Shown here piece by piece: positions 1-32,000 of a stretch of 32,000 nucleotides of DNA (position 1 is the first letter of the stretch; the number at the start of each line of letters is the position of its first letter). The stretch covers positions 150,001-182,000 of the forward strand of contig DXJG01000001.1 in assembly GCA_019056805.1 (NCBI GenBank), in the 5' to 3' direction. The position numbers and the translations under genes were made by a program. Under the pieces are notes generated by a model, which was not told the DNA's origin, ran no database searches, and worked only from the letters and a program-made list of their open reading frames with translations. The stretch comes from Candidatus Baldrarchaeota archaeon (lineage in GTDB: Archaea; Asgardarchaeota; Baldrarchaeia; Baldrarchaeales; DXJG01).

Positions 1-224
1 TTGAATATCTTTACAATAAAGGGGAACCGGTTTCTGAGATCGAGCTTATTGAAGAATGTTTATCTCCATTTTTTGAAAGCCGTTTTAAGAGATCCATAGA
101 GCCAGATGAGTTCCAAACGCTTAAAAGAGAGCTCAAAAGAGCCGGAATAATTGTAGGAGATCCATATAACGGCTATCAACTCAATAAAGAGTTGCTCCCC
201 AAAATTACTTCGGTTCAAAACTAG
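1..224 (+). CDS. 3' end of a protein-coding gene entering the window (possible winged-helix-like C-terminus)
   Basis: The frame starting at nt 3 is open to TAG at 222-224: EYLYNKGEPVSEIELIEECLSPFFESRFKRSIEPDEFQTLKRELKRAGIIVGDPYNGYQLNKELLPKITSVQN*. It overlaps the convergent ATPase gene by 20 nt. Not in the ORF track because it lacks a start. Confidence 0.65.
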   Translation, partial: EYLYNKGEPVSEIELIEECLSPFFESRFKRSIEPDEFQTLKRELKRAGIIVGDPYNGYQLNKELLPKITSVQN

Positions 225-3200
225 TTAACATCCTTTCTTTTTTCCCTACTTCATTATATTTATCAAAATTTAACATTTTAACTAATTTCTGCCCGTATTC
301 TGTTATTTTATATGTCTGAGGCCCAACCCTTTTCGCTAAAGGATATTTCCAAGCATCTTTCCTTGTTAATAATTCACATACATCTTCCACAACTTTTTCA
401 ATAAGCTTTAGTTCTCTTGCTAACTCATTAACTGTTGCTATTTCACGTTCCGCTATTTTCTGGAGTACTATCATCTTTAATGGCGACATTCTAACTTTCC
501 TTAGGATTTCGAATAATTCTGATGGGTTAACGTTTTCTGTAAGGTTCAAGTGATTGTTATATTTTTTAAAACTATGAAAATGTGGCGGCATATGGATTTG
601 ACTAGGTGATTGTATGTAGTTTTTTAGTTCTGTTAACTGATTTACAGCAAATATTTTTACAGGTAAGTTGTATTCTCCTAGATATTTTTCAGCTAGTTCT
701 AGGTTTTTATCTTCTACTATGAGTATAACTTCCCTACTTCCCCTCTTTTCTGCTTCCTTTACTAAGCTCAGAATTTTACCTAAAAATTCGTATTTGTTTT
801 TTAGTTTGTCTAATATTGCTATATGCTGTTCATTTATGGTGGAAAGTATGAAAGGGGCATCATCAGGCACACAAAGTTCATTAAGAAAGTTAGCTACTTT
901 TTGTTCAATGCTCCTCTCTGTTACGTAGCCAACTGGTCTTGTGTATATATGTGGGAAATATTTTTTATTGTTTTCTTCTATTTCATGAGCTGATACTTTA
1001 GGTACATTAAACTCTATTGTTTTTAATCTGTAAGGATGCGGAAAATTAGGATGTAAAATGATAGCTTCCCTTTTTGGTAATACTCTTAGATAAGATTCTT
1101 GTTCTTCATTTAAATTCACATGTTTAGCTATAATATGTGAATCTGTTTGAGTTCTAAAAACAACCTTTGTTAAAGCATTTGCAAGTATATGTTCACTTAT
1201 TATCGGTCTTACTGCTGAAAATATTACTCCCTGTCCTGTTGCACGCTCAAGCATAATCATATCTTCGATAGGAGTTCCCTCTATTGTTGTTTTTTTAATT
1301 AATACTTGTGGAACAAGAAATTGAGCTTCCTCTACCACAATTAGATGCTTTAAATCTTCTTGTAACCCCCTACGCAATGCTGCGTCAAAAAAATACTTTA
1401 CTAAGATGTTCATAAGTAGTCTAGCATCTTCTCTTGTACCTTTTAGTCTAACTTTATTTAAATCTATAATGACTTTCTTGTTTAATAAGTTATCAAAATT
1501 AATATTAGGTGGATTCGTGAAAACTTCGCCTAGAGGAGGTCGTGTAAGCTTATCTAATCTATTTTTCAAAGCCTCTATTGTCATAGCTATGGCAGACATG
1601 TTTTTTTGCCATTTTTTCCCAAGACTATCTAATTCCATATAAAGGTCCTTAAAGGTCCTTTTATTAGGATCCATTACAACCCTAGTTAAAGCTTCTCTCA
1701 AAACCCTTTCCATTTGAAGCGATAATTGTGCTTCATGTGCTTCAAATAATGACGAATATATTTCTCTTATAATTGAAAACAACTTTTGAGAATGTTCCTC
1801 AGGTTTGGCACCCATGGGATCAAATAAATTTATATAAAGTGGTGCATATTTCGTTAAAGGTTTCAATACAAGTATCGGTTGATCAATCTTTTTTATTAAG
1901 CCCGCATATTCTCCTTTCCAATCAAATATAACCCATCCGACTTCTGGTTTTAATCTCACCAATTCACATAGTACTCTCTGTATATATCTTGTTTTTCCAA
2001 AGCCAGTCTGTCCTATTACTGTCATGTGCATCGTCAGATCTCTTGGTTGTATTCCTGTCTCAAAAACTTCTTTATCCAAGTACAGAACTTTCCCCAGAAT
2101 CAATGGACCTGTAACTATGGATCTAGGTGGTATTTCAAAGGTAACAGATTCAATACTCGCTGCAGAAGTCGGGAATGGGTTTTCTGGTAGGTGTACATAC
2201 GCTGCTAATCTAAAACTTGACATTGAAATACTTTTTACTCCCTTTAACGGCAATCTAAAGAGTAATCTTCCAATATTTCTCTTCACATCTTTTACTTCAA
2301 AAATTCGTATTTTTACCGTAAATCTTTGACCGCTATAAATGTTAAACAAAATAGTCTTTAATTTTTCCACTTCAAAAAGTACATCTTTCTCCGTATCACC
2401 TAAAATTATAGCGTACGCTTGTACTTTCCATTCTCCTGTTTTTTCAGCTAGTTCTATTTTTTCTATGTATTCTTCTTCTACTTTCATCGCGTCATATCTT
2501 GCCTTTAAACTGAACTTTTCTTCGCTTTTCCTTCTTAATTCTTTGTAAGCATTTTTCATCTTTTGTTCATCTATTTTCTTTTTTAATAATCTTTTTAGGC
2601 CTCTGTTTGGCTTAAATGTGAATATAACCGATATTTGATTTTTCATTTTGACCAAATATTGAATTAAAGCATCTATTTGGGTCTTTTTACTCCATGCCTT
2701 TATTTCGGGAAAATCGGAGATTTCTAGAAGAGCCATATACTTTACTCTATCTTCGCAAATAAGAGCCAAAATATTTTTTCCTTTCCTTATTTCACGTATT
2801 TCTCCACCAACAGGGTTCCATATAGTCTTTCTAAGTTCTTCATCACTCAAACTTCTAAACTTTACTTCTCCGTACGTTGATTGCAGTGTTGAACAAATTT
2901 TACTTCCTTCAATAATTGTTTGAGTTTCTATACCATTTTTACCTGCACAAATGGTATAAAATCTAAGTTTTACGATACCATGTTTAGAAAATATTTCAAA
3001 AGCGACATGAGTGTTTTCTAAAAGATTCTTATTAAGTGCACTTAAGTGATCAGGACCATAAATCCTTTCATATGATTCTTCAGAAGGAGTTTTCCCCCTT
3101 AAAAGCCTTTGCTCGCCTCTAAGGGCAGTTCTAGGTATATTAATTAATTCATTACAAACTAAAACCATTTTGTTTTTTCCGCGGCTAACAGATGCATAGA

Positions 3201-3486
3201 TGTCATCTATTTTCAAAGTTTTTATGTTATATACTCTAGTATCCTTCAAGATTACTAACAACATGATAGATATGAGAAAAAGTATGGTTAATATCCATAT
3301 CATATCAAAAATTGAGTTCAAATTTAAATTCAATGAGAAAAAGATAAATTCGAAAAATGAACTAAAAGAATTTTTTCCGGTAAAAGAACTATATATAAAA
3401 AACATTAAGATTAATAACAAAATAAATTCAAAACAAACTCTACTTATTCTTCCATTGTTTTTTCTATTTTTTCCAAACATTTTCAT
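205..3486 (-). CDS. Membrane-anchored VirB4/HerA(FtsK)-superfamily ATPase (DUF87-type, CedB-like)
   Basis: 1093 aa with two N-terminal hydrophobic segments, Walker A GQTGFGKT, FDWKGEY motif, Walker B LIVVEEAQ, and a C-terminal helix-turn-helix-like region. Confidence 0.8.
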   Translation of the reverse strand: MKMFGKNRKNNGRISRVCFEFILLLILMFFIYSSFTGKNSFSSFFEFIFFSLNLNLNSIFDMIWILTILFLISIMLLVILKDTRVYNIKTLKIDDIYASVSRGKNKMVLVCNELINIPRTALRGEQRLLRGKTPSEESYERIYGPDHLSALNKNLLENTHVAFEIFSKHGIVKLRFYTICAGKNGIETQTIIEGSKICSTLQSTYGEVKFRSLSDEELRKTIWNPVGGEIREIRKGKNILALICEDRVKYMALLEISDFPEIKAWSKKTQIDALIQYLVKMKNQISVIFTFKPNRGLKRLLKKKIDEQKMKNAYKELRRKSEEKFSLKARYDAMKVEEEYIEKIELAEKTGEWKVQAYAIILGDTEKDVLFEVEKLKTILFNIYSGQRFTVKIRIFEVKDVKRNIGRLLFRLPLKGVKSISMSSFRLAAYVHLPENPFPTSAASIESVTFEIPPRSIVTGPLILGKVLYLDKEVFETGIQPRDLTMHMTVIGQTGFGKTRYIQRVLCELVRLKPEVGWVIFDWKGEYAGLIKKIDQPILVLKPLTKYAPLYINLFDPMGAKPEEHSQKLFSIIREIYSSLFEAHEAQLSLQMERVLREALTRVVMDPNKRTFKDLYMELDSLGKKWQKNMSAIAMTIEALKNRLDKLTRPPLGEVFTNPPNINFDNLLNKKVIIDLNKVRLKGTREDARLLMNILVKYFFDAALRRGLQEDLKHLIVVEEAQFLVPQVLIKKTTIEGTPIEDMIMLERATGQGVIFSAVRPIISEHILANALTKVVFRTQTDSHIIAKHVNLNEEQESYLRVLPKREAIILHPNFPHPYRLKTIEFNVPKVSAHEIEENNKKYFPHIYTRPVGYVTERSIEQKVANFLNELCVPDDAPFILSTINEQHIAILDKLKNKYEFLGKILSLVKEAEKRGSREVILIVEDKNLELAEKYLGEYNLPVKIFAVNQLTELKNYIQSPSQIHMPPHFHSFKKYNNHLNLTENVNPSELFEILRKVRMSPLKMIVLQKIAEREIATVNELARELKLIEKVVEDVCELLTRKDAWKYPLAKRVGPQTYKITEYGQKLVKMLNFDKYNEVGKKERMLTSFEPK

Positions 3487-3548
3487 ACCCTAAGGTTGAA
3501 GTATTTGTAAAATGATGTATTTTTCACTAAACATCAGAGTAACCTAAA

Positions 3549-3800
3549 TTATGGTATAATCGCTGTAGGAAGCCCTAAAGTAGCTAAAAATCGAATTATT
3601 ATCGCTAAAATTATGCCATAAAGAAAAAGACGCTTACCAGCATTTGGATCAAAGCGGGACAACCACATAATACAACCAACAATAATAGTTATCGTTGCAG
3701 CAATGTTTCCAATAATTATTAAAATTTCAAAAATTTCCTTAAATCGATTTGCAATGTATTCTACAAAGTTTTGAATACCTTTTTCTTCTAAGAGAAACAT
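3549..3800 (-). CDS. Small two-TM protein, VirB2/TrbC pilin-like (CedA1-like)
   Basis: 83 aa: amphipathic N-helix, hydrophobic helix, short charged loop (SRFDPNAGKR), second hydrophobic helix. Directly upstream of and co-oriented with the ATPase. Confidence 0.55.
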   Translation of the reverse strand: MFLLEEKGIQNFVEYIANRFKEIFEILIIIGNIAATITIIVGCIMWLSRFDPNAGKRLFLYGIILAIIIRFLATLGLPTAIIP

Positions 3801-4180
3801 TTTAACCCCTATTTAGTTTTAACAAAAATATTTAAACTACGATAATTGACACAACGAAATAAAAACTATAGATTTTAACAACCATTATTTAATAATACTA
3901 AGAATACCGGTTCCAAAGAGAAATCTATCAAATTTAACAAATTATAAGGGGTTCATATATTTGAACAGGATTAGAACCGAAACAATTCGAATGGTTTTCA
4001 CAAGAACAAAAATTACTAGCAAGCACAACAAGGGACGCCCAAAAGGAATATAAAATTTACTTTCATCAAACTAAACACAAAATACTATTTTAATGTTTTT
4101 AAACCGATATAAAACCACTATAATAATATTTAAAGCCTAATATAACGTATATCTATGAATATCCATTGGAGGTCCAAAGT

Positions 4181-5119
4181 TTGTCGTGCATGAAGCATGT
4201 TTTACAAGTCATCGATCTACTAGATAACTCAAAAATTTCAGACGAAAAAATAAAGGAGATGTTAAATGAATTTGGAGTAGAAAATGTCAAAATAACTCAT
4301 CTATCTGGATCAAGAGGGAAAACCTGTTTCATAAAAATTCTTATTCCAGGAAAAAATGGTAAGGAACAAAATGGAACTGCACCAACTCTGGGTATAATTG
4401 GCAGACTTGGTGGAGTAGGTGCTAGACCAGAAGTAATTGGAATGGTTTCTGACGCTGATGGAGCCATAGTAGCTCTTGCATGTGCCATAAAACTCGGAGA
4501 ATCACGAAAAAGGGGAGATATTTTAGAAGGAGATGTTATAATAACTACTCATATTACTCCGAATGCACCTATAAGGCCTCACAAACCTGTATCCTTCATG
4601 GATTCACCAATAGACATGACAGAGATGCTAAAACATGAAGTTGATCCTAAAATGGATGCAATTCTTTCAGTGGATGCTACAAAAGGAAATAGAGTCATAA
4701 AGGTGCATGGATTTGCAATAACACCAACAGTAAAAGATGGCTGGATTCTAAAAGTAAGTGATGACCTAATTAATATTTACGAAAGAGTAACAGGTGACAT
4801 CGTAGCTGTTGTACCAATAACTATGCAAGATATAACTCCATACACTAATAATGTATATCATATCAACAGCATCATGCAGCCCTGGTTAATGACAAATGCG
4901 CCAGTCGTAGGCGTTGCAACCACGGCAAGAGTACCTATTCCAGGATGTGGAACAGGCGCAAACTACATTTTAGGATTAGAACAAGCAACTAGATTCTGCA
5001 TAGAAATAGCAAAAGAATTTACAAACGGAAAATGCAAGTTCTATGATGAAAAAGAGTTCAAAATACTAACAAAACTATACGGAAATCTAGGAAGAATATT
5101 TAGAAAAAACCTAAAATAG
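4181..5119 (+). CDS. DUF1177 family protein
   Basis: Motifs TLGIIGRLGGVGARP, SDADGA, DAILSVDATKGNR and YHINSIMQP. TTG start at 4181 chosen from GGAGG at 4168-4172 (the ORF track starts at 4166). Confidence 0.8.
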   Translation: MSCMKHVLQVIDLLDNSKISDEKIKEMLNEFGVENVKITHLSGSRGKTCFIKILIPGKNGKEQNGTAPTLGIIGRLGGVGARPEVIGMVSDADGAIVALACAIKLGESRKRGDILEGDVIITTHITPNAPIRPHKPVSFMDSPIDMTEMLKHEVDPKMDAILSVDATKGNRVIKVHGFAITPTVKDGWILKVSDDLINIYERVTGDIVAVVPITMQDITPYTNNVYHINSIMQPWLMTNAPVVGVATTARVPIPGCGTGANYILGLEQATRFCIEIAKEFTNGKCKFYDEKEFKILTKLYGNLGRIFRKNLK

Positions 5120-5229
5120 CTATTTTATTTCAGATTTCAAAAATATTCTAAGACAACCGGAACTTATAAAGTAACAAAGCATATTTTCACATGCGAAATT
5201 TTAACAAACTTCAATAAAGGTGAACAGAC

Positions 5230-5907
5230 ATTACACATAGAAGAAAAATAAGAGTTGGCATGGTAACGATTGGGCAGTCACCAAGAATTGATGTAACTTC
5301 AGATATTAAAGACATTTTAGGACCAGATATCGAGATAATCGAATGCGGAGCCTTAGATGGACTAACATTCGATGATATAAAAGAACTCGAACCTAAAAAG
5401 AGAGAATACATATTAGTGACTCGCATGCGCGATGGTACGCAAGTAAAAGTCAGTAGAAAGAAAATAATTCAAAAAATACAAAGTTGCATCGAAAAAATTG
5501 AGAACTATGTCGATATAATAATGATCTTATGTACAGGTGATCTTCCAGGGCTAAATTCAAAAAAGCTTTTAATAAAACCCTCTGTTCTCTTATACAACAT
5601 TGTGGTAAGCTTGTTACCGAAGGGAAAACTAGGAATACTTATACCTTCGCCAGATCAGGTAAAGGAAGCTGAAAATAAATGGAGAAAAAGTGGACTAGAA
5701 CTTGTAATCAAAACTTTTCCTCCATACGTAGATGAGAATGTAGAAAAGATAGCGAATGAGTTTCGGAAGGAAAAAGTGGACATGATAGTTTTAGATTGCA
5801 TCGGCTACGGAAGAAAAATTAGCGAAGTGATTAAAAAGATAACAAAAAAACCAGTATTTCTTCCAAGAACATTATTGGCAAGAATTCTAAGAGAACTAAT
5901 TGAATAG
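5230..5907 (+). CDS. AroM family protein (Asp/Glu racemase-like fold)
   Basis: VTIGQSPR, LVTRMRDG and VLDCIGY motifs. First ATG is at 5260, but an in-frame ATT at 5230 with AGGTGA at 5218-5223 restores the N-terminal KIRVG strand. Confidence 0.75.
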   Translation: MTHRRKIRVGMVTIGQSPRIDVTSDIKDILGPDIEIIECGALDGLTFDDIKELEPKKREYILVTRMRDGTQVKVSRKKIIQKIQSCIEKIENYVDIIMILCTGDLPGLNSKKLLIKPSVLLYNIVVSLLPKGKLGILIPSPDQVKEAENKWRKSGLELVIKTFPPYVDENVEKIANEFRKEKVDMIVLDCIGYGRKISEVIKKITKKPVFLPRTLLARILRELIE

Positions 5908-5957
5908 AAAACTCTCATCGTAATTTTGTCACTAAATTAGCAATGAAAGAGACATAA

Positions 5958-7211
5958 TTATGCTAAAAAGTCTATGGCTACACCAGCATACACTTTAGCC
6001 GCTGTCACAACATCTTCAACCCTTACTCTTTCATTATATCCATGAATACCTTTTACTTCGGCAGGACCATAATGGATGGTCGGAATACCCTTAAGCCTAA
6101 AGTATCTGGCATCGCTAGAAGCCCATTGGACGAAAACGTCAGGATTAATACCCAGAATCTCTTTTATATTACGTTTTATCAAAGAAACTAATCGTGTAGT
6201 CGGCGAAGTATAATTAGGTTCTATTCCAGCTATTACATTTATTGAGACATCATCTTTAAAGTCTTTTAATAATTCTTCTAGCTTCTCCTCAGCTTCTTTC
6301 ACAGAAAACCCTATGGGCAGTCTTATATCGACTTCCATTTCACACTTATCTGGAACCACATTTATCTTATTACCTCCCCTAATGGTACCTACATTAACTG
6401 TAGGAGAACTTAAGATTCTTCCAATACCCTTTTCTTCTATCAACGCTTCGACCATTAACTTAGACTTTTCCACAATATCAATTATATCATCAGGAGCTTT
6501 AACTTCAACTTCTATTAGTCTCAATAACGTATTCATAACTTTACAAGCCGTTAAAATAGCGTTTTCTCCCTTATATGGAGAAAGACTACCATGAGTCGGA
6601 AAACCGCGTACTGTGATTTTAATCCAAAGCGCTCCACGCTGCCCTATATCAATGAATGTTAACCCAGTAGGTTCCGCGACAATGCACGCATCAGGCTTTA
6701 TAATACCACGCATCATAAGCCATCCGGTTCCAAATTTTCCTCCAGTTTCCTCATCCGGAACTAATGTTAATGTCAATGTTCCATTTAATTCTACTTCGAG
6801 TTCAGCAAGGAGTTCCATAACACTAATAATCCCTGCCAATCCACCTTTCATATCAGATGCTCCACGACCTAAAATATAACCATTCTTTACCTCTCCACTA
6901 AAAGGTGGAAAATCCCATTTTTCTCGTTCCCCAACTGGAACTACATCCATATGACCATTAAATACTAAGTTTGATTCGTTTCTGTTTTTTCCAATACTGC
7001 AAATCAGGTTGATTTTACCTTTTTCAGGTTCATACTGCTTGCAATGTAAACCGTATTTCTCTAAATGATTTCTGATGAATTCAGCTATTTCTGTCATATC
7101 ACCTGGAGGATTCTCACTTGGTATTTTTATTAAATCACAAGTAAATCTAATAATATTATTTTTGTAAGCATCTATTTTCTTCCAAACTTCTTCTTTTAAC
7201 TGCTGAGACAA
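5958..7211 (-). CDS. M20 family metallopeptidase (ArgE/DapE-like)
   Basis: Motifs FNGHMDVVP, GRGASDMKGG, PDEETGG, EPT and HGYNE. TTG start with GAGGTG upstream. Confidence 0.9.
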   Translation of the reverse strand: MSQQLKEEVWKKIDAYKNNIIRFTCDLIKIPSENPPGDMTEIAEFIRNHLEKYGLHCKQYEPEKGKINLICSIGKNRNESNLVFNGHMDVVPVGEREKWDFPPFSGEVKNGYILGRGASDMKGGLAGIISVMELLAELEVELNGTLTLTLVPDEETGGKFGTGWLMMRGIIKPDACIVAEPTGLTFIDIGQRGALWIKITVRGFPTHGSLSPYKGENAILTACKVMNTLLRLIEVEVKAPDDIIDIVEKSKLMVEALIEEKGIGRILSSPTVNVGTIRGGNKINVVPDKCEMEVDIRLPIGFSVKEAEEKLEELLKDFKDDVSINVIAGIEPNYTSPTTRLVSLIKRNIKEILGINPDVFVQWASSDARYFRLKGIPTIHYGPAEVKGIHGYNERVRVEDVVTAAKVYAGVAIDFLA

Positions 7212-7483
7212 AGAAAAAACACCTCACATAGAGAATTATAATAGATAGCCTAACTTATGTATTTAAATTGATTGTTCGCTTAGATGACGGCAACGTTTAA
7301 TGTTTTGGTACATCGTATCCCTGAAATTAAAATATAGATACGTTAGTTACATGTTAACCTTTAATTTTTGCTTAAAAACGTAATAATATCAAAACTAATT
7401 CAACTATCCAGCTTTTCTAATAACAACTTCAATACACAGCAATAATTTGAACAATTAAAATTAAAGTAAAGAAGATTAAGAAA

Positions 7484-8929
7484 TTATCCTGTATACTTGT
7501 AGCGTCCCGTTTTCCTAGCCCATTCAATTGTGTCAGGATCAATTCGTTTCATTTCAGCTGGTTCGATCATAGATAATAGATCCCAAGCTAAGTCCAACGT
7601 ATCGTCAAAGGTTCTATTTTCGAACTCACCTTGATTTATGAATCGTCTTTCAAATTCATCTGCAAATTGCAGGAACTTTCTATCTCTTTCGGTCAGAGCT
7701 TCTTCACCTACTACTTCGACAAGCTCACGCAGATCGCATCCTTCACTATAAGCATAATAAAGTTGGTCGCTAACTTCTCTATGGTCAAATCGTGTAAGTC
7801 CTTCACCGATACCTTCTTTCATCAGTCTGGACAGACTTGGACGGGGATCTATAGGGGGATATATACCCTTACGGTGAAGTGCTCTATCTAAAATAAGCTG
7901 GCCCTCTGTTATATAACCACTAAGGTCTACTACGGGGTGTGTAATATCGTCGTGCGGCATCGTGAGAATAGGCATCTGGGTGATTGTACCCTTCCTTCCA
8001 TGAATTCTTCCAGCTCTTTCATATATTGTAGCGAGATCGGTATATAGATACCCAGGGTAACCACGACGTCCAGGTACTTCTTCTCTCGCTGCTGAAATTT
8101 CTCGTAATGCTTCTGCATAATTTGTTATGTCCGTTAATATCACTAATATGTGATAGTCCTGGGTGTATGCTAAATATTCTGCTGTTGTTAAAGCTATTCG
8201 TGGCGTTATAAGCCTCTCTATAGCGGGGTCATTTGCTAAGTTTAAAAACAACACAGTATGTTCCAATGCTCCTGTTTTCTTGAAGTTTTGATAGAAGTAC
8301 GTAGCTTCTTCTTGTGTTATACCCATCGCTGCAAATACTATAGCGAATTCTTCCTCCTTTCCCGGTACTGTCGCCTGTCTTGTTATTTGTGCCGCTATTC
8401 TATTGTGTGGCATTCCACTGCCTGAAAATAATGGTAACTTTTGACCCCTGACCAGTGTGTTCATCCCATCTATTACCGATATACCTGTTTGTATCGGTTC
8501 TCGAGGATATTCTCTTGCATAGGGATTTATAGGTGCCCCGTGAATATCCCAGTAATCCTCCGGTATTGGAGGTGGCTGGTGATCTAAGGGCCTACCCGAA
8601 CCGTCAAACACACGGCCTAGCAAATCTGTGGATACTGGTAGTTTTAATGTAGTTCCTGTAAATCTAACAATTGTCTTTGAAGTATCTAATCCGTGCGTTC
8701 CTTCGAACACCTGAACTACGGCGAAATTTTTAGTAGTCTCTAATACTGTTCCACGGCGTTTTTCCCCATCTGGAGTTTCTACCTCTACTACTTCCCCATA
8801 AGCTACATCCCTTATTTTCTCTATGAAAAGGAGAGGCCCCGCTACTTCTGTTACAGTTTTGTACTCTATTTTAGTATGTGGATCTTCCATTATTTTGGAA
8901 GTTGTAGGATTATGTTCATGTTTTGGCAA
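7484..8929 (-). CDS. atpB: A/V-type ATP synthase subunit B (stand-alone, somewhat divergent)
   Basis: Motifs [44 protein letters not shown] and PSLSRLM. TTG start at 8929 chosen from GAGGTGA at 8937-8943 (the ORF track starts at 8983). Confidence 0.93.
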
Positions 8930-9352
8930 AGAGTTTTCACCTCGTAAATGCATAACTCGTTTTAACCAGTTAATTGTATACATACGACTGTGTGGTGTTT
9001 TAGTGTTTTATAGATAAATATGTTTGGTTACCATGAGCATATAACTATACATACCTTAGTGGTCTATTCTTCGATATTGCGATATTTGTTACACTTTTGA
9101 CATTATTCGTTTCTTTGACATTTTTCTTTAGGAGATATGATGTCTCTTACCGTGTTTTATATAATTTTAGTAGTTTCTAGTCTTTGTTTCAAGTATAGAT
9201 GTTTCAATATCTCTAGTGTATGTTTTATCGTTGTACTCTGCGTGGATTCTTTTAAATGTTCATTATGAGATTTTATAAGATTTGCCGTAATGGAAGTTTT
9301 TATATAAGCTTTATTGAAATTATTATTAAGCCTTATTTGGGGGCGGTGACTG

Positions 9353-9568
9353 ATGCGATCAAGTTTACCCCCGTCAGCTTTACAAATCTATAAGGTTTTG
9401 AAGAAAAAACACATGGTCACCGCCAAAGATCTTTTACAGGAGGTACCCTATAGCCCTAGAACTGTGCGATATGCGGTTAAGATCCTCGTAGAGAGGGGGT
9501 TAGTAAAAAGGGTTCCTGTACTAGGAGATACAAGACAGTTTATGTATATACTCGTACTAAATAGATAA
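9353..9568 (+). CDS. Small winged-helix transcriptional regulator (MarR/ArsR-like)
   Basis: 71 aa with the wHTH pattern SPRTVRYAVKILVERGLVKR; GGTGA ribosome-binding site; TTTTATATA box at about 9297-9305. Confidence 0.8.
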   Translation: MRSSLPPSALQIYKVLKKKHMVTAKDLLQEVPYSPRTVRYAVKILVERGLVKRVPVLGDTRQFMYILVLNR

Positions 9569-9653
9569 TGTAGGGATATACAGTTTTTAATGATTTCATA
9601 CTTTTACCTCTTTCGACATTTTTGTCTAGTCCGATATTGGTTTGCTTATCTAG

Positions 9654-10547
9654 GTGTTTCATGTGGATAAGGAAAAAATTAAACATCTAGTTTGGCTATT
9701 TATTTCGATCGGTGTATGTATAACCATTTCCCTAGGTTTGACATATATTGCCGTTATTGCTGGTATGGCTGGCTATTTTACTGTGATACCCATTTTAAAC
9801 ACCGAAAGCATCCTACTAAGGTTTTTAGGAATCATAATTTCAACTTTGATAAGCTTAGGTATTATTTTATTGCTTTACATGTTTCTTTTAGCTAAGGGTC
9901 CATTTGCATTTAAATTTGCCATCTCACTTGGTATTACTCCTATTGTAACTGTTTCTGTAATTTTTTTCGGTGAAACCTTTTTGTTAATTCTTTTTCCTGC
10001 AACAATTAATCCTATATTGTACATTTTAGTCGCATTTGCTTCGTTGTACATTGCTGGATTCTCATCTGTTTTCATTATCACGGATATGTTATCTGAAAAA
10101 GGGAAAAAGAAATTAATGCTTCTTTATGGAAGTATTATGGGAGCATTTATTGGAGTTACCATGCATACTTTATCCATTCTTTCTCTGGTTGTTATGATAT
10201 CGCTATTAGATACTCTCCTTGCCTCCTTAGGATTCTCTGAGAGATTTCTCAATGTCTTAGAAGCTTATCCTAGGAGAGGAGCTGCTGATTTTTCATACTC
10301 TATAGGTAATGTAGATATAGGGTTTGGTGATTTTATTTTCTATTCTTTGCTTCCTGCTCATGCTTATTGGAAGTTTGGTTTAAATACTATGCTGTTTTCC
10401 GTTCTCTTCCTTTTCACTGGAGTTGCTTTAACATATAGGCTCATTTCTATGGGAAAAATCTTACCAGGAATTCCTATTCCAATTTCTCTTTCCTTAATCC
10501 CTATAATTGTTGCCGTTATACTTTCTGGTGGATTTTTTTATGTTTAA
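9654..10547 (+). CDS. Presenilin/SPP-family GxGD intramembrane aspartyl protease
   Basis: Multi-TM protein. First Asp in SLLDTLL, GxGD in IGFGDFIFYSLL, PAL-like motif LPGIPIPI near the C-terminus. Confidence 0.8.
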   Translation: MFHVDKEKIKHLVWLFISIGVCITISLGLTYIAVIAGMAGYFTVIPILNTESILLRFLGIIISTLISLGIILLLYMFLLAKGPFAFKFAISLGITPIVTVSVIFFGETFLLILFPATINPILYILVAFASLYIAGFSSVFIITDMLSEKGKKKLMLLYGSIMGAFIGVTMHTLSILSLVVMISLLDTLLASLGFSERFLNVLEAYPRRGAADFSYSIGNVDIGFGDFIFYSLLPAHAYWKFGLNTMLFSVLFLFTGVALTYRLISMGKILPGIPIPISLSLIPIIVAVILSGGFFYV

Positions 10548-10576
10548 TTTTTAAAATTGCATGTAAGAACTTAATA

Positions 10577-11278
10577 CTAAAAGGATCTTAGCTTTATTTT
10601 TAAATTGTACTGCTCGTTTAGTTTTTCAATTTCTTTAATAATTTTTTCTCTTGAGGGGGGTTTTAACCATTTTGGAGTGTTCTCTGTAGGTTTAAAGAGT
10701 TGTAGTACCCATAGAGGGACTTCCATTTTCGAAAGTAGTTCAGCAATTTTATGAAGATCTTCTACTGCTATTATTGGCTCTGCAATCGTGGTTCTAACTT
10801 CAAAATCTATTTGCTGGTCTTTTAATATACCTATTGTGGTTCTAACTTTTTGATAAGAGTTAACTCCAGTAATATACTGATACTTTTCTGGAGGTGCTTT
10901 ATAATCGACAGCTACTTCCGCTACTTCAAATCGTAAAATTTTTTCTATTACCTGAGGTTTTGTGCCATTGGTATCTATTGCTATTTTTTTACCATAGTCT
11001 TGAATTATCTTTGCAGCTTCAATTAAATCCTTTTCTTGCAGTGTCGGTTCTCCACCCGTGAATTTTACTATTCCAACAGCCCAATTCTTTTCTACCTGTT
11101 TTACAAAACTTTCTCTTGTTAAGGGAACTTCTTGAGTAAATTGGGGATAATTTTGACAGTATATACATCGCATATTACAATGTGATAGAAAAAAGAGTGT
11201 ACATGCATCAGTTCTACAATCAATGAGACTTAAGGGAACGTATGAAAAAATTTTAAGTAAAAAGGGAGATTTTTTCAT
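10577..11278 (-). CDS. nrdG: Anaerobic ribonucleotide reductase activating radical SAM enzyme
   Basis: CNMRCIYCQN, FTGGEPTLQ, DTNGT and FEVRTT motifs; immediately downstream of nrdD. Confidence 0.9.
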   Translation of the reverse strand: MKKSPFLLKIFSYVPLSLIDCRTDACTLFFLSHCNMRCIYCQNYPQFTQEVPLTRESFVKQVEKNWAVGIVKFTGGEPTLQEKDLIEAAKIIQDYGKKIAIDTNGTKPQVIEKILRFEVAEVAVDYKAPPEKYQYITGVNSYQKVRTTIGILKDQQIDFEVRTTIAEPIIAVEDLHKIAELLSKMEVPLWVLQLFKPTENTPKWLKPPSREKIIKEIEKLNEQYNLKIKLRSF

Positions 11279-11281
11279 ATA

Positions 11282-13138
11282 CTACGCCCTAAGATATTTG
11301 AGGTTAAGAGGATTTATAATTTCTCCGTCTAGTGTATAGTGTATTCTCCTAATGAACTCTGCTCTTTTACCCTGGTTCCAGAGATATACCGGTCTATAAT
11401 AGCCTACGATTCTACTCCATACTTCTAGAGAATTTACATGTCCACATGTTGGACACTTCTCGATAATACCATGCCATACACTACCACAATTTCTACACGT
11501 TGTTATTGTTGGAGTGATAGTTAGATAAGCAATTTTTGTATTTGTGAGTACGCGGCGGACAAATTTCTTAAGGGCTTCAACTTCTGGTTTTTCCCAAAGC
11601 CATATGTGAGTTACACATCCTCCAGTAAAGTAGGGGTGAAACTCTGCTTCTATTCTTATTTTTTCATGTAAGGGTATTTCCGCATTATAGGGTACGTGAG
11701 TACTATTTGTATAATAGTATGCTCCAGGTTCGCCTTGAATACAAATATTTTCTGCTCCAAATTCTTTAGCATCCAACATAGCTAATCGGTAACTTGTGGA
11801 TTCAGCTGGTGTTTGTTCCAAATTATATAGAGTATTATCTAGCTCTTCAAACTCCTGGAGTTTATCCAGTATATGTCTTAGTATTTTCTTTGCCAGTCGT
11901 ATACCATCTTGCTCATATATTGGTACACCTGCCAAATTCATGAGACACTCATGCATACCTACTATTCCTATAGTATTGTAATGATTATCATAAGTTCCTA
12001 GATATTCTCTTGTTATAGGCAGATCAAAGAAATTGCTTCTTAATATATCATTAAGGAATTTTCTCTTTGTCATTAATTGTTGCCTAGCTATTTCAAGTCT
12101 TTCATCTAGTTTTGTGAAGAAATCATCTTCATCTTTTGCTAAGTACCCAAGTCGGGGTAGATTAATCGTTACAACTCCTATACTTCCTGTTTCGTCAGGA
12201 ACTGTCCATATTCCACCTGCATGTCTACATAATTTACCTATGTCCGGAAGTAGGCGACAACACATAGCAAATCTGCTGTTAGGATCTATATATCCATTCA
12301 GATAGTTTAAGAAGTAAAATGACCCACGTAAGGCTGTTAATTCAAAAATCTCATAAGTTAAATCTATATCTCCTAGAATCCATTTTCTTTCATTCCAATC
12401 AAAATTTTTATCAATTCCTATTGTAGGTATAGGGAATGTAAATGGTCTATGTTTACTATCTCCCTCTTTTAAAGTATCAATTAATCCATATGTTGTTATC
12501 ATGGCTTCTTCTATGTAATCACCTAGTGTTCCATGTTCTTTTCCACCTATTATGGCAGGTCTTTCTTGTTTTTCTCCATTTACACTAAAATTCAAAGTAA
12601 CATTTACAAAAGGACTTTGAGAACCGAATCTACTGGGGAAATTAAAATTAAAAACAAGTCTCTGAATATTTTGCTCTACTTCCTTAGGGTTTAATTTATC
12701 TACGTGTACAAAGGGAGCTAAATATAGATCAAAGTCTCCAAAGGCTTGTGCTCCTGCCCATTCTTGTTGTGAGGTACATATAAAGTTTATTATATGATCT
12801 ACAGCCGATGACATATGTTTTGCGGGAGACGCATAAACGTTTGGAGTTATTAAACCCTTTCTAAAAAGTCTTTCTAGACTCCATCCAGCACAGTAGGCTA
12901 TGAAGCGAGCAAAGGGTAAATCATGGATATGTATGTCTCCTCTTACATGTGCTTCTACTTGTTCTCTTGGATACCCATTTGATGAAAAAAGAGCATAATT
13001 TTTAAGGATTTCTTGCGCAACAAAGCCAAATAGCCCACTGAATGTTTTAAACGTGTTTGCATTTTCTCGAACAAGCCAAGTCTTTTCATACAAATATGAA
13101 TTAACGAGATCTTCTATGTTCATTAACGGTTTTTTCAC
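11282..13138 (-). CDS. nrdD: Class III anaerobic ribonucleoside-triphosphate reductase (no ATP cone)
   Basis: HIHDL, MCCRL, EQTPAES, CxxC..CxxC and the glycyl-radical loop SRIVGYYRPV. GTG start at 13138 chosen from GGAGGG upstream (the ORF track starts at 13174). Confidence 0.93.
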   Translation of the reverse strand: MKKPLMNIEDLVNSYLYEKTWLVRENANTFKTFSGLFGFVAQEILKNYALFSSNGYPREQVEAHVRGDIHIHDLPFARFIAYCAGWSLERLFRKGLITPNVYASPAKHMSSAVDHIINFICTSQQEWAGAQAFGDFDLYLAPFVHVDKLNPKEVEQNIQRLVFNFNFPSRFGSQSPFVNVTLNFSVNGEKQERPAIIGGKEHGTLGDYIEEAMITTYGLIDTLKEGDSKHRPFTFPIPTIGIDKNFDWNERKWILGDIDLTYEIFELTALRGSFYFLNYLNGYIDPNSRFAMCCRLLPDIGKLCRHAGGIWTVPDETGSIGVVTINLPRLGYLAKDEDDFFTKLDERLEIARQQLMTKRKFLNDILRSNFFDLPITREYLGTYDNHYNTIGIVGMHECLMNLAGVPIYEQDGIRLAKKILRHILDKLQEFEELDNTLYNLEQTPAESTSYRLAMLDAKEFGAENICIQGEPGAYYYTNSTHVPYNAEIPLHEKIRIEAEFHPYFTGGCVTHIWLWEKPEVEALKKFVRRVLTNTKIAYLTITPTITTCRNCGSVWHGIIEKCPTCGHVNSLEVWSRIVGYYRPVYLWNQGKRAEFIRRIHYTLDGEIINPLNLKYLRA

Positions 13139-13217
13139 AGAACACCCTCCCTTACCGCTCCCTTGTTTTATCAAAAAAATTTGATAATATAATACAGTTT
13201 TTTAGTTATCTAATAAA

Positions 13218-13240
13218 AGTAGGGCTTTAAAGCTTTACCC
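13218..13240 (-). promoter_or_regulatory. Probable BRE-TATA promoter of nrdDG
   Basis: The minus strand reads GGGTAAAGCTTTAAAGCCCT (purine-rich BRE followed by TTTAAA) in the intergenic gap upstream of nrdD. Confidence 0.45.
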
Positions 13241-13273
13241 TTCTTAACCCTTCTGCTTTGCATTATTTTTTTG

Positions 13274-13957
13274 TTACCTATTATTACAATGTGCGTGGCG
13301 GCATAACAACATATTCTTTATTTTTTCTTCTAAGTTTTTAAATTTAGATAAGTTTCCATCCCAGTTTTCCAGTACATCTCCATACGATTCTTCAAAAGTC
13401 TTTATAAATTTAGTAATTCTATTTCTCATTTCTTGTGTTGGTGACGATGTAAATGCTGCTATAGTGATCTTTTTACCTTTTTCAAGTATTATTTCCCCAT
13501 CCCCATAATCTATTTTTTTAACTCCAGTTCCTGTTTGCGTTATCTCCTTTATTAGTGTTGATATCCCTGTCAGAGCTCCTGAAACAAGTGTAGGATCAAG
13601 TATCATGTTATTTGCCACATAAAAATATATAGGGGTACCATCTTCATAGATTATGTACAAACTTTTAATTTCAGGTTCATATGCTACCATGGTTGCTTTT
13701 TCAGGTTCTTTTGGAGGTGACTCAAGAGTTATAGCGTCTTTTAACATTTTTACCCAAACAATTATCTTTCCAACTCGTTCCTGCAATTGTTCTTTTAGTT
13801 TTTTGTTAACCTTATCGTTTTTAGCTACACCTATAAGAATTTCTGCAGCTTCTAAAGCTGCTTTCGCAGCCTCCTTGTACCTTTTTTGTTTCTCTAAGTT
13901 TTTTGCATCTTTTATTTTTTGCTTTGCTTTTAATAATTCCTTTTCTATGCTCTGCAT
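13274..13957 (-). CDS. MIT-like domain fused to a longin/roadblock-like domain
   Basis: N-terminal three-helix pattern AKQKIKDAKNLEKQKRYKEAAKAALEAAE (MIT-like). C-terminal LYIIYEDGTPIY..LVSGALTGISTLIKEI..NWDGNLSKF pattern typical of Asgard longin-like domains. Confidence 0.65.
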   Translation of the reverse strand: MQSIEKELLKAKQKIKDAKNLEKQKRYKEAAKAALEAAEILIGVAKNDKVNKKLKEQLQERVGKIIVWVKMLKDAITLESPPKEPEKATMVAYEPEIKSLYIIYEDGTPIYFYVANNMILDPTLVSGALTGISTLIKEITQTGTGVKKIDYGDGEIILEKGKKITIAAFTSSPTQEMRNRITKFIKTFEESYGDVLENWDGNLSKFKNLEEKIKNMLLCRHAHCNNR

Positions 13958-13961
13958 CTTC

Positions 13962-14288
13962 CTATCTCTTCTCCCTTCTTCTATTCTTAAATTTTTTAAT
14001 TGACTTTTCTAATTTACCTAGTGCCTGCATAAGAGCGTTTTTTACATTCCACGCTTTTGCAGTGGCTTCAAAAGTTTTACCTGGTATTGAGAGTTGTGTT
14101 TGAATAGAATATAAAACACGACTTTCATTTGTTTGATGGAGGGTTTGTACGTTTATCTTAAGATACCGTATTTGGCTAAGCAACTTGCCATATTTTTCTG
14201 CTTGTTTTGCGAGAAATACATTTATTTCCTCTTTATCTTTTTCTTTAAGTTTTTCGAGACCTGTAACTTGTACTACATATTCATACAA
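13962..14288 (-). CDS. Stand-alone HPF/RaiA(S30EA)-fold protein, putative ribosome hibernation factor
   Basis: 108 aa with beta-alpha-beta-beta-beta-alpha pattern: VQVTGL, YSIQTQL, FEATAKAWNVKNALMQALGKLEKSI, plus a basic tail. Resembles the HPF-like domain fused to CBS domains in other archaea. Confidence 0.55.
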   Translation of the reverse strand: MYEYVVQVTGLEKLKEKDKEEINVFLAKQAEKYGKLLSQIRYLKINVQTLHQTNESRVLYSIQTQLSIPGKTFEATAKAWNVKNALMQALGKLEKSIKKFKNRRREKR

Positions 14289-14344
14289 TTTGATAACACC
14301 TAAATACCATATTATTTTTATAGCTCATATTTTTAGTGCTCGAA

Positions 14345-15811
14345 TTAATATGTTAATTGTTGAAACAATGAAGTGACATTGTACGTAAGAAGGAAAATTA
14401 AGATGGTTAATAATATTTGTGACTTCATTCGAGGATCCATGGTTGCTTTACAATTCGCATAAGCTGTGATCACTGAAGTCGCTAATAAGGACATTACCAT
14501 GATTAAGTTATTAAATATAGGACTATACGATTTATTAAAAATAAACATTGTAGAATACGCTATCACAGGGATAATTGCTGATATAAAGCCCAACAATGCT
14601 GTTAAAGCTATTGTTATTATTCTTGCTTTTAATCTCTGAGTAGCTACTAAAGTTTCTCTTTTCCTAGTAAGTGTAACTATTTCTCTTAGTTTCGTTGAAA
14701 TTCCTGATATTTTTTCTCCAGATCTTTTTGAATCTTTTTCTATTATTTGAGCAGCAGTTTTTAAAGAAATTATAACATAAGGATGTTTAAAATTAGCTAT
14801 AAACTTAGCCCATGCAACTTTTAGCGGAGTTAAATTGAAAAACAAATCTTTAACCATAAGAGTCATCTTTCTGCTTACACTTTTTGAAACAGTTTTAATA
14901 GTTTCTGCTATAGCCTTTTCCGGCGAATAATTCAACTCAAGGAACTTACTGTAAGTTTCCAGGAACTCAGCACATTCCTCCAATTCATTTATCATAGTCC
15001 TTGCCTCTATCTTCATATCCCTTGATAAAGGTAACAATATTTTCTTACTGGGGAATTTTTGTAAAAATATTTGAACTAGAGGGATTGTAGGAATAAGCCA
15101 AGAATATCCCCAGAGGGTATAGGTCATAGTGAGGAGAAAAGGTAAAAAGGTAGAGACAGTTACTATAAGTAAAATTCTCATTTCTATTTCTCTGGTCATT
15201 TTTTCATACTCGTTTTCCATTTCACGAAAATATTCTTCAATATTACTCGTATTTTGTTTCCCAACACTTAAAATAGCTAATACAGCCGTTTTGAAATCAT
15301 TAGAAGGTTGAGTTAAAGCATAATCAAATAGCAATTTTTCTGGGGAGTGGCCAAACGACGTTTTCCTTAAAATGTCTCTAAATTTTTGAGATACTATGGG
15401 GTAGTTTGATTGCGCAATACTCTTTATTGCTTCAAATACGGAATCTGTTGCTTCTAAACTCAATGACAATTCATAAAATACAAGAGGAGCTAAACTGGCA
15501 TGTACAATCTTTTCGTTTGTATAAATCGAAGTAACAGAATTCTTAATCGAAAAAAACACAACATAAATTACAAAAAAAGAAAATACAGCCGCTAGGTAAG
15601 CTCCAATTCTTACCAGAAGTAAAAATGATATTAACCCGAAAAGTAAACTTAGTATAAAAGCTGTACTCAATAAAGCTGCAAATGAAATGTTAAAACGTTT
15701 TTTTAAATAGTCCGTTAGTTCTTCAGAATTTTTTCCCGCAATTTTTTCCCCAATTGTCAAAAGGAAATCCCATTTCTCGATTTTTGTAGCAAGGTATCTA
15801 ATTATATGCAA
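14345..15811 (-). CDS. Type II secretion F-domain (TadB/TadC/FlaJ-like) membrane platform protein
   Basis: Two repeats of the pattern 'soluble helical domain (GHSPEKLL / NYSPEKAI) followed by TM helices'. Confidence 0.65.
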   Translation of the reverse strand: MHIIRYLATKIEKWDFLLTIGEKIAGKNSEELTDYLKKRFNISFAALLSTAFILSLLFGLISFLLLVRIGAYLAAVFSFFVIYVVFFSIKNSVTSIYTNEKIVHASLAPLVFYELSLSLEATDSVFEAIKSIAQSNYPIVSQKFRDILRKTSFGHSPEKLLFDYALTQPSNDFKTAVLAILSVGKQNTSNIEEYFREMENEYEKMTREIEMRILLIVTVSTFLPFLLTMTYTLWGYSWLIPTIPLVQIFLQKFPSKKILLPLSRDMKIEARTMINELEECAEFLETYSKFLELNYSPEKAIAETIKTVSKSVSRKMTLMVKDLFFNLTPLKVAWAKFIANFKHPYVIISLKTAAQIIEKDSKRSGEKISGISTKLREIVTLTRKRETLVATQRLKARIITIALTALLGFISAIIPVIAYSTMFIFNKSYSPIFNNLIMVMSLLATSVITAYANCKATMDPRMKSQILLTILIFLLTYNVTSLFQQLTY

Positions 15812-15824
15812 TATTTACTTTCTC

Positions 15825-17822
15825 CTAAATGTTTATAGAGAATTCTAATATTTTCCGTTTACGCACTACTATAAAAATCCCTAATAGACAAGGTATACTA
15901 ATTATCTTCAAAAAATCTTTTAAAAAGGAATAAATATTTCTTGACGGTAAAACTTCGATTTCTATTCTCTTCAAAGAGGCTCCATAGAAATCCGAGCCGT
16001 TGTATTTGAACATAACTACTATTATAGCTGGTTCGGAAGGCATTTTCAATTTTACAATTACTTTTCCATCGTTGTTTGTTTTCACAGTATTTAATAATGA
16101 ATCATTAAGATAGACAGACAATTTTTCAAATTTCAACGGCATTCCTTCAATAGTTTGGAGAGTAACTTCACAAATTATGATTTCTTCGATTTTTACCCGT
16201 CTTGGTATATTTAGGATTAATTCAGTTGGTATCTTCTCAACAATTCTATAAATTACGTAATTTTCTGCATTTAAAAGATATTGTTCTGGGTTTCCTAAAT
16301 ACGTCACTTTTATTATTAATTGACCGAAAACAGCATTACTTGGAATAATATATGTTATTGTAGCTTTTCCTAAATCATCTGTAGTGACGTTTCCTATGTA
16401 TAAGTGATTGGTTATGTCGTAAGCATGTATGACTTTTCCTTGTAGGGGATCGTTTTGTAAAGTTTTAAGTTGAACGAAAAAAGATATCTGCATACTTCTA
16501 GCTACAAGAGTGATGTTATTTTCTTTTTTAACGACAAGATTTGGACGTTCGAAGACTAATATTGGAACTTTTAGCATAGTTGAATCATAAAATTCATCGC
16601 CTGGGAAATTGATCGTGATGAATGAGGGACCTTTAGCTTGAGAGACGTACCACTGTATTGTGGCGCATCCATTATCATTTGTGATTGTACTAGTCAGCAA
16701 GTTTCCTTGACTATCAAAAACTAACAATTCTCTAAATGGTACAGGATCGTTTTGGTCATCAAGAAGGGTAACATTTAATTTTGTTATTTCTCCACTAATT
16801 ACCGTTACATTACTGAAACAAAAATCGATATACGTAATACCTCTTATCGTAAGCGTAACATTTCTTTCCGCGTTTTCATACCTTGGACTACCAGCAAAAG
16901 AAACTGTATAAACATATTCTCCCGGGTCTGTATAGTTTGGTATATAAATAATAGCTTCAAAAAAACCAGTAGCATTTGTCCATGCTGAAGAGACGTTTCC
17001 TTTTTCATTTTTTACATAAATTGCGGCATTAACCAGAGGATCACCTTTTTCATCTACTAGTTTCCCTGTTATTGTTACAGTTTGGTTTCTATAAGCCACT
17101 TCGGGTTTTATTTCTAACATTGTTATATTAGTTTTTATTTTTCGAATATTAAGCGCTATAATACATGTACTTTTTTCGTAATACTGATAGGGACCAGCTT
17201 GAATAGTTAGTTCAATTTTTCCTTCAGAAGTTTTTGGCGAAGGTATATATCTTAAAACCGTCTCTCCTTTTTCGTTAGTAAATTGTTGATCAATTATCTT
17301 TTCTCCTTCTATTAACGATACATTTATTGCTTTTACGGGTTCTCCTACATCGTCTGTGACAGTAACATTAATAACAACTTCATCTCCTGGAGCCACTGTC
17401 TGATCATAAGGGTCTAAAGTCGTATCAGTCACTAAAATAGTTAGGTAGGTTTTTCCCATGACCGTCAAATAAAACACTTGATACGAAGGACTTAGGTTTT
17501 TAGCAAGATTTCCTCGGAAAGTTGCATTTAACACAAGTTGACCTGGAGAATAACTTTTTGGCACAGTCCATGATATTTGTGCAATTCCATTGTCATTTGT
17601 TACCGCTTCTCCTATGTACATGTTATGAGTTTCATCGTAGAAATATATCGTTTCGTTTACAACTGGTTCTCCTAAATCATCCTCTAAGGTTGCAGTAAGA
17701 GTAAGAGTCTGACCTCTATAGACAATAATTTCCTGACTTTGTGCATTTAGGACATTGAAGGAAAAATAACATAAAAGTATCACTAAGATAGCTAACGAGG
17801 CGATGATAAATACCCTTTTCAC
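15825..17822 (-). CDS. Secreted, C-terminally anchored surface protein with about 6 tandem Ig-like (Big) repeats
   Basis: N-terminal signal peptide; repeated TL.D..G.P....I.......G...T...G.A units of about 100 aa ending in F.G...Y; C-terminal TM followed by VRKRK. Confidence 0.8.
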   Translation of the reverse strand: MKRVFIIASLAILVILLCYFSFNVLNAQSQEIIVYRGQTLTLTATLEDDLGEPVVNETIYFYDETHNMYIGEAVTNDNGIAQISWTVPKSYSPGQLVLNATFRGNLAKNLSPSYQVFYLTVMGKTYLTILVTDTTLDPYDQTVAPGDEVVINVTVTDDVGEPVKAINVSLIEGEKIIDQQFTNEKGETVLRYIPSPKTSEGKIELTIQAGPYQYYEKSTCIIALNIRKIKTNITMLEIKPEVAYRNQTVTITGKLVDEKGDPLVNAAIYVKNEKGNVSSAWTNATGFFEAIIYIPNYTDPGEYVYTVSFAGSPRYENAERNVTLTIRGITYIDFCFSNVTVISGEITKLNVTLLDDQNDPVPFRELLVFDSQGNLLTSTITNDNGCATIQWYVSQAKGPSFITINFPGDEFYDSTMLKVPILVFERPNLVVKKENNITLVARSMQISFFVQLKTLQNDPLQGKVIHAYDITNHLYIGNVTTDDLGKATITYIIPSNAVFGQLIIKVTYLGNPEQYLLNAENYVIYRIVEKIPTELILNIPRRVKIEEIIICEVTLQTIEGMPLKFEKLSVYLNDSLLNTVKTNNDGKVIVKLKMPSEPAIIVVMFKYNGSDFYGASLKRIEIEVLPSRNIYSFLKDFLKIISIPCLLGIFIVVRKRKILEFSINI

Positions 17823-17963
17823 TTTTACCCATTTTATCTATGTTTATCTTAGAATTTAAACCCCTTGTCTTATATTGTATGGTATCTGTATCTCAGACAG
17901 ATTTATTTACATGAACCTAAACCTTAATAAGATACTAAATACTTCTAAAAAACGAAATAAGAG

Positions 17964-18251
17964 GTGTGCATCTTGAGCGTAATTACTAAGAATATAGTTA
18001 AATTACTACGTATGATATCTTTGGTCTTTGTCATTATTTCAATTGCCAGTCTCATTTATATATCGATTAACGGGCTTAACCTCTTATCATCTGCAATATT
18101 TCTTGTTTTTATCTATCTTTTCGGGATAACACTAGGTACCGCTGGAAAAATTGAAGAAAAAGAAGAAACAAAACCTAAAATTTTATTAGAATGGAGTGCC
18201 GCTTGCCTAGTCGGAGTTATTCTCCTAACATTAGTTATTTTCTTCTCATAA
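17964..18251 (+). CDS. Small 3-TM membrane protein of unknown function
   Basis: 95-aa ORF with three hydrophobic segments; GAGGTG at 17961-17966 suggests a TTG start at 17973. Confidence 0.6.
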   Translation: MCILSVITKNIVKLLRMISLVFVIISIASLIYISINGLNLLSSAIFLVFIYLFGITLGTAGKIEEKEETKPKILLEWSAACLVGVILLTLVIFFS

Positions 18252-18390
18252 CGATTCTAAGAGTAAACTAAGAGGTGGGTTTAAAAACTCAGCGAAACAT
18301 TTTTTGAATACAAAATATATTTCCATAGGGAAATATTCACACACCTAACATAATTGTATAATTAATTTCTAATAACCAGGTGGTGATGAA

Positions 18391-19092
18391 ATGTCGACTG
18401 AAATCATCCGAGGAGTTCCTCCCACTAGAAACTTAGGGTGTCTAAAACTGGCACCCTAAGCTAGAATGGAACTCCTCATCCTTAGAAGGCGAAAAATTCT
18501 TGCAGAAAAAGGTAGAGATTTACTTGAAGAAAAAAGGGACGCTTTAATTATGGAATTTCGAGACGTTTTGGAAAGAACATATAAACTACGGAACGAAGCT
18601 AACAAAAGTTTAGAAGAGGCGTTTAAGGAATTATCAGAAGTAAAAATGCTTATGGGACCTTTAATGATCGAAGAAATTGCGAGTAACATTCCTTCAACAT
18701 TAGAACTCGAAGTAAAAACGAGGAATATAATGGGAGTCAGAGTACCAATTTTGAGGGTTAAAGAAAAACAAAACGAAGAACCTGTGCTTTATAGTTTCAT
18801 CGATACTTCTTCCAAACTTGATACAGCCATTAAAAAATTTAGAAACGCCCTGAGAGCAATCTTAAGACTGGCGGAAACAGAAGGAGCTGTTAGAAGGTTG
18901 GCAGAAGAAATAAAAAAGACAAAAAGAAGAGTTAACGCCTTAAAATACGTAATTATTCCTAAGATAGAAAACACGATAAAATATATTGAATTTTACCTTG
19001 AGGAAATGGAAAGAGAAGACTTCTTTAGGCTCAAGCGAATTAAGAGTTTATTGGAAAGAAAAGCAGGAGAACGTATTAAAGCATCAACTTAA
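18391..19092 (+). CDS. atpD: A/V-type ATP synthase subunit D, intron-split: join(18391..18430,18467..19092), 221 aa
   Basis: ATG at 18391 with GGTGGTGA upstream. Removing 36 nt gives MSTEIIRGVPPTRMELLILRRRK, restoring the conserved P-T-R-M-E-L N-terminal motif. C-terminal TKRRVNALKYVIIP is present. Confidence 0.9.
18431..18466 (+). other. Predicted 36-nt bulge-helix-bulge/loop mRNA intron in atpD
   Basis: Central helix CUAG(18425-28)/CUAG(18461-64); bulges AA^A and AA^U; 11-bp intron stem (18432-42 with 18450-60); 10-bp exon-exon stem (18410-19 with 18468-77); in-frame TAA at 18457-59. Confidence 0.85.
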
Positions 19093-19110
19093 TTTTTTAT
19101 TATCAAGTAA

Positions 19111-19476
19111 TTATGTGTTTTTTGATGATTTTAGCAGTAAAATTGCCTGTGCTAAGTCTCCGCCAGTTTGTTCTAAAGCTTTTTTTGCGTCATCAATACT
19201 GACTCCTGCTTGAGCAGCAACTAGTTGAATGTCCTCCATAGGTATCTCTAATTTCTCTTCCTTTGTCTCTATTGGCCGTTGCTCAGCCTCTCCGAGGACT
19301 TGATAAAGATCCTGTCCACTAACTTTCATTAAAGTTACTTGCGGATTCCTAATAATAATTTCATTATCACTCAGCCTTATTATTACTTCTTTTACTCCAG
19401 CAAGTTCCTGTATTTTTATTCCCATTTGCTTCATGAGTTTTTTCATCATTTTTGGGCTCATTCGTCGAGGGATCAT
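19111..19476 (-). CDS. nac: Nascent polypeptide-associated complex protein (archaeal NAC)
   Basis: KKLMKQMGIK, EVIIR and NPQV motifs; C-terminal UBA domain EDIQLVAAQAGVS...GDLAQAI; GGAGGT ribosome-binding site. Confidence 0.95.
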   Translation of the reverse strand: MIPRRMSPKMMKKLMKQMGIKIQELAGVKEVIIRLSDNEIIIRNPQVTLMKVSGQDLYQVLGEAEQRPIETKEEKLEIPMEDIQLVAAQAGVSIDDAKKALEQTGGDLAQAILLLKSSKNT

Positions 19477-19488
19477 ATTTCGTACCTC

Positions 19489-20706
19489 CTAGCCATACAT
19501 GTCATTTTCAACTCTGGATGTCTTTTCGTTTTTTCTCTTTAAAACTTTATCAATTGCTTTTAGAAAATCAGAAAATGTAACTTTGACTCTTCGTTCTCTT
19601 ATGGCGAAAACTCCAGCTTCAGTACAGATAGCTTTAATATCTGCTCCAGTAGCACCTTCTGTTATTTTTGCCAATTCCCTTAACTCCACATCACTGGCGA
19701 GATTCATCTTCCTTGTGTGTATCTGAAAGATTTCTAATCTACCTTGTTGATTGGGAAGAGGAAACTCTATTATTCTATCAAATCTTCCAGGCCTTAACAA
19801 AGCTGGATCTAACATATCAGGTCTATTTGTTGCAGCCAAAATTCTAACATCACCTCTGGCGTCAAATCCATCTAAGGTACTAAGAAGCTGCATTAATGTT
19901 CTTTGTACTTCTTTATCACCACTAGTTGTTACATCGTATCTCTTTGAACCGATTGCATCTATTTCATCTATAAATACTATACTTGGCGCTTTTTTCTGTG
20001 CTAAGTGAAATATTTCCCTTACTAATCTGGCACCTTCTCCAATGTATTTTTGAACGAGTTCCGACCCTATTACCCTTATGAAAGTAGCTTTCGTCTCGTG
20101 AGCAACTGCTCTGGCAACTAAAGTTTTACCAGTTCCAGGAGGCCCACAGAAAAGGACCCCTTTCGGCGGGTCAATTCCAACTTTCTCAAAAAGCTCGGGA
20201 TGAGTTAGGGGTAACTCCACACACTCCTTAACTTCTCTTAGTTGCTCATGTAATCCTCCAATATCGTTATAAGTTACAGGCGGTGATTCTTCTACCTCCA
20301 TTCCCCTTACAAATGGGTCATATGATGGTGGAAGGACTTCAACAACAGCAAAAGTTCTCTGATTTAAAGCAACTCTAACTCCAGGATGAATTTTTTCACG
20401 TGGCACCATCGGAGATACATGAACCACAAAGTTCGGACCTGTAGAACTTTTAACTATCACTCTACCATCAGAAAGAATTTCGGTAACCGTTGCGGCAATT
20501 AAAGGTGGATACTTTAATCTTTCAATCTCCATTCTTAAAGCATTCAATTCTCTCTCTAAACGCACTTTTTCTGCGTCCAGTAATTGTTTTTCGGTTTCAA
20601 GCATTCTTAATCGTCTTTCTAAATGCTTCGTATAGCTAAGAAGATAGGAAATATCTTCATCGTCAACATATATCCTTTTTTTGGACTCAGTTGAGTTTGG
20701 CAACAA
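19489..20706 (-). CDS. pan: Proteasome-activating nucleotidase
   Basis: N-terminal coiled coil, OB domain, [29 protein letters not shown], and C-terminal HbYX motif MYG. Confidence 0.96.
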
Positions 20707-20718
20707 TGTCCCTCCGTC

Positions 20719-20750
20719 GAAGTTATAAGAAGTTCAAGTCCCTATATATT
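20719..20750. promoter_or_regulatory. Divergent BRE-TATA promoters for mbf1 (+) and pan (-)
   Basis: GGAAGTTATAAG on the plus strand (20719-20730) and AAGAATATATAG on the minus strand within the 73-bp gap. Confidence 0.4.
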
Positions 20751-20779
20751 CTTGTCGTGGTTTTGGGGGCGTCACAAAT

Positions 20780-21292
20780 TTGAGATGTGAAATCTGTGGA
20801 CGAAAAATCCAAGGCACACCTAAGCATATAATCGTAGAAGGCGCCAAACTAGTTGTATGCAAAATTTGTGCTAAATTTGGATCAGAAACTCCAGTAGCTA
20901 CTACGCAAAGCAAAATTTCAACAAAAAGAACACTAAAAATTCCTAAAAAACCGGTTCAAAGAAGGGTAAAATACATATCAAAGCCCATAATGTTTGAAGA
21001 AGACTACGAACTAGTAGAAAACTTTGGAGAAAAAGTTAAAAAAGCAAGAGAAAAATTAGGATGGAAACAAGAAGACCTAGCAAGAGAAATTAAAGAAAAA
21101 GAATCAATAATAAGTAAAATTGAAACTATGGAAATAACGCCACCACTAAATACAATTAAGAAACTAGAAAAAGTTCTAAACATAAAACTTACAGTACCAG
21201 CATCCAAAATATCCGAAACCCCACCACTATCTACAAAGGAGCCATCTTTAACTCTAGGAGATGCCATAATACTTAAAAAGAAGAAAAAATAA
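20780..21292 (+). CDS. mbf1: Archaeal multiprotein bridging factor aMBF1
   Basis: N-terminal Zn ribbon CEICG..VCKICAKFG, Cro-type HTH, and C-terminal LTLGD motif. Confidence 0.95.
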   Translation: MRCEICGRKIQGTPKHIIVEGAKLVVCKICAKFGSETPVATTQSKISTKRTLKIPKKPVQRRVKYISKPIMFEEDYELVENFGEKVKKAREKLGWKQEDLAREIKEKESIISKIETMEITPPLNTIKKLEKVLNIKLTVPASKISETPPLSTKEPSLTLGDAIILKKKKK

Positions 21293-21303
21293 ATGGTGAT
21301 ACA

Positions 21304-22569
21304 ATGAAAGCTTTACTTGTCGAAGTAATTCAGTCCGCCAACGATAGTAGACTGGAAGAATTCAAAGAACTCGCAAAAGCAGCTGGCTATGAAATAGAAG
21401 GAGTCTTACAGCAAATACGAAACTCACCAGATCCAGCCTATTGCTTGGGAAAAGGAAAAGCCGAAGAACTCGCACAACTGGCAAAAATGCTAAAACCAGA
21501 CAAAATAATCTTTAACAAAGAATTAAAACCAAATCAAACAATAAATTTAGAGAACTTGACTAAAACAGAAGTTATCGATAGAATCCAACTTATTCTTGAA
21601 ATATTCACAAAAAGAGCAGGTACAAAAGAAGCTAAACTTCAAATAGAATTAGCAAAACTAAAGTACCTTCTTCCCAAACTAAAAATGTATGTCAAATACA
21701 CGAAAAAGGAAGAATTCCCAGGATTTCACGGCCCAGGATACTACCAAACAGCTAAGTATGAAAGAATGATCAGAAAAAGAATAGCTAAAATAGAAAGAGA
21801 ACTTGAAAAAATTAGGTATGAAAGAGAAGAGAGAAGAAAAATTAGACGAGAACTTGGATTTTCACTTGTAGCTTTAGCCGGATATAGCAATGCAGGAAAA
21901 TCCACTCTACTAAATAGACTAACGAAATCAAATGTTCCAGCAGATGATAGGCTATTCACTACTCTAGGCACATACACTAGATTTGCATACTTTAATGGCA
22001 AAAAAGTTCTTATAAGCGATACAATAGGATTTGTTGAAAATTTACCACATTTGGTCATTGAGGCATTTAAATCGACATTAGAAGAAATCACATTAGCCGA
22101 TTTAATTATACTGGTTGTTGATGCAAGTGAACCATTACATGAGATAGAAAGGAAGATAAAAACAGCTAACGACGTCTTGGAGGAGGTTGGTGCGACAGGA
22201 AAACCGGTTCTCATGGCTTTAAATAAAATAGATAAAATTTCCTCAGAAGAAATCAAAGAAAAAGTATCAAAATTAGAAGGACTTGCGCAGGATATTGTTC
22301 CCATCTCGGCGCTATATGGTTATAATCTAGATAAGTTATCTATTAAAGCAGAACAACTTCTACCAAAATATGTTAAAATAGAAGCTCACATACCTTTAAA
22401 ACAAGATGCCGGTCTTTTAATTTCACATATATACAACAGAGGAAATGTTAAACAAGTTGTATATTTTAACGATGAAATTAAAATGCAGTTCGAAGTATTA
22501 CCACATACATCCGAATATTTCAGAAAAATCATAGAAAGAGCTGGTGGAACATTAGAAATCATGCAATGA
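21304..22569 (+). CDS. hflX: GTPase HflX
   Basis: LILEIF..RA..KEAKLQIELA, GYSNAGKS, LFTTL, DTIGF and NKID motifs. Confidence 0.96.
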   Translation: MKALLVEVIQSANDSRLEEFKELAKAAGYEIEGVLQQIRNSPDPAYCLGKGKAEELAQLAKMLKPDKIIFNKELKPNQTINLENLTKTEVIDRIQLILEIFTKRAGTKEAKLQIELAKLKYLLPKLKMYVKYTKKEEFPGFHGPGYYQTAKYERMIRKRIAKIERELEKIRYEREERRKIRRELGFSLVALAGYSNAGKSTLLNRLTKSNVPADDRLFTTLGTYTRFAYFNGKKVLISDTIGFVENLPHLVIEAFKSTLEEITLADLIILVVDASEPLHEIERKIKTANDVLEEVGATGKPVLMALNKIDKISSEEIKEKVSKLEGLAQDIVPISALYGYNLDKLSIKAEQLLPKYVKIEAHIPLKQDAGLLISHIYNRGNVKQVVYFNDEIKMQFEVLPHTSEYFRKIIERAGGTLEIMQ

Positions 22570-22579
22570 ATTGCCTATT

Positions 22580-23140
22580 TCAGGTTTTTAAAACTTTTTT
22601 ACCCTTTGCAGAAGGAACTATTCTAATTTTTGCATTCTTAAACTCAAATTTAAATTCTTTTCCTTTCCAAAGTTCATGAAGGAAAACAGCAAGGGCAGCC
22701 ACTTCGCTATGCGGTTGATTAGTAATTGAAACGTTCCAATCAGCTAGCTCAAAAATCCATGCTGGAACTTTTTCTGCTCCGACAACAATAAGTTTATCTT
22801 TTTTTGACTTCCTTATTTTCTCTATTACGTTAGGTAGAGGAAGACCGTACATTGTTAAGTGAATAATTTCTCCACCTTTTGCTCTCCATTCTTCTATGAT
22901 CTTCCTTGCAGAAACTCCAATTTCTACGTGAAACGAGCCGCCCCAGGTCATTACAACCTTTTCTAAGGATTTTTTCACGTTTTCATCCTTTTCACCAGCA
23001 ATGTAAATTCCGTTAGCGCCAAAGGCCCTACTAACCAAACCAACATGAGTGGTAATTCTTCTATCTCTTTCAATTCGATGACCTAAGCGTAAAACATATA
23101 TGGTATAAGTTTTATTTCCCAAATTGAAGCAAACCTCCAT
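22580..23140 (-). CDS. trm56: tRNA (cytidine(56)-2'-O)-methyltransferase
   Basis: [40 protein letters not shown] and [14 protein letters not shown] motifs. Confidence 0.95.
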
Positions 23141-23309
23141 ACTTTATGTATTATATTGAAATGTTAGTTACCAGTTGAGGCTTAGTTGGAAATTCAGTTT
23201 TCTATCTTTTTAACATTTAGATACTTTGTTGTGTTAAATGTAAAGATTTATACTGATAATCTCCTTAAGTTAATTTGAAACATGGAGAGAGAGCGGAGTA
23301 GCAATAACG

Positions 23310-23879
23310 ATGAAAAACAACGAAGTGGTGCAATTAATGCATGAAAAAGTGCAAAAACAGTCAAAGAAAACTAAGAACGATGTGTTTGTATCAGTGGTCG
23401 AAGAACTAGTTGGAGAAGATGCTGTAAACGTAGCTATGGCACTTTCAAAAAGAAAGGAGGCTACAGATGAAGAAATATCCCAAGAAACAGGTATAAGGCT
23501 AAATGACGTGAGAAAAATTCTTTATAAACTTCATAATTTTAATTTGGCTACATATCGTCGAATAAGGGATGATAGTACTGGGTGGTTTACATATTTCTGG
23601 CAGATAAACAAAGAAAGAGTTTATGATCTCATAAAAAGTAGAAAAAAACTTGTTTTAGAAAAATTAAAAGAAAGATTGGAATACGAAAAAAGTAAGATGT
23701 TCTTTTATTGCCCTAATGATGGGGACGCCAGGCTAACATTCGAAGAAGCTATGGAAAGTTCTTTTAAATGCCCAAAGTGTGGAAATGTACTTCAACATTT
23801 TGATAATTCCGAAATAATAAAAATATTGGAAGAAAAAATTAGAGAACTGGAAGAGGAGATGGACAGTACATCTAAGTAA
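23310..23879 (+). CDS. tfe: Transcription factor E alpha
   Basis: wHTH TDEEIS..VRKILYKL, GWFTYFW, Zn ribbon FxCP..FKCPKCG. ATG at 23337 with GTGGTG upstream is an alternative start. Confidence 0.95.
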   Translation: MKNNEVVQLMHEKVQKQSKKTKNDVFVSVVEELVGEDAVNVAMALSKRKEATDEEISQETGIRLNDVRKILYKLHNFNLATYRRIRDDSTGWFTYFWQINKERVYDLIKSRKKLVLEKLKERLEYEKSKMFFYCPNDGDARLTFEEAMESSFKCPKCGNVLQHFDNSEIIKILEEKIRELEEEMDSTSK

Positions 23880-23901
23880 CGTCGATCATGGAAGTGAAAA
23901 A

Positions 23902-24702
23902 ATGCCAATCCACTCAGTAATTTTACTAGAAAAAATTTATGGGCCCAATAAAGAAATTGCAATTAAGGCATTTCATCACATAGCAGCAAGCCTAGTAAGG
24001 GACTTAAACGTGAAAATAATAGGAATAGAGAAAGATGTTAAGGGATGGATAAAAGTTACTCTAAACGGGGAGGACGCTGAAGCCGCAAAAAACTATCTAG
24101 CTAAGGAATTTTATTCAACAGTTTTAATTAATCAGCTTAAAAATGGAGATATCAGAAAAGGAAAGCTCATAGATGTGGAAAAATACGGCTACGGTATATA
24201 CATAGATATTGGTGTTATTTCTCCCCGTCCAAAAGACGCTCTAATACCTCTGTATGTTTTAAGAAAACAATTAGCAAATAATCATAAAGTATCTACAAGA
24301 CAAATAATTAAAAAATACGCTTTTATGGATAACTTACCATTAGAAGTAAAAATAATAGATGTCGACGAACGATTTGATACAATTGAAGTAGAATTAAGTG
24401 AAAATCAAATAAAAAAATACAAAAAATGGATTAATCAGGGGTTAGATAGAATAATCATCTGCGGAGCCACCAGACAAATGGTTAGAAAAGCGATAATAAA
24501 ATCAGGACATTTACAAGACATTCTAAGTATCGAAAGACTAGGACTTTTAGAACACACTGTTGTATGCAAACCTGGCACCACAGCACAAGGACTTATAGCA
24601 GAAATAGGAAAGTATTTACCAAAAATCCCGATGAAAGCATTTAAACCAAAAGAAATCAAGAAATGGCTAGAACAACTAGAAAATATAAACAAAAAATTGT
24701 AA
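23902..24702 (+). CDS. DUF2110 family protein
   Basis: YGYGIYIDIG and LPLEV motifs; occupies the usual archaeal position downstream of tfe. Confidence 0.75.
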   Translation: MPIHSVILLEKIYGPNKEIAIKAFHHIAASLVRDLNVKIIGIEKDVKGWIKVTLNGEDAEAAKNYLAKEFYSTVLINQLKNGDIRKGKLIDVEKYGYGIYIDIGVISPRPKDALIPLYVLRKQLANNHKVSTRQIIKKYAFMDNLPLEVKIIDVDERFDTIEVELSENQIKKYKKWINQGLDRIIICGATRQMVRKAIIKSGHLQDILSIERLGLLEHTVVCKPGTTAQGLIAEIGKYLPKIPMKAFKPKEIKKWLEQLENINKKL

Positions 24703-24767
24703 AGTTAAAGTACTCAAACTAGCAAAGAATTTTTACAATAAATAAATTGTGGACTTAAAAGTGATAT

Positions 24768-24876
24768 TGGTGGGCCCGCCGGGATTTGAACCCGGGACTT
24801 CCGCCGTGTGAGGGCGGCGTCATAGCCGGGTTACCCAACGGAAGCTTATTTTCTTCCATTTCTAGACCACGGGCCC
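24768..24876 (-). tRNA. tRNA-Val(CAC) with a 31-nt D-loop intron at position 15/16 (24831..24861); CCA encoded
   Basis: Acceptor stem GGGCCCG/CGGGCCC, anticodon arm CCGCC-CTCACAC-GGCGG, T loop TTCAAAT. Removing 31 nt gives a 78-nt cloverleaf with D loop AGCCCGGCTA. Confidence 0.9.
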
Positions 24877-24920
24877 AAATACATTTCCTACAGTATTTAA
24901 GTATAAATTTTTCTATCTAG

Positions 24921-25385
24921 TTACTTCAAGAACTTTTTTAGCTCATAGAGAACAACAGCTGCCACGCCTATTGGCCCTATATCCTCAGCAACGTCTAATG
25001 AAACGGTTTTTCCAAGATCCATCTCTTTCTTTGATAATCCCGGTTCACTACCGCCGAACACAAACAAAATTTTTCTCTCTTCCTTTAGTTTATTAGCAAT
25101 CTTAGTGGGATCATAAGTATCCTTGGCAAATCGTGGTGGAACAAAAACGTAAATTTCATCCGGTTTTAATAATTCAATTACATCAGGTAAGTCTGGAAAA
25201 CAAAGTAGAGACTTTTTTTGTCTATACATAATTTTTTGTGCTTCAGGAATACCGGAAACAGCCGCTGCGCCTTCAGCTTTAGAAATTATGAGCGATTTTA
25301 AACCAAAACCGATTGCAAGTTTAGCCATATCCTTTACCCTTTGAATACTGTGAACGTTGTGTAAAACCACAAAAAGTTGATCCAT
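24921..25385 (-). CDS. Archaeal SPOUT-class RNA methyltransferase-like protein (COG4080-type, often labelled RecB-family nuclease)
   Basis: VVLHNVHS.QR..DMAK, GAAA.SGIPEAQK and VFGGSEPGL motifs. Confidence 0.75.
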   Translation of the reverse strand: MDQLFVVLHNVHSIQRVKDMAKLAIGFGLKSLIISKAEGAAAVSGIPEAQKIMYRQKKSLLCFPDLPDVIELLKPDEIYVFVPPRFAKDTYDPTKIANKLKEERKILFVFGGSEPGLSKKEMDLGKTVSLDVAEDIGPIGVAAVVLYELKKFLK

Positions 25386-25422
25386 TATCGTTCCTCCTCA
25401 AATTTGAATTAACAATTACAAA

Positions 25423-26391
25423 TTATTCACTTGATTTTTCTACTAAAAACTTTTTGACTTCACAAGCAATTACACGAGCTAGAACAACGGGAACGGCTTC
25501 ACCTACCTCTTCGTACTGTACAGATCTACCTCCAAAAAATACGTGATCATCTGGAAAACTCATCAAACGAGCATGCTCCCGCACTGTTAAAAAACGATCT
25601 TCGAAAGGGTGAATAAATCTAGAATTGCCTAAAACGGTTGGAGCAACCCTATAGGGATGTAATCTAGTCCAATTAGTAAAAATTTTTCCTCTTGCACCTC
25701 TATAAAAGATAAGAGACTCCCCCCACCTAAGGGAAGCTATTTTCTTCCTTTTTCGTCTAGGTATGGGATGCCATTCATGATTAGGTACATCGTGTACACC
25801 TTCAGGATCTGGTAAGTCACCGATAGCCTCAATAACTGTAACCTTTTTCTTTACTGGCTTTGGAGAGAGTTTTATGTTAGAAATAAACAATCTTGAACGC
25901 CTAGAAGGATTACCGTATCTTTCAGCTCTTAAAAGATTAAAATATATTTTTGAATACCCTACTCGTTCAAACTCTTTTTTTATTGCATCTTTTAAAGGGC
26001 CCTCAATAATTTGAGGGACATTTTCCATAACAAATACCTTTGGTCTTAAATCACCAACAAAACGAATAAAACTTAATGTAAGTCTCCCAATAGGATCTTT
26101 ATAAAGCCTATCTAGGGGATTTTCTAGTCTTTTAATATTGGCGGCTGTAAAGGGTTCACAAGGAGGCGAACCTATAATAACATCGGGTTCTTTACCGATA
26201 AAACCCAAAAAGTCGATAGGATGAATATTTTTTATGTCTTCAACAATTAAAGTTGTATTTGGAAAATTGTAACGATACGTTTCAGCTACGGGTGGAAAAT
26301 TATCTATTGCTCCCACAACTTCGAAGTCCTCATCTACAAAGCCGCGAGAAAAACCACCAGCACCACAAAACAGATCATAAACTCTAAACAT
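25423..26391 (-). CDS. C5 cytosine DNA methyltransferase (Dcm family, orphan)
   Basis: Motif I DLFCGAGG, motif IV GSPPC, motif VI ENV, motif IX RFLTVREHARLMSFPD. ATG at 26391 has GAGGTG upstream; the ORF-track extension to 26457 overlaps the tRNA. Confidence 0.88.
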   Translation of the reverse strand: MFRVYDLFCGAGGFSRGFVDEDFEVVGAIDNFPPVAETYRYNFPNTTLIVEDIKNIHPIDFLGFIGKEPDVIIGSPPCEPFTAANIKRLENPLDRLYKDPIGRLTLSFIRFVGDLRPKVFVMENVPQIIEGPLKDAIKKEFERVGYSKIYFNLLRAERYGNPSRRSRLFISNIKLSPKPVKKKVTVIEAIGDLPDPEGVHDVPNHEWHPIPRRKRKKIASLRWGESLIFYRGARGKIFTNWTRLHPYRVAPTVLGNSRFIHPFEDRFLTVREHARLMSFPDDHVFFGGRSVQYEEVGEAVPVVLARVIACEVKKFLVEKSSE

Positions 26392-26413
26392 ATATTCCAC
26401 CTCAAAATTAGGG

Positions 26414-26564
26414 TGGCGCCGGGGGTGGGATTTGAACCCACGCGGCACAACGGCCACGGGCTATCCACCCCTAGGATAGCAGGCTTGAGCCCGCGAAGGA
26501 AACTATAGCGGACCGCTCCCTACCAGGTTCCCCGGAGATCTATTATCCTCTAGGATACCCCGGC
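26414..26564 (-). tRNA. tRNA-Ser(GCT) with three introns: 15/16 (26528..26549), 29/30 (26485..26512) and 37/38 (26463..26476); CCA encoded
   Basis: Acceptor stem GCCGGGG/CCCCGGC, discriminator G, long variable arm. Removing 22+28+14 nt gives an 87-nt tRNA with anticodon arm CGGGC-CTGCTAA-GCCCG. Each intron has BHB geometry. Confidence 0.88.
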
Positions 26565-26780
26565 ATTCTTTAATTAGATAAATGTGCGTCTTCCTTATTT
26601 ATTATTTTCTAAGTTATTAATAGTGATTAATCAAAGAGCATGTTACTATACATAGTGGGTTTTTTAATTTTTGGAACAATAAGTCAAGTAACGGTTTAAT
26701 AGAGATTTTGATAAATAGATCATAAATCAAGTAATATTCTTTAAATTTCAATAATATAGATAATTTTGAAAAGAATTAAA

Positions 26781-27130
26781 GCGGCCGCGGCCCCCTTGGG
26801 TGGATACCTTTCCCGATCGCGGTGTTTCAGCCCCCAGTCTCTACTCCGCACCCCCGTGAGCGCCGAACGTCCGGGGTTAGGTTGCTCCTTCGGGTGGACA
26901 GTAACACTCTCCATCTCCCGGGCCTGGCCTGGTTCCCCCGGTAAGGGTCGTAGTACTCCCGCCTAAGCGGGAGACCCGACCGCCGCCGACCCCACGGGAC
27001 GGAGTTTCATCGCTGTGAGGCTAAATCCTGCGATCGGGGTTAGGTATCGCCCCTTGGGTTACTGGCCCCGCCATAAACCGGGTTTGCGGTTACAGGAAAC
27101 CGGTAACTTCCCGGCCCTACCCGCGGCCGC
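26781..27130 (-). ncRNA. ffs: Signal recognition particle 7S RNA containing a 26-nt BHB intron
   Basis: 10-bp terminal helix GCGGCCGCGG/CCGCGGCCGC; Alu domain with UGUAA motif and complementary loops ACCGG/CCGGU; long helix 5; helix 6; helix-8 signature CCAGG...AGCAA; T-rich tract downstream. Confidence 0.93.
26889..26914 (-). other. Predicted BHB intron at the SRP RNA helix-8 tetraloop
   Basis: Central helix CGGG/CCCG, bulges AG^A and AA^G, intron stem UGGA/UCCA. Excision gives CAGG-CCC-GGGA-GGG-AGCAA. Confidence 0.85.
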
Positions 27131-27252
27131 ATAAAATAGTATGTTTTAATAGTCTAATTAGCTTTTCGTTCTAAAGTGTGATAAAATAAAAATTTATTTA
27201 GATATATGTGATTGGTATGGTGTTATTTGCGGTTATTTTGGAGGTGCTATGA

Positions 27253-27453
27253 GTGAAAGTCCTTTCCGTTGAGGAGTTTTTGAATCATGCTAGGAATTTG
27301 ATAATGGGATCTAAGGTTGTTAGATTTGTAATAAAGAGAAAGAATGGAGAATACATTCTTCGAATATCAAACAATAAAAAAACGTTCAGTATTGCTCTTT
27401 TGGAGCATAGACATGTCGAAGATATTTCTAGAAAGGTTTTGAAAATGCTATAA
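27253..27453 (+). CDS. Small protein, candidate SRP9/SRP14-like Alu-domain-binding protein
   Basis: GTG start 6 nt after GGAGGTG. 66 aa with predicted alpha-beta-beta-beta-alpha pattern. Divergent from the SRP RNA gene. ORF existence is well supported; the function is inferred. Confidence 0.55.
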   Translation: MKVLSVEEFLNHARNLIMGSKVVRFVIKRKNGEYILRISNNKKTFSIALLEHRHVEDISRKVLKML

Positions 27454-28398
27454 TCTCTTAAGTTTTTGTAATAGTTCACATGCCTTACATATTTCATGTG
27501 GAGTTGGTTCTCCACAAATTTTACATTCTCTTAAGGAAATCTTCTTTCGGAATGCTTGTTTTAAAATAGGCAAAAGTTTCAAATGGGTATTTAAAATAGT
27601 AAATTTTGTCCCGGGTCGTTTTTCTTCCATTTTATTTAGGAAATCCTTGATATCCCCCCTTAAGGCATACTGGGCATAGGGACATGGATTCGAAAAGAAA
27701 TCTAATTCTCTAAGATAGGCATAAAAAGTGACTTCATTTTCTGGAACCTCTAATAGTGGTTTTACTCTAGGAACAAATTTCGGGTGAACAAAGAATTGGG
27801 CAGGTTCCAGCCTAGCTAATCTCTCTACATCTCCTCTCAAGAGATTAATGAGAATTGTTTGACTTTCATCATCCAAATTATGGGCCATCGCAAGCTTATC
27901 GGCATGAACTTCCCTAGCCGCCAAGTTCAATGCTTTTCTTCTCAAAACTCCGCAAAAAGTACATGGAGCGAGTTTTAAATCGCTATTTAAGGTTTTTTCA
28001 ACTATTTGATCTAAAGTATAATCGAAAAAATCTTTAAATGAAAACACTACATGTTCAATGGCCAACAATCTAGAAATTTTTCTAGCAATTTTTAAGCTTC
28101 CTTCTCTATAACCCTTTATACCTTCATCAATAGTAATTGCAATTAATTCGGACTTAGGAAATTTTTCTTCTATTTTATTAAGAGCATAAAGTAATACTAC
28201 ACTATCCTTTCCACCTGAAACACCGACAGCTATTCGATCGTCTTCTTTAAACATCTTGAACCTTGAAATTGTACTTTTTATTCGATTTTCAACAGATACT
28301 AAAAAACATTTTTTACAAAGTTTTTCACCAGAATACTTTCTGAAGAAAACTGCTGGTTTTTTCTTACACTTAGTACAAATGGTCTTAATATTATTCAC
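27448..28398 (-). CDS. tRNA 2-thiolation protein (TtuA/Ncs6/TIGR00269 family)
   Basis: N-terminal CxxC..CxxC, PP-loop SGGKDS, CTFCGVLRR, HNLDDE, CPY, and C-terminal CxxC..CxxC. Confidence 0.92.
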   Translation of the reverse strand: MNNIKTICTKCKKKPAVFFRKYSGEKLCKKCFLVSVENRIKSTISRFKMFKEDDRIAVGVSGGKDSVVLLYALNKIEEKFPKSELIAITIDEGIKGYREGSLKIARKISRLLAIEHVVFSFKDFFDYTLDQIVEKTLNSDLKLAPCTFCGVLRRKALNLAAREVHADKLAMAHNLDDESQTILINLLRGDVERLARLEPAQFFVHPKFVPRVKPLLEVPENEVTFYAYLRELDFFSNPCPYAQYALRGDIKDFLNKMEEKRPGTKFTILNTHLKLLPILKQAFRKKISLRECKICGEPTPHEICKACELLQKLKRL

Positions 28399-28412
28399 CT
28401 AAATTCATCCAC

Positions 28413-29660
28413 CTAAGGGATTTTAAATCCGACTTTTAAAAATGTGAATACAAAATTCAATATTAATATCAAAACAGATAACGAAGCTATGGCTATTCGA
28501 ATCGTTTGCGATGTTTTTTCTGTCTTTCTATGTTTTTTCATCCATTCTCTAATTAGATCATTAATAAGTCGATCTCCATCAAAAAAAGGTATGGGTAACA
28601 TGTTAAAAATTGCAAGACTAAGTGAGAGTAGAAAAGTCCAATTTATAACTTCAAAGAAATAGTATGGTGCCATTATTCCTAACATCTTACTAAATATATT
28701 TCTAGGAGGGTAATAATTGAATGTATATATGCCTATATAACCTCTAGAAGAATTTACGGGATGTTCTACTGTTACTAACTCGAGAGTTCCATGACTCGTA
28801 TTAAATACTAAAGTCTGACCCGGACTTACGTGTATAAGATAATTGTGAAATTCCTCAACACTATGAACTTCAGTACCATTTATTTCAAATATAATAGTTC
28901 CAGGAGTAAAGACAGTAGAACCCGGAGTACCCTCTACAACGTCAGTAATCAAAACACCCATAGGAGCCGCATAAAAAGGCAAAATTAAAAACTCAAAATT
29001 TATCAATAGAAAAAGAAACAACAAAGCAACAATTAAATTCGCCATAGACCCTGCACCAAAAATCTTAAGTCTTTTATTCACTGGTTCTCTCTTCATTTTG
29101 TTCTCGTCTAATTCCACAAATGCTCCCGGTATCAAAATAGCCAGAAGTACACCGGAACTCTTTACGGGTATTTCCTCAGACTCCGCTGCAAGTCCATGAG
29201 CAAGTTCATGAGCAGTCACCGATATACCAAGTGCAAAAAACAAATAATACAGAGTTTTTCCCGTTATAGTTATACCAGGCAGAACCGGAACCACAGAAGC
29301 CGCCGTTGAAGGACTTACAAAAAACCTCACCAAATTAATAAGCAAGAAATAAAAACCATAAAGTAAAGATGCAAATCCCAAAGGTATACCTATAAGCCAT
29401 ATCTTCCTCCAGAGCCAAGGAGCCTTTTTTGCTACCTTTCGAATGAAATTATTAAATCTTTTTGTTTTCCATAAAATGACAAACGGAGAAATCTCTAACC
29501 CATACTTTTCCAGATGTAAGTACTGCCCGACAAGTACAATCATGAGCCAAAAAACCAATAAAATCATAAGTGGTGAAGCCATGGTATATCCCAAAAGGTC
29601 AAATAAATTTACACCTAAAAAGTTTATGTTATTTTTAGTCAAAGAATGAGAAGGCATCAA
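28413..29660 (-). CDS. Site-2 protease (M50) with PDZ domain
   Basis: HELAH, PGAFVE, AGSMAN, a PDZ-like segment, and NMLPIPFFDG. Confidence 0.92.
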   Translation of the reverse strand: MMPSHSLTKNNINFLGVNLFDLLGYTMASPLMILLVFWLMIVLVGQYLHLEKYGLEISPFVILWKTKRFNNFIRKVAKKAPWLWRKIWLIGIPLGFASLLYGFYFLLINLVRFFVSPSTAASVVPVLPGITITGKTLYYLFFALGISVTAHELAHGLAAESEEIPVKSSGVLLAILIPGAFVELDENKMKREPVNKRLKIFGAGSMANLIVALLFLFLLINFEFLILPFYAAPMGVLITDVVEGTPGSTVFTPGTIIFEINGTEVHSVEEFHNYLIHVSPGQTLVFNTSHGTLELVTVEHPVNSSRGYIGIYTFNYYPPRNIFSKMLGIMAPYYFFEVINWTFLLSLSLAIFNMLPIPFFDGDRLINDLIREWMKKHRKTEKTSQTIRIAIASLSVLILILNFVFTFLKVGFKIP

Positions 29661-29729
29661 AAGACTTCGGAAACCTTTATTCTTTTTTAATTCTTATTTT
29701 ACTATAGAACACATGGAGTTATAGATTAA

Positions 29730-30449
29730 ATGGCAAAGAAACCAATTAAAATAAGAGATAAGATAAAAGTGATTTATACAAAAGAGAGATGGGAACTTCT
29801 AAAGAAATTTAGAGATAAAGCTTTGAAAATAATGGAGCTACTGGCAAGAAACAATGTTCAAGCAATAGTTCATGGCAGTATTGCAAGGGGGGATGTTACA
29901 CCTCAAAGCGATATAGACATAGTCATACCACAAACGATATCTCCTTTCCACGTGGAATCGGTGTTACATAGTGCTGGGTTTGACTTTTATTCTCGGCAAA
30001 TAGTCCAAGCTACGCCATGGCATTCTATAAAAGCTCACATATACTTAGATGAAAAAACCGTAGTAACGTTTCCACTTGTCAAACTTAGGGGAAGAGAATG
30101 GGAGTTCTATAAGTTTGGCGGATTAGTAACTATAAATGATCTCAAAAAGAACATTAGAGTTCCAGGAGTTGACAAACGCTTAATACTTATTGAACCCACG
30201 TCACAAGGCCATCTTGAAAGTTCTATTATTGGCAGAGAATCTGAGGTAGCAAAAATTTTAGGAGTAAGCATCGACATAGTTGAGGAAAGAATAAATATTT
30301 TACTAAGAAGGGACAAAATAGGAAGAACCGGAATATATTTGAAAAGAGAACTATTACCTCACGAAACTTTCGGTGAAGTTTTGAAGAAAATCGCTGACAG
30401 AGATCCCATTGTTCGAAGAAGAATTCTAGAGAATGAAGGAGTGAAATAG
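29730..30449 (+). CDS. Predicted archaeal nucleotidyltransferase (COG2413-type)
   Basis: HGSIARGDV...SDIDIV pol-beta motif; PGVDKRL and R..IGRTG motifs. Confidence 0.85.
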   Translation: MAKKPIKIRDKIKVIYTKERWELLKKFRDKALKIMELLARNNVQAIVHGSIARGDVTPQSDIDIVIPQTISPFHVESVLHSAGFDFYSRQIVQATPWHSIKAHIYLDEKTVVTFPLVKLRGREWEFYKFGGLVTINDLKKNIRVPGVDKRLILIEPTSQGHLESSIIGRESEVAKILGVSIDIVEERINILLRRDKIGRTGIYLKRELLPHETFGEVLKKIADRDPIVRRRILENEGVK

Positions 30450-30452
30450 TAA

Positions 30453-31538
30453 ATGCGCAAAATAAAGGAAACTATAGGCAGATCTCTGGTTGTGGGGAAA
30501 CTTCCACATGGCTGTGAACTATGTATGGAAGGAGCTAAACTGGTTCTCTTTGTAACAGGTTTATGTCCCAGAAGATGCTTTTACTGTCCACTTTCGGAAG
30601 CAAGACGATGGAAAGATGTAACATTTGCTAACGAACTGGAGGTAAAGAAAAATGAAGATATAATTAGAGAAGCTAAATTAATGAACGCGCTTGGGGCAGG
30701 AATAACCGGAGGAGACCCCCTAGTAAAGCTGGAAAGAGCTATAAAATACATTAAAATACTTAAAGAAACTTTCGGATCAGATTTTCACATCCATTTATAC
30801 ACTAGCGGAAGAACAGCCACTAAAAAAATCTTACATGAACTTTCAGAGATAGGATTAGATGAAATACGTTTCCATCCTAGCAAAAACGACTGGAAAAAAA
30901 TTGAATGGGCAGTTGACACAAACATGGATGTTGGCGCCGAGATTCCTGCAATACCCGGAAAAGTTGATGAAATTAAAAAATTCGCTAAATATCTTGACGA
31001 TATTGGAGCATCTTTTCTCAATTTAAACGAGTTGGAATTTAGTGAGACAAATGCTCAAGAACTTAGAAAAAGAAATATTAAACCTAAAAGTGGCACGTTG
31101 GCAGCAGCTGAGGGAAGCGAGGAAACCGCAATTGAAATTTTAAAATGGGCGGCCAACAATCTAAAAATAACGGTACATTATTGCCCATCAAGTCTTAAAG
31201 ACAGTATTCAACTTAAAAACAGACTTTTAAGAAGAGCAAAAATCGTAGCTAAACCTTATGAAGAAATCACAGAGGACGGACTGCTTGTTAAGGGGATAAT
31301 ACAACTACCAAATAAAGATCCTAATTATCTAAAACAGTTAAAACTCATTTTAATAAGGCGATACGGAGTTCCCTCAAAGTTATTGTACGTAGATGAAGAA
31401 AAAATGGTAATTGAAACAGCTTGGTACATTGTTGAAGAGTTATCTAAAGAGCTAAAACGTAGATTCAAAGCCAAAGTTGGCATTGTTGAAGAGTATCCAA
31501 CAGCTGATAGAATTAGAATATCATATACCCCTCTCTAA
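30453..31538 (+). CDS. Radical SAM protein (uncharacterised archaeal COG2108-type)
   Basis: GCELCMEG.KLVLFVTG.CPRRCFYCP, ITGGDP, EIRFHP and NLNELE motifs. Confidence 0.88.
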   Translation: MRKIKETIGRSLVVGKLPHGCELCMEGAKLVLFVTGLCPRRCFYCPLSEARRWKDVTFANELEVKKNEDIIREAKLMNALGAGITGGDPLVKLERAIKYIKILKETFGSDFHIHLYTSGRTATKKILHELSEIGLDEIRFHPSKNDWKKIEWAVDTNMDVGAEIPAIPGKVDEIKKFAKYLDDIGASFLNLNELEFSETNAQELRKRNIKPKSGTLAAAEGSEETAIEILKWAANNLKITVHYCPSSLKDSIQLKNRLLRRAKIVAKPYEEITEDGLLVKGIIQLPNKDPNYLKQLKLILIRRYGVPSKLLYVDEEKMVIETAWYIVEELSKELKRRFKAKVGIVEEYPTADRIRISYTPL

Positions 31539-31544
31539 CATTAA

Positions 31545-32000
31545 TTAACCACTGTAACTGTCTGGTAATTTATATCTAAGTAAGGCTGCTATTCCACCAA
31601 AATTCTCCAACTGCTTGCCAGCTGGAGTGTTTGCTGAAAAAATTACTACTTTTCCCCTTCTCTTTTCTACCTCTCTCAGTAATTCATCAAGTTTCTTTCT
31701 TTCTTCCCTAGACGATTCCCTAAGTTTTTTATCTGTTATTAGTAAGATATCTACTGCTCCAAGAGTTACTGCTTTTTCTACGTCTTCCATTCCATAAGCT
31801 ATAGTACCACTTTCCTGGCCTAGCCTCTTCAAAAACTCTTCCATAAGCTTAAGTTCCTCTTCGACACGCATTTCCTCAGCAACCTTCGAAATAACTCCTC
31901 TACGAAGAACTTCATAAACAGCGTTTTCACCGCCACTACTAGCTGTTTCTATAATTACCTTACCTGAAAGTTCGGGGGCTTTTGAGACTAAATATTTTAA
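31545..32000 (-). CDS. pelA: Pelota/Dom34 mRNA surveillance protein, 3' part (continues beyond the window)
   Basis: The frame is open to the window edge: ...ASSGGENAVYEVLRRG...AYGMEDVEKAV..GAVDILLITD...PAGKQLENFGGIAALLRY*. Confidence 0.9.
   Translation of the reverse strand, partial: LKYLVSKAPELSGKVIIETASSGGENAVYEVLRRGVISKVAEEMRVEEELKLMEEFLKRLGQESGTIAYGMEDVEKAVTLGAVDILLITDKKLRESSREERKKLDELLREVEKRRGKVVIFSANTPAGKQLENFGGIAALLRYKLPDSYSG

Follow-up and report, generated by a model that had tools for sequence, protein, structure and literature searches.

Six short insertions (14-36 nt) in a region of a Baldrarchaeia genome, located in one mRNA, the SRP RNA, and two tRNAs, are very probably BHB introns of the archaeal protein-spliced type, which as a rule is restricted to tRNA genes, judging from their sequence and that of their orthologues. 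The window analysed was a stretch of 32,000 nucleotides from Candidatus Baldrarchaeota archaeon (GCA_019056805.1 DXJG01000001.1:150001-182000), and all intron and gene coordinates are given as window coordinates. The insertions were found where a first-pass annotation had placed them (one in atpD, one in the SRP RNA, three in tRNA-Ser, and one in tRNA-Val), and its view that tRNAs, SRP RNA, and mRNA share BHB introns in one lineage was supported by boundaries set by orthologues and by the encoded EndA and RtcB. The relevant features were:

18391..18430, plus strand: atpD exon 1, MSTEIIRGVPPTR plus the first base of Met14
18412..18419, plus strand: 5' strand of the distal exon-exon helix of atpD, GGAGTTCC (sequence read)
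18431-18466, plus strand: predicted atpD intron, 36 nt, in-frame TAA, phase 1
18467..19092, plus strand: atpD exon 2, A/V-type ATP synthase subunit D (Pfam ATP-synt_D)
24768-24876, minus strand: tRNA-Val(CAC) gene with encoded CCA (ARAGORN after intron removal)
24831-24861, minus strand: predicted tRNA-Val(CAC) D-loop intron, 31 nt, position 15/16
26414-26564, minus strand: tRNA-Ser(GCU) gene with encoded CCA and three predicted introns (ARAGORN after removal)
26463-26476, minus strand: predicted tRNA-Ser(GCU) intron b, 14 nt, canonical position 37/38
26485-26512, minus strand: predicted tRNA-Ser(GCU) intron a, 28 nt, position 29/30, anticodon stem
26528-26549, minus strand: predicted tRNA-Ser(GCU) intron c, 22 nt, position 15/16
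26784-27127, minus strand: SRP RNA gene, colinear, not permuted (Rfam RF01857)
26889-26914, minus strand: predicted SRP RNA intron, 26 nt, helix-8 apical loop

A 4-bp central helix with a 3-nt bulge on either side was present at all six insertions, and at each site both helix strands read helix and then bulge in the 5'-to-3' direction, with the bulges on opposite strands. At this base composition, the probability that a 4-bp helix falls by chance into the required register is about 0.02 per site; it was found in 6/6. Cutting after the second bulge base, as proposed in the first-pass annotation, yielded the exact sequence of intron-less relatives for AtpD, the SRP RNA, and the tRNA-Ser D loop; because intron-less orthologues exist, the boundaries of these three introns were set independently of the motif. 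Genome-wide, the BHB motif alone was not statistically enriched over a mirror-image control, and hence motif presence by itself was not taken as evidence. Among orthologous copies, 19/21 had 4/4 central-helix pairs and the other two had 3/4. Conservation was accompanied by compensating change: three congeners had invariant exons, central helices, and bulges but variable loops, and in tRNA-Val the inner stem was replaced by a different complementary pair. An outer helix adjoining the central helix was absent for atpD and tRNA-Ser intron c, which makes these two relaxed HBh' motifs rather than strict hBHBh' ones, and both introns would depend on relaxed-motif recognition by the host enzyme. The strict form was clearly present in tRNA-Ser intron a (outer helix of 7 bp), and the introns of SRP RNA, tRNA-Val, and tRNA-Ser b had 1-2 adjoining outer pairs.

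In atpD, the central helix is CTAG/CTAG (18425-18428 / 18461-18464), flanked by the bulges AAA (18429-18431) and AAT (18465-18467) and continued by an inner stem of 10-11 bp (18432-18441 / 18451-18460). The BHB shape was the minimum-free-energy fold and made up 91% of the ensemble (z = -5.4). There is also a distal 8-bp helix, in which GGAGTTCC pairs with GGAACTCC at 18468-18475, and an asymmetric loop of 5 nt (UCCCA) lies between it and the central helix; the computed fold, which began at 18415, shows 5/8 of the distal-helix pairs. Exon 1 has a Shine-Dalgarno-like site (GGTGGTGA) upstream of its ATG at 18391 and matches the conserved N-terminus ..I.GV.PTR-MEL.. of 17 intron-less Asgard AtpD (hyphens mark junctions); its last 10 codons carried four synonymous and no non-synonymous changes in three congeners. 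Exon 2 matched Pfam ATP-synt_D with 221.9 bits over profile positions 1-196. With the predicted junction ..ACTAGAA-TGGAAC.., the spliced product would read ...GVPPTR-MELL..., PTR-MEL being contiguous in 17 intron-less Asgard atpD genes. Three genomes (G000, G001, G003) have this intron at a length of 36 nt, with invariant stems and a variable 11-nt apex, whereas 17 other relatives yielded no such intron. Unspliced atpD RNA would give a read-through peptide of 22 residues and contains an ATG at 18466, without a Shine-Dalgarno-like site before it, from which a subunit D lacking 13 N-terminal residues could be made. Since the intron length is a multiple of three and CTAGAA is repeated at its flanks, usable protein might in principle also arise from a translational hop or from initiation at the internal ATG. 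Given this ATG, the earlier claim that ATP synthesis is splicing-dependent goes further than the atpD evidence.

The SRP RNA gene matched Rfam RF01857 with 168.5 bits; 28 nt in the helix-8 loop stayed unaligned as an insert. The central helix of the predicted intron is CGGG (26917-26920) / CCCG (26891-26894), its bulges are AGA (26914-26916) and AAG (26888-26890), and its inner stem is UGGA/UCCA. After removal, the sequence GCCCGGGAG-GGAGCA equals that of five intron-less genomes (G004, a same-order relative, as well as G008, G011, G014, and G024), the predicted spliced junction being ..CCCGGGAG-GGAGCA... The intron geometry was kept in G001 and G002, and a relaxed copy with 3/4 central-helix pairs was present in G010. 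Unrelated introns of the same geometry occupied this site in G020 and G030, and same-site SRP RNA introns were found in at least two other Asgard families.

ARAGORN returned an aberrant partial call for unspliced tRNA-Val and a 78-nt tRNA-Val(cac) after removal of 24831-24861; it returned nothing for the tRNA-Ser precursor and an 87-nt tRNA-Ser(gct) once the three introns were removed. The tRNA-Val intron has the helix GUCU/GGGU, bulges AGA and AAC, and an inner stem of 8 bp; G001 and G002 have identical exons with an unrelated inner stem (AUGGAAG/CUUCCGU vs ACGGGU/ACCCGU). Intron c of tRNA-Ser has the helix UCCU/GGGG and bulges AGA and AAC, and the spliced D loop reads AGCCUGGUA as in a same-order relative. 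The gene of G004, from the same order, is without intron c (UCCUAG-CCUGGUA contiguous), and two Atabeyarchaeia genomes (G015, G025) carry an unrelated insert at this site. For intron a, the helix is GAGC/GCUC with bulges GGU and AAG, and for intron b CUGC/GUGG with bulges UAU and AUA; the tRNA numbering of intron b independently confirms the cut after the second bulge base.

The host EndA is of the crenarchaeal type and consists of alpha and beta subunits (genes at C9:197884-198129 and C9:13779-14039), with the broad-specificity loop (CSL/L1 region); RtcB (match of 608 bits) and archease are encoded as well. The first-pass annotation had suggested looking for the endonuclease architecture and for RtcB. 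The Tyr/His/Lys triad is present in the alpha subunit, which aligned to Aeropyrum pernix EndA (3P1Z_B) without gaps across the specificity-loop region, a region that Methanopyrus EndA is without; the beta subunit is without the His. An (alpha-beta)2 EndA with L1 loop has been described for Asgard archaea (PMC5829648). From these genes, the host is predicted to have a splicing endonuclease type able to cut relaxed motifs as well as an RtcB ligase. In the precursor RNA, exon 1 would pair through its last four bases with the four intron bases that precede the 3' bulge, leaving a 3-nt bulge on each strand; the heterotetrameric (alpha-beta)2 endonuclease would cut after the second base of each bulge, and RtcB and archease would join the exons and probably circularise the intron. 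The expected products are tRNA-Ser(GCU) and tRNA-Val(CAC) that fold into normal cloverleaves, an SRP RNA whose helix 8 is capped by a GGGA tetraloop, and an atpD mRNA for full-length subunit D (..GVPPTR-MELL..). Cleavage and ligation in vivo, the timing of splicing relative to translation, and intron circularisation are what we infer from these sequences.

The same system is predicted to interrupt at least eight other protein genes of the Baldrarchaeia genome. A genome-wide scan against an Odinarchaeia-type genome gave 12 CDS introns in 9 protein genes, atpD included (aIF5B, PCMT, porG, glyA (three), kae1, pyrG, fbp, atpD, and one unnamed); the 12 introns are a lower bound. Nine strong-motif sites passed with junction-spanning homology to that genome, while the controls, in which the 3' cut was moved by a single base, gave 1 and 0. 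Apart from atpD, CDS insert lengths include 17, 22, 26, 28, 29, 31, 32, and 35 nt. Downstream exons of aIF5B, PCMT, porG, and pyrG begin in the middle of a Pfam domain, in agreement with the earlier expectation that further genes would appear split. Predicted introns of aIF5B lie at two to three different positions across three families. The cbf5 gene (TruB_N) is uninterrupted, forming one 364-aa open frame without stops.

Three other explanations were weighed. If the non-tRNA insertions were tolerated and never removed, the SRP insert would be a lineage-specific extension of helix 8, AtpD would start at the internal ATG at 18466 and so lack 13 residues of its N-terminus, and the upstream hairpin would act as a leader or regulatory element. 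The availability of this ATG in unspliced atpD RNA and the variable length of SRP RNA among Asgard genomes fit such retention, but we consider it very unlikely: atpD exon 1 keeps the family N-terminal motif under purifying selection as well as the sole Shine-Dalgarno-like site, and the SRP insert takes the place of the helix-8 tip tetraloop, has boundaries that give the exact intron-less sequence, and is paralleled by unrelated same-geometry inserts in other families. Moreover, the frame-breaking mid-domain inserts of 17-35 nt in other genes cannot be tolerated unspliced. Programmed bypassing of the T4 gene 60 type, in which the ribosome would skip the atpD gap from an AGA take-off codon to an identical AGA 36 nt downstream, is considered more improbable still. 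The matched AGA codons surround an in-frame 36-nt gap that opens with a stable hairpin; however, the codon after take-off is AAC and not a stop, the self-complementary CTAG helix by itself accounts for the flanking repeat, and the frame across CDS inserts of 17-35 nt is restored by the BHB cut rule alone. Bypassing also leaves the inserts of identical geometry in the untranslated SRP RNA and tRNAs unexplained.

Least credible of all is a reading of the interrupted genes as pseudogenes, with insertions that stem from assembly errors or are the decaying footprints of mobile elements. The genome is metagenome-assembled (91% complete, 3.6% contamination) and short direct repeats surround the atpD insert, but contigs from other, independent metagenome studies covered the atpD and SRP introns without gaps, which speaks against the assembly artefact raised in the first-pass annotation. 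Three to four species carry the inserts between exons that are intact, atpD, SRP RNA, and aIF5B are single-copy essentials, and no paralogous copies of the introns were found in the genome.

Taken together with the eleven or more further CDS introns, the insertions suggest that gene expression in this heat-loving Asgard archaeon, a close relative of eukaryotes, routinely involves cut-and-rejoin RNA splicing. Of the genes concerned, aIF5B and kae1 serve translation, atpD and porG energy conversion, glyA, fbp, and pyrG central metabolism, and PCMT protein repair. Gene callers will give such Asgard genes as truncated, split, or missing, and metabolic reconstructions and completeness estimates would thereby be biased. 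The closest archaeal relatives of eukaryotes appear to tolerate and propagate CDS introns via the tRNA-splicing machinery, and the coexistence of splicing and translation without a nucleus becomes a directly testable question. Whether EndA/RtcB mRNA splicing is general and obligatory in several Asgard classes (Baldrarchaeia, Jordarchaeia-like, and others), each genome having acquired tens of CDS introns in repeated gains at differing sites, is a tentative extension that we consider possible but less likely than not; if so, cells would need means to keep ribosomes off unspliced transcripts, and prokaryotes would have set a precedent, before eukaryotes arose, for keeping RNA processing apart from translation.

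Eukaryotes retain a related cut-and-ligate route for HAC1/XBP1 mRNA, which is cleaved by IRE1 and ligated by Trl1 in yeast and by RtcB in metazoans. Partial support for this account of unconventional splicing is given in PMC8718801. In both cases a short mRNA intron is, or here would be, cut out by a protein endonuclease instead of the spliceosome, followed by RtcB-type ligation and a change of frame, whereas the HAC1/XBP1 route uses IRE1 and other stem-loop signals and is stress-regulated, regulation not being seen here. Within archaea, mRNA BHB introns in the searched literature amount to one coding gene, cbf5 of Crenarchaeota (Watanabe 2002; Yoshinari 2006; Yokobori 2009 (PMC2738675)), and one 5'UTR, that of Haloferax volcanii HVO_1309 (PMC7714728). 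As in crenarchaeal cbf5, a short frame-breaking BHB intron in a CDS would be removed by a hetero-oligomeric EndA with specificity loop, followed by ligation; unlike in Crenarchaeota, with one such gene per genome, a single Asgard host is predicted to carry at least 12 introns, spread over 9 different housekeeping genes that do not include cbf5. HVO_1309 likewise represents an mRNA as substrate of the archaeal splicing endonuclease, but its intron lies in the untranslated leader as a single case per genome and not in a CDS.

Multiple non-canonical tRNA introns have been reported from Thermoproteales, Freyarchaeia, Jordarchaeia, and Atabeyarchaeia (PMC11291895; bioRxiv 10.64898/2026.10.13.758758), with which the tRNA genes here share several introns per gene, many in the D arm, and relaxed BHB motifs missed by standard finders; these reports are confined to tRNA genes, and Baldrarchaeia, mRNAs, and SRP RNA do not feature in them. 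For SRP RNA, the first-pass annotation had stated that BHB processing is known only from the permuted form of Thermoproteus, in agreement with the searched literature: T. tenax and T. uzoniensis have a permuted, circularised SRP RNA (Plagens 2015, PMC4731332), for which an ancestral form with a simple BHB intron was proposed in the same work. In both, the BHB site is at the helix 8 tip and ligation restores, or here would restore, the apical loop. A permuted circular SRP RNA was rejected here, as Rfam positions 1-317 are colinear and the processing site alone is shared; the gene has a plain 26-nt intron and a linear product is expected. The SRP RNA described here is the simple-intron state postulated by Plagens et al., i.e., a universal RNA with a plain intron exactly where Thermoproteus ligates its permuted counterpart.

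All six short insertions proposed by the first-pass annotation as bulge-helix-bulge (BHB) introns, in atpD, SRP RNA, tRNA-Ser (three) and tRNA-Val, were confirmed in full by their geometry, by comparison with orthologues and by ARAGORN, and are located as follows:

18431-18466 (+): atpD intron, 36 nt, with the predicted cuts directly behind base two of either bulge
26784-27127 (-): SRP RNA gene, matched end to end by the Rfam archaeal SRP model (168.5 bits)
26889-26914 (-): SRP RNA intron, 26 nt, placed by the BHB rule
26564 to 26414 (-): tRNA-Ser(GCU) with three introns
24876 to 24768 (-): tRNA-Val(CAC) with a 31-nt intron at 15/16

In atpD, the frame opened by the ATG at 18391 reads MSTEIIRGVPPTR and continues into NLGCLKLAP and a stop, and the 208-codon frame that begins with the ATG at 18466 (MELLILRRRK...) is matched by Pfam ATP-synt_D across the whole profile, a model that begins just past the junction and carries no information on exon 1. 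For 66 bases around the break, the minimum-free-energy structure (91% of the ensemble, z = -5.4) was composed of a 10-11 bp inner stem, the 4-bp helix CUAG/CUAG, flanked on opposite strands by the 3-nt bulges AAA and AAU, and, past a 5-nt loop, a distal helix between the exons (GGAGUUCC/GGAACUCC). Cutting joins AGA-A to TG-GAA and yields ...GVPPTR-MELL..., with a predicted spliced RNA junction of ..CCCACTAGAA joined to TGGAACTCC.. and the predicted junction peptide GVPPTRMELLILR. Seventeen further Asgard genomes, among them the same-order Baldrarchaeum, have an uninterrupted gene that reads ..GV(H/K/Q)(P/A)TR-MEL.. here, and in this comparison the intron was found in the genus only. In both congeners that have the gene, a 36-nt insert lies at this position; its stem, helix and bulge bases (10 + 15) are identical and the 11-base apex alone differs, and the last ten codons of exon 1 show four synonymous and no non-synonymous changes among the congeners. 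Exon 1 is preceded by GGTGGTGA, nothing comparable lies ahead of the ATG at 18466, and atpD is present in a single copy. The weakest link is the proposed dependence of ATP synthesis on splicing: translation from the internal ATG at 18466 could produce a subunit D that is only a little shorter. The gene is isolated from other ATP-synthase genes in this genome, and upstream of it (15825-17822, -) lies a probable surface protein of 665 aa, which has Big_3_5, Big_1 (bacterial Ig-like), CarboxypepD_reg and macroglobulin-type domains.

In the Rfam alignment of the SRP RNA, 28 bases remained unaligned at the expected helix-8 tetraloop, where the RNA folds locally as CGGG / AGA bulge / UGGA-loop-UCCA / CCCG / AAG bulge. 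Removal by the BHB rule gives GCCCGGGAG joined to GGAGCA (predicted spliced RNA junction ..GGCCCGGGAG joined to GGAGCAACC..), which is identical letter for letter to the intron-less SRP RNAs of the same-order G004 (Baldrarchaeum yapensis) and the relatives G008, G011, G014 and G024, with the loop GGGA. Inserts of 24 and 26 nt in the Baldrarchaeia relatives G001 and G002 keep this helix and these bulges and differ in their loops. In genomes of two other families, G010 and G020 (with three of four central-helix pairs in G010) and G030, labelled Jordarchaeum madagascariense, unrelated inserts measuring 18, 24 and 30 nt occupy the identical phosphodiester bond and have the same AGA bulge; G027 (L043) carries a 31-nt BHB-shaped insert 9 bases upstream, in the 5' strand of helix 8 (GGCC/GGCU, bulges AGU and AAG). 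In addition, the SRP RNAs of G014, G015, G024 and G025 (L037, L034, L035, L033) contain 15-16 nt extra in an Alu-domain helix beside a repeated GGCTAG, which may represent additional intron sites. The permuted SRP RNA of Thermoproteus has its termini at the helix-8 tip, its loop is restored by splicing endonuclease and ligation, and a gene with a simple BHB intron was proposed as the ancestor of such permuted SRP genes (Plagens et al., PMC4731332). As predicted from its structure, the SRP gene studied here is in that postulated simple-intron state; no paper describing a simple-BHB-intron SRP RNA gene was found in the literature search.

On the unspliced window, ARAGORN and Rfam returned a distorted tRNA-Val and missed tRNA-Ser; after intron removal, ARAGORN called an 87-nt tRNA-Ser(gct) and a 78-nt tRNA-Val(cac). 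The 14-nt intron of tRNA-Ser lies at the canonical 37/38, where tRNA numbering by itself places the cut behind the second base of the bulge. The 28-nt intron at 29/30 has an outer helix of 7 bp and forms a strict hBHBh' motif. The boundaries of the 22-nt intron at 15/16 are fixed by the syntenic gene of Baldrarchaeum yapensis, which is without a D-loop intron and reads UCCUAG-CCUGGUA contiguously; Atabeyarchaeia tRNA-Ser has an unrelated insert at the same D-loop bond. The bulges of the tRNA-Val intron (AGA, AAC) are those of the tRNA-Ser 15/16 intron, and in G001 and G002 the tRNA-Val exons are identical and another complementary pair forms the inner stem. Genome-wide, 27 tRNA-model matches were obtained, at least 17 of them 90-191 nt long and therefore intron-bearing, and several others were partial; the tRNA set is hence under-called by standard tools.

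An origin of the insertions in misassembly, which the first-pass annotation had named as a refuting outcome, is contradicted by contigs from other runs and studies: X2 and X3 span the atpD intron, and X2, X3 and X5 the SRP intron, in each case free of insertions and deletions. A look-up of the 8.9-kb region and of the stretch of SRP RNA plus tRNA-Ser returned DNA contigs and no RNA dataset. Where orthologues define the boundaries, a 4-bp helix in the register that the motif requires is expected by chance at about 0.02 per site at this composition and was present in six of six. Judged from sequence, the six insertions are neither assembly artefact nor chance. Recent transposition is unsupported, since no significant second copy of any of the six was found in the genome; the one match (16 nt, exact, to part of the atpD intron; C10:45545-45560, E = 0.009) lies near a 67-nt BHB-like candidate (C10:44562-44628, CTAG/CTAG, bulges AAA and AAA).

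For other protein genes, at no score threshold was strict BHB geometry commoner in the genome than in the reversed, mirror-image sequence, so the motif alone is unusable for intron counts. In tests of reading-frame restoration without homology, true cut sites scored no more hits than shifted ones; the counts are dominated by operon junctions and chance open frames. Hence, BHB-rule junctions were tested for junction-spanning peptide alignment to a complete, intron-poor Odinarchaeia-type genome (G005). Loose homology thresholds did not separate real sites from controls; a strong motif with BLOSUM >= 30 on both sides of the junction was passed by nine sites, against one and none when the 3' cut was moved by one base. 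Motif-free tblastn pairing recovered only 4-7 sites, because short exons go undetected. Together with inspection, this genome-wide scan gave 12 introns in nine coding genes, a lower bound that covers genes for which Odinarchaeia have a homologue and sites whose central helix is 4 bp long, among them:

aIF5B: one intron, 33 nt
PCMT: one intron, 31 nt
Unnamed gene, C17:157669-159007: one intron, 22 nt
atpD: one intron, 36 nt
porG: one intron, 35 nt
glyA: three introns, 28, 26 and 29 nt
kae1: one intron, 17 nt
pyrG: one intron, 32 nt
fbp: one intron, 49 nt

In four cases the downstream exon begins mid-domain (Pfam profile positions GTP_EFTU 68, PCMT 61, POR 33 and CTP_synth_N 42), and for such introns no escape through an internal start exists. 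One site, C9:254247-254277, was rejected, as it appeared in shifted-cut controls only and was not intron-like on inspection. The cbf5 gene (C10:25410-25751), the only protein gene classically known to bear an intron in archaea, is uninterrupted.

The aIF5B intron, between EAGGI and TQHIGA (predicted junction peptide EAGGITQHIGA), is common to the studied genome and Baldrarchaeum yapensis (L251), where it measures 30 nt with the helix GGCA/UGCU and a compensated inner stem. G010 (L254) and G020 (L252) carry a different, 29-nt relaxed-BHB intron in the P-loop, between GHIDHGK and T, and G021 (L273) has a 32-nt stop-containing insert, a putative intron, at the same P-loop site; aIF5B introns thus sit at different sites in different Asgard families. 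Since these sites differ, the atpD intron was found in the genus only and the six window introns have no paralogues in the genome, the introns appear to have been gained at different times and places.

The splicing enzymes, namely an EndA alpha subunit with specificity loop, a beta subunit, RtcB and archease, are all encoded:

C9:197884-198129: EndA alpha subunit gene
C9:13779-14039: EndA beta subunit gene
C9:161691-162998: RtcB (608 bits)

Both EndA proteins have N- and C-terminal endonuclease domains. The 184-aa protein keeps the Tyr/His/Lys catalytic residues and shows a gap-free alignment with Aeropyrum pernix EndA's catalytic alpha subunit (3P1Z_B, E = 1e-44); its stretch GIRKPKAPSFNKP corresponds to the crenarchaeal specificity loop and falls opposite a 10-residue gap in Methanopyrus EndA, which is without that loop. 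The 178-aa protein has no such His and resembles a structural beta subunit. The enzyme is accordingly predicted to belong to the (alpha-beta)2 class with L1 loop, which is reported for Asgard and TACK archaea and cuts relaxed motifs (PMC5829648). Comparative evidence and this enzymatic repertoire support the proposal of endonuclease-type introns in non-tRNA transcripts and their putative excision from RNA.

Two papers describe genomes rich in tRNA introns among Freyarchaeia, Atabeyarchaeia and Jordarchaeia (PMC11291895; bioRxiv 10.64898/2026.10.13.758758), and neither brings up mRNA introns, SRP RNA introns or Baldrarchaeia. A 2020 study gave cbf5 and its own 5'UTR case as the only known mRNA BHB introns (PMC7714728), and no further cases were found for Asgard archaea, BHB and mRNA in a search confined to papers available without subscription, so that an earlier report may exist.

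The genome is metagenome-assembled (1.92 Mb, 18 contigs, 91% complete, 35% G+C), and the window corresponds to C6:150001-182000. Its closest relatives in the collection are a genome of the same genus, labelled Candidatus Baldrarchaeota (Yap30.bin4.67), and one of the same order, labelled Candidatus Baldrarchaeum yapensis, and Atabeyarchaeia, Jordarchaeia, Freyarchaeia and Odinarchaeia are farther removed. RNA genes in the window form G+C-rich islands in A+T-rich DNA, which is consistent with a thermophile. The pair of tRNA-Ser(GCU) and SRP RNA (26414-27127, -) is syntenic in the Baldrarchaeia G000 (the studied genome), G001, G002 and G004 and in the Atabeyarchaeia G015 and G025, with a spacing of roughly 30-220 nt (L054, L057, L058). 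Between the intron-bearing tRNA-Ser and tRNA-Val genes sit a C-5 cytosine DNA methyltransferase (25423-26390, -; Pfam, 159.9 bits), which begins directly after the tRNA-Ser 3' end, and, following it, a DUF2122/SPOUT-like protein (24921-25385, -).

What the first reader, a model, noticed from the sequence alone, without database searches (positions are those of the whole stretch)
18431..18466. Stop-containing 36-nt BHB/BHL intron in the ATP synthase subunit D mRNA
Seen in sequence: the ORF track starts atpD at 18466, missing the conserved N-terminus. An upstream ATG at 18391 with a ribosome-binding site encodes MSTEIIRGVPPTR, followed by 36 nt containing an in-frame TAA. The pre-mRNA folds into a 10-bp perfect exon-exon stem (GAGGAGUUCC/GGAACUCCUC), a central CUAG/CUAG helix, bulges AA^A and AA^U, and an 11-bp intron hairpin. 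The cut rule rebuilds the codons ACU AGA A|UG GAA (TRME). Perfect pairing between two coding segments suggests selection on RNA structure. Inference: the unspliced mRNA gives a 22-aa peptide, so the rotor subunit depends on splicing. I know of no reported intron in atpD.
Basis: partly seen in the sequence, partly recalled or inferred. Interest (0 to 1): 0.9.

Follow-up and report, generated by a model that had tools for sequence, protein, structure and literature searches.

The report
tRNA-type mini-intron splitting archaeal atpD
The gene for the central rotor subunit (D) of the ATP synthase of this Asgard (Baldrarchaeia) archaeon is interrupted by a conserved 36-base insert shaped like a tRNA-type intron. 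The full-length protein can probably be made only after the messenger RNA is cut and re-joined, which has been shown experimentally in archaea for only one other gene (cbf5).

Summary
Bases 18431-18466 are a 36-nt insert with an in-frame TAA, lying between the codons for PTR and MELL of V/A-ATPase subunit D.

- **Fold:** it forms a relaxed bulge-helix-bulge (BHB), -39.4 kcal/mol, z -7.5.
- **Effect of removal:** the standard BHB cuts rebuild the P-T-R-M-E-L motif, which is uninterrupted in more than 100 relatives and in Thermus subunit D.
- **Distribution:** the insert sits at the same site in all 13 atpD loci of this genus (8 distinct sequences). It was not seen in any other listed atpD match from a search of 400 Asgard genomes.
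- **Selection:** 25 core intron positions are invariant where four-fold codon sites are 43-54% diverged. The hairpin tip evolves at the neutral rate with compensatory pairs. One variant is 37 nt. Synonymous sites inside the 10-bp exon-exon helix are frozen, and those in the unpaired loop vary freely.
- **Copy number:** the insert is single-copy and atpD is single-copy.
- **Machinery:** the genome encodes a crenarchaeal-type alpha+beta EndA with the specificity loop, and RtcB.
- **Second case:** pyrG in the same genome has a BHB insert that only RNA splicing can repair.

No RNA data exist, so splicing is inferred (about 0.83). The scan has already flagged similar mRNA introns in this genome and in other Asgard genomes. 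I found no published report of them.

The parts
18379..18387 (+). Shine-Dalgarno-like site GGTGGTGAT in front of the exon-1 start codon
   Evidence: Read. GGTGGTG(A/G)TGA is invariant in six relatives whose remaining upstream region is heavily diverged.
18391..18430 (+). Exon 1: 13 codons (MSTEIIRGVPPTR) plus the first base of the Met codon
   Evidence: The xIIxGVxPTR motif matches the N-termini of intron-less relatives and of Thermus subunit D. Within EIIRGVPPTR only synonymous changes occur across 8 variants.
18410..18419 (+). 5' strand of the 10-bp exon-exon helix (outer helix h)
   Evidence: Fold. All 10 pairs are kept in 7 distinct sequences, and the single change is U-A to U-G.
18420..18424 (+). 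Five unpaired exon nucleotides facing the 3' bulge, which make the motif a relaxed BHB
   Evidence: Fold. The third codon positions here vary freely (T/G/A and C/T/A).
18425..18428 (+). 5' strand of the 4-bp central helix H (CUAG)
   Evidence: Fold. Invariant.
18429..18431 (+). 5' three-nucleotide bulge AAA, with the predicted cut between 18430 and 18431
   Evidence: Fold. The cut position follows from the BHB cut rule.
18431..18466 (+). The 36-nt intron
   Evidence: It is present at the same site in 13 loci of the genus, as 8 distinct sequences, one of them 37 nt long.
18432..18460 (+). Intron hairpin h': 11-bp stem (18432-42 with 18450-60) and 7-nt loop (18443-49)
   Evidence: Fold. The basal 9 bp are invariant between the two clades. 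The tip and loop diverge at about the neutral rate, with two compensatory pairs.
18457..18459 (+). In-frame TAA that ends the 22-aa reading of unspliced exon 1
   Evidence: It lies in the conserved 3' arm of the hairpin and is present in every 36-nt variant.
18461..18464 (+). 3' strand of the central helix H (CUAG)
   Evidence: Invariant.
18465..18467 (+). 3' three-nucleotide bulge AAU, with the predicted cut between 18466 and 18467
18468..18477 (+). 3' strand of the exon-exon helix
18467..19092 (+). Exon 2: the rest of atpD, from the last two bases of the Met codon to the stop codon
   Evidence: Pfam ATP-synt_D, E 9e-66, full profile. It is the only copy in the genome.

Best explanation
Bases 18431-18466 are a splicing-endonuclease (BHB-type) intron in the pre-mRNA of atpD, the central-stalk subunit D of the A/V-type ATP synthase of a Baldrarchaeia (Asgard) archaeon.

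Proposed mechanism:
1. The transcript starts upstream of the ATG at 18391 (inferred).
2. It folds so that a 10-bp exon-exon helix and an 11-bp intron hairpin clamp a 4-bp CUAG/CUAG helix flanked by two 3-nt bulges (predicted, -39 kcal/mol).
3. The heterotetrameric (alpha-beta)2 EndA encoded in the genome cuts after the second nucleotide of each bulge, at 18430|18431 and 18466|18467. This is inferred from the known rule and the known tolerance of this enzyme type for relaxed motifs.
4. RtcB joins the exons, and probably circularises the 36-nt intron (inferred).
5. The spliced mRNA encodes a 221-aa subunit D with the universal ...GVxPTR-MELL... N-terminus.

Unspliced mRNA read from the conserved start yields only a 22-aa peptide. 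The intron was most parsimoniously gained in the ancestor of this genus, and the flanking codons have since been fixed to maintain the exon helix.
For: **Geometry and stability.**: fold z -7.5, 0 of 200 shuffles as good.

**Exact repair of the protein.** Removal restores PTR|MEL without gap or insertion. The motif is uninterrupted in the 27 Asgard atpD loci outside the genus that I read at the junction, in some 70 metagenome loci, and in Thermus thermophilus subunit D from solved structures.

**Distribution.** The insert is at the same site in all 13 loci of the genus, as 8 distinct sequences. The sister genus and other Asgard classes lack it. In a search of 400 Asgard genomes, the only listed matches that begin late were the three genus members and one match cut by a contig end.

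**Purifying selection on the RNA.**
- Between the window and the other clade, 0 of 25 core intron positions differ.
- By contrast, 6 of the 11 tip and loop positions differ.
- Four-fold codon sites differ at 43-54%, so (1-0.5)^25 is about 3e-8.
- 98% of the pair cells in the proposed structure form standard pairs, against 30-50% when the partners are slid. Two pairs show compensatory changes.

**Variation of synonymous sites in the exons.** The five four-fold sites inside the exon helix never vary. The one two-fold change keeps a U-G pair. All five third positions outside the helix in exon 1 vary (5 of 5 against 1 of 6, one-sided Fisher p about 0.013, my count).

**Length variant.** One variant is 37 nt, so exon 1 and exon 2 are out of frame unless exactly the BHB-defined piece is removed.

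**Exon 1 is under protein-level selection.** It shows only synonymous changes in EIIRGVPPTR, and it keeps a start codon and an invariant SD.

**Machinery.**
- An EndA alpha subunit is most similar to the A. pernix catalytic subunit (3P1Z_B, E 1e-44). It aligns without a gap through the specificity loop, with K39 and K41 at the positions of K44 and R46.
- That loop confers cleavage of relaxed BHL substrates (PMC3241643).
- A second EndA paralogue fits a beta subunit.
- RtcB is present.
- Asgard EndAs are published as (alpha-beta)2 with this loop (PMC5829648).

**A second case in the same genome.** pyrG carries a 32-nt insert with a CCCC/GGGG helix and UAA/AAU bulges. The BHB cuts rebuild KIDP-Y-LNVDPG, with the Tyr codon formed across the joint.

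**The insert is real DNA.** It is present, identical, in contigs independently assembled from three runs of two studies.
Against: - There is no RNA evidence of any kind. No RNA run was available, so neither a spliced junction nor a circular intron has been seen.
- The motif is not a strict hBHBh'. Five unpaired nucleotides face the 3' bulge, and cleavage of this exact geometry by an Asgard EndA has never been assayed.
- The covariation statistics are weak because the genus is shallow: 19 of 500 shuffles reach the observed score.
- The ATG at 18466 lies 7 nt after the TAA, so termination-reinitiation could in principle give a 208-aa protein without splicing.
- The CTAGAA direct repeat also fits a ribosome hop from AGA to AGA.
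- The genome is 91% complete, so a second atpD cannot be fully excluded.
Confidence: 0.83

Rival explanations
1. There is no splicing. The insert is tolerated because ribosomes translate the 22-aa leader, terminate at TAA 18457, and re-initiate at ATG 18466. Alternatively they initiate there directly. Either way the functional subunit D is the 208-aa protein that lacks the first 13 residues.
For: The stop lies 7 nt before the ATG, or 1 nt before it in the 37-nt variant, which is a typical coupling distance. Public annotation calls the 208-aa form.
Against: - Exon 1 would then be a dispensable leader. Yet it keeps the ancestral AtpD N-terminal sequence, with only synonymous change at about 50% neutral divergence.
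- The PTR motif it encodes is conserved from Thermus to Asgard.
- ATG 18466 has no SD and sits inside a -39 kcal/mol structure.
- This model does not explain why 25 intron positions and the exon helix are frozen in a BHB geometry.
Confidence: 0.08
2. Programmed translational bypassing. Peptidyl-tRNA-Arg takes off at AGA 18427-29 and lands on the identical AGA at 18463-65, hopping over 36 nt as in phage T4 gene 60 or the mitochondrial byp elements. The product is the same 221-aa protein.
For: Matched take-off and landing codons lie within a CTAGAA direct repeat, and a stable hairpin sits in the gap. The model also works for the 37-nt variant.
Against: - The codon after take-off is an ordinary AAC, not a stop or a rare codon.
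- The conserved 10-bp exon-exon helix has no role in a hop, because its 5' strand is already behind the ribosome (inference).
- The direct repeat follows from CUAG being a palindrome that pairs with itself.
- pyrG in the same genome has no matched codons, and its Tyr codon must be created across the joint, which only RNA joining can do.
- Bypassing is not known in archaea (my knowledge).
Confidence: 0.03
3. A small palindromic mobile element (MITE-like, with a 6-bp target-site duplication) inserted into atpD. It is neutral or slightly harmful junk, or the gene is decaying.
For: A 30-nt insert with 9-11-nt inverted ends is flanked by a CTAGAA direct repeat, and intron-less relatives carry a single CTAGAA at the site, for example ACTAGAATGGA in L009 and L016.
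Against: - There is no other copy in the genome. The best other hit is a 16-nt chance match inside an ORF.
- The same insert has been vertically inherited across lineages with saturated synonymous sites, and its core is under strong purifying selection.
- atpD is intact, single-copy and conserved.
- This model may describe how the insert arose, but not what it is now.
Confidence: 0.04

Closest known systems
cbf5 pre-mRNA intron of Crenarchaeota (Aeropyrum, Sulfolobales, Desulfurococcales; Watanabe 2002; Yokobori 2009, PMC2738675)
   Same: Both are short introns inside a protein-coding sequence, defined by a BHB-type fold that is often relaxed. Both occur in organisms with hetero-oligomeric EndA, are lineage-specific in their gain and loss, and are mis-annotated by gene callers.
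   Different: The gene (atpD), the phylum (Asgard, Baldrarchaeia) and the position (between codons 13 and 14) all differ. The exon-exon helix is unusually long at 10 bp, and a 5x3 internal loop sits at the 3' site. Splicing of cbf5 was shown experimentally. Here it has not been.
[quoted passage not shown]
   Same: The presumed enzymes (EndA, RtcB), cut rule, size range (12-70 nt) and hairpin-plus-bulges anatomy are the same. This genome also seems rich in tRNA introns.
   Different: The host RNA is an mRNA with no tRNA body to help recognition. The exon half of the motif must be built from codons, which constrains synonymous sites.
HAC1/XBP1 unconventional mRNA splicing (IRE1 cleavage, RtcB or Trl1 ligation)
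   Same: Both are spliceosome-independent removal of a short mRNA intron defined by RNA stem-loops, followed by tRNA-ligase joining that changes the protein made (my knowledge; named in PMC13149111).
   Different: The nuclease differs (IRE1 rather than EndA), as does the motif. HAC1/XBP1 splicing is regulated by stress, and no regulation is known here.
Phage T4 gene 60 and mitochondrial byp translational bypass elements
   Same: A short non-coding gap with a hairpin lies between matched codons, and the product is continuous.
   Different: Those elements act at the ribosome and not on the RNA. The features specific to this locus, namely BHB geometry and a conserved exon helix, are not part of that mechanism.

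Membership tests
Archaeal EndA-dependent (BHB) intron | [quoted passage not shown] | tested here: met
   A CUAG/CUAG helix lies between the AAA and AAU bulges in the MFE structure, which makes up 92% of the ensemble. It is invariant in 7 distinct sequences.
Archaeal EndA-dependent (BHB) intron | Strict hBHBh' form: outer and inner helices directly adjoining both bulges | tested here: not met
   The inner helix h' (11 bp) adjoins the 5' bulge. The outer helix (10 bp) is separated from H by 5 unpaired nucleotides facing the 3' bulge. The motif therefore belongs to the relaxed class (HBh'/BHL-like), which is a recognised substrate class for EndA with the specificity loop (PMC3241643; PMC5829648).
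Archaeal EndA-dependent (BHB) intron | Cutting at the same position in both bulges gives a functional mature RNA | tested here: met
   Cuts after the second bulge nucleotide rebuild PTR|MEL in frame. This also holds for the 37-nt variant, and the result matches more than 100 relatives.
Archaeal EndA-dependent (BHB) intron | The host encodes a splicing endonuclease able to cut relaxed motifs, and an RNA ligase | tested here: met
   There are two EndA paralogues. The alpha subunit is closest to A. pernix 3P1Z_B and has the loop lysines. The other paralogue fits a beta subunit. RtcB scores E 4e-183.
Archaeal EndA-dependent (BHB) intron | Structure conserved in evolution, with compensatory change | tested here: met
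   98.3% of pair cells form standard pairs, against 30-50% when slid. Two pairs show changes on both sides. The core is invariant at about 50% neutral divergence. Statistical power is limited (19 of 500 shuffles).
Archaeal EndA-dependent (BHB) intron | Spliced RNA, or a circular intron, observed | not testable with these tools
   No RNA run was listed.
MITE / small mobile palindromic element | Multiple related copies in the genome | tested here: not met
   Only the locus itself was found by BLAST, by a fuzzy arm search and by a whole-genome search. The 16-nt hit is a chance match inside an ORF.
MITE / small mobile palindromic element | Terminal inverted repeats flanked by a target-site duplication | tested here: inconclusive
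   The 9-11-nt inverted ends and the CTAGAA direct repeat exist. The BHB geometry around a palindromic CUAG helix requires the same features.
Programmed translational bypass (gene 60 / byp type) | Matched take-off and landing codons with a stop or undecodable codon after take-off | tested here: inconclusive
   Matched AGA codons are present, but the next codon is AAC. The sister case pyrG has no matched codons.
Self-splicing group I / group II intron | A ribozyme core of hundreds of nucleotides | tested here: not met
   The insert is 36 nt, and no Rfam family matches at E up to 1.

The most novel reading that the evidence does not exclude
This genus runs obligatory EndA/RtcB splicing of several housekeeping mRNAs: atpD here, pyrG checked here, and others flagged by earlier notes. 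An essential energy-converting machine in a close relative of eukaryotes would then depend on mRNA splicing.

The atpD case may also preserve the birth mark of such an intron. A 30-nt palindromic insert landed in a palindromic CTAG target and made a 6-bp duplication. The two CTAG copies pair with each other and instantly create the central helix and both bulges of a BHB. After that, the neighbouring codons, including His to Pro in GVHPTR to GVPPTR, were recruited into a 10-bp clamp.
Probability: 0.3. Interest if true: 0.85.

Novelty: new member of a known kind. Interest (0 to 1): 0.7.

Why it matters
- **How rare this is.** Endonuclease-type introns in archaeal coding sequences have been shown experimentally only for cbf5 of Crenarchaeota. 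The papers I could search on Asgard introns deal with tRNA genes only.
- **Annotation.** Public annotation of this gene is an N-terminally truncated protein.
- **A small, well-defined substrate.** An 81-nt RNA with a clear cut prediction is available for testing Asgard EndA specificity.
- **RNA constraints on codons.** The locus is a clean example of RNA-structure constraints written into synonymous sites.
- **Intron origin.** The duplication-like flanks suggest a testable route by which such introns arise.

Tried and rejected
- **RNA evidence.** No RNA holder was listed for the locus.
- **DNA contigs.** Laying the contigs of four DNA runs showed only the intron-containing DNA. There was no intron-less allele, and this gives no information on splicing.
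- **MITE idea.** No further copies were found. The 16-nt match on contig C10 lies in an open reading frame without a hairpin.
- **Rfam.** Nothing at E up to 1.
- **Genome-wide ab initio strict-BHB scan.** It gave 747 hits dominated by AT-rich chance structures, so I abandoned it as uninformative.
- **Relaxed scan of the window.** Only the atpD site stands out. The hit at +12030 is antisense to an intact 630-aa gene.
- **'Stops inside' atpD matches.** Those in four other Asgard genomes are just the natural stop codons.
- **glyA.** The gene is split, but I did not resolve its junctions.
- **Literature.** PMC3064391 (Tocchini-Valentini 2011) is not held.
- **Not run.** Structure prediction and complex prediction, because they would not separate the hypotheses.

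Full report
**The observation**

- An ATG at 18391, preceded by GGTGGTGAT, opens MSTEIIRGVPPTR.
- The next 36 nt (18431-18466) carry an in-frame TAA at 18457.
- The ATG at 18466, in the same frame, opens the 208-aa ORF that matches the whole Pfam ATP-synt_D profile (E 9e-66).
- Deleting 18431-18466 gives MSTEIIRGVPPTR|MELLILRRRK....
- Because a CTAGAA repeat flanks the insert, seven alternative 36-nt deletions give the same product.

- A 10-bp perfect exon-exon helix.
- Five unpaired nucleotides.
- A CUAG/CUAG helix.
- Bulges AAA and AAU.
- An 11-bp hairpin.

The energy is -39.4 kcal/mol against -16.5 +/- 3.0 for shuffles (z -7.5, 0 of 200 as good). In a relaxed BHB scan of the whole window this is by far the strongest hit. 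The only other tidy one is antisense to an intact gene.

**Organism and gene**
- The window lies in a 1.92-Mb, 91%-complete genome.
- Record titles of its congeners, and NCBI's name for the protein cluster, place it in Baldrarchaeia, an Asgard class.
- atpD is single-copy.
- Public annotation calls the 208-aa form. Relatives outside the genus are mostly 211-229 aa.

**Comparison with relatives**
- The 27 Asgard atpD loci outside the genus that I read at the junction run straight through it, and nearly all carry ...G(V/I)xPTR-MELL.... So do about 70 metagenome loci.
- The same V-x-P-T-R-M-x-L-L start is present in Thermus thermophilus subunit D from solved V/A-ATPase structures.
- The insert occurs at exactly this site in the window and in 12 further loci, all 83-98% identical in protein and therefore of the same genus. 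These are two genomes, six JGI contigs, three Logan contigs and one more JGI contig.
- The sister genus of the same order (Baldrarchaeum yapensis, 58% identity) and the Jord-, Freyr-, Atabey- and Odin-type loci lack it.
- In a search of 400 Asgard genomes with a full-length query, 351 had a match and the best 150 were listed. Only the three genus members begin at residue 10-12 behind a closed frame. One other late start is a contig end.
- A single gain in the ancestor of the genus is the parsimonious reading.

**Evidence of selection on the RNA**

The 13 loci give 8 distinct sequences.
- Between the window and the other clade, four-fold degenerate sites of atpD differ at 43-54%.
- None of the 25 intron positions outside the hairpin tip differs. 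These are the third bulge nucleotide, the two 9-nt arms, CUAG and AA.
- By contrast, 6 of the 11 tip and loop positions differ, which is the neutral rate. The chance of 25 unchanged neutral sites is about 3e-8.
- A 98%-identical strain (L044) changes one stem pair U-A to G-C and another G-C to G-U. The distal pair runs through C-G, G-C, A-U and G-U.
- Overall 98.3% of pair cells form standard pairs, against 30-50% when partners are slid. The shuffle control is only moderately convincing (19 of 500) because the sample is shallow.
- The exons show the same signature. The five four-fold sites inside the exon helix (CGA, GGA, GTT, CTC, CTC) never vary. The one change, GAA to GAG, turns U-A into U-G. 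All five third positions of exon 1 outside helices vary (GAA/GAG; ATC/ATT; ATC/ATA/ATT; CCT/CCG/CCA; CCC/CCT/CCA).
- All these changes are synonymous, so exon 1 is also under protein-level selection.
- Its start codon (ATG or GTG) and the GGTGGTG(A/G)TGA site in front of it are kept in an otherwise scrambled upstream region.
- One variant (L204) has a 37-nt insert. There the two exons are out of frame unless exactly the BHB-defined piece is removed.

**Machinery and a second case**
- The genome has two EndA paralogues.
- The 184-aa one is most similar to the catalytic alpha subunit of the Aeropyrum pernix heterotetramer (3P1Z_B, E 1e-44). It aligns without a gap through the 'Crenarchaea-specific loop', with K39 and K41 at the places of K44 and R46.
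- That loop was shown to confer cleavage of relaxed BHL substrates (PMC3241643). It has been reported, with the (alpha-beta)2 architecture, for Asgard archaea (PMC5829648).
- The 178-aa paralogue fits a beta subunit. RtcB is present.
- In the same genome pyrG is split by a 32-nt insert with a CCCC/GGGG helix and UAA/AAU bulges. The BHB cuts rebuild KIDP-Y-LNVDPG, and the Tyr codon UA|U is formed across the joint. Only RNA joining can achieve that.
- aragorn finds only 19 tRNA genes, 12 of them with introns. This fits the heavily interrupted tRNA genes published for other Asgard classes (PMC11291895; bioRxiv 10.64898/2026.10.13.758758).

**Interpretation**

The best explanation is an EndA/RtcB-spliced pre-mRNA intron of the relaxed BHB class.
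- Shown here: the anatomy, the exact in-silico repair, the conservation, the selection pattern, and the presence of the enzymes.
- Inferred: the cleavage, the ligation and the dependence of the protein on them.

Rivals:
- **Re-initiation at ATG 18466.** This fails to explain why exon 1 keeps the ancestral AtpD N-terminus and why a BHB geometry is frozen.
- **A ribosome hop between the two AGA codons.** This is formally possible. It gives no role to the exon helix and cannot apply to pyrG.
- **A MITE.** This is contradicted by the single copy and by purifying selection. An insertion with a 6-bp duplication remains an attractive origin, because the duplicated CTAG pairs with itself and makes the central helix.

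**Comparison with what is known**

The closest known system is the cbf5 intron of Crenarchaeota. It is also often relaxed and is linked to hetero-oligomeric EndA (PMC2738675).

Full-text searches on several combinations returned only tRNA- and rRNA-related work. The combinations covered Asgard or Baldrarchaeia together with introns, BHB, mRNA and splicing endonuclease. I found no report of an atpD intron or of Asgard mRNA introns.

Earlier notes of this scan list several more candidate mRNA introns in this genome (pyrG, kae1, glyA, porG, fbp) and in other Asgard genomes. This is therefore one member of a wider pattern that appears to be unpublished. I checked only pyrG myself.

**Verdict**
- Observation: confirmed.
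- Class: new member of a known kind.
- Confidence in splicing: about 0.83, pending RNA evidence.

Noticed in passing
G000:C9:155010-155046 (minus strand; outside the window): pyrG is split by a 32-nt insert with a CCCC/GGGG central helix and UAA/AAU bulges. The BHB cuts rebuild KIDP-Y-LNVDPG with the Tyr codon formed across the joint.
   Followed up: partly
G000:C6:43039-44102 (minus strand; outside the window): glyA (SHMT) matches the Pfam profile in two pieces, with a further in-frame TAA, and GC-rich hairpins sit at the breaks. I did not resolve the junctions.
   Followed up: partly
whole genome G000: aragorn finds only 19 tRNA genes in a 91%-complete genome, 12 of them with introns. Most tRNA genes are probably masked by non-canonical or multiple introns.
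   Followed up: no
window 18425-18430 and 18461-18466: A CTAGAA direct repeat flanks a 30-nt palindromic insert, like a 6-bp target-site duplication. Intron-less relatives have a single CTAGAA here. Because CTAG is a palindrome, the two copies pair and form the BHB central helix, which is a possible trace of how the intron arose.
   Followed up: partly
window 18418-18420 (codon CCT, Pro10): The intron-bearing genus has GVPPTR where its closest Asgard relatives (Atabey-, Jord- and Freyr-type, Baldrarchaeum) have G(V/I)HPTR. The two C's of this Pro codon close the exon helix against the GG of AUGGAA. The protein sequence may therefore have been bent to serve the RNA fold.
   Followed up: no
window 14345-22569: atpD stands alone, away from atpA and atpB. 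Its neighbours are a T2SS-F-like membrane protein, a 665-aa Ig-like-domain surface protein, a 95-aa membrane ORF, and, by my reading of the ORFs, NAC, the proteasome-activating ATPase PAN and an MBF1-like protein. The surface protein, small ORF, atpD, NAC and PAN order is kept in all intron-bearing relatives.
   Followed up: no
window 12030-12070 (+): A tidy strict-BHB-like fold (AAAU/AUUU helix, 8-bp hairpin) lies antisense to an intact 630-aa ORF that I take to be an anaerobic ribonucleotide reductase. I judge it a chance structure.
   Followed up: yes
L116 = JAGGSW010000147.1: One intron-bearing congener is deposited as 'Candidatus Odinarchaeota archaeon AUK032', although its atpD is 86% identical to the Baldrarchaeia sequences and about 52-54% to the Odinarchaeia loci. 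The taxonomic label is probably out of date.
   Followed up: no

Follow-up and report, generated by a model that had tools for sequence, protein, structure and literature searches.

Introns delimited by a bulge-helix-bulge (BHB) motif are a textbook feature of archaeal tRNA genes and are also found in rRNA and in a few mRNAs. The BHB introns and processing sites of archaeal rRNA and of the cbf5 mRNA bring the tRNA splicing machinery to bear on substrates that are not tRNAs, while within the pre-tRNAs themselves non-canonical BHB introns, of the relaxed or HBh' type, were reportedly described by Marck and Grosjean in 2003. [quoted passage not shown] 2015, eLife, PMC4731332), and this is the closest described system to the one considered here.

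In T. tenax, the permuted SRP RNA has its two ends at the helix-8 tip, and the BHB motif formed between its leader and trailer is cut in vitro by recombinant heterotetrameric (alpha-beta)2 EndA (PMC4731332). The leader of this substrate ends in ...CCCGAA↓G and the trailer starts with AG↓A (Supplementary file 1B of PMC4731332; here and below, the arrow marks a cut or a junction). RNA-seq junction reads all show one ligation site at which the loop is restored, so that the RNA is ligated in vivo, with RtcB proposed as the ligase; an unligated S-domain that is open at the helix-8 tip, a construct that starts GGAGCA... and ends ...CCGGGAG (Supplementary file 1B), binds SRP19 and SRP54 poorly (PMC4731332). 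As the ancestor of the permuted gene, the same authors proposed a variant with a simple BHB intron (PMC4731332).

Here, we describe an SRP RNA gene from a Baldrarchaeota archaeon, found in a window that comprises the whole 32,000-nucleotide stretch of contig analysed, in which an otherwise collinear gene is very probably interrupted by a spliced archaeal BHB intron at positions 26889-26914 of the minus strand. A first-pass annotation of the window, made from its letters, had proposed this intron and stated that no linear archaeal SRP RNA with an internal intron was known. As far as the searched literature goes the statement stands, with no published report of a collinear SRP RNA gene with an intron in a full-text library that covers few subscription journals and no mention of SRP RNA in the 2026 Asgard intron census (bioRxiv 10.64898/2026.10.13.758758). 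The uniqueness that it implied does not hold, given the same kind of insert in other Asgard archaea and in Bathyarchaeia and the precedent of Thermoproteus.

The SRP RNA gene and its 26-nucleotide insert

The archaeal SRP RNA model of Rfam (RF01857) matches the minus strand at 26784-27127 with a score of 168.5 bits against a gathering score of 96.5 (E 1e-39), and the alignment runs through model positions 1-317, all in their normal order and with helix 1 intact. At the tip of helix 8, 28 nucleotides stand in place of two loop positions of the model, which leaves 26 surplus nucleotides, all of them in one insert; the alignment contains no second large insert. The sequence and coordinates given for this insert by the first-pass annotation are exact on the minus strand, on which all features described here lie. 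Read from the sequence, helix 1 is lengthened by three complementary bases at each end (GCGGCCGCGG / CCGCGGCCGC), giving a precursor of 350 nucleotides at 26781-27130. Exon 1 (26915-27130), which follows the model as far as the helix-8 loop, ends in ...CAGGCCCGGGAG, an end that recurs in 16 interrupted and 26 uninterrupted relatives, and exon 2 (26781-26888), aligned from the 3' side of helix 8 onwards, starts with GGAGCAACC.

A putative TATA-like box (TAATTAGA, 27153-27160) lies about 23-30 nucleotides before helix 1 begins and is itself preceded by a purine-rich stretch, and a T-rich stretch directly after helix 1 (26768-26780) is a likely archaeal terminator, both being readings of the sequence itself. 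The genome is a metagenome-assembled draft of 1.92 Mb in 18 contigs, estimated as 91% complete, and within it RF01857 gives this one match and detects no further SRP RNA gene.

The predicted 26-nucleotide intron (26889-26914) is defined by its standing as the single insert relative to the Rfam model, by its BHB fold, by its profile score and by covariation. Its central helix is formed between an exonic 5' strand, CGGG (26917-26920), which later provides the closing C and the GGG of the GGGA loop, and an intronic 3' strand, CCCG (26891-26894), the two being paired in both the minimum free energy (MFE) and the centroid structure. The helix is flanked by a 5' bulge, A-G↓A (26914-26916), unpaired in the fold, with a predicted cut between 26915 and 26914, and by a 3' bulge, A-A↓G (26888-26890), with a predicted cut between 26889 and 26888; here the AA is unpaired in the fold, and the third base, G26888, can in the energy model either bulge out or form a pair with C26921. 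We infer these cut positions from the BHB motif and from the product that they yield. Beyond the 5' bulge, the inner helix h' pairs UGGA (26910-26913) with UCCA (26895-26898), the latter stacking directly on the 3' strand of the central helix, and the remaining apical part (26899-26909) is unconstrained, forms a small AGU/ACU hairpin and varies between congeners. Central helix, bulge and inner stem together make up the MFE and centroid structure at 37 C and persist at 60 and 80 C (RNAfold), and the fold z-score of the single sequence, -1.54, is unremarkable and uninformative when taken alone. On the exon side, helix h has one or two standard pairs (C:G, or CC:GG with a 2-nucleotide AA bulge), followed by the non-canonical CAGG/AGCA loop, and the motif is therefore a relaxed one (HBh') and not a canonical hBHBh', in agreement with the weak exon-side helix noted in the first-pass annotation.

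Removal of 26914-26889, that is, cutting after the second base of each bulge, gives the sequence CAGG-CCC-GGGA-GGG-AGCA, which RNAfold folds as a 3-bp CCC/GGG stem closed by GGGA. The helix-8 stem, its GNRA-type tetraloop and the CAGG/AGCA loop are all absent in the gene as written and present after in-silico excision, and the mature RNA would have them only through splicing. The expectation of the first-pass annotation that excision would restore the domain-IV consensus is borne out by comparison, since the predicted product, AGGCCCGGGAGGGAGCA, is identical to the sequence found in uninterrupted relatives, namely G004, which is of the same order, G008 and 24 other Asgard genomes. A profile HMM built from 15 uninterrupted Asgard SRP RNAs, which serves as a sequence-profile proxy for a covariance-model test, scores the gene as written at 140.2 bits and the gene excised at the BHB sites at 156.8 bits, the highest value of all registers tried; ten excisions in shifted registers reach 135.1-155.9 bits and five distant control excisions 106-125 bits.

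The tetraloop of helix 8 is mainly a contact for helix 6 and SRP19 and, in bacteria, also for the receptor complex, while the M domain of SRP54 binds the adjacent internal loops. When the first-pass annotation spoke of an SRP54-binding tetraloop, its wording was therefore loose.

The same point in related genomes

Related genomes, whose comparison the first-pass annotation had proposed, contain inserts at the same site in congeners as well as in other lineages. An RF01857 search of 40 relatives found inserts of 26 and 24 nucleotides at the identical point in the two congeners that have an SRP match. A wider scan, for the two exon ends lying 8-38 nucleotides apart in one genome per prokaryotic species, returned 14 SRP loci from metagenome-assembled genomes of four Asgard lineages (labelled Baldrarchaeota, Jordarchaeum/Jordarchaeales, Freyarchaeota and Promethearchaeota H2M) and from three of Bathyarchaeia, one of the Baldrarchaeota loci being identical to that of the same-genus genome G001, by which the window is assigned to that Asgard lineage; a match in Akkermansia was set aside as chance. 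Together with metagenome contigs, the scan loci provide 16 distinct inserts of 18-32 nucleotides, all at the same point. Their distribution is patchy: in a sample of 400 Asgard genomes, the exact exon motif is uninterrupted in 36 and interrupted in 10. A looser pattern, AGGCCCGG-N(3-33)-GGAGCA, run over the 400 Asgard genomes, gave many matches outside SRP RNA, and nine of the ten suspicious ones were rejected by Rfam.

Across the 16 inserts, the elements of the predicted endonuclease substrate are retained. The central helix forms 62 of 64 possible pairs (C:G and G:Y), compared with 27.4+-3.7 after shuffling and 31-41 in slid registers, and the first three pairs of the inner stem are formed in 47 of 48 cases (shuffled, 18.2+-3.4; slid registers, 16-23). 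In an anchored alignment, 97.6% of the cells are paired, against 81.5+-2.2 in shuffles (0/500) and 36-60% in slid registers, and the covariation score is 0.471 against 0.169+-0.026 in shuffles (0/500), figures to be read with the sequences counted as about six lineages and not as 16 independent samples. Double-sided changes occur across lineages in all three aligned inner-stem pairs. The central helix varies on one side only, because exon function fixes its 5' strand: CCCG is replaced by CUCG, CUUG or CCUG in other lineages, with G:U pairs kept. The 5' bulge is AG↓A in 15 of the 16 inserts and AG↓G in the other, and the 3' bulge is AA↓G, AU↓G or AC↓G. Geometry with two bulges is likewise kept in 15 of 16, the least regular insert being that of L026 (G039, Freyarchaeota chromosome CP147778), in which an A.C mismatch replaces the first inner pair and seven pairs come after it. 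The helix, bulge and inner stem proposed in the first-pass annotation are the MFE and centroid structure of this one gene, and across the set the pairs form more often than chance would give.

The inner stem h', 4 bp long in the Baldrarchaeota gene and 3-10 bp elsewhere, undergoes compensatory changes to the point that its sequences are unrelated between lineages (UGGA/UCCA, GCCC/GGGC, GCGUU/GACGC, a 10-bp stem, AGGAGUU/AACUCCU, CGGG/CCCG and CAAUU/GAUUG). Within the genus, where the exons have diverged by 6-9%, the 15 BHB-forming bases of the intron have undergone 0-1 changes and the 11 bases of the apical loop 7-8. With the BHB part kept and the apical loop free to change, selection acts on the endonuclease substrate and not on the tip, which is as expected for an intron and the opposite of what a functional extension would predict.

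Metagenomic data from JGI add contigs with genus-specific flanks, in which the insert is present in all six; a search with gaps of 0-30 between those flanks revealed no intron-less (gap 0) copies. At the RNA level, the only metatranscriptome found with related sequence, X20, which contains a small share of the sequence words of the gene, has contigs that match 26926/26928-27085 at about 91% identity and end 12-14 nucleotides before the 5' splice site, and none of these contigs covers the intron or the junction. A loose end at 26888 (...GCCCGGAAG↓G...) was considered as a spliced form and rejected; it belongs to the uninterrupted SRP gene of another abundant organism, a gene that also occurs in DNA runs. 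Elsewhere in the genome, blastn-short found only chance matches of 10-16 nucleotides to the intron, where true copies would have suggested transposition from a tRNA gene.

Inserts are also found at other points of Asgard SRP RNAs. In the loop of helix 3, in the Alu domain and within the first 60 nucleotides of the SRP RNA, inserts of 30-32 nucleotides are present in two families (L015, L016 and L024 of f13; L017, L018 and L020 of f12), with 31-32 nucleotides where the Rfam model has one or two. Folded by hand, they form BHB motifs with CUAG/CUAG and GG↓A...AA↓C, or with GGCU/GGCU and AG↓A...AA↓G; between genomes, the inner stems change in a covarying manner, and removal of the insert gives back GGGGGG-CUAGGG-CUCCCC. 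In L029 (G027), the 5' strand of helix 8 carries 31 additional nucleotides, at about 200-235 of the SRP RNA and between the CAG and the G of CAGG. The central helix of this insert is GGCC/GGCU, its ends read AG↓U and AA↓G, 9/10 bp of its inner stem are formed, and its excision restores AACCAGGCCAGGCCCGGAAGGGAGCAACC; it is a predicted second intron site in helix 8. An extra hairpin of 14-20 nucleotides (e.g. GAGAGG-UUCU-CCUCUC) at the junction of helices 3 and 4 in L012, L013, L014, L023 and L026 comes after CCUGA, where other SRP RNAs have a UGUAA turn. No BHB motif was seen in this hairpin, which could belong to the structure of the RNA as a genuine addition or represent an insert of some other kind.

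Splicing machinery and alternative readings

The genome encodes the proteins that splicing of such a gene would need. Two EndA paralogues, of 184 and 178 amino acids, are present. The longer, EndA alpha, has as its best PDB match the catalytic subunit from Aeropyrum pernix (3p1z_B, E 1.4e-44), with the Tyr/His/Lys motif context and an N-terminal CSL/L1 loop region that aligns, including a Lys opposite K44, and the shorter has Val at the position of the catalytic His when aligned to M. jannaschii EndA (1a79). By sequence, the pair fits the (alpha-beta)2 type of enzyme with an L1/CSL loop of broad specificity, and (alpha-beta)2 EndA with an L1 loop is the type described for Asgard archaea and linked to the cleavage of relaxed motifs (Kaneta et al., PMC5829648). 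RtcB is encoded as well (608 bits), as are SRP19 and SRP54.

With these components, a splicing pathway can be proposed. In the precursor, the C-GGG at the end of exon 1 would pair with the CCCG near the 3' end of the intron, forming a 4-bp helix flanked by the AG↓A and AA↓G bulges and by the UGGA/UCCA stem of the intron. A two-subunit EndA, composed of the catalytic alpha subunit and its non-catalytic paralogue, would then cut after G26915 and after A26889, and RtcB would join the exons and circularise the 26-mer. The product would be an RNA of 324 nucleotides with the canonical helix-8 tip CAGG-CCC-GGGA-GGG-AGCA, which would be needed for the contact between helix 6, helix 8 and SRP19 and for assembly of the SRP. 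We infer that cleavage and ligation take place in the Baldrarchaeota archaeon itself.

Other RNA genes in the vicinity and in the genome also appear to be interrupted. The tRNA-Val(CAC) gene at 24768-24876 of the minus strand has a 31-nucleotide non-canonical intron after G15, in the D loop (insert 24831-24861), its ends being AG↓A and AA↓C and its inner stem 8 bp long, the SRP RNA insert likewise having ends AG↓A...AA↓. As written, this tRNA gene is called by ARAGORN and Rfam with a wrong 5' half and a mismatched acceptor stem, and after excision ARAGORN returns a perfect 78-nucleotide cloverleaf with an encoded CCA. Just downstream of the SRP RNA gene, a tRNA-Ser-like gene (26414-26564, minus strand) far exceeds tRNA length and looks to be interrupted at several points. 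In the 91%-complete genome, ARAGORN finds only 11 tRNA genes, a number that rises to 18 if introns in the anticodon loop are permitted. Several of these calls look spurious, and non-canonical introns probably conceal most of the tRNA genes; the low count is in line with the 2026 intron census, which describes Asgard tRNA genes as heavily interrupted (bioRxiv 10.64898/2026.10.13.758758).

A mature RNA that retains the 26 nucleotides, with helix 8 extended in a lineage-specific way and an SRP that works with an elongated tip, would be in keeping with the expansion segments that are common in Asgard rRNAs and with those other extra hairpins of Asgard SRP RNAs that are unlike BHB introns, but we regard this as very improbable. 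An extension of this sort would have its apical part as the least conserved stretch of the gene (the 7-8 changes in 11 bases within the genus) and would vary in length from 18 to 32 nucleotides, while the part that is conserved has exactly the geometry of an endonuclease substrate. In the modelled folds, moreover, the unspliced RNA has the tetraloop's GGG tied up in the central helix, and none of the 16 inserts offers a GNRA loop in its place, as the first-pass annotation had anticipated for this gene. The T. tenax S-domain with its open helix-8 tip, poor in binding SRP19 and SRP54 (PMC4731332), also argues against a particle that dispenses with the closed tip.

That finding bears equally on the idea that the precursor is cut and its exons are left unligated, as a two-piece SRP RNA whose parts helices 5 and 8 would keep in contact. 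Ligation is a step distinct from cleavage, and fragmented functional RNAs do exist, yet this outcome is very unlikely, given that RtcB is encoded, that T. tenax ligates the same junction and has an unligated form that binds its proteins poorly, and that the tip would be held after excision by nothing but the 3-bp CCC/GGG stem. The draft and metagenomic nature of the assembly (18 contigs, 91% complete) could in principle make the insert an assembly artefact, or the gene a decaying pseudogene; we give this almost no credence, as the interrupted gene occurs in three species of the genus, in six independent JGI contigs and in several DNA runs, its exons are under structural constraint and score well above the Rfam threshold, and no second SRP RNA gene was found in the genome. 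The intron reading, for its part, is supported by the comparative data, by the splicing machinery predicted from the genome and, by analogy, by the identical motif that is processed in T. tenax.

Relation to known introns and to the permuted Thermoproteus gene

An SRP RNA gene interrupted by a BHB intron probably makes the protein-targeting machinery partly dependent on the tRNA splicing enzymes; if the reading is true, it is co-translational protein targeting in these archaea that depends on them. For Asgard archaea, whose load of introns is unusually heavy, the intron would add a new class of substrate. There is also a practical consequence, in that covariance-model annotation does find such genes, with lower scores and a wrong helix-8 tip, and databases mis-state the mature sequence.

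What is known in this system is the type of intron and the enzymes, and what is new is the architecture of the host gene together with a direct link to the Thermoproteus permutation. Like the relaxed BHB introns of pre-tRNAs, the SRP RNA intron has a 4-bp central helix and 3-nucleotide bulges cut, as predicted, after their second base, and it shares with them an intron-internal helix, a short length and a need for an EndA with the L1/CSL loop; unlike them, it resides in SRP RNA. The same difference in host RNA separates it from the BHB sites of archaeal rRNA and cbf5 mRNA.

The closest likeness is to T. tenax, in which the junction, GGGAG↓GGAGCA, and the BHB core, with CGGG/CCCG, AG↓A and AA↓G, are the same base for base. 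The enzymes also match, an (alpha-beta)2 EndA together with RtcB as the proposed ligase. This identity suggests that the exact motif found in the Baldrarchaeota gene can be cut and ligated, and so lends it indirect experimental support. The two genes differ in architecture. Neither termini at the helix-8 tip nor a BHB motif made by leader and trailer, the marks of a permuted gene, are found in the Baldrarchaeota gene, which is collinear and has its BHB halves joined by the 26-nucleotide intron; its expected products are a linear RNA and a small intron circle and not a circular SRP RNA. The hosts differ too, an Asgard archaeon as opposed to the Thermoproteales.

Asgard archaea, Bathyarchaeia and Thermoproteus share one junction and one BHB core (CGGG/CCCG, AG↓A, AA↓G). 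Either the intron arose before these lineages diverged, or this position is a hot spot, with the exon itself supplying half of the splice motif; if the ancestral or the hot-spot reading is true, SRP biogenesis would be obligatorily dependent on the tRNA splicing machinery in several lineages, some of them related to the ancestor of eukaryotes. Taken with the BHB-like inserts at two other sites of SRP RNA in other Asgard families, SRP RNA would then be a regular host of introns and not a single exception. That a helix-8-tip intron of this kind was the collinear state which gave rise to the permuted SRP RNA gene of Thermoproteus is a tentative proposal, one that we think could be right but would not favour. 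The Baldrarchaeota gene is a simple-BHB-intron variant of the kind postulated for that permutation: a collinear SRP RNA intron, at the same nucleotide and with the same splice motif, corresponds to the intermediate that the authors of the Thermoproteus study postulated and did not have in hand.
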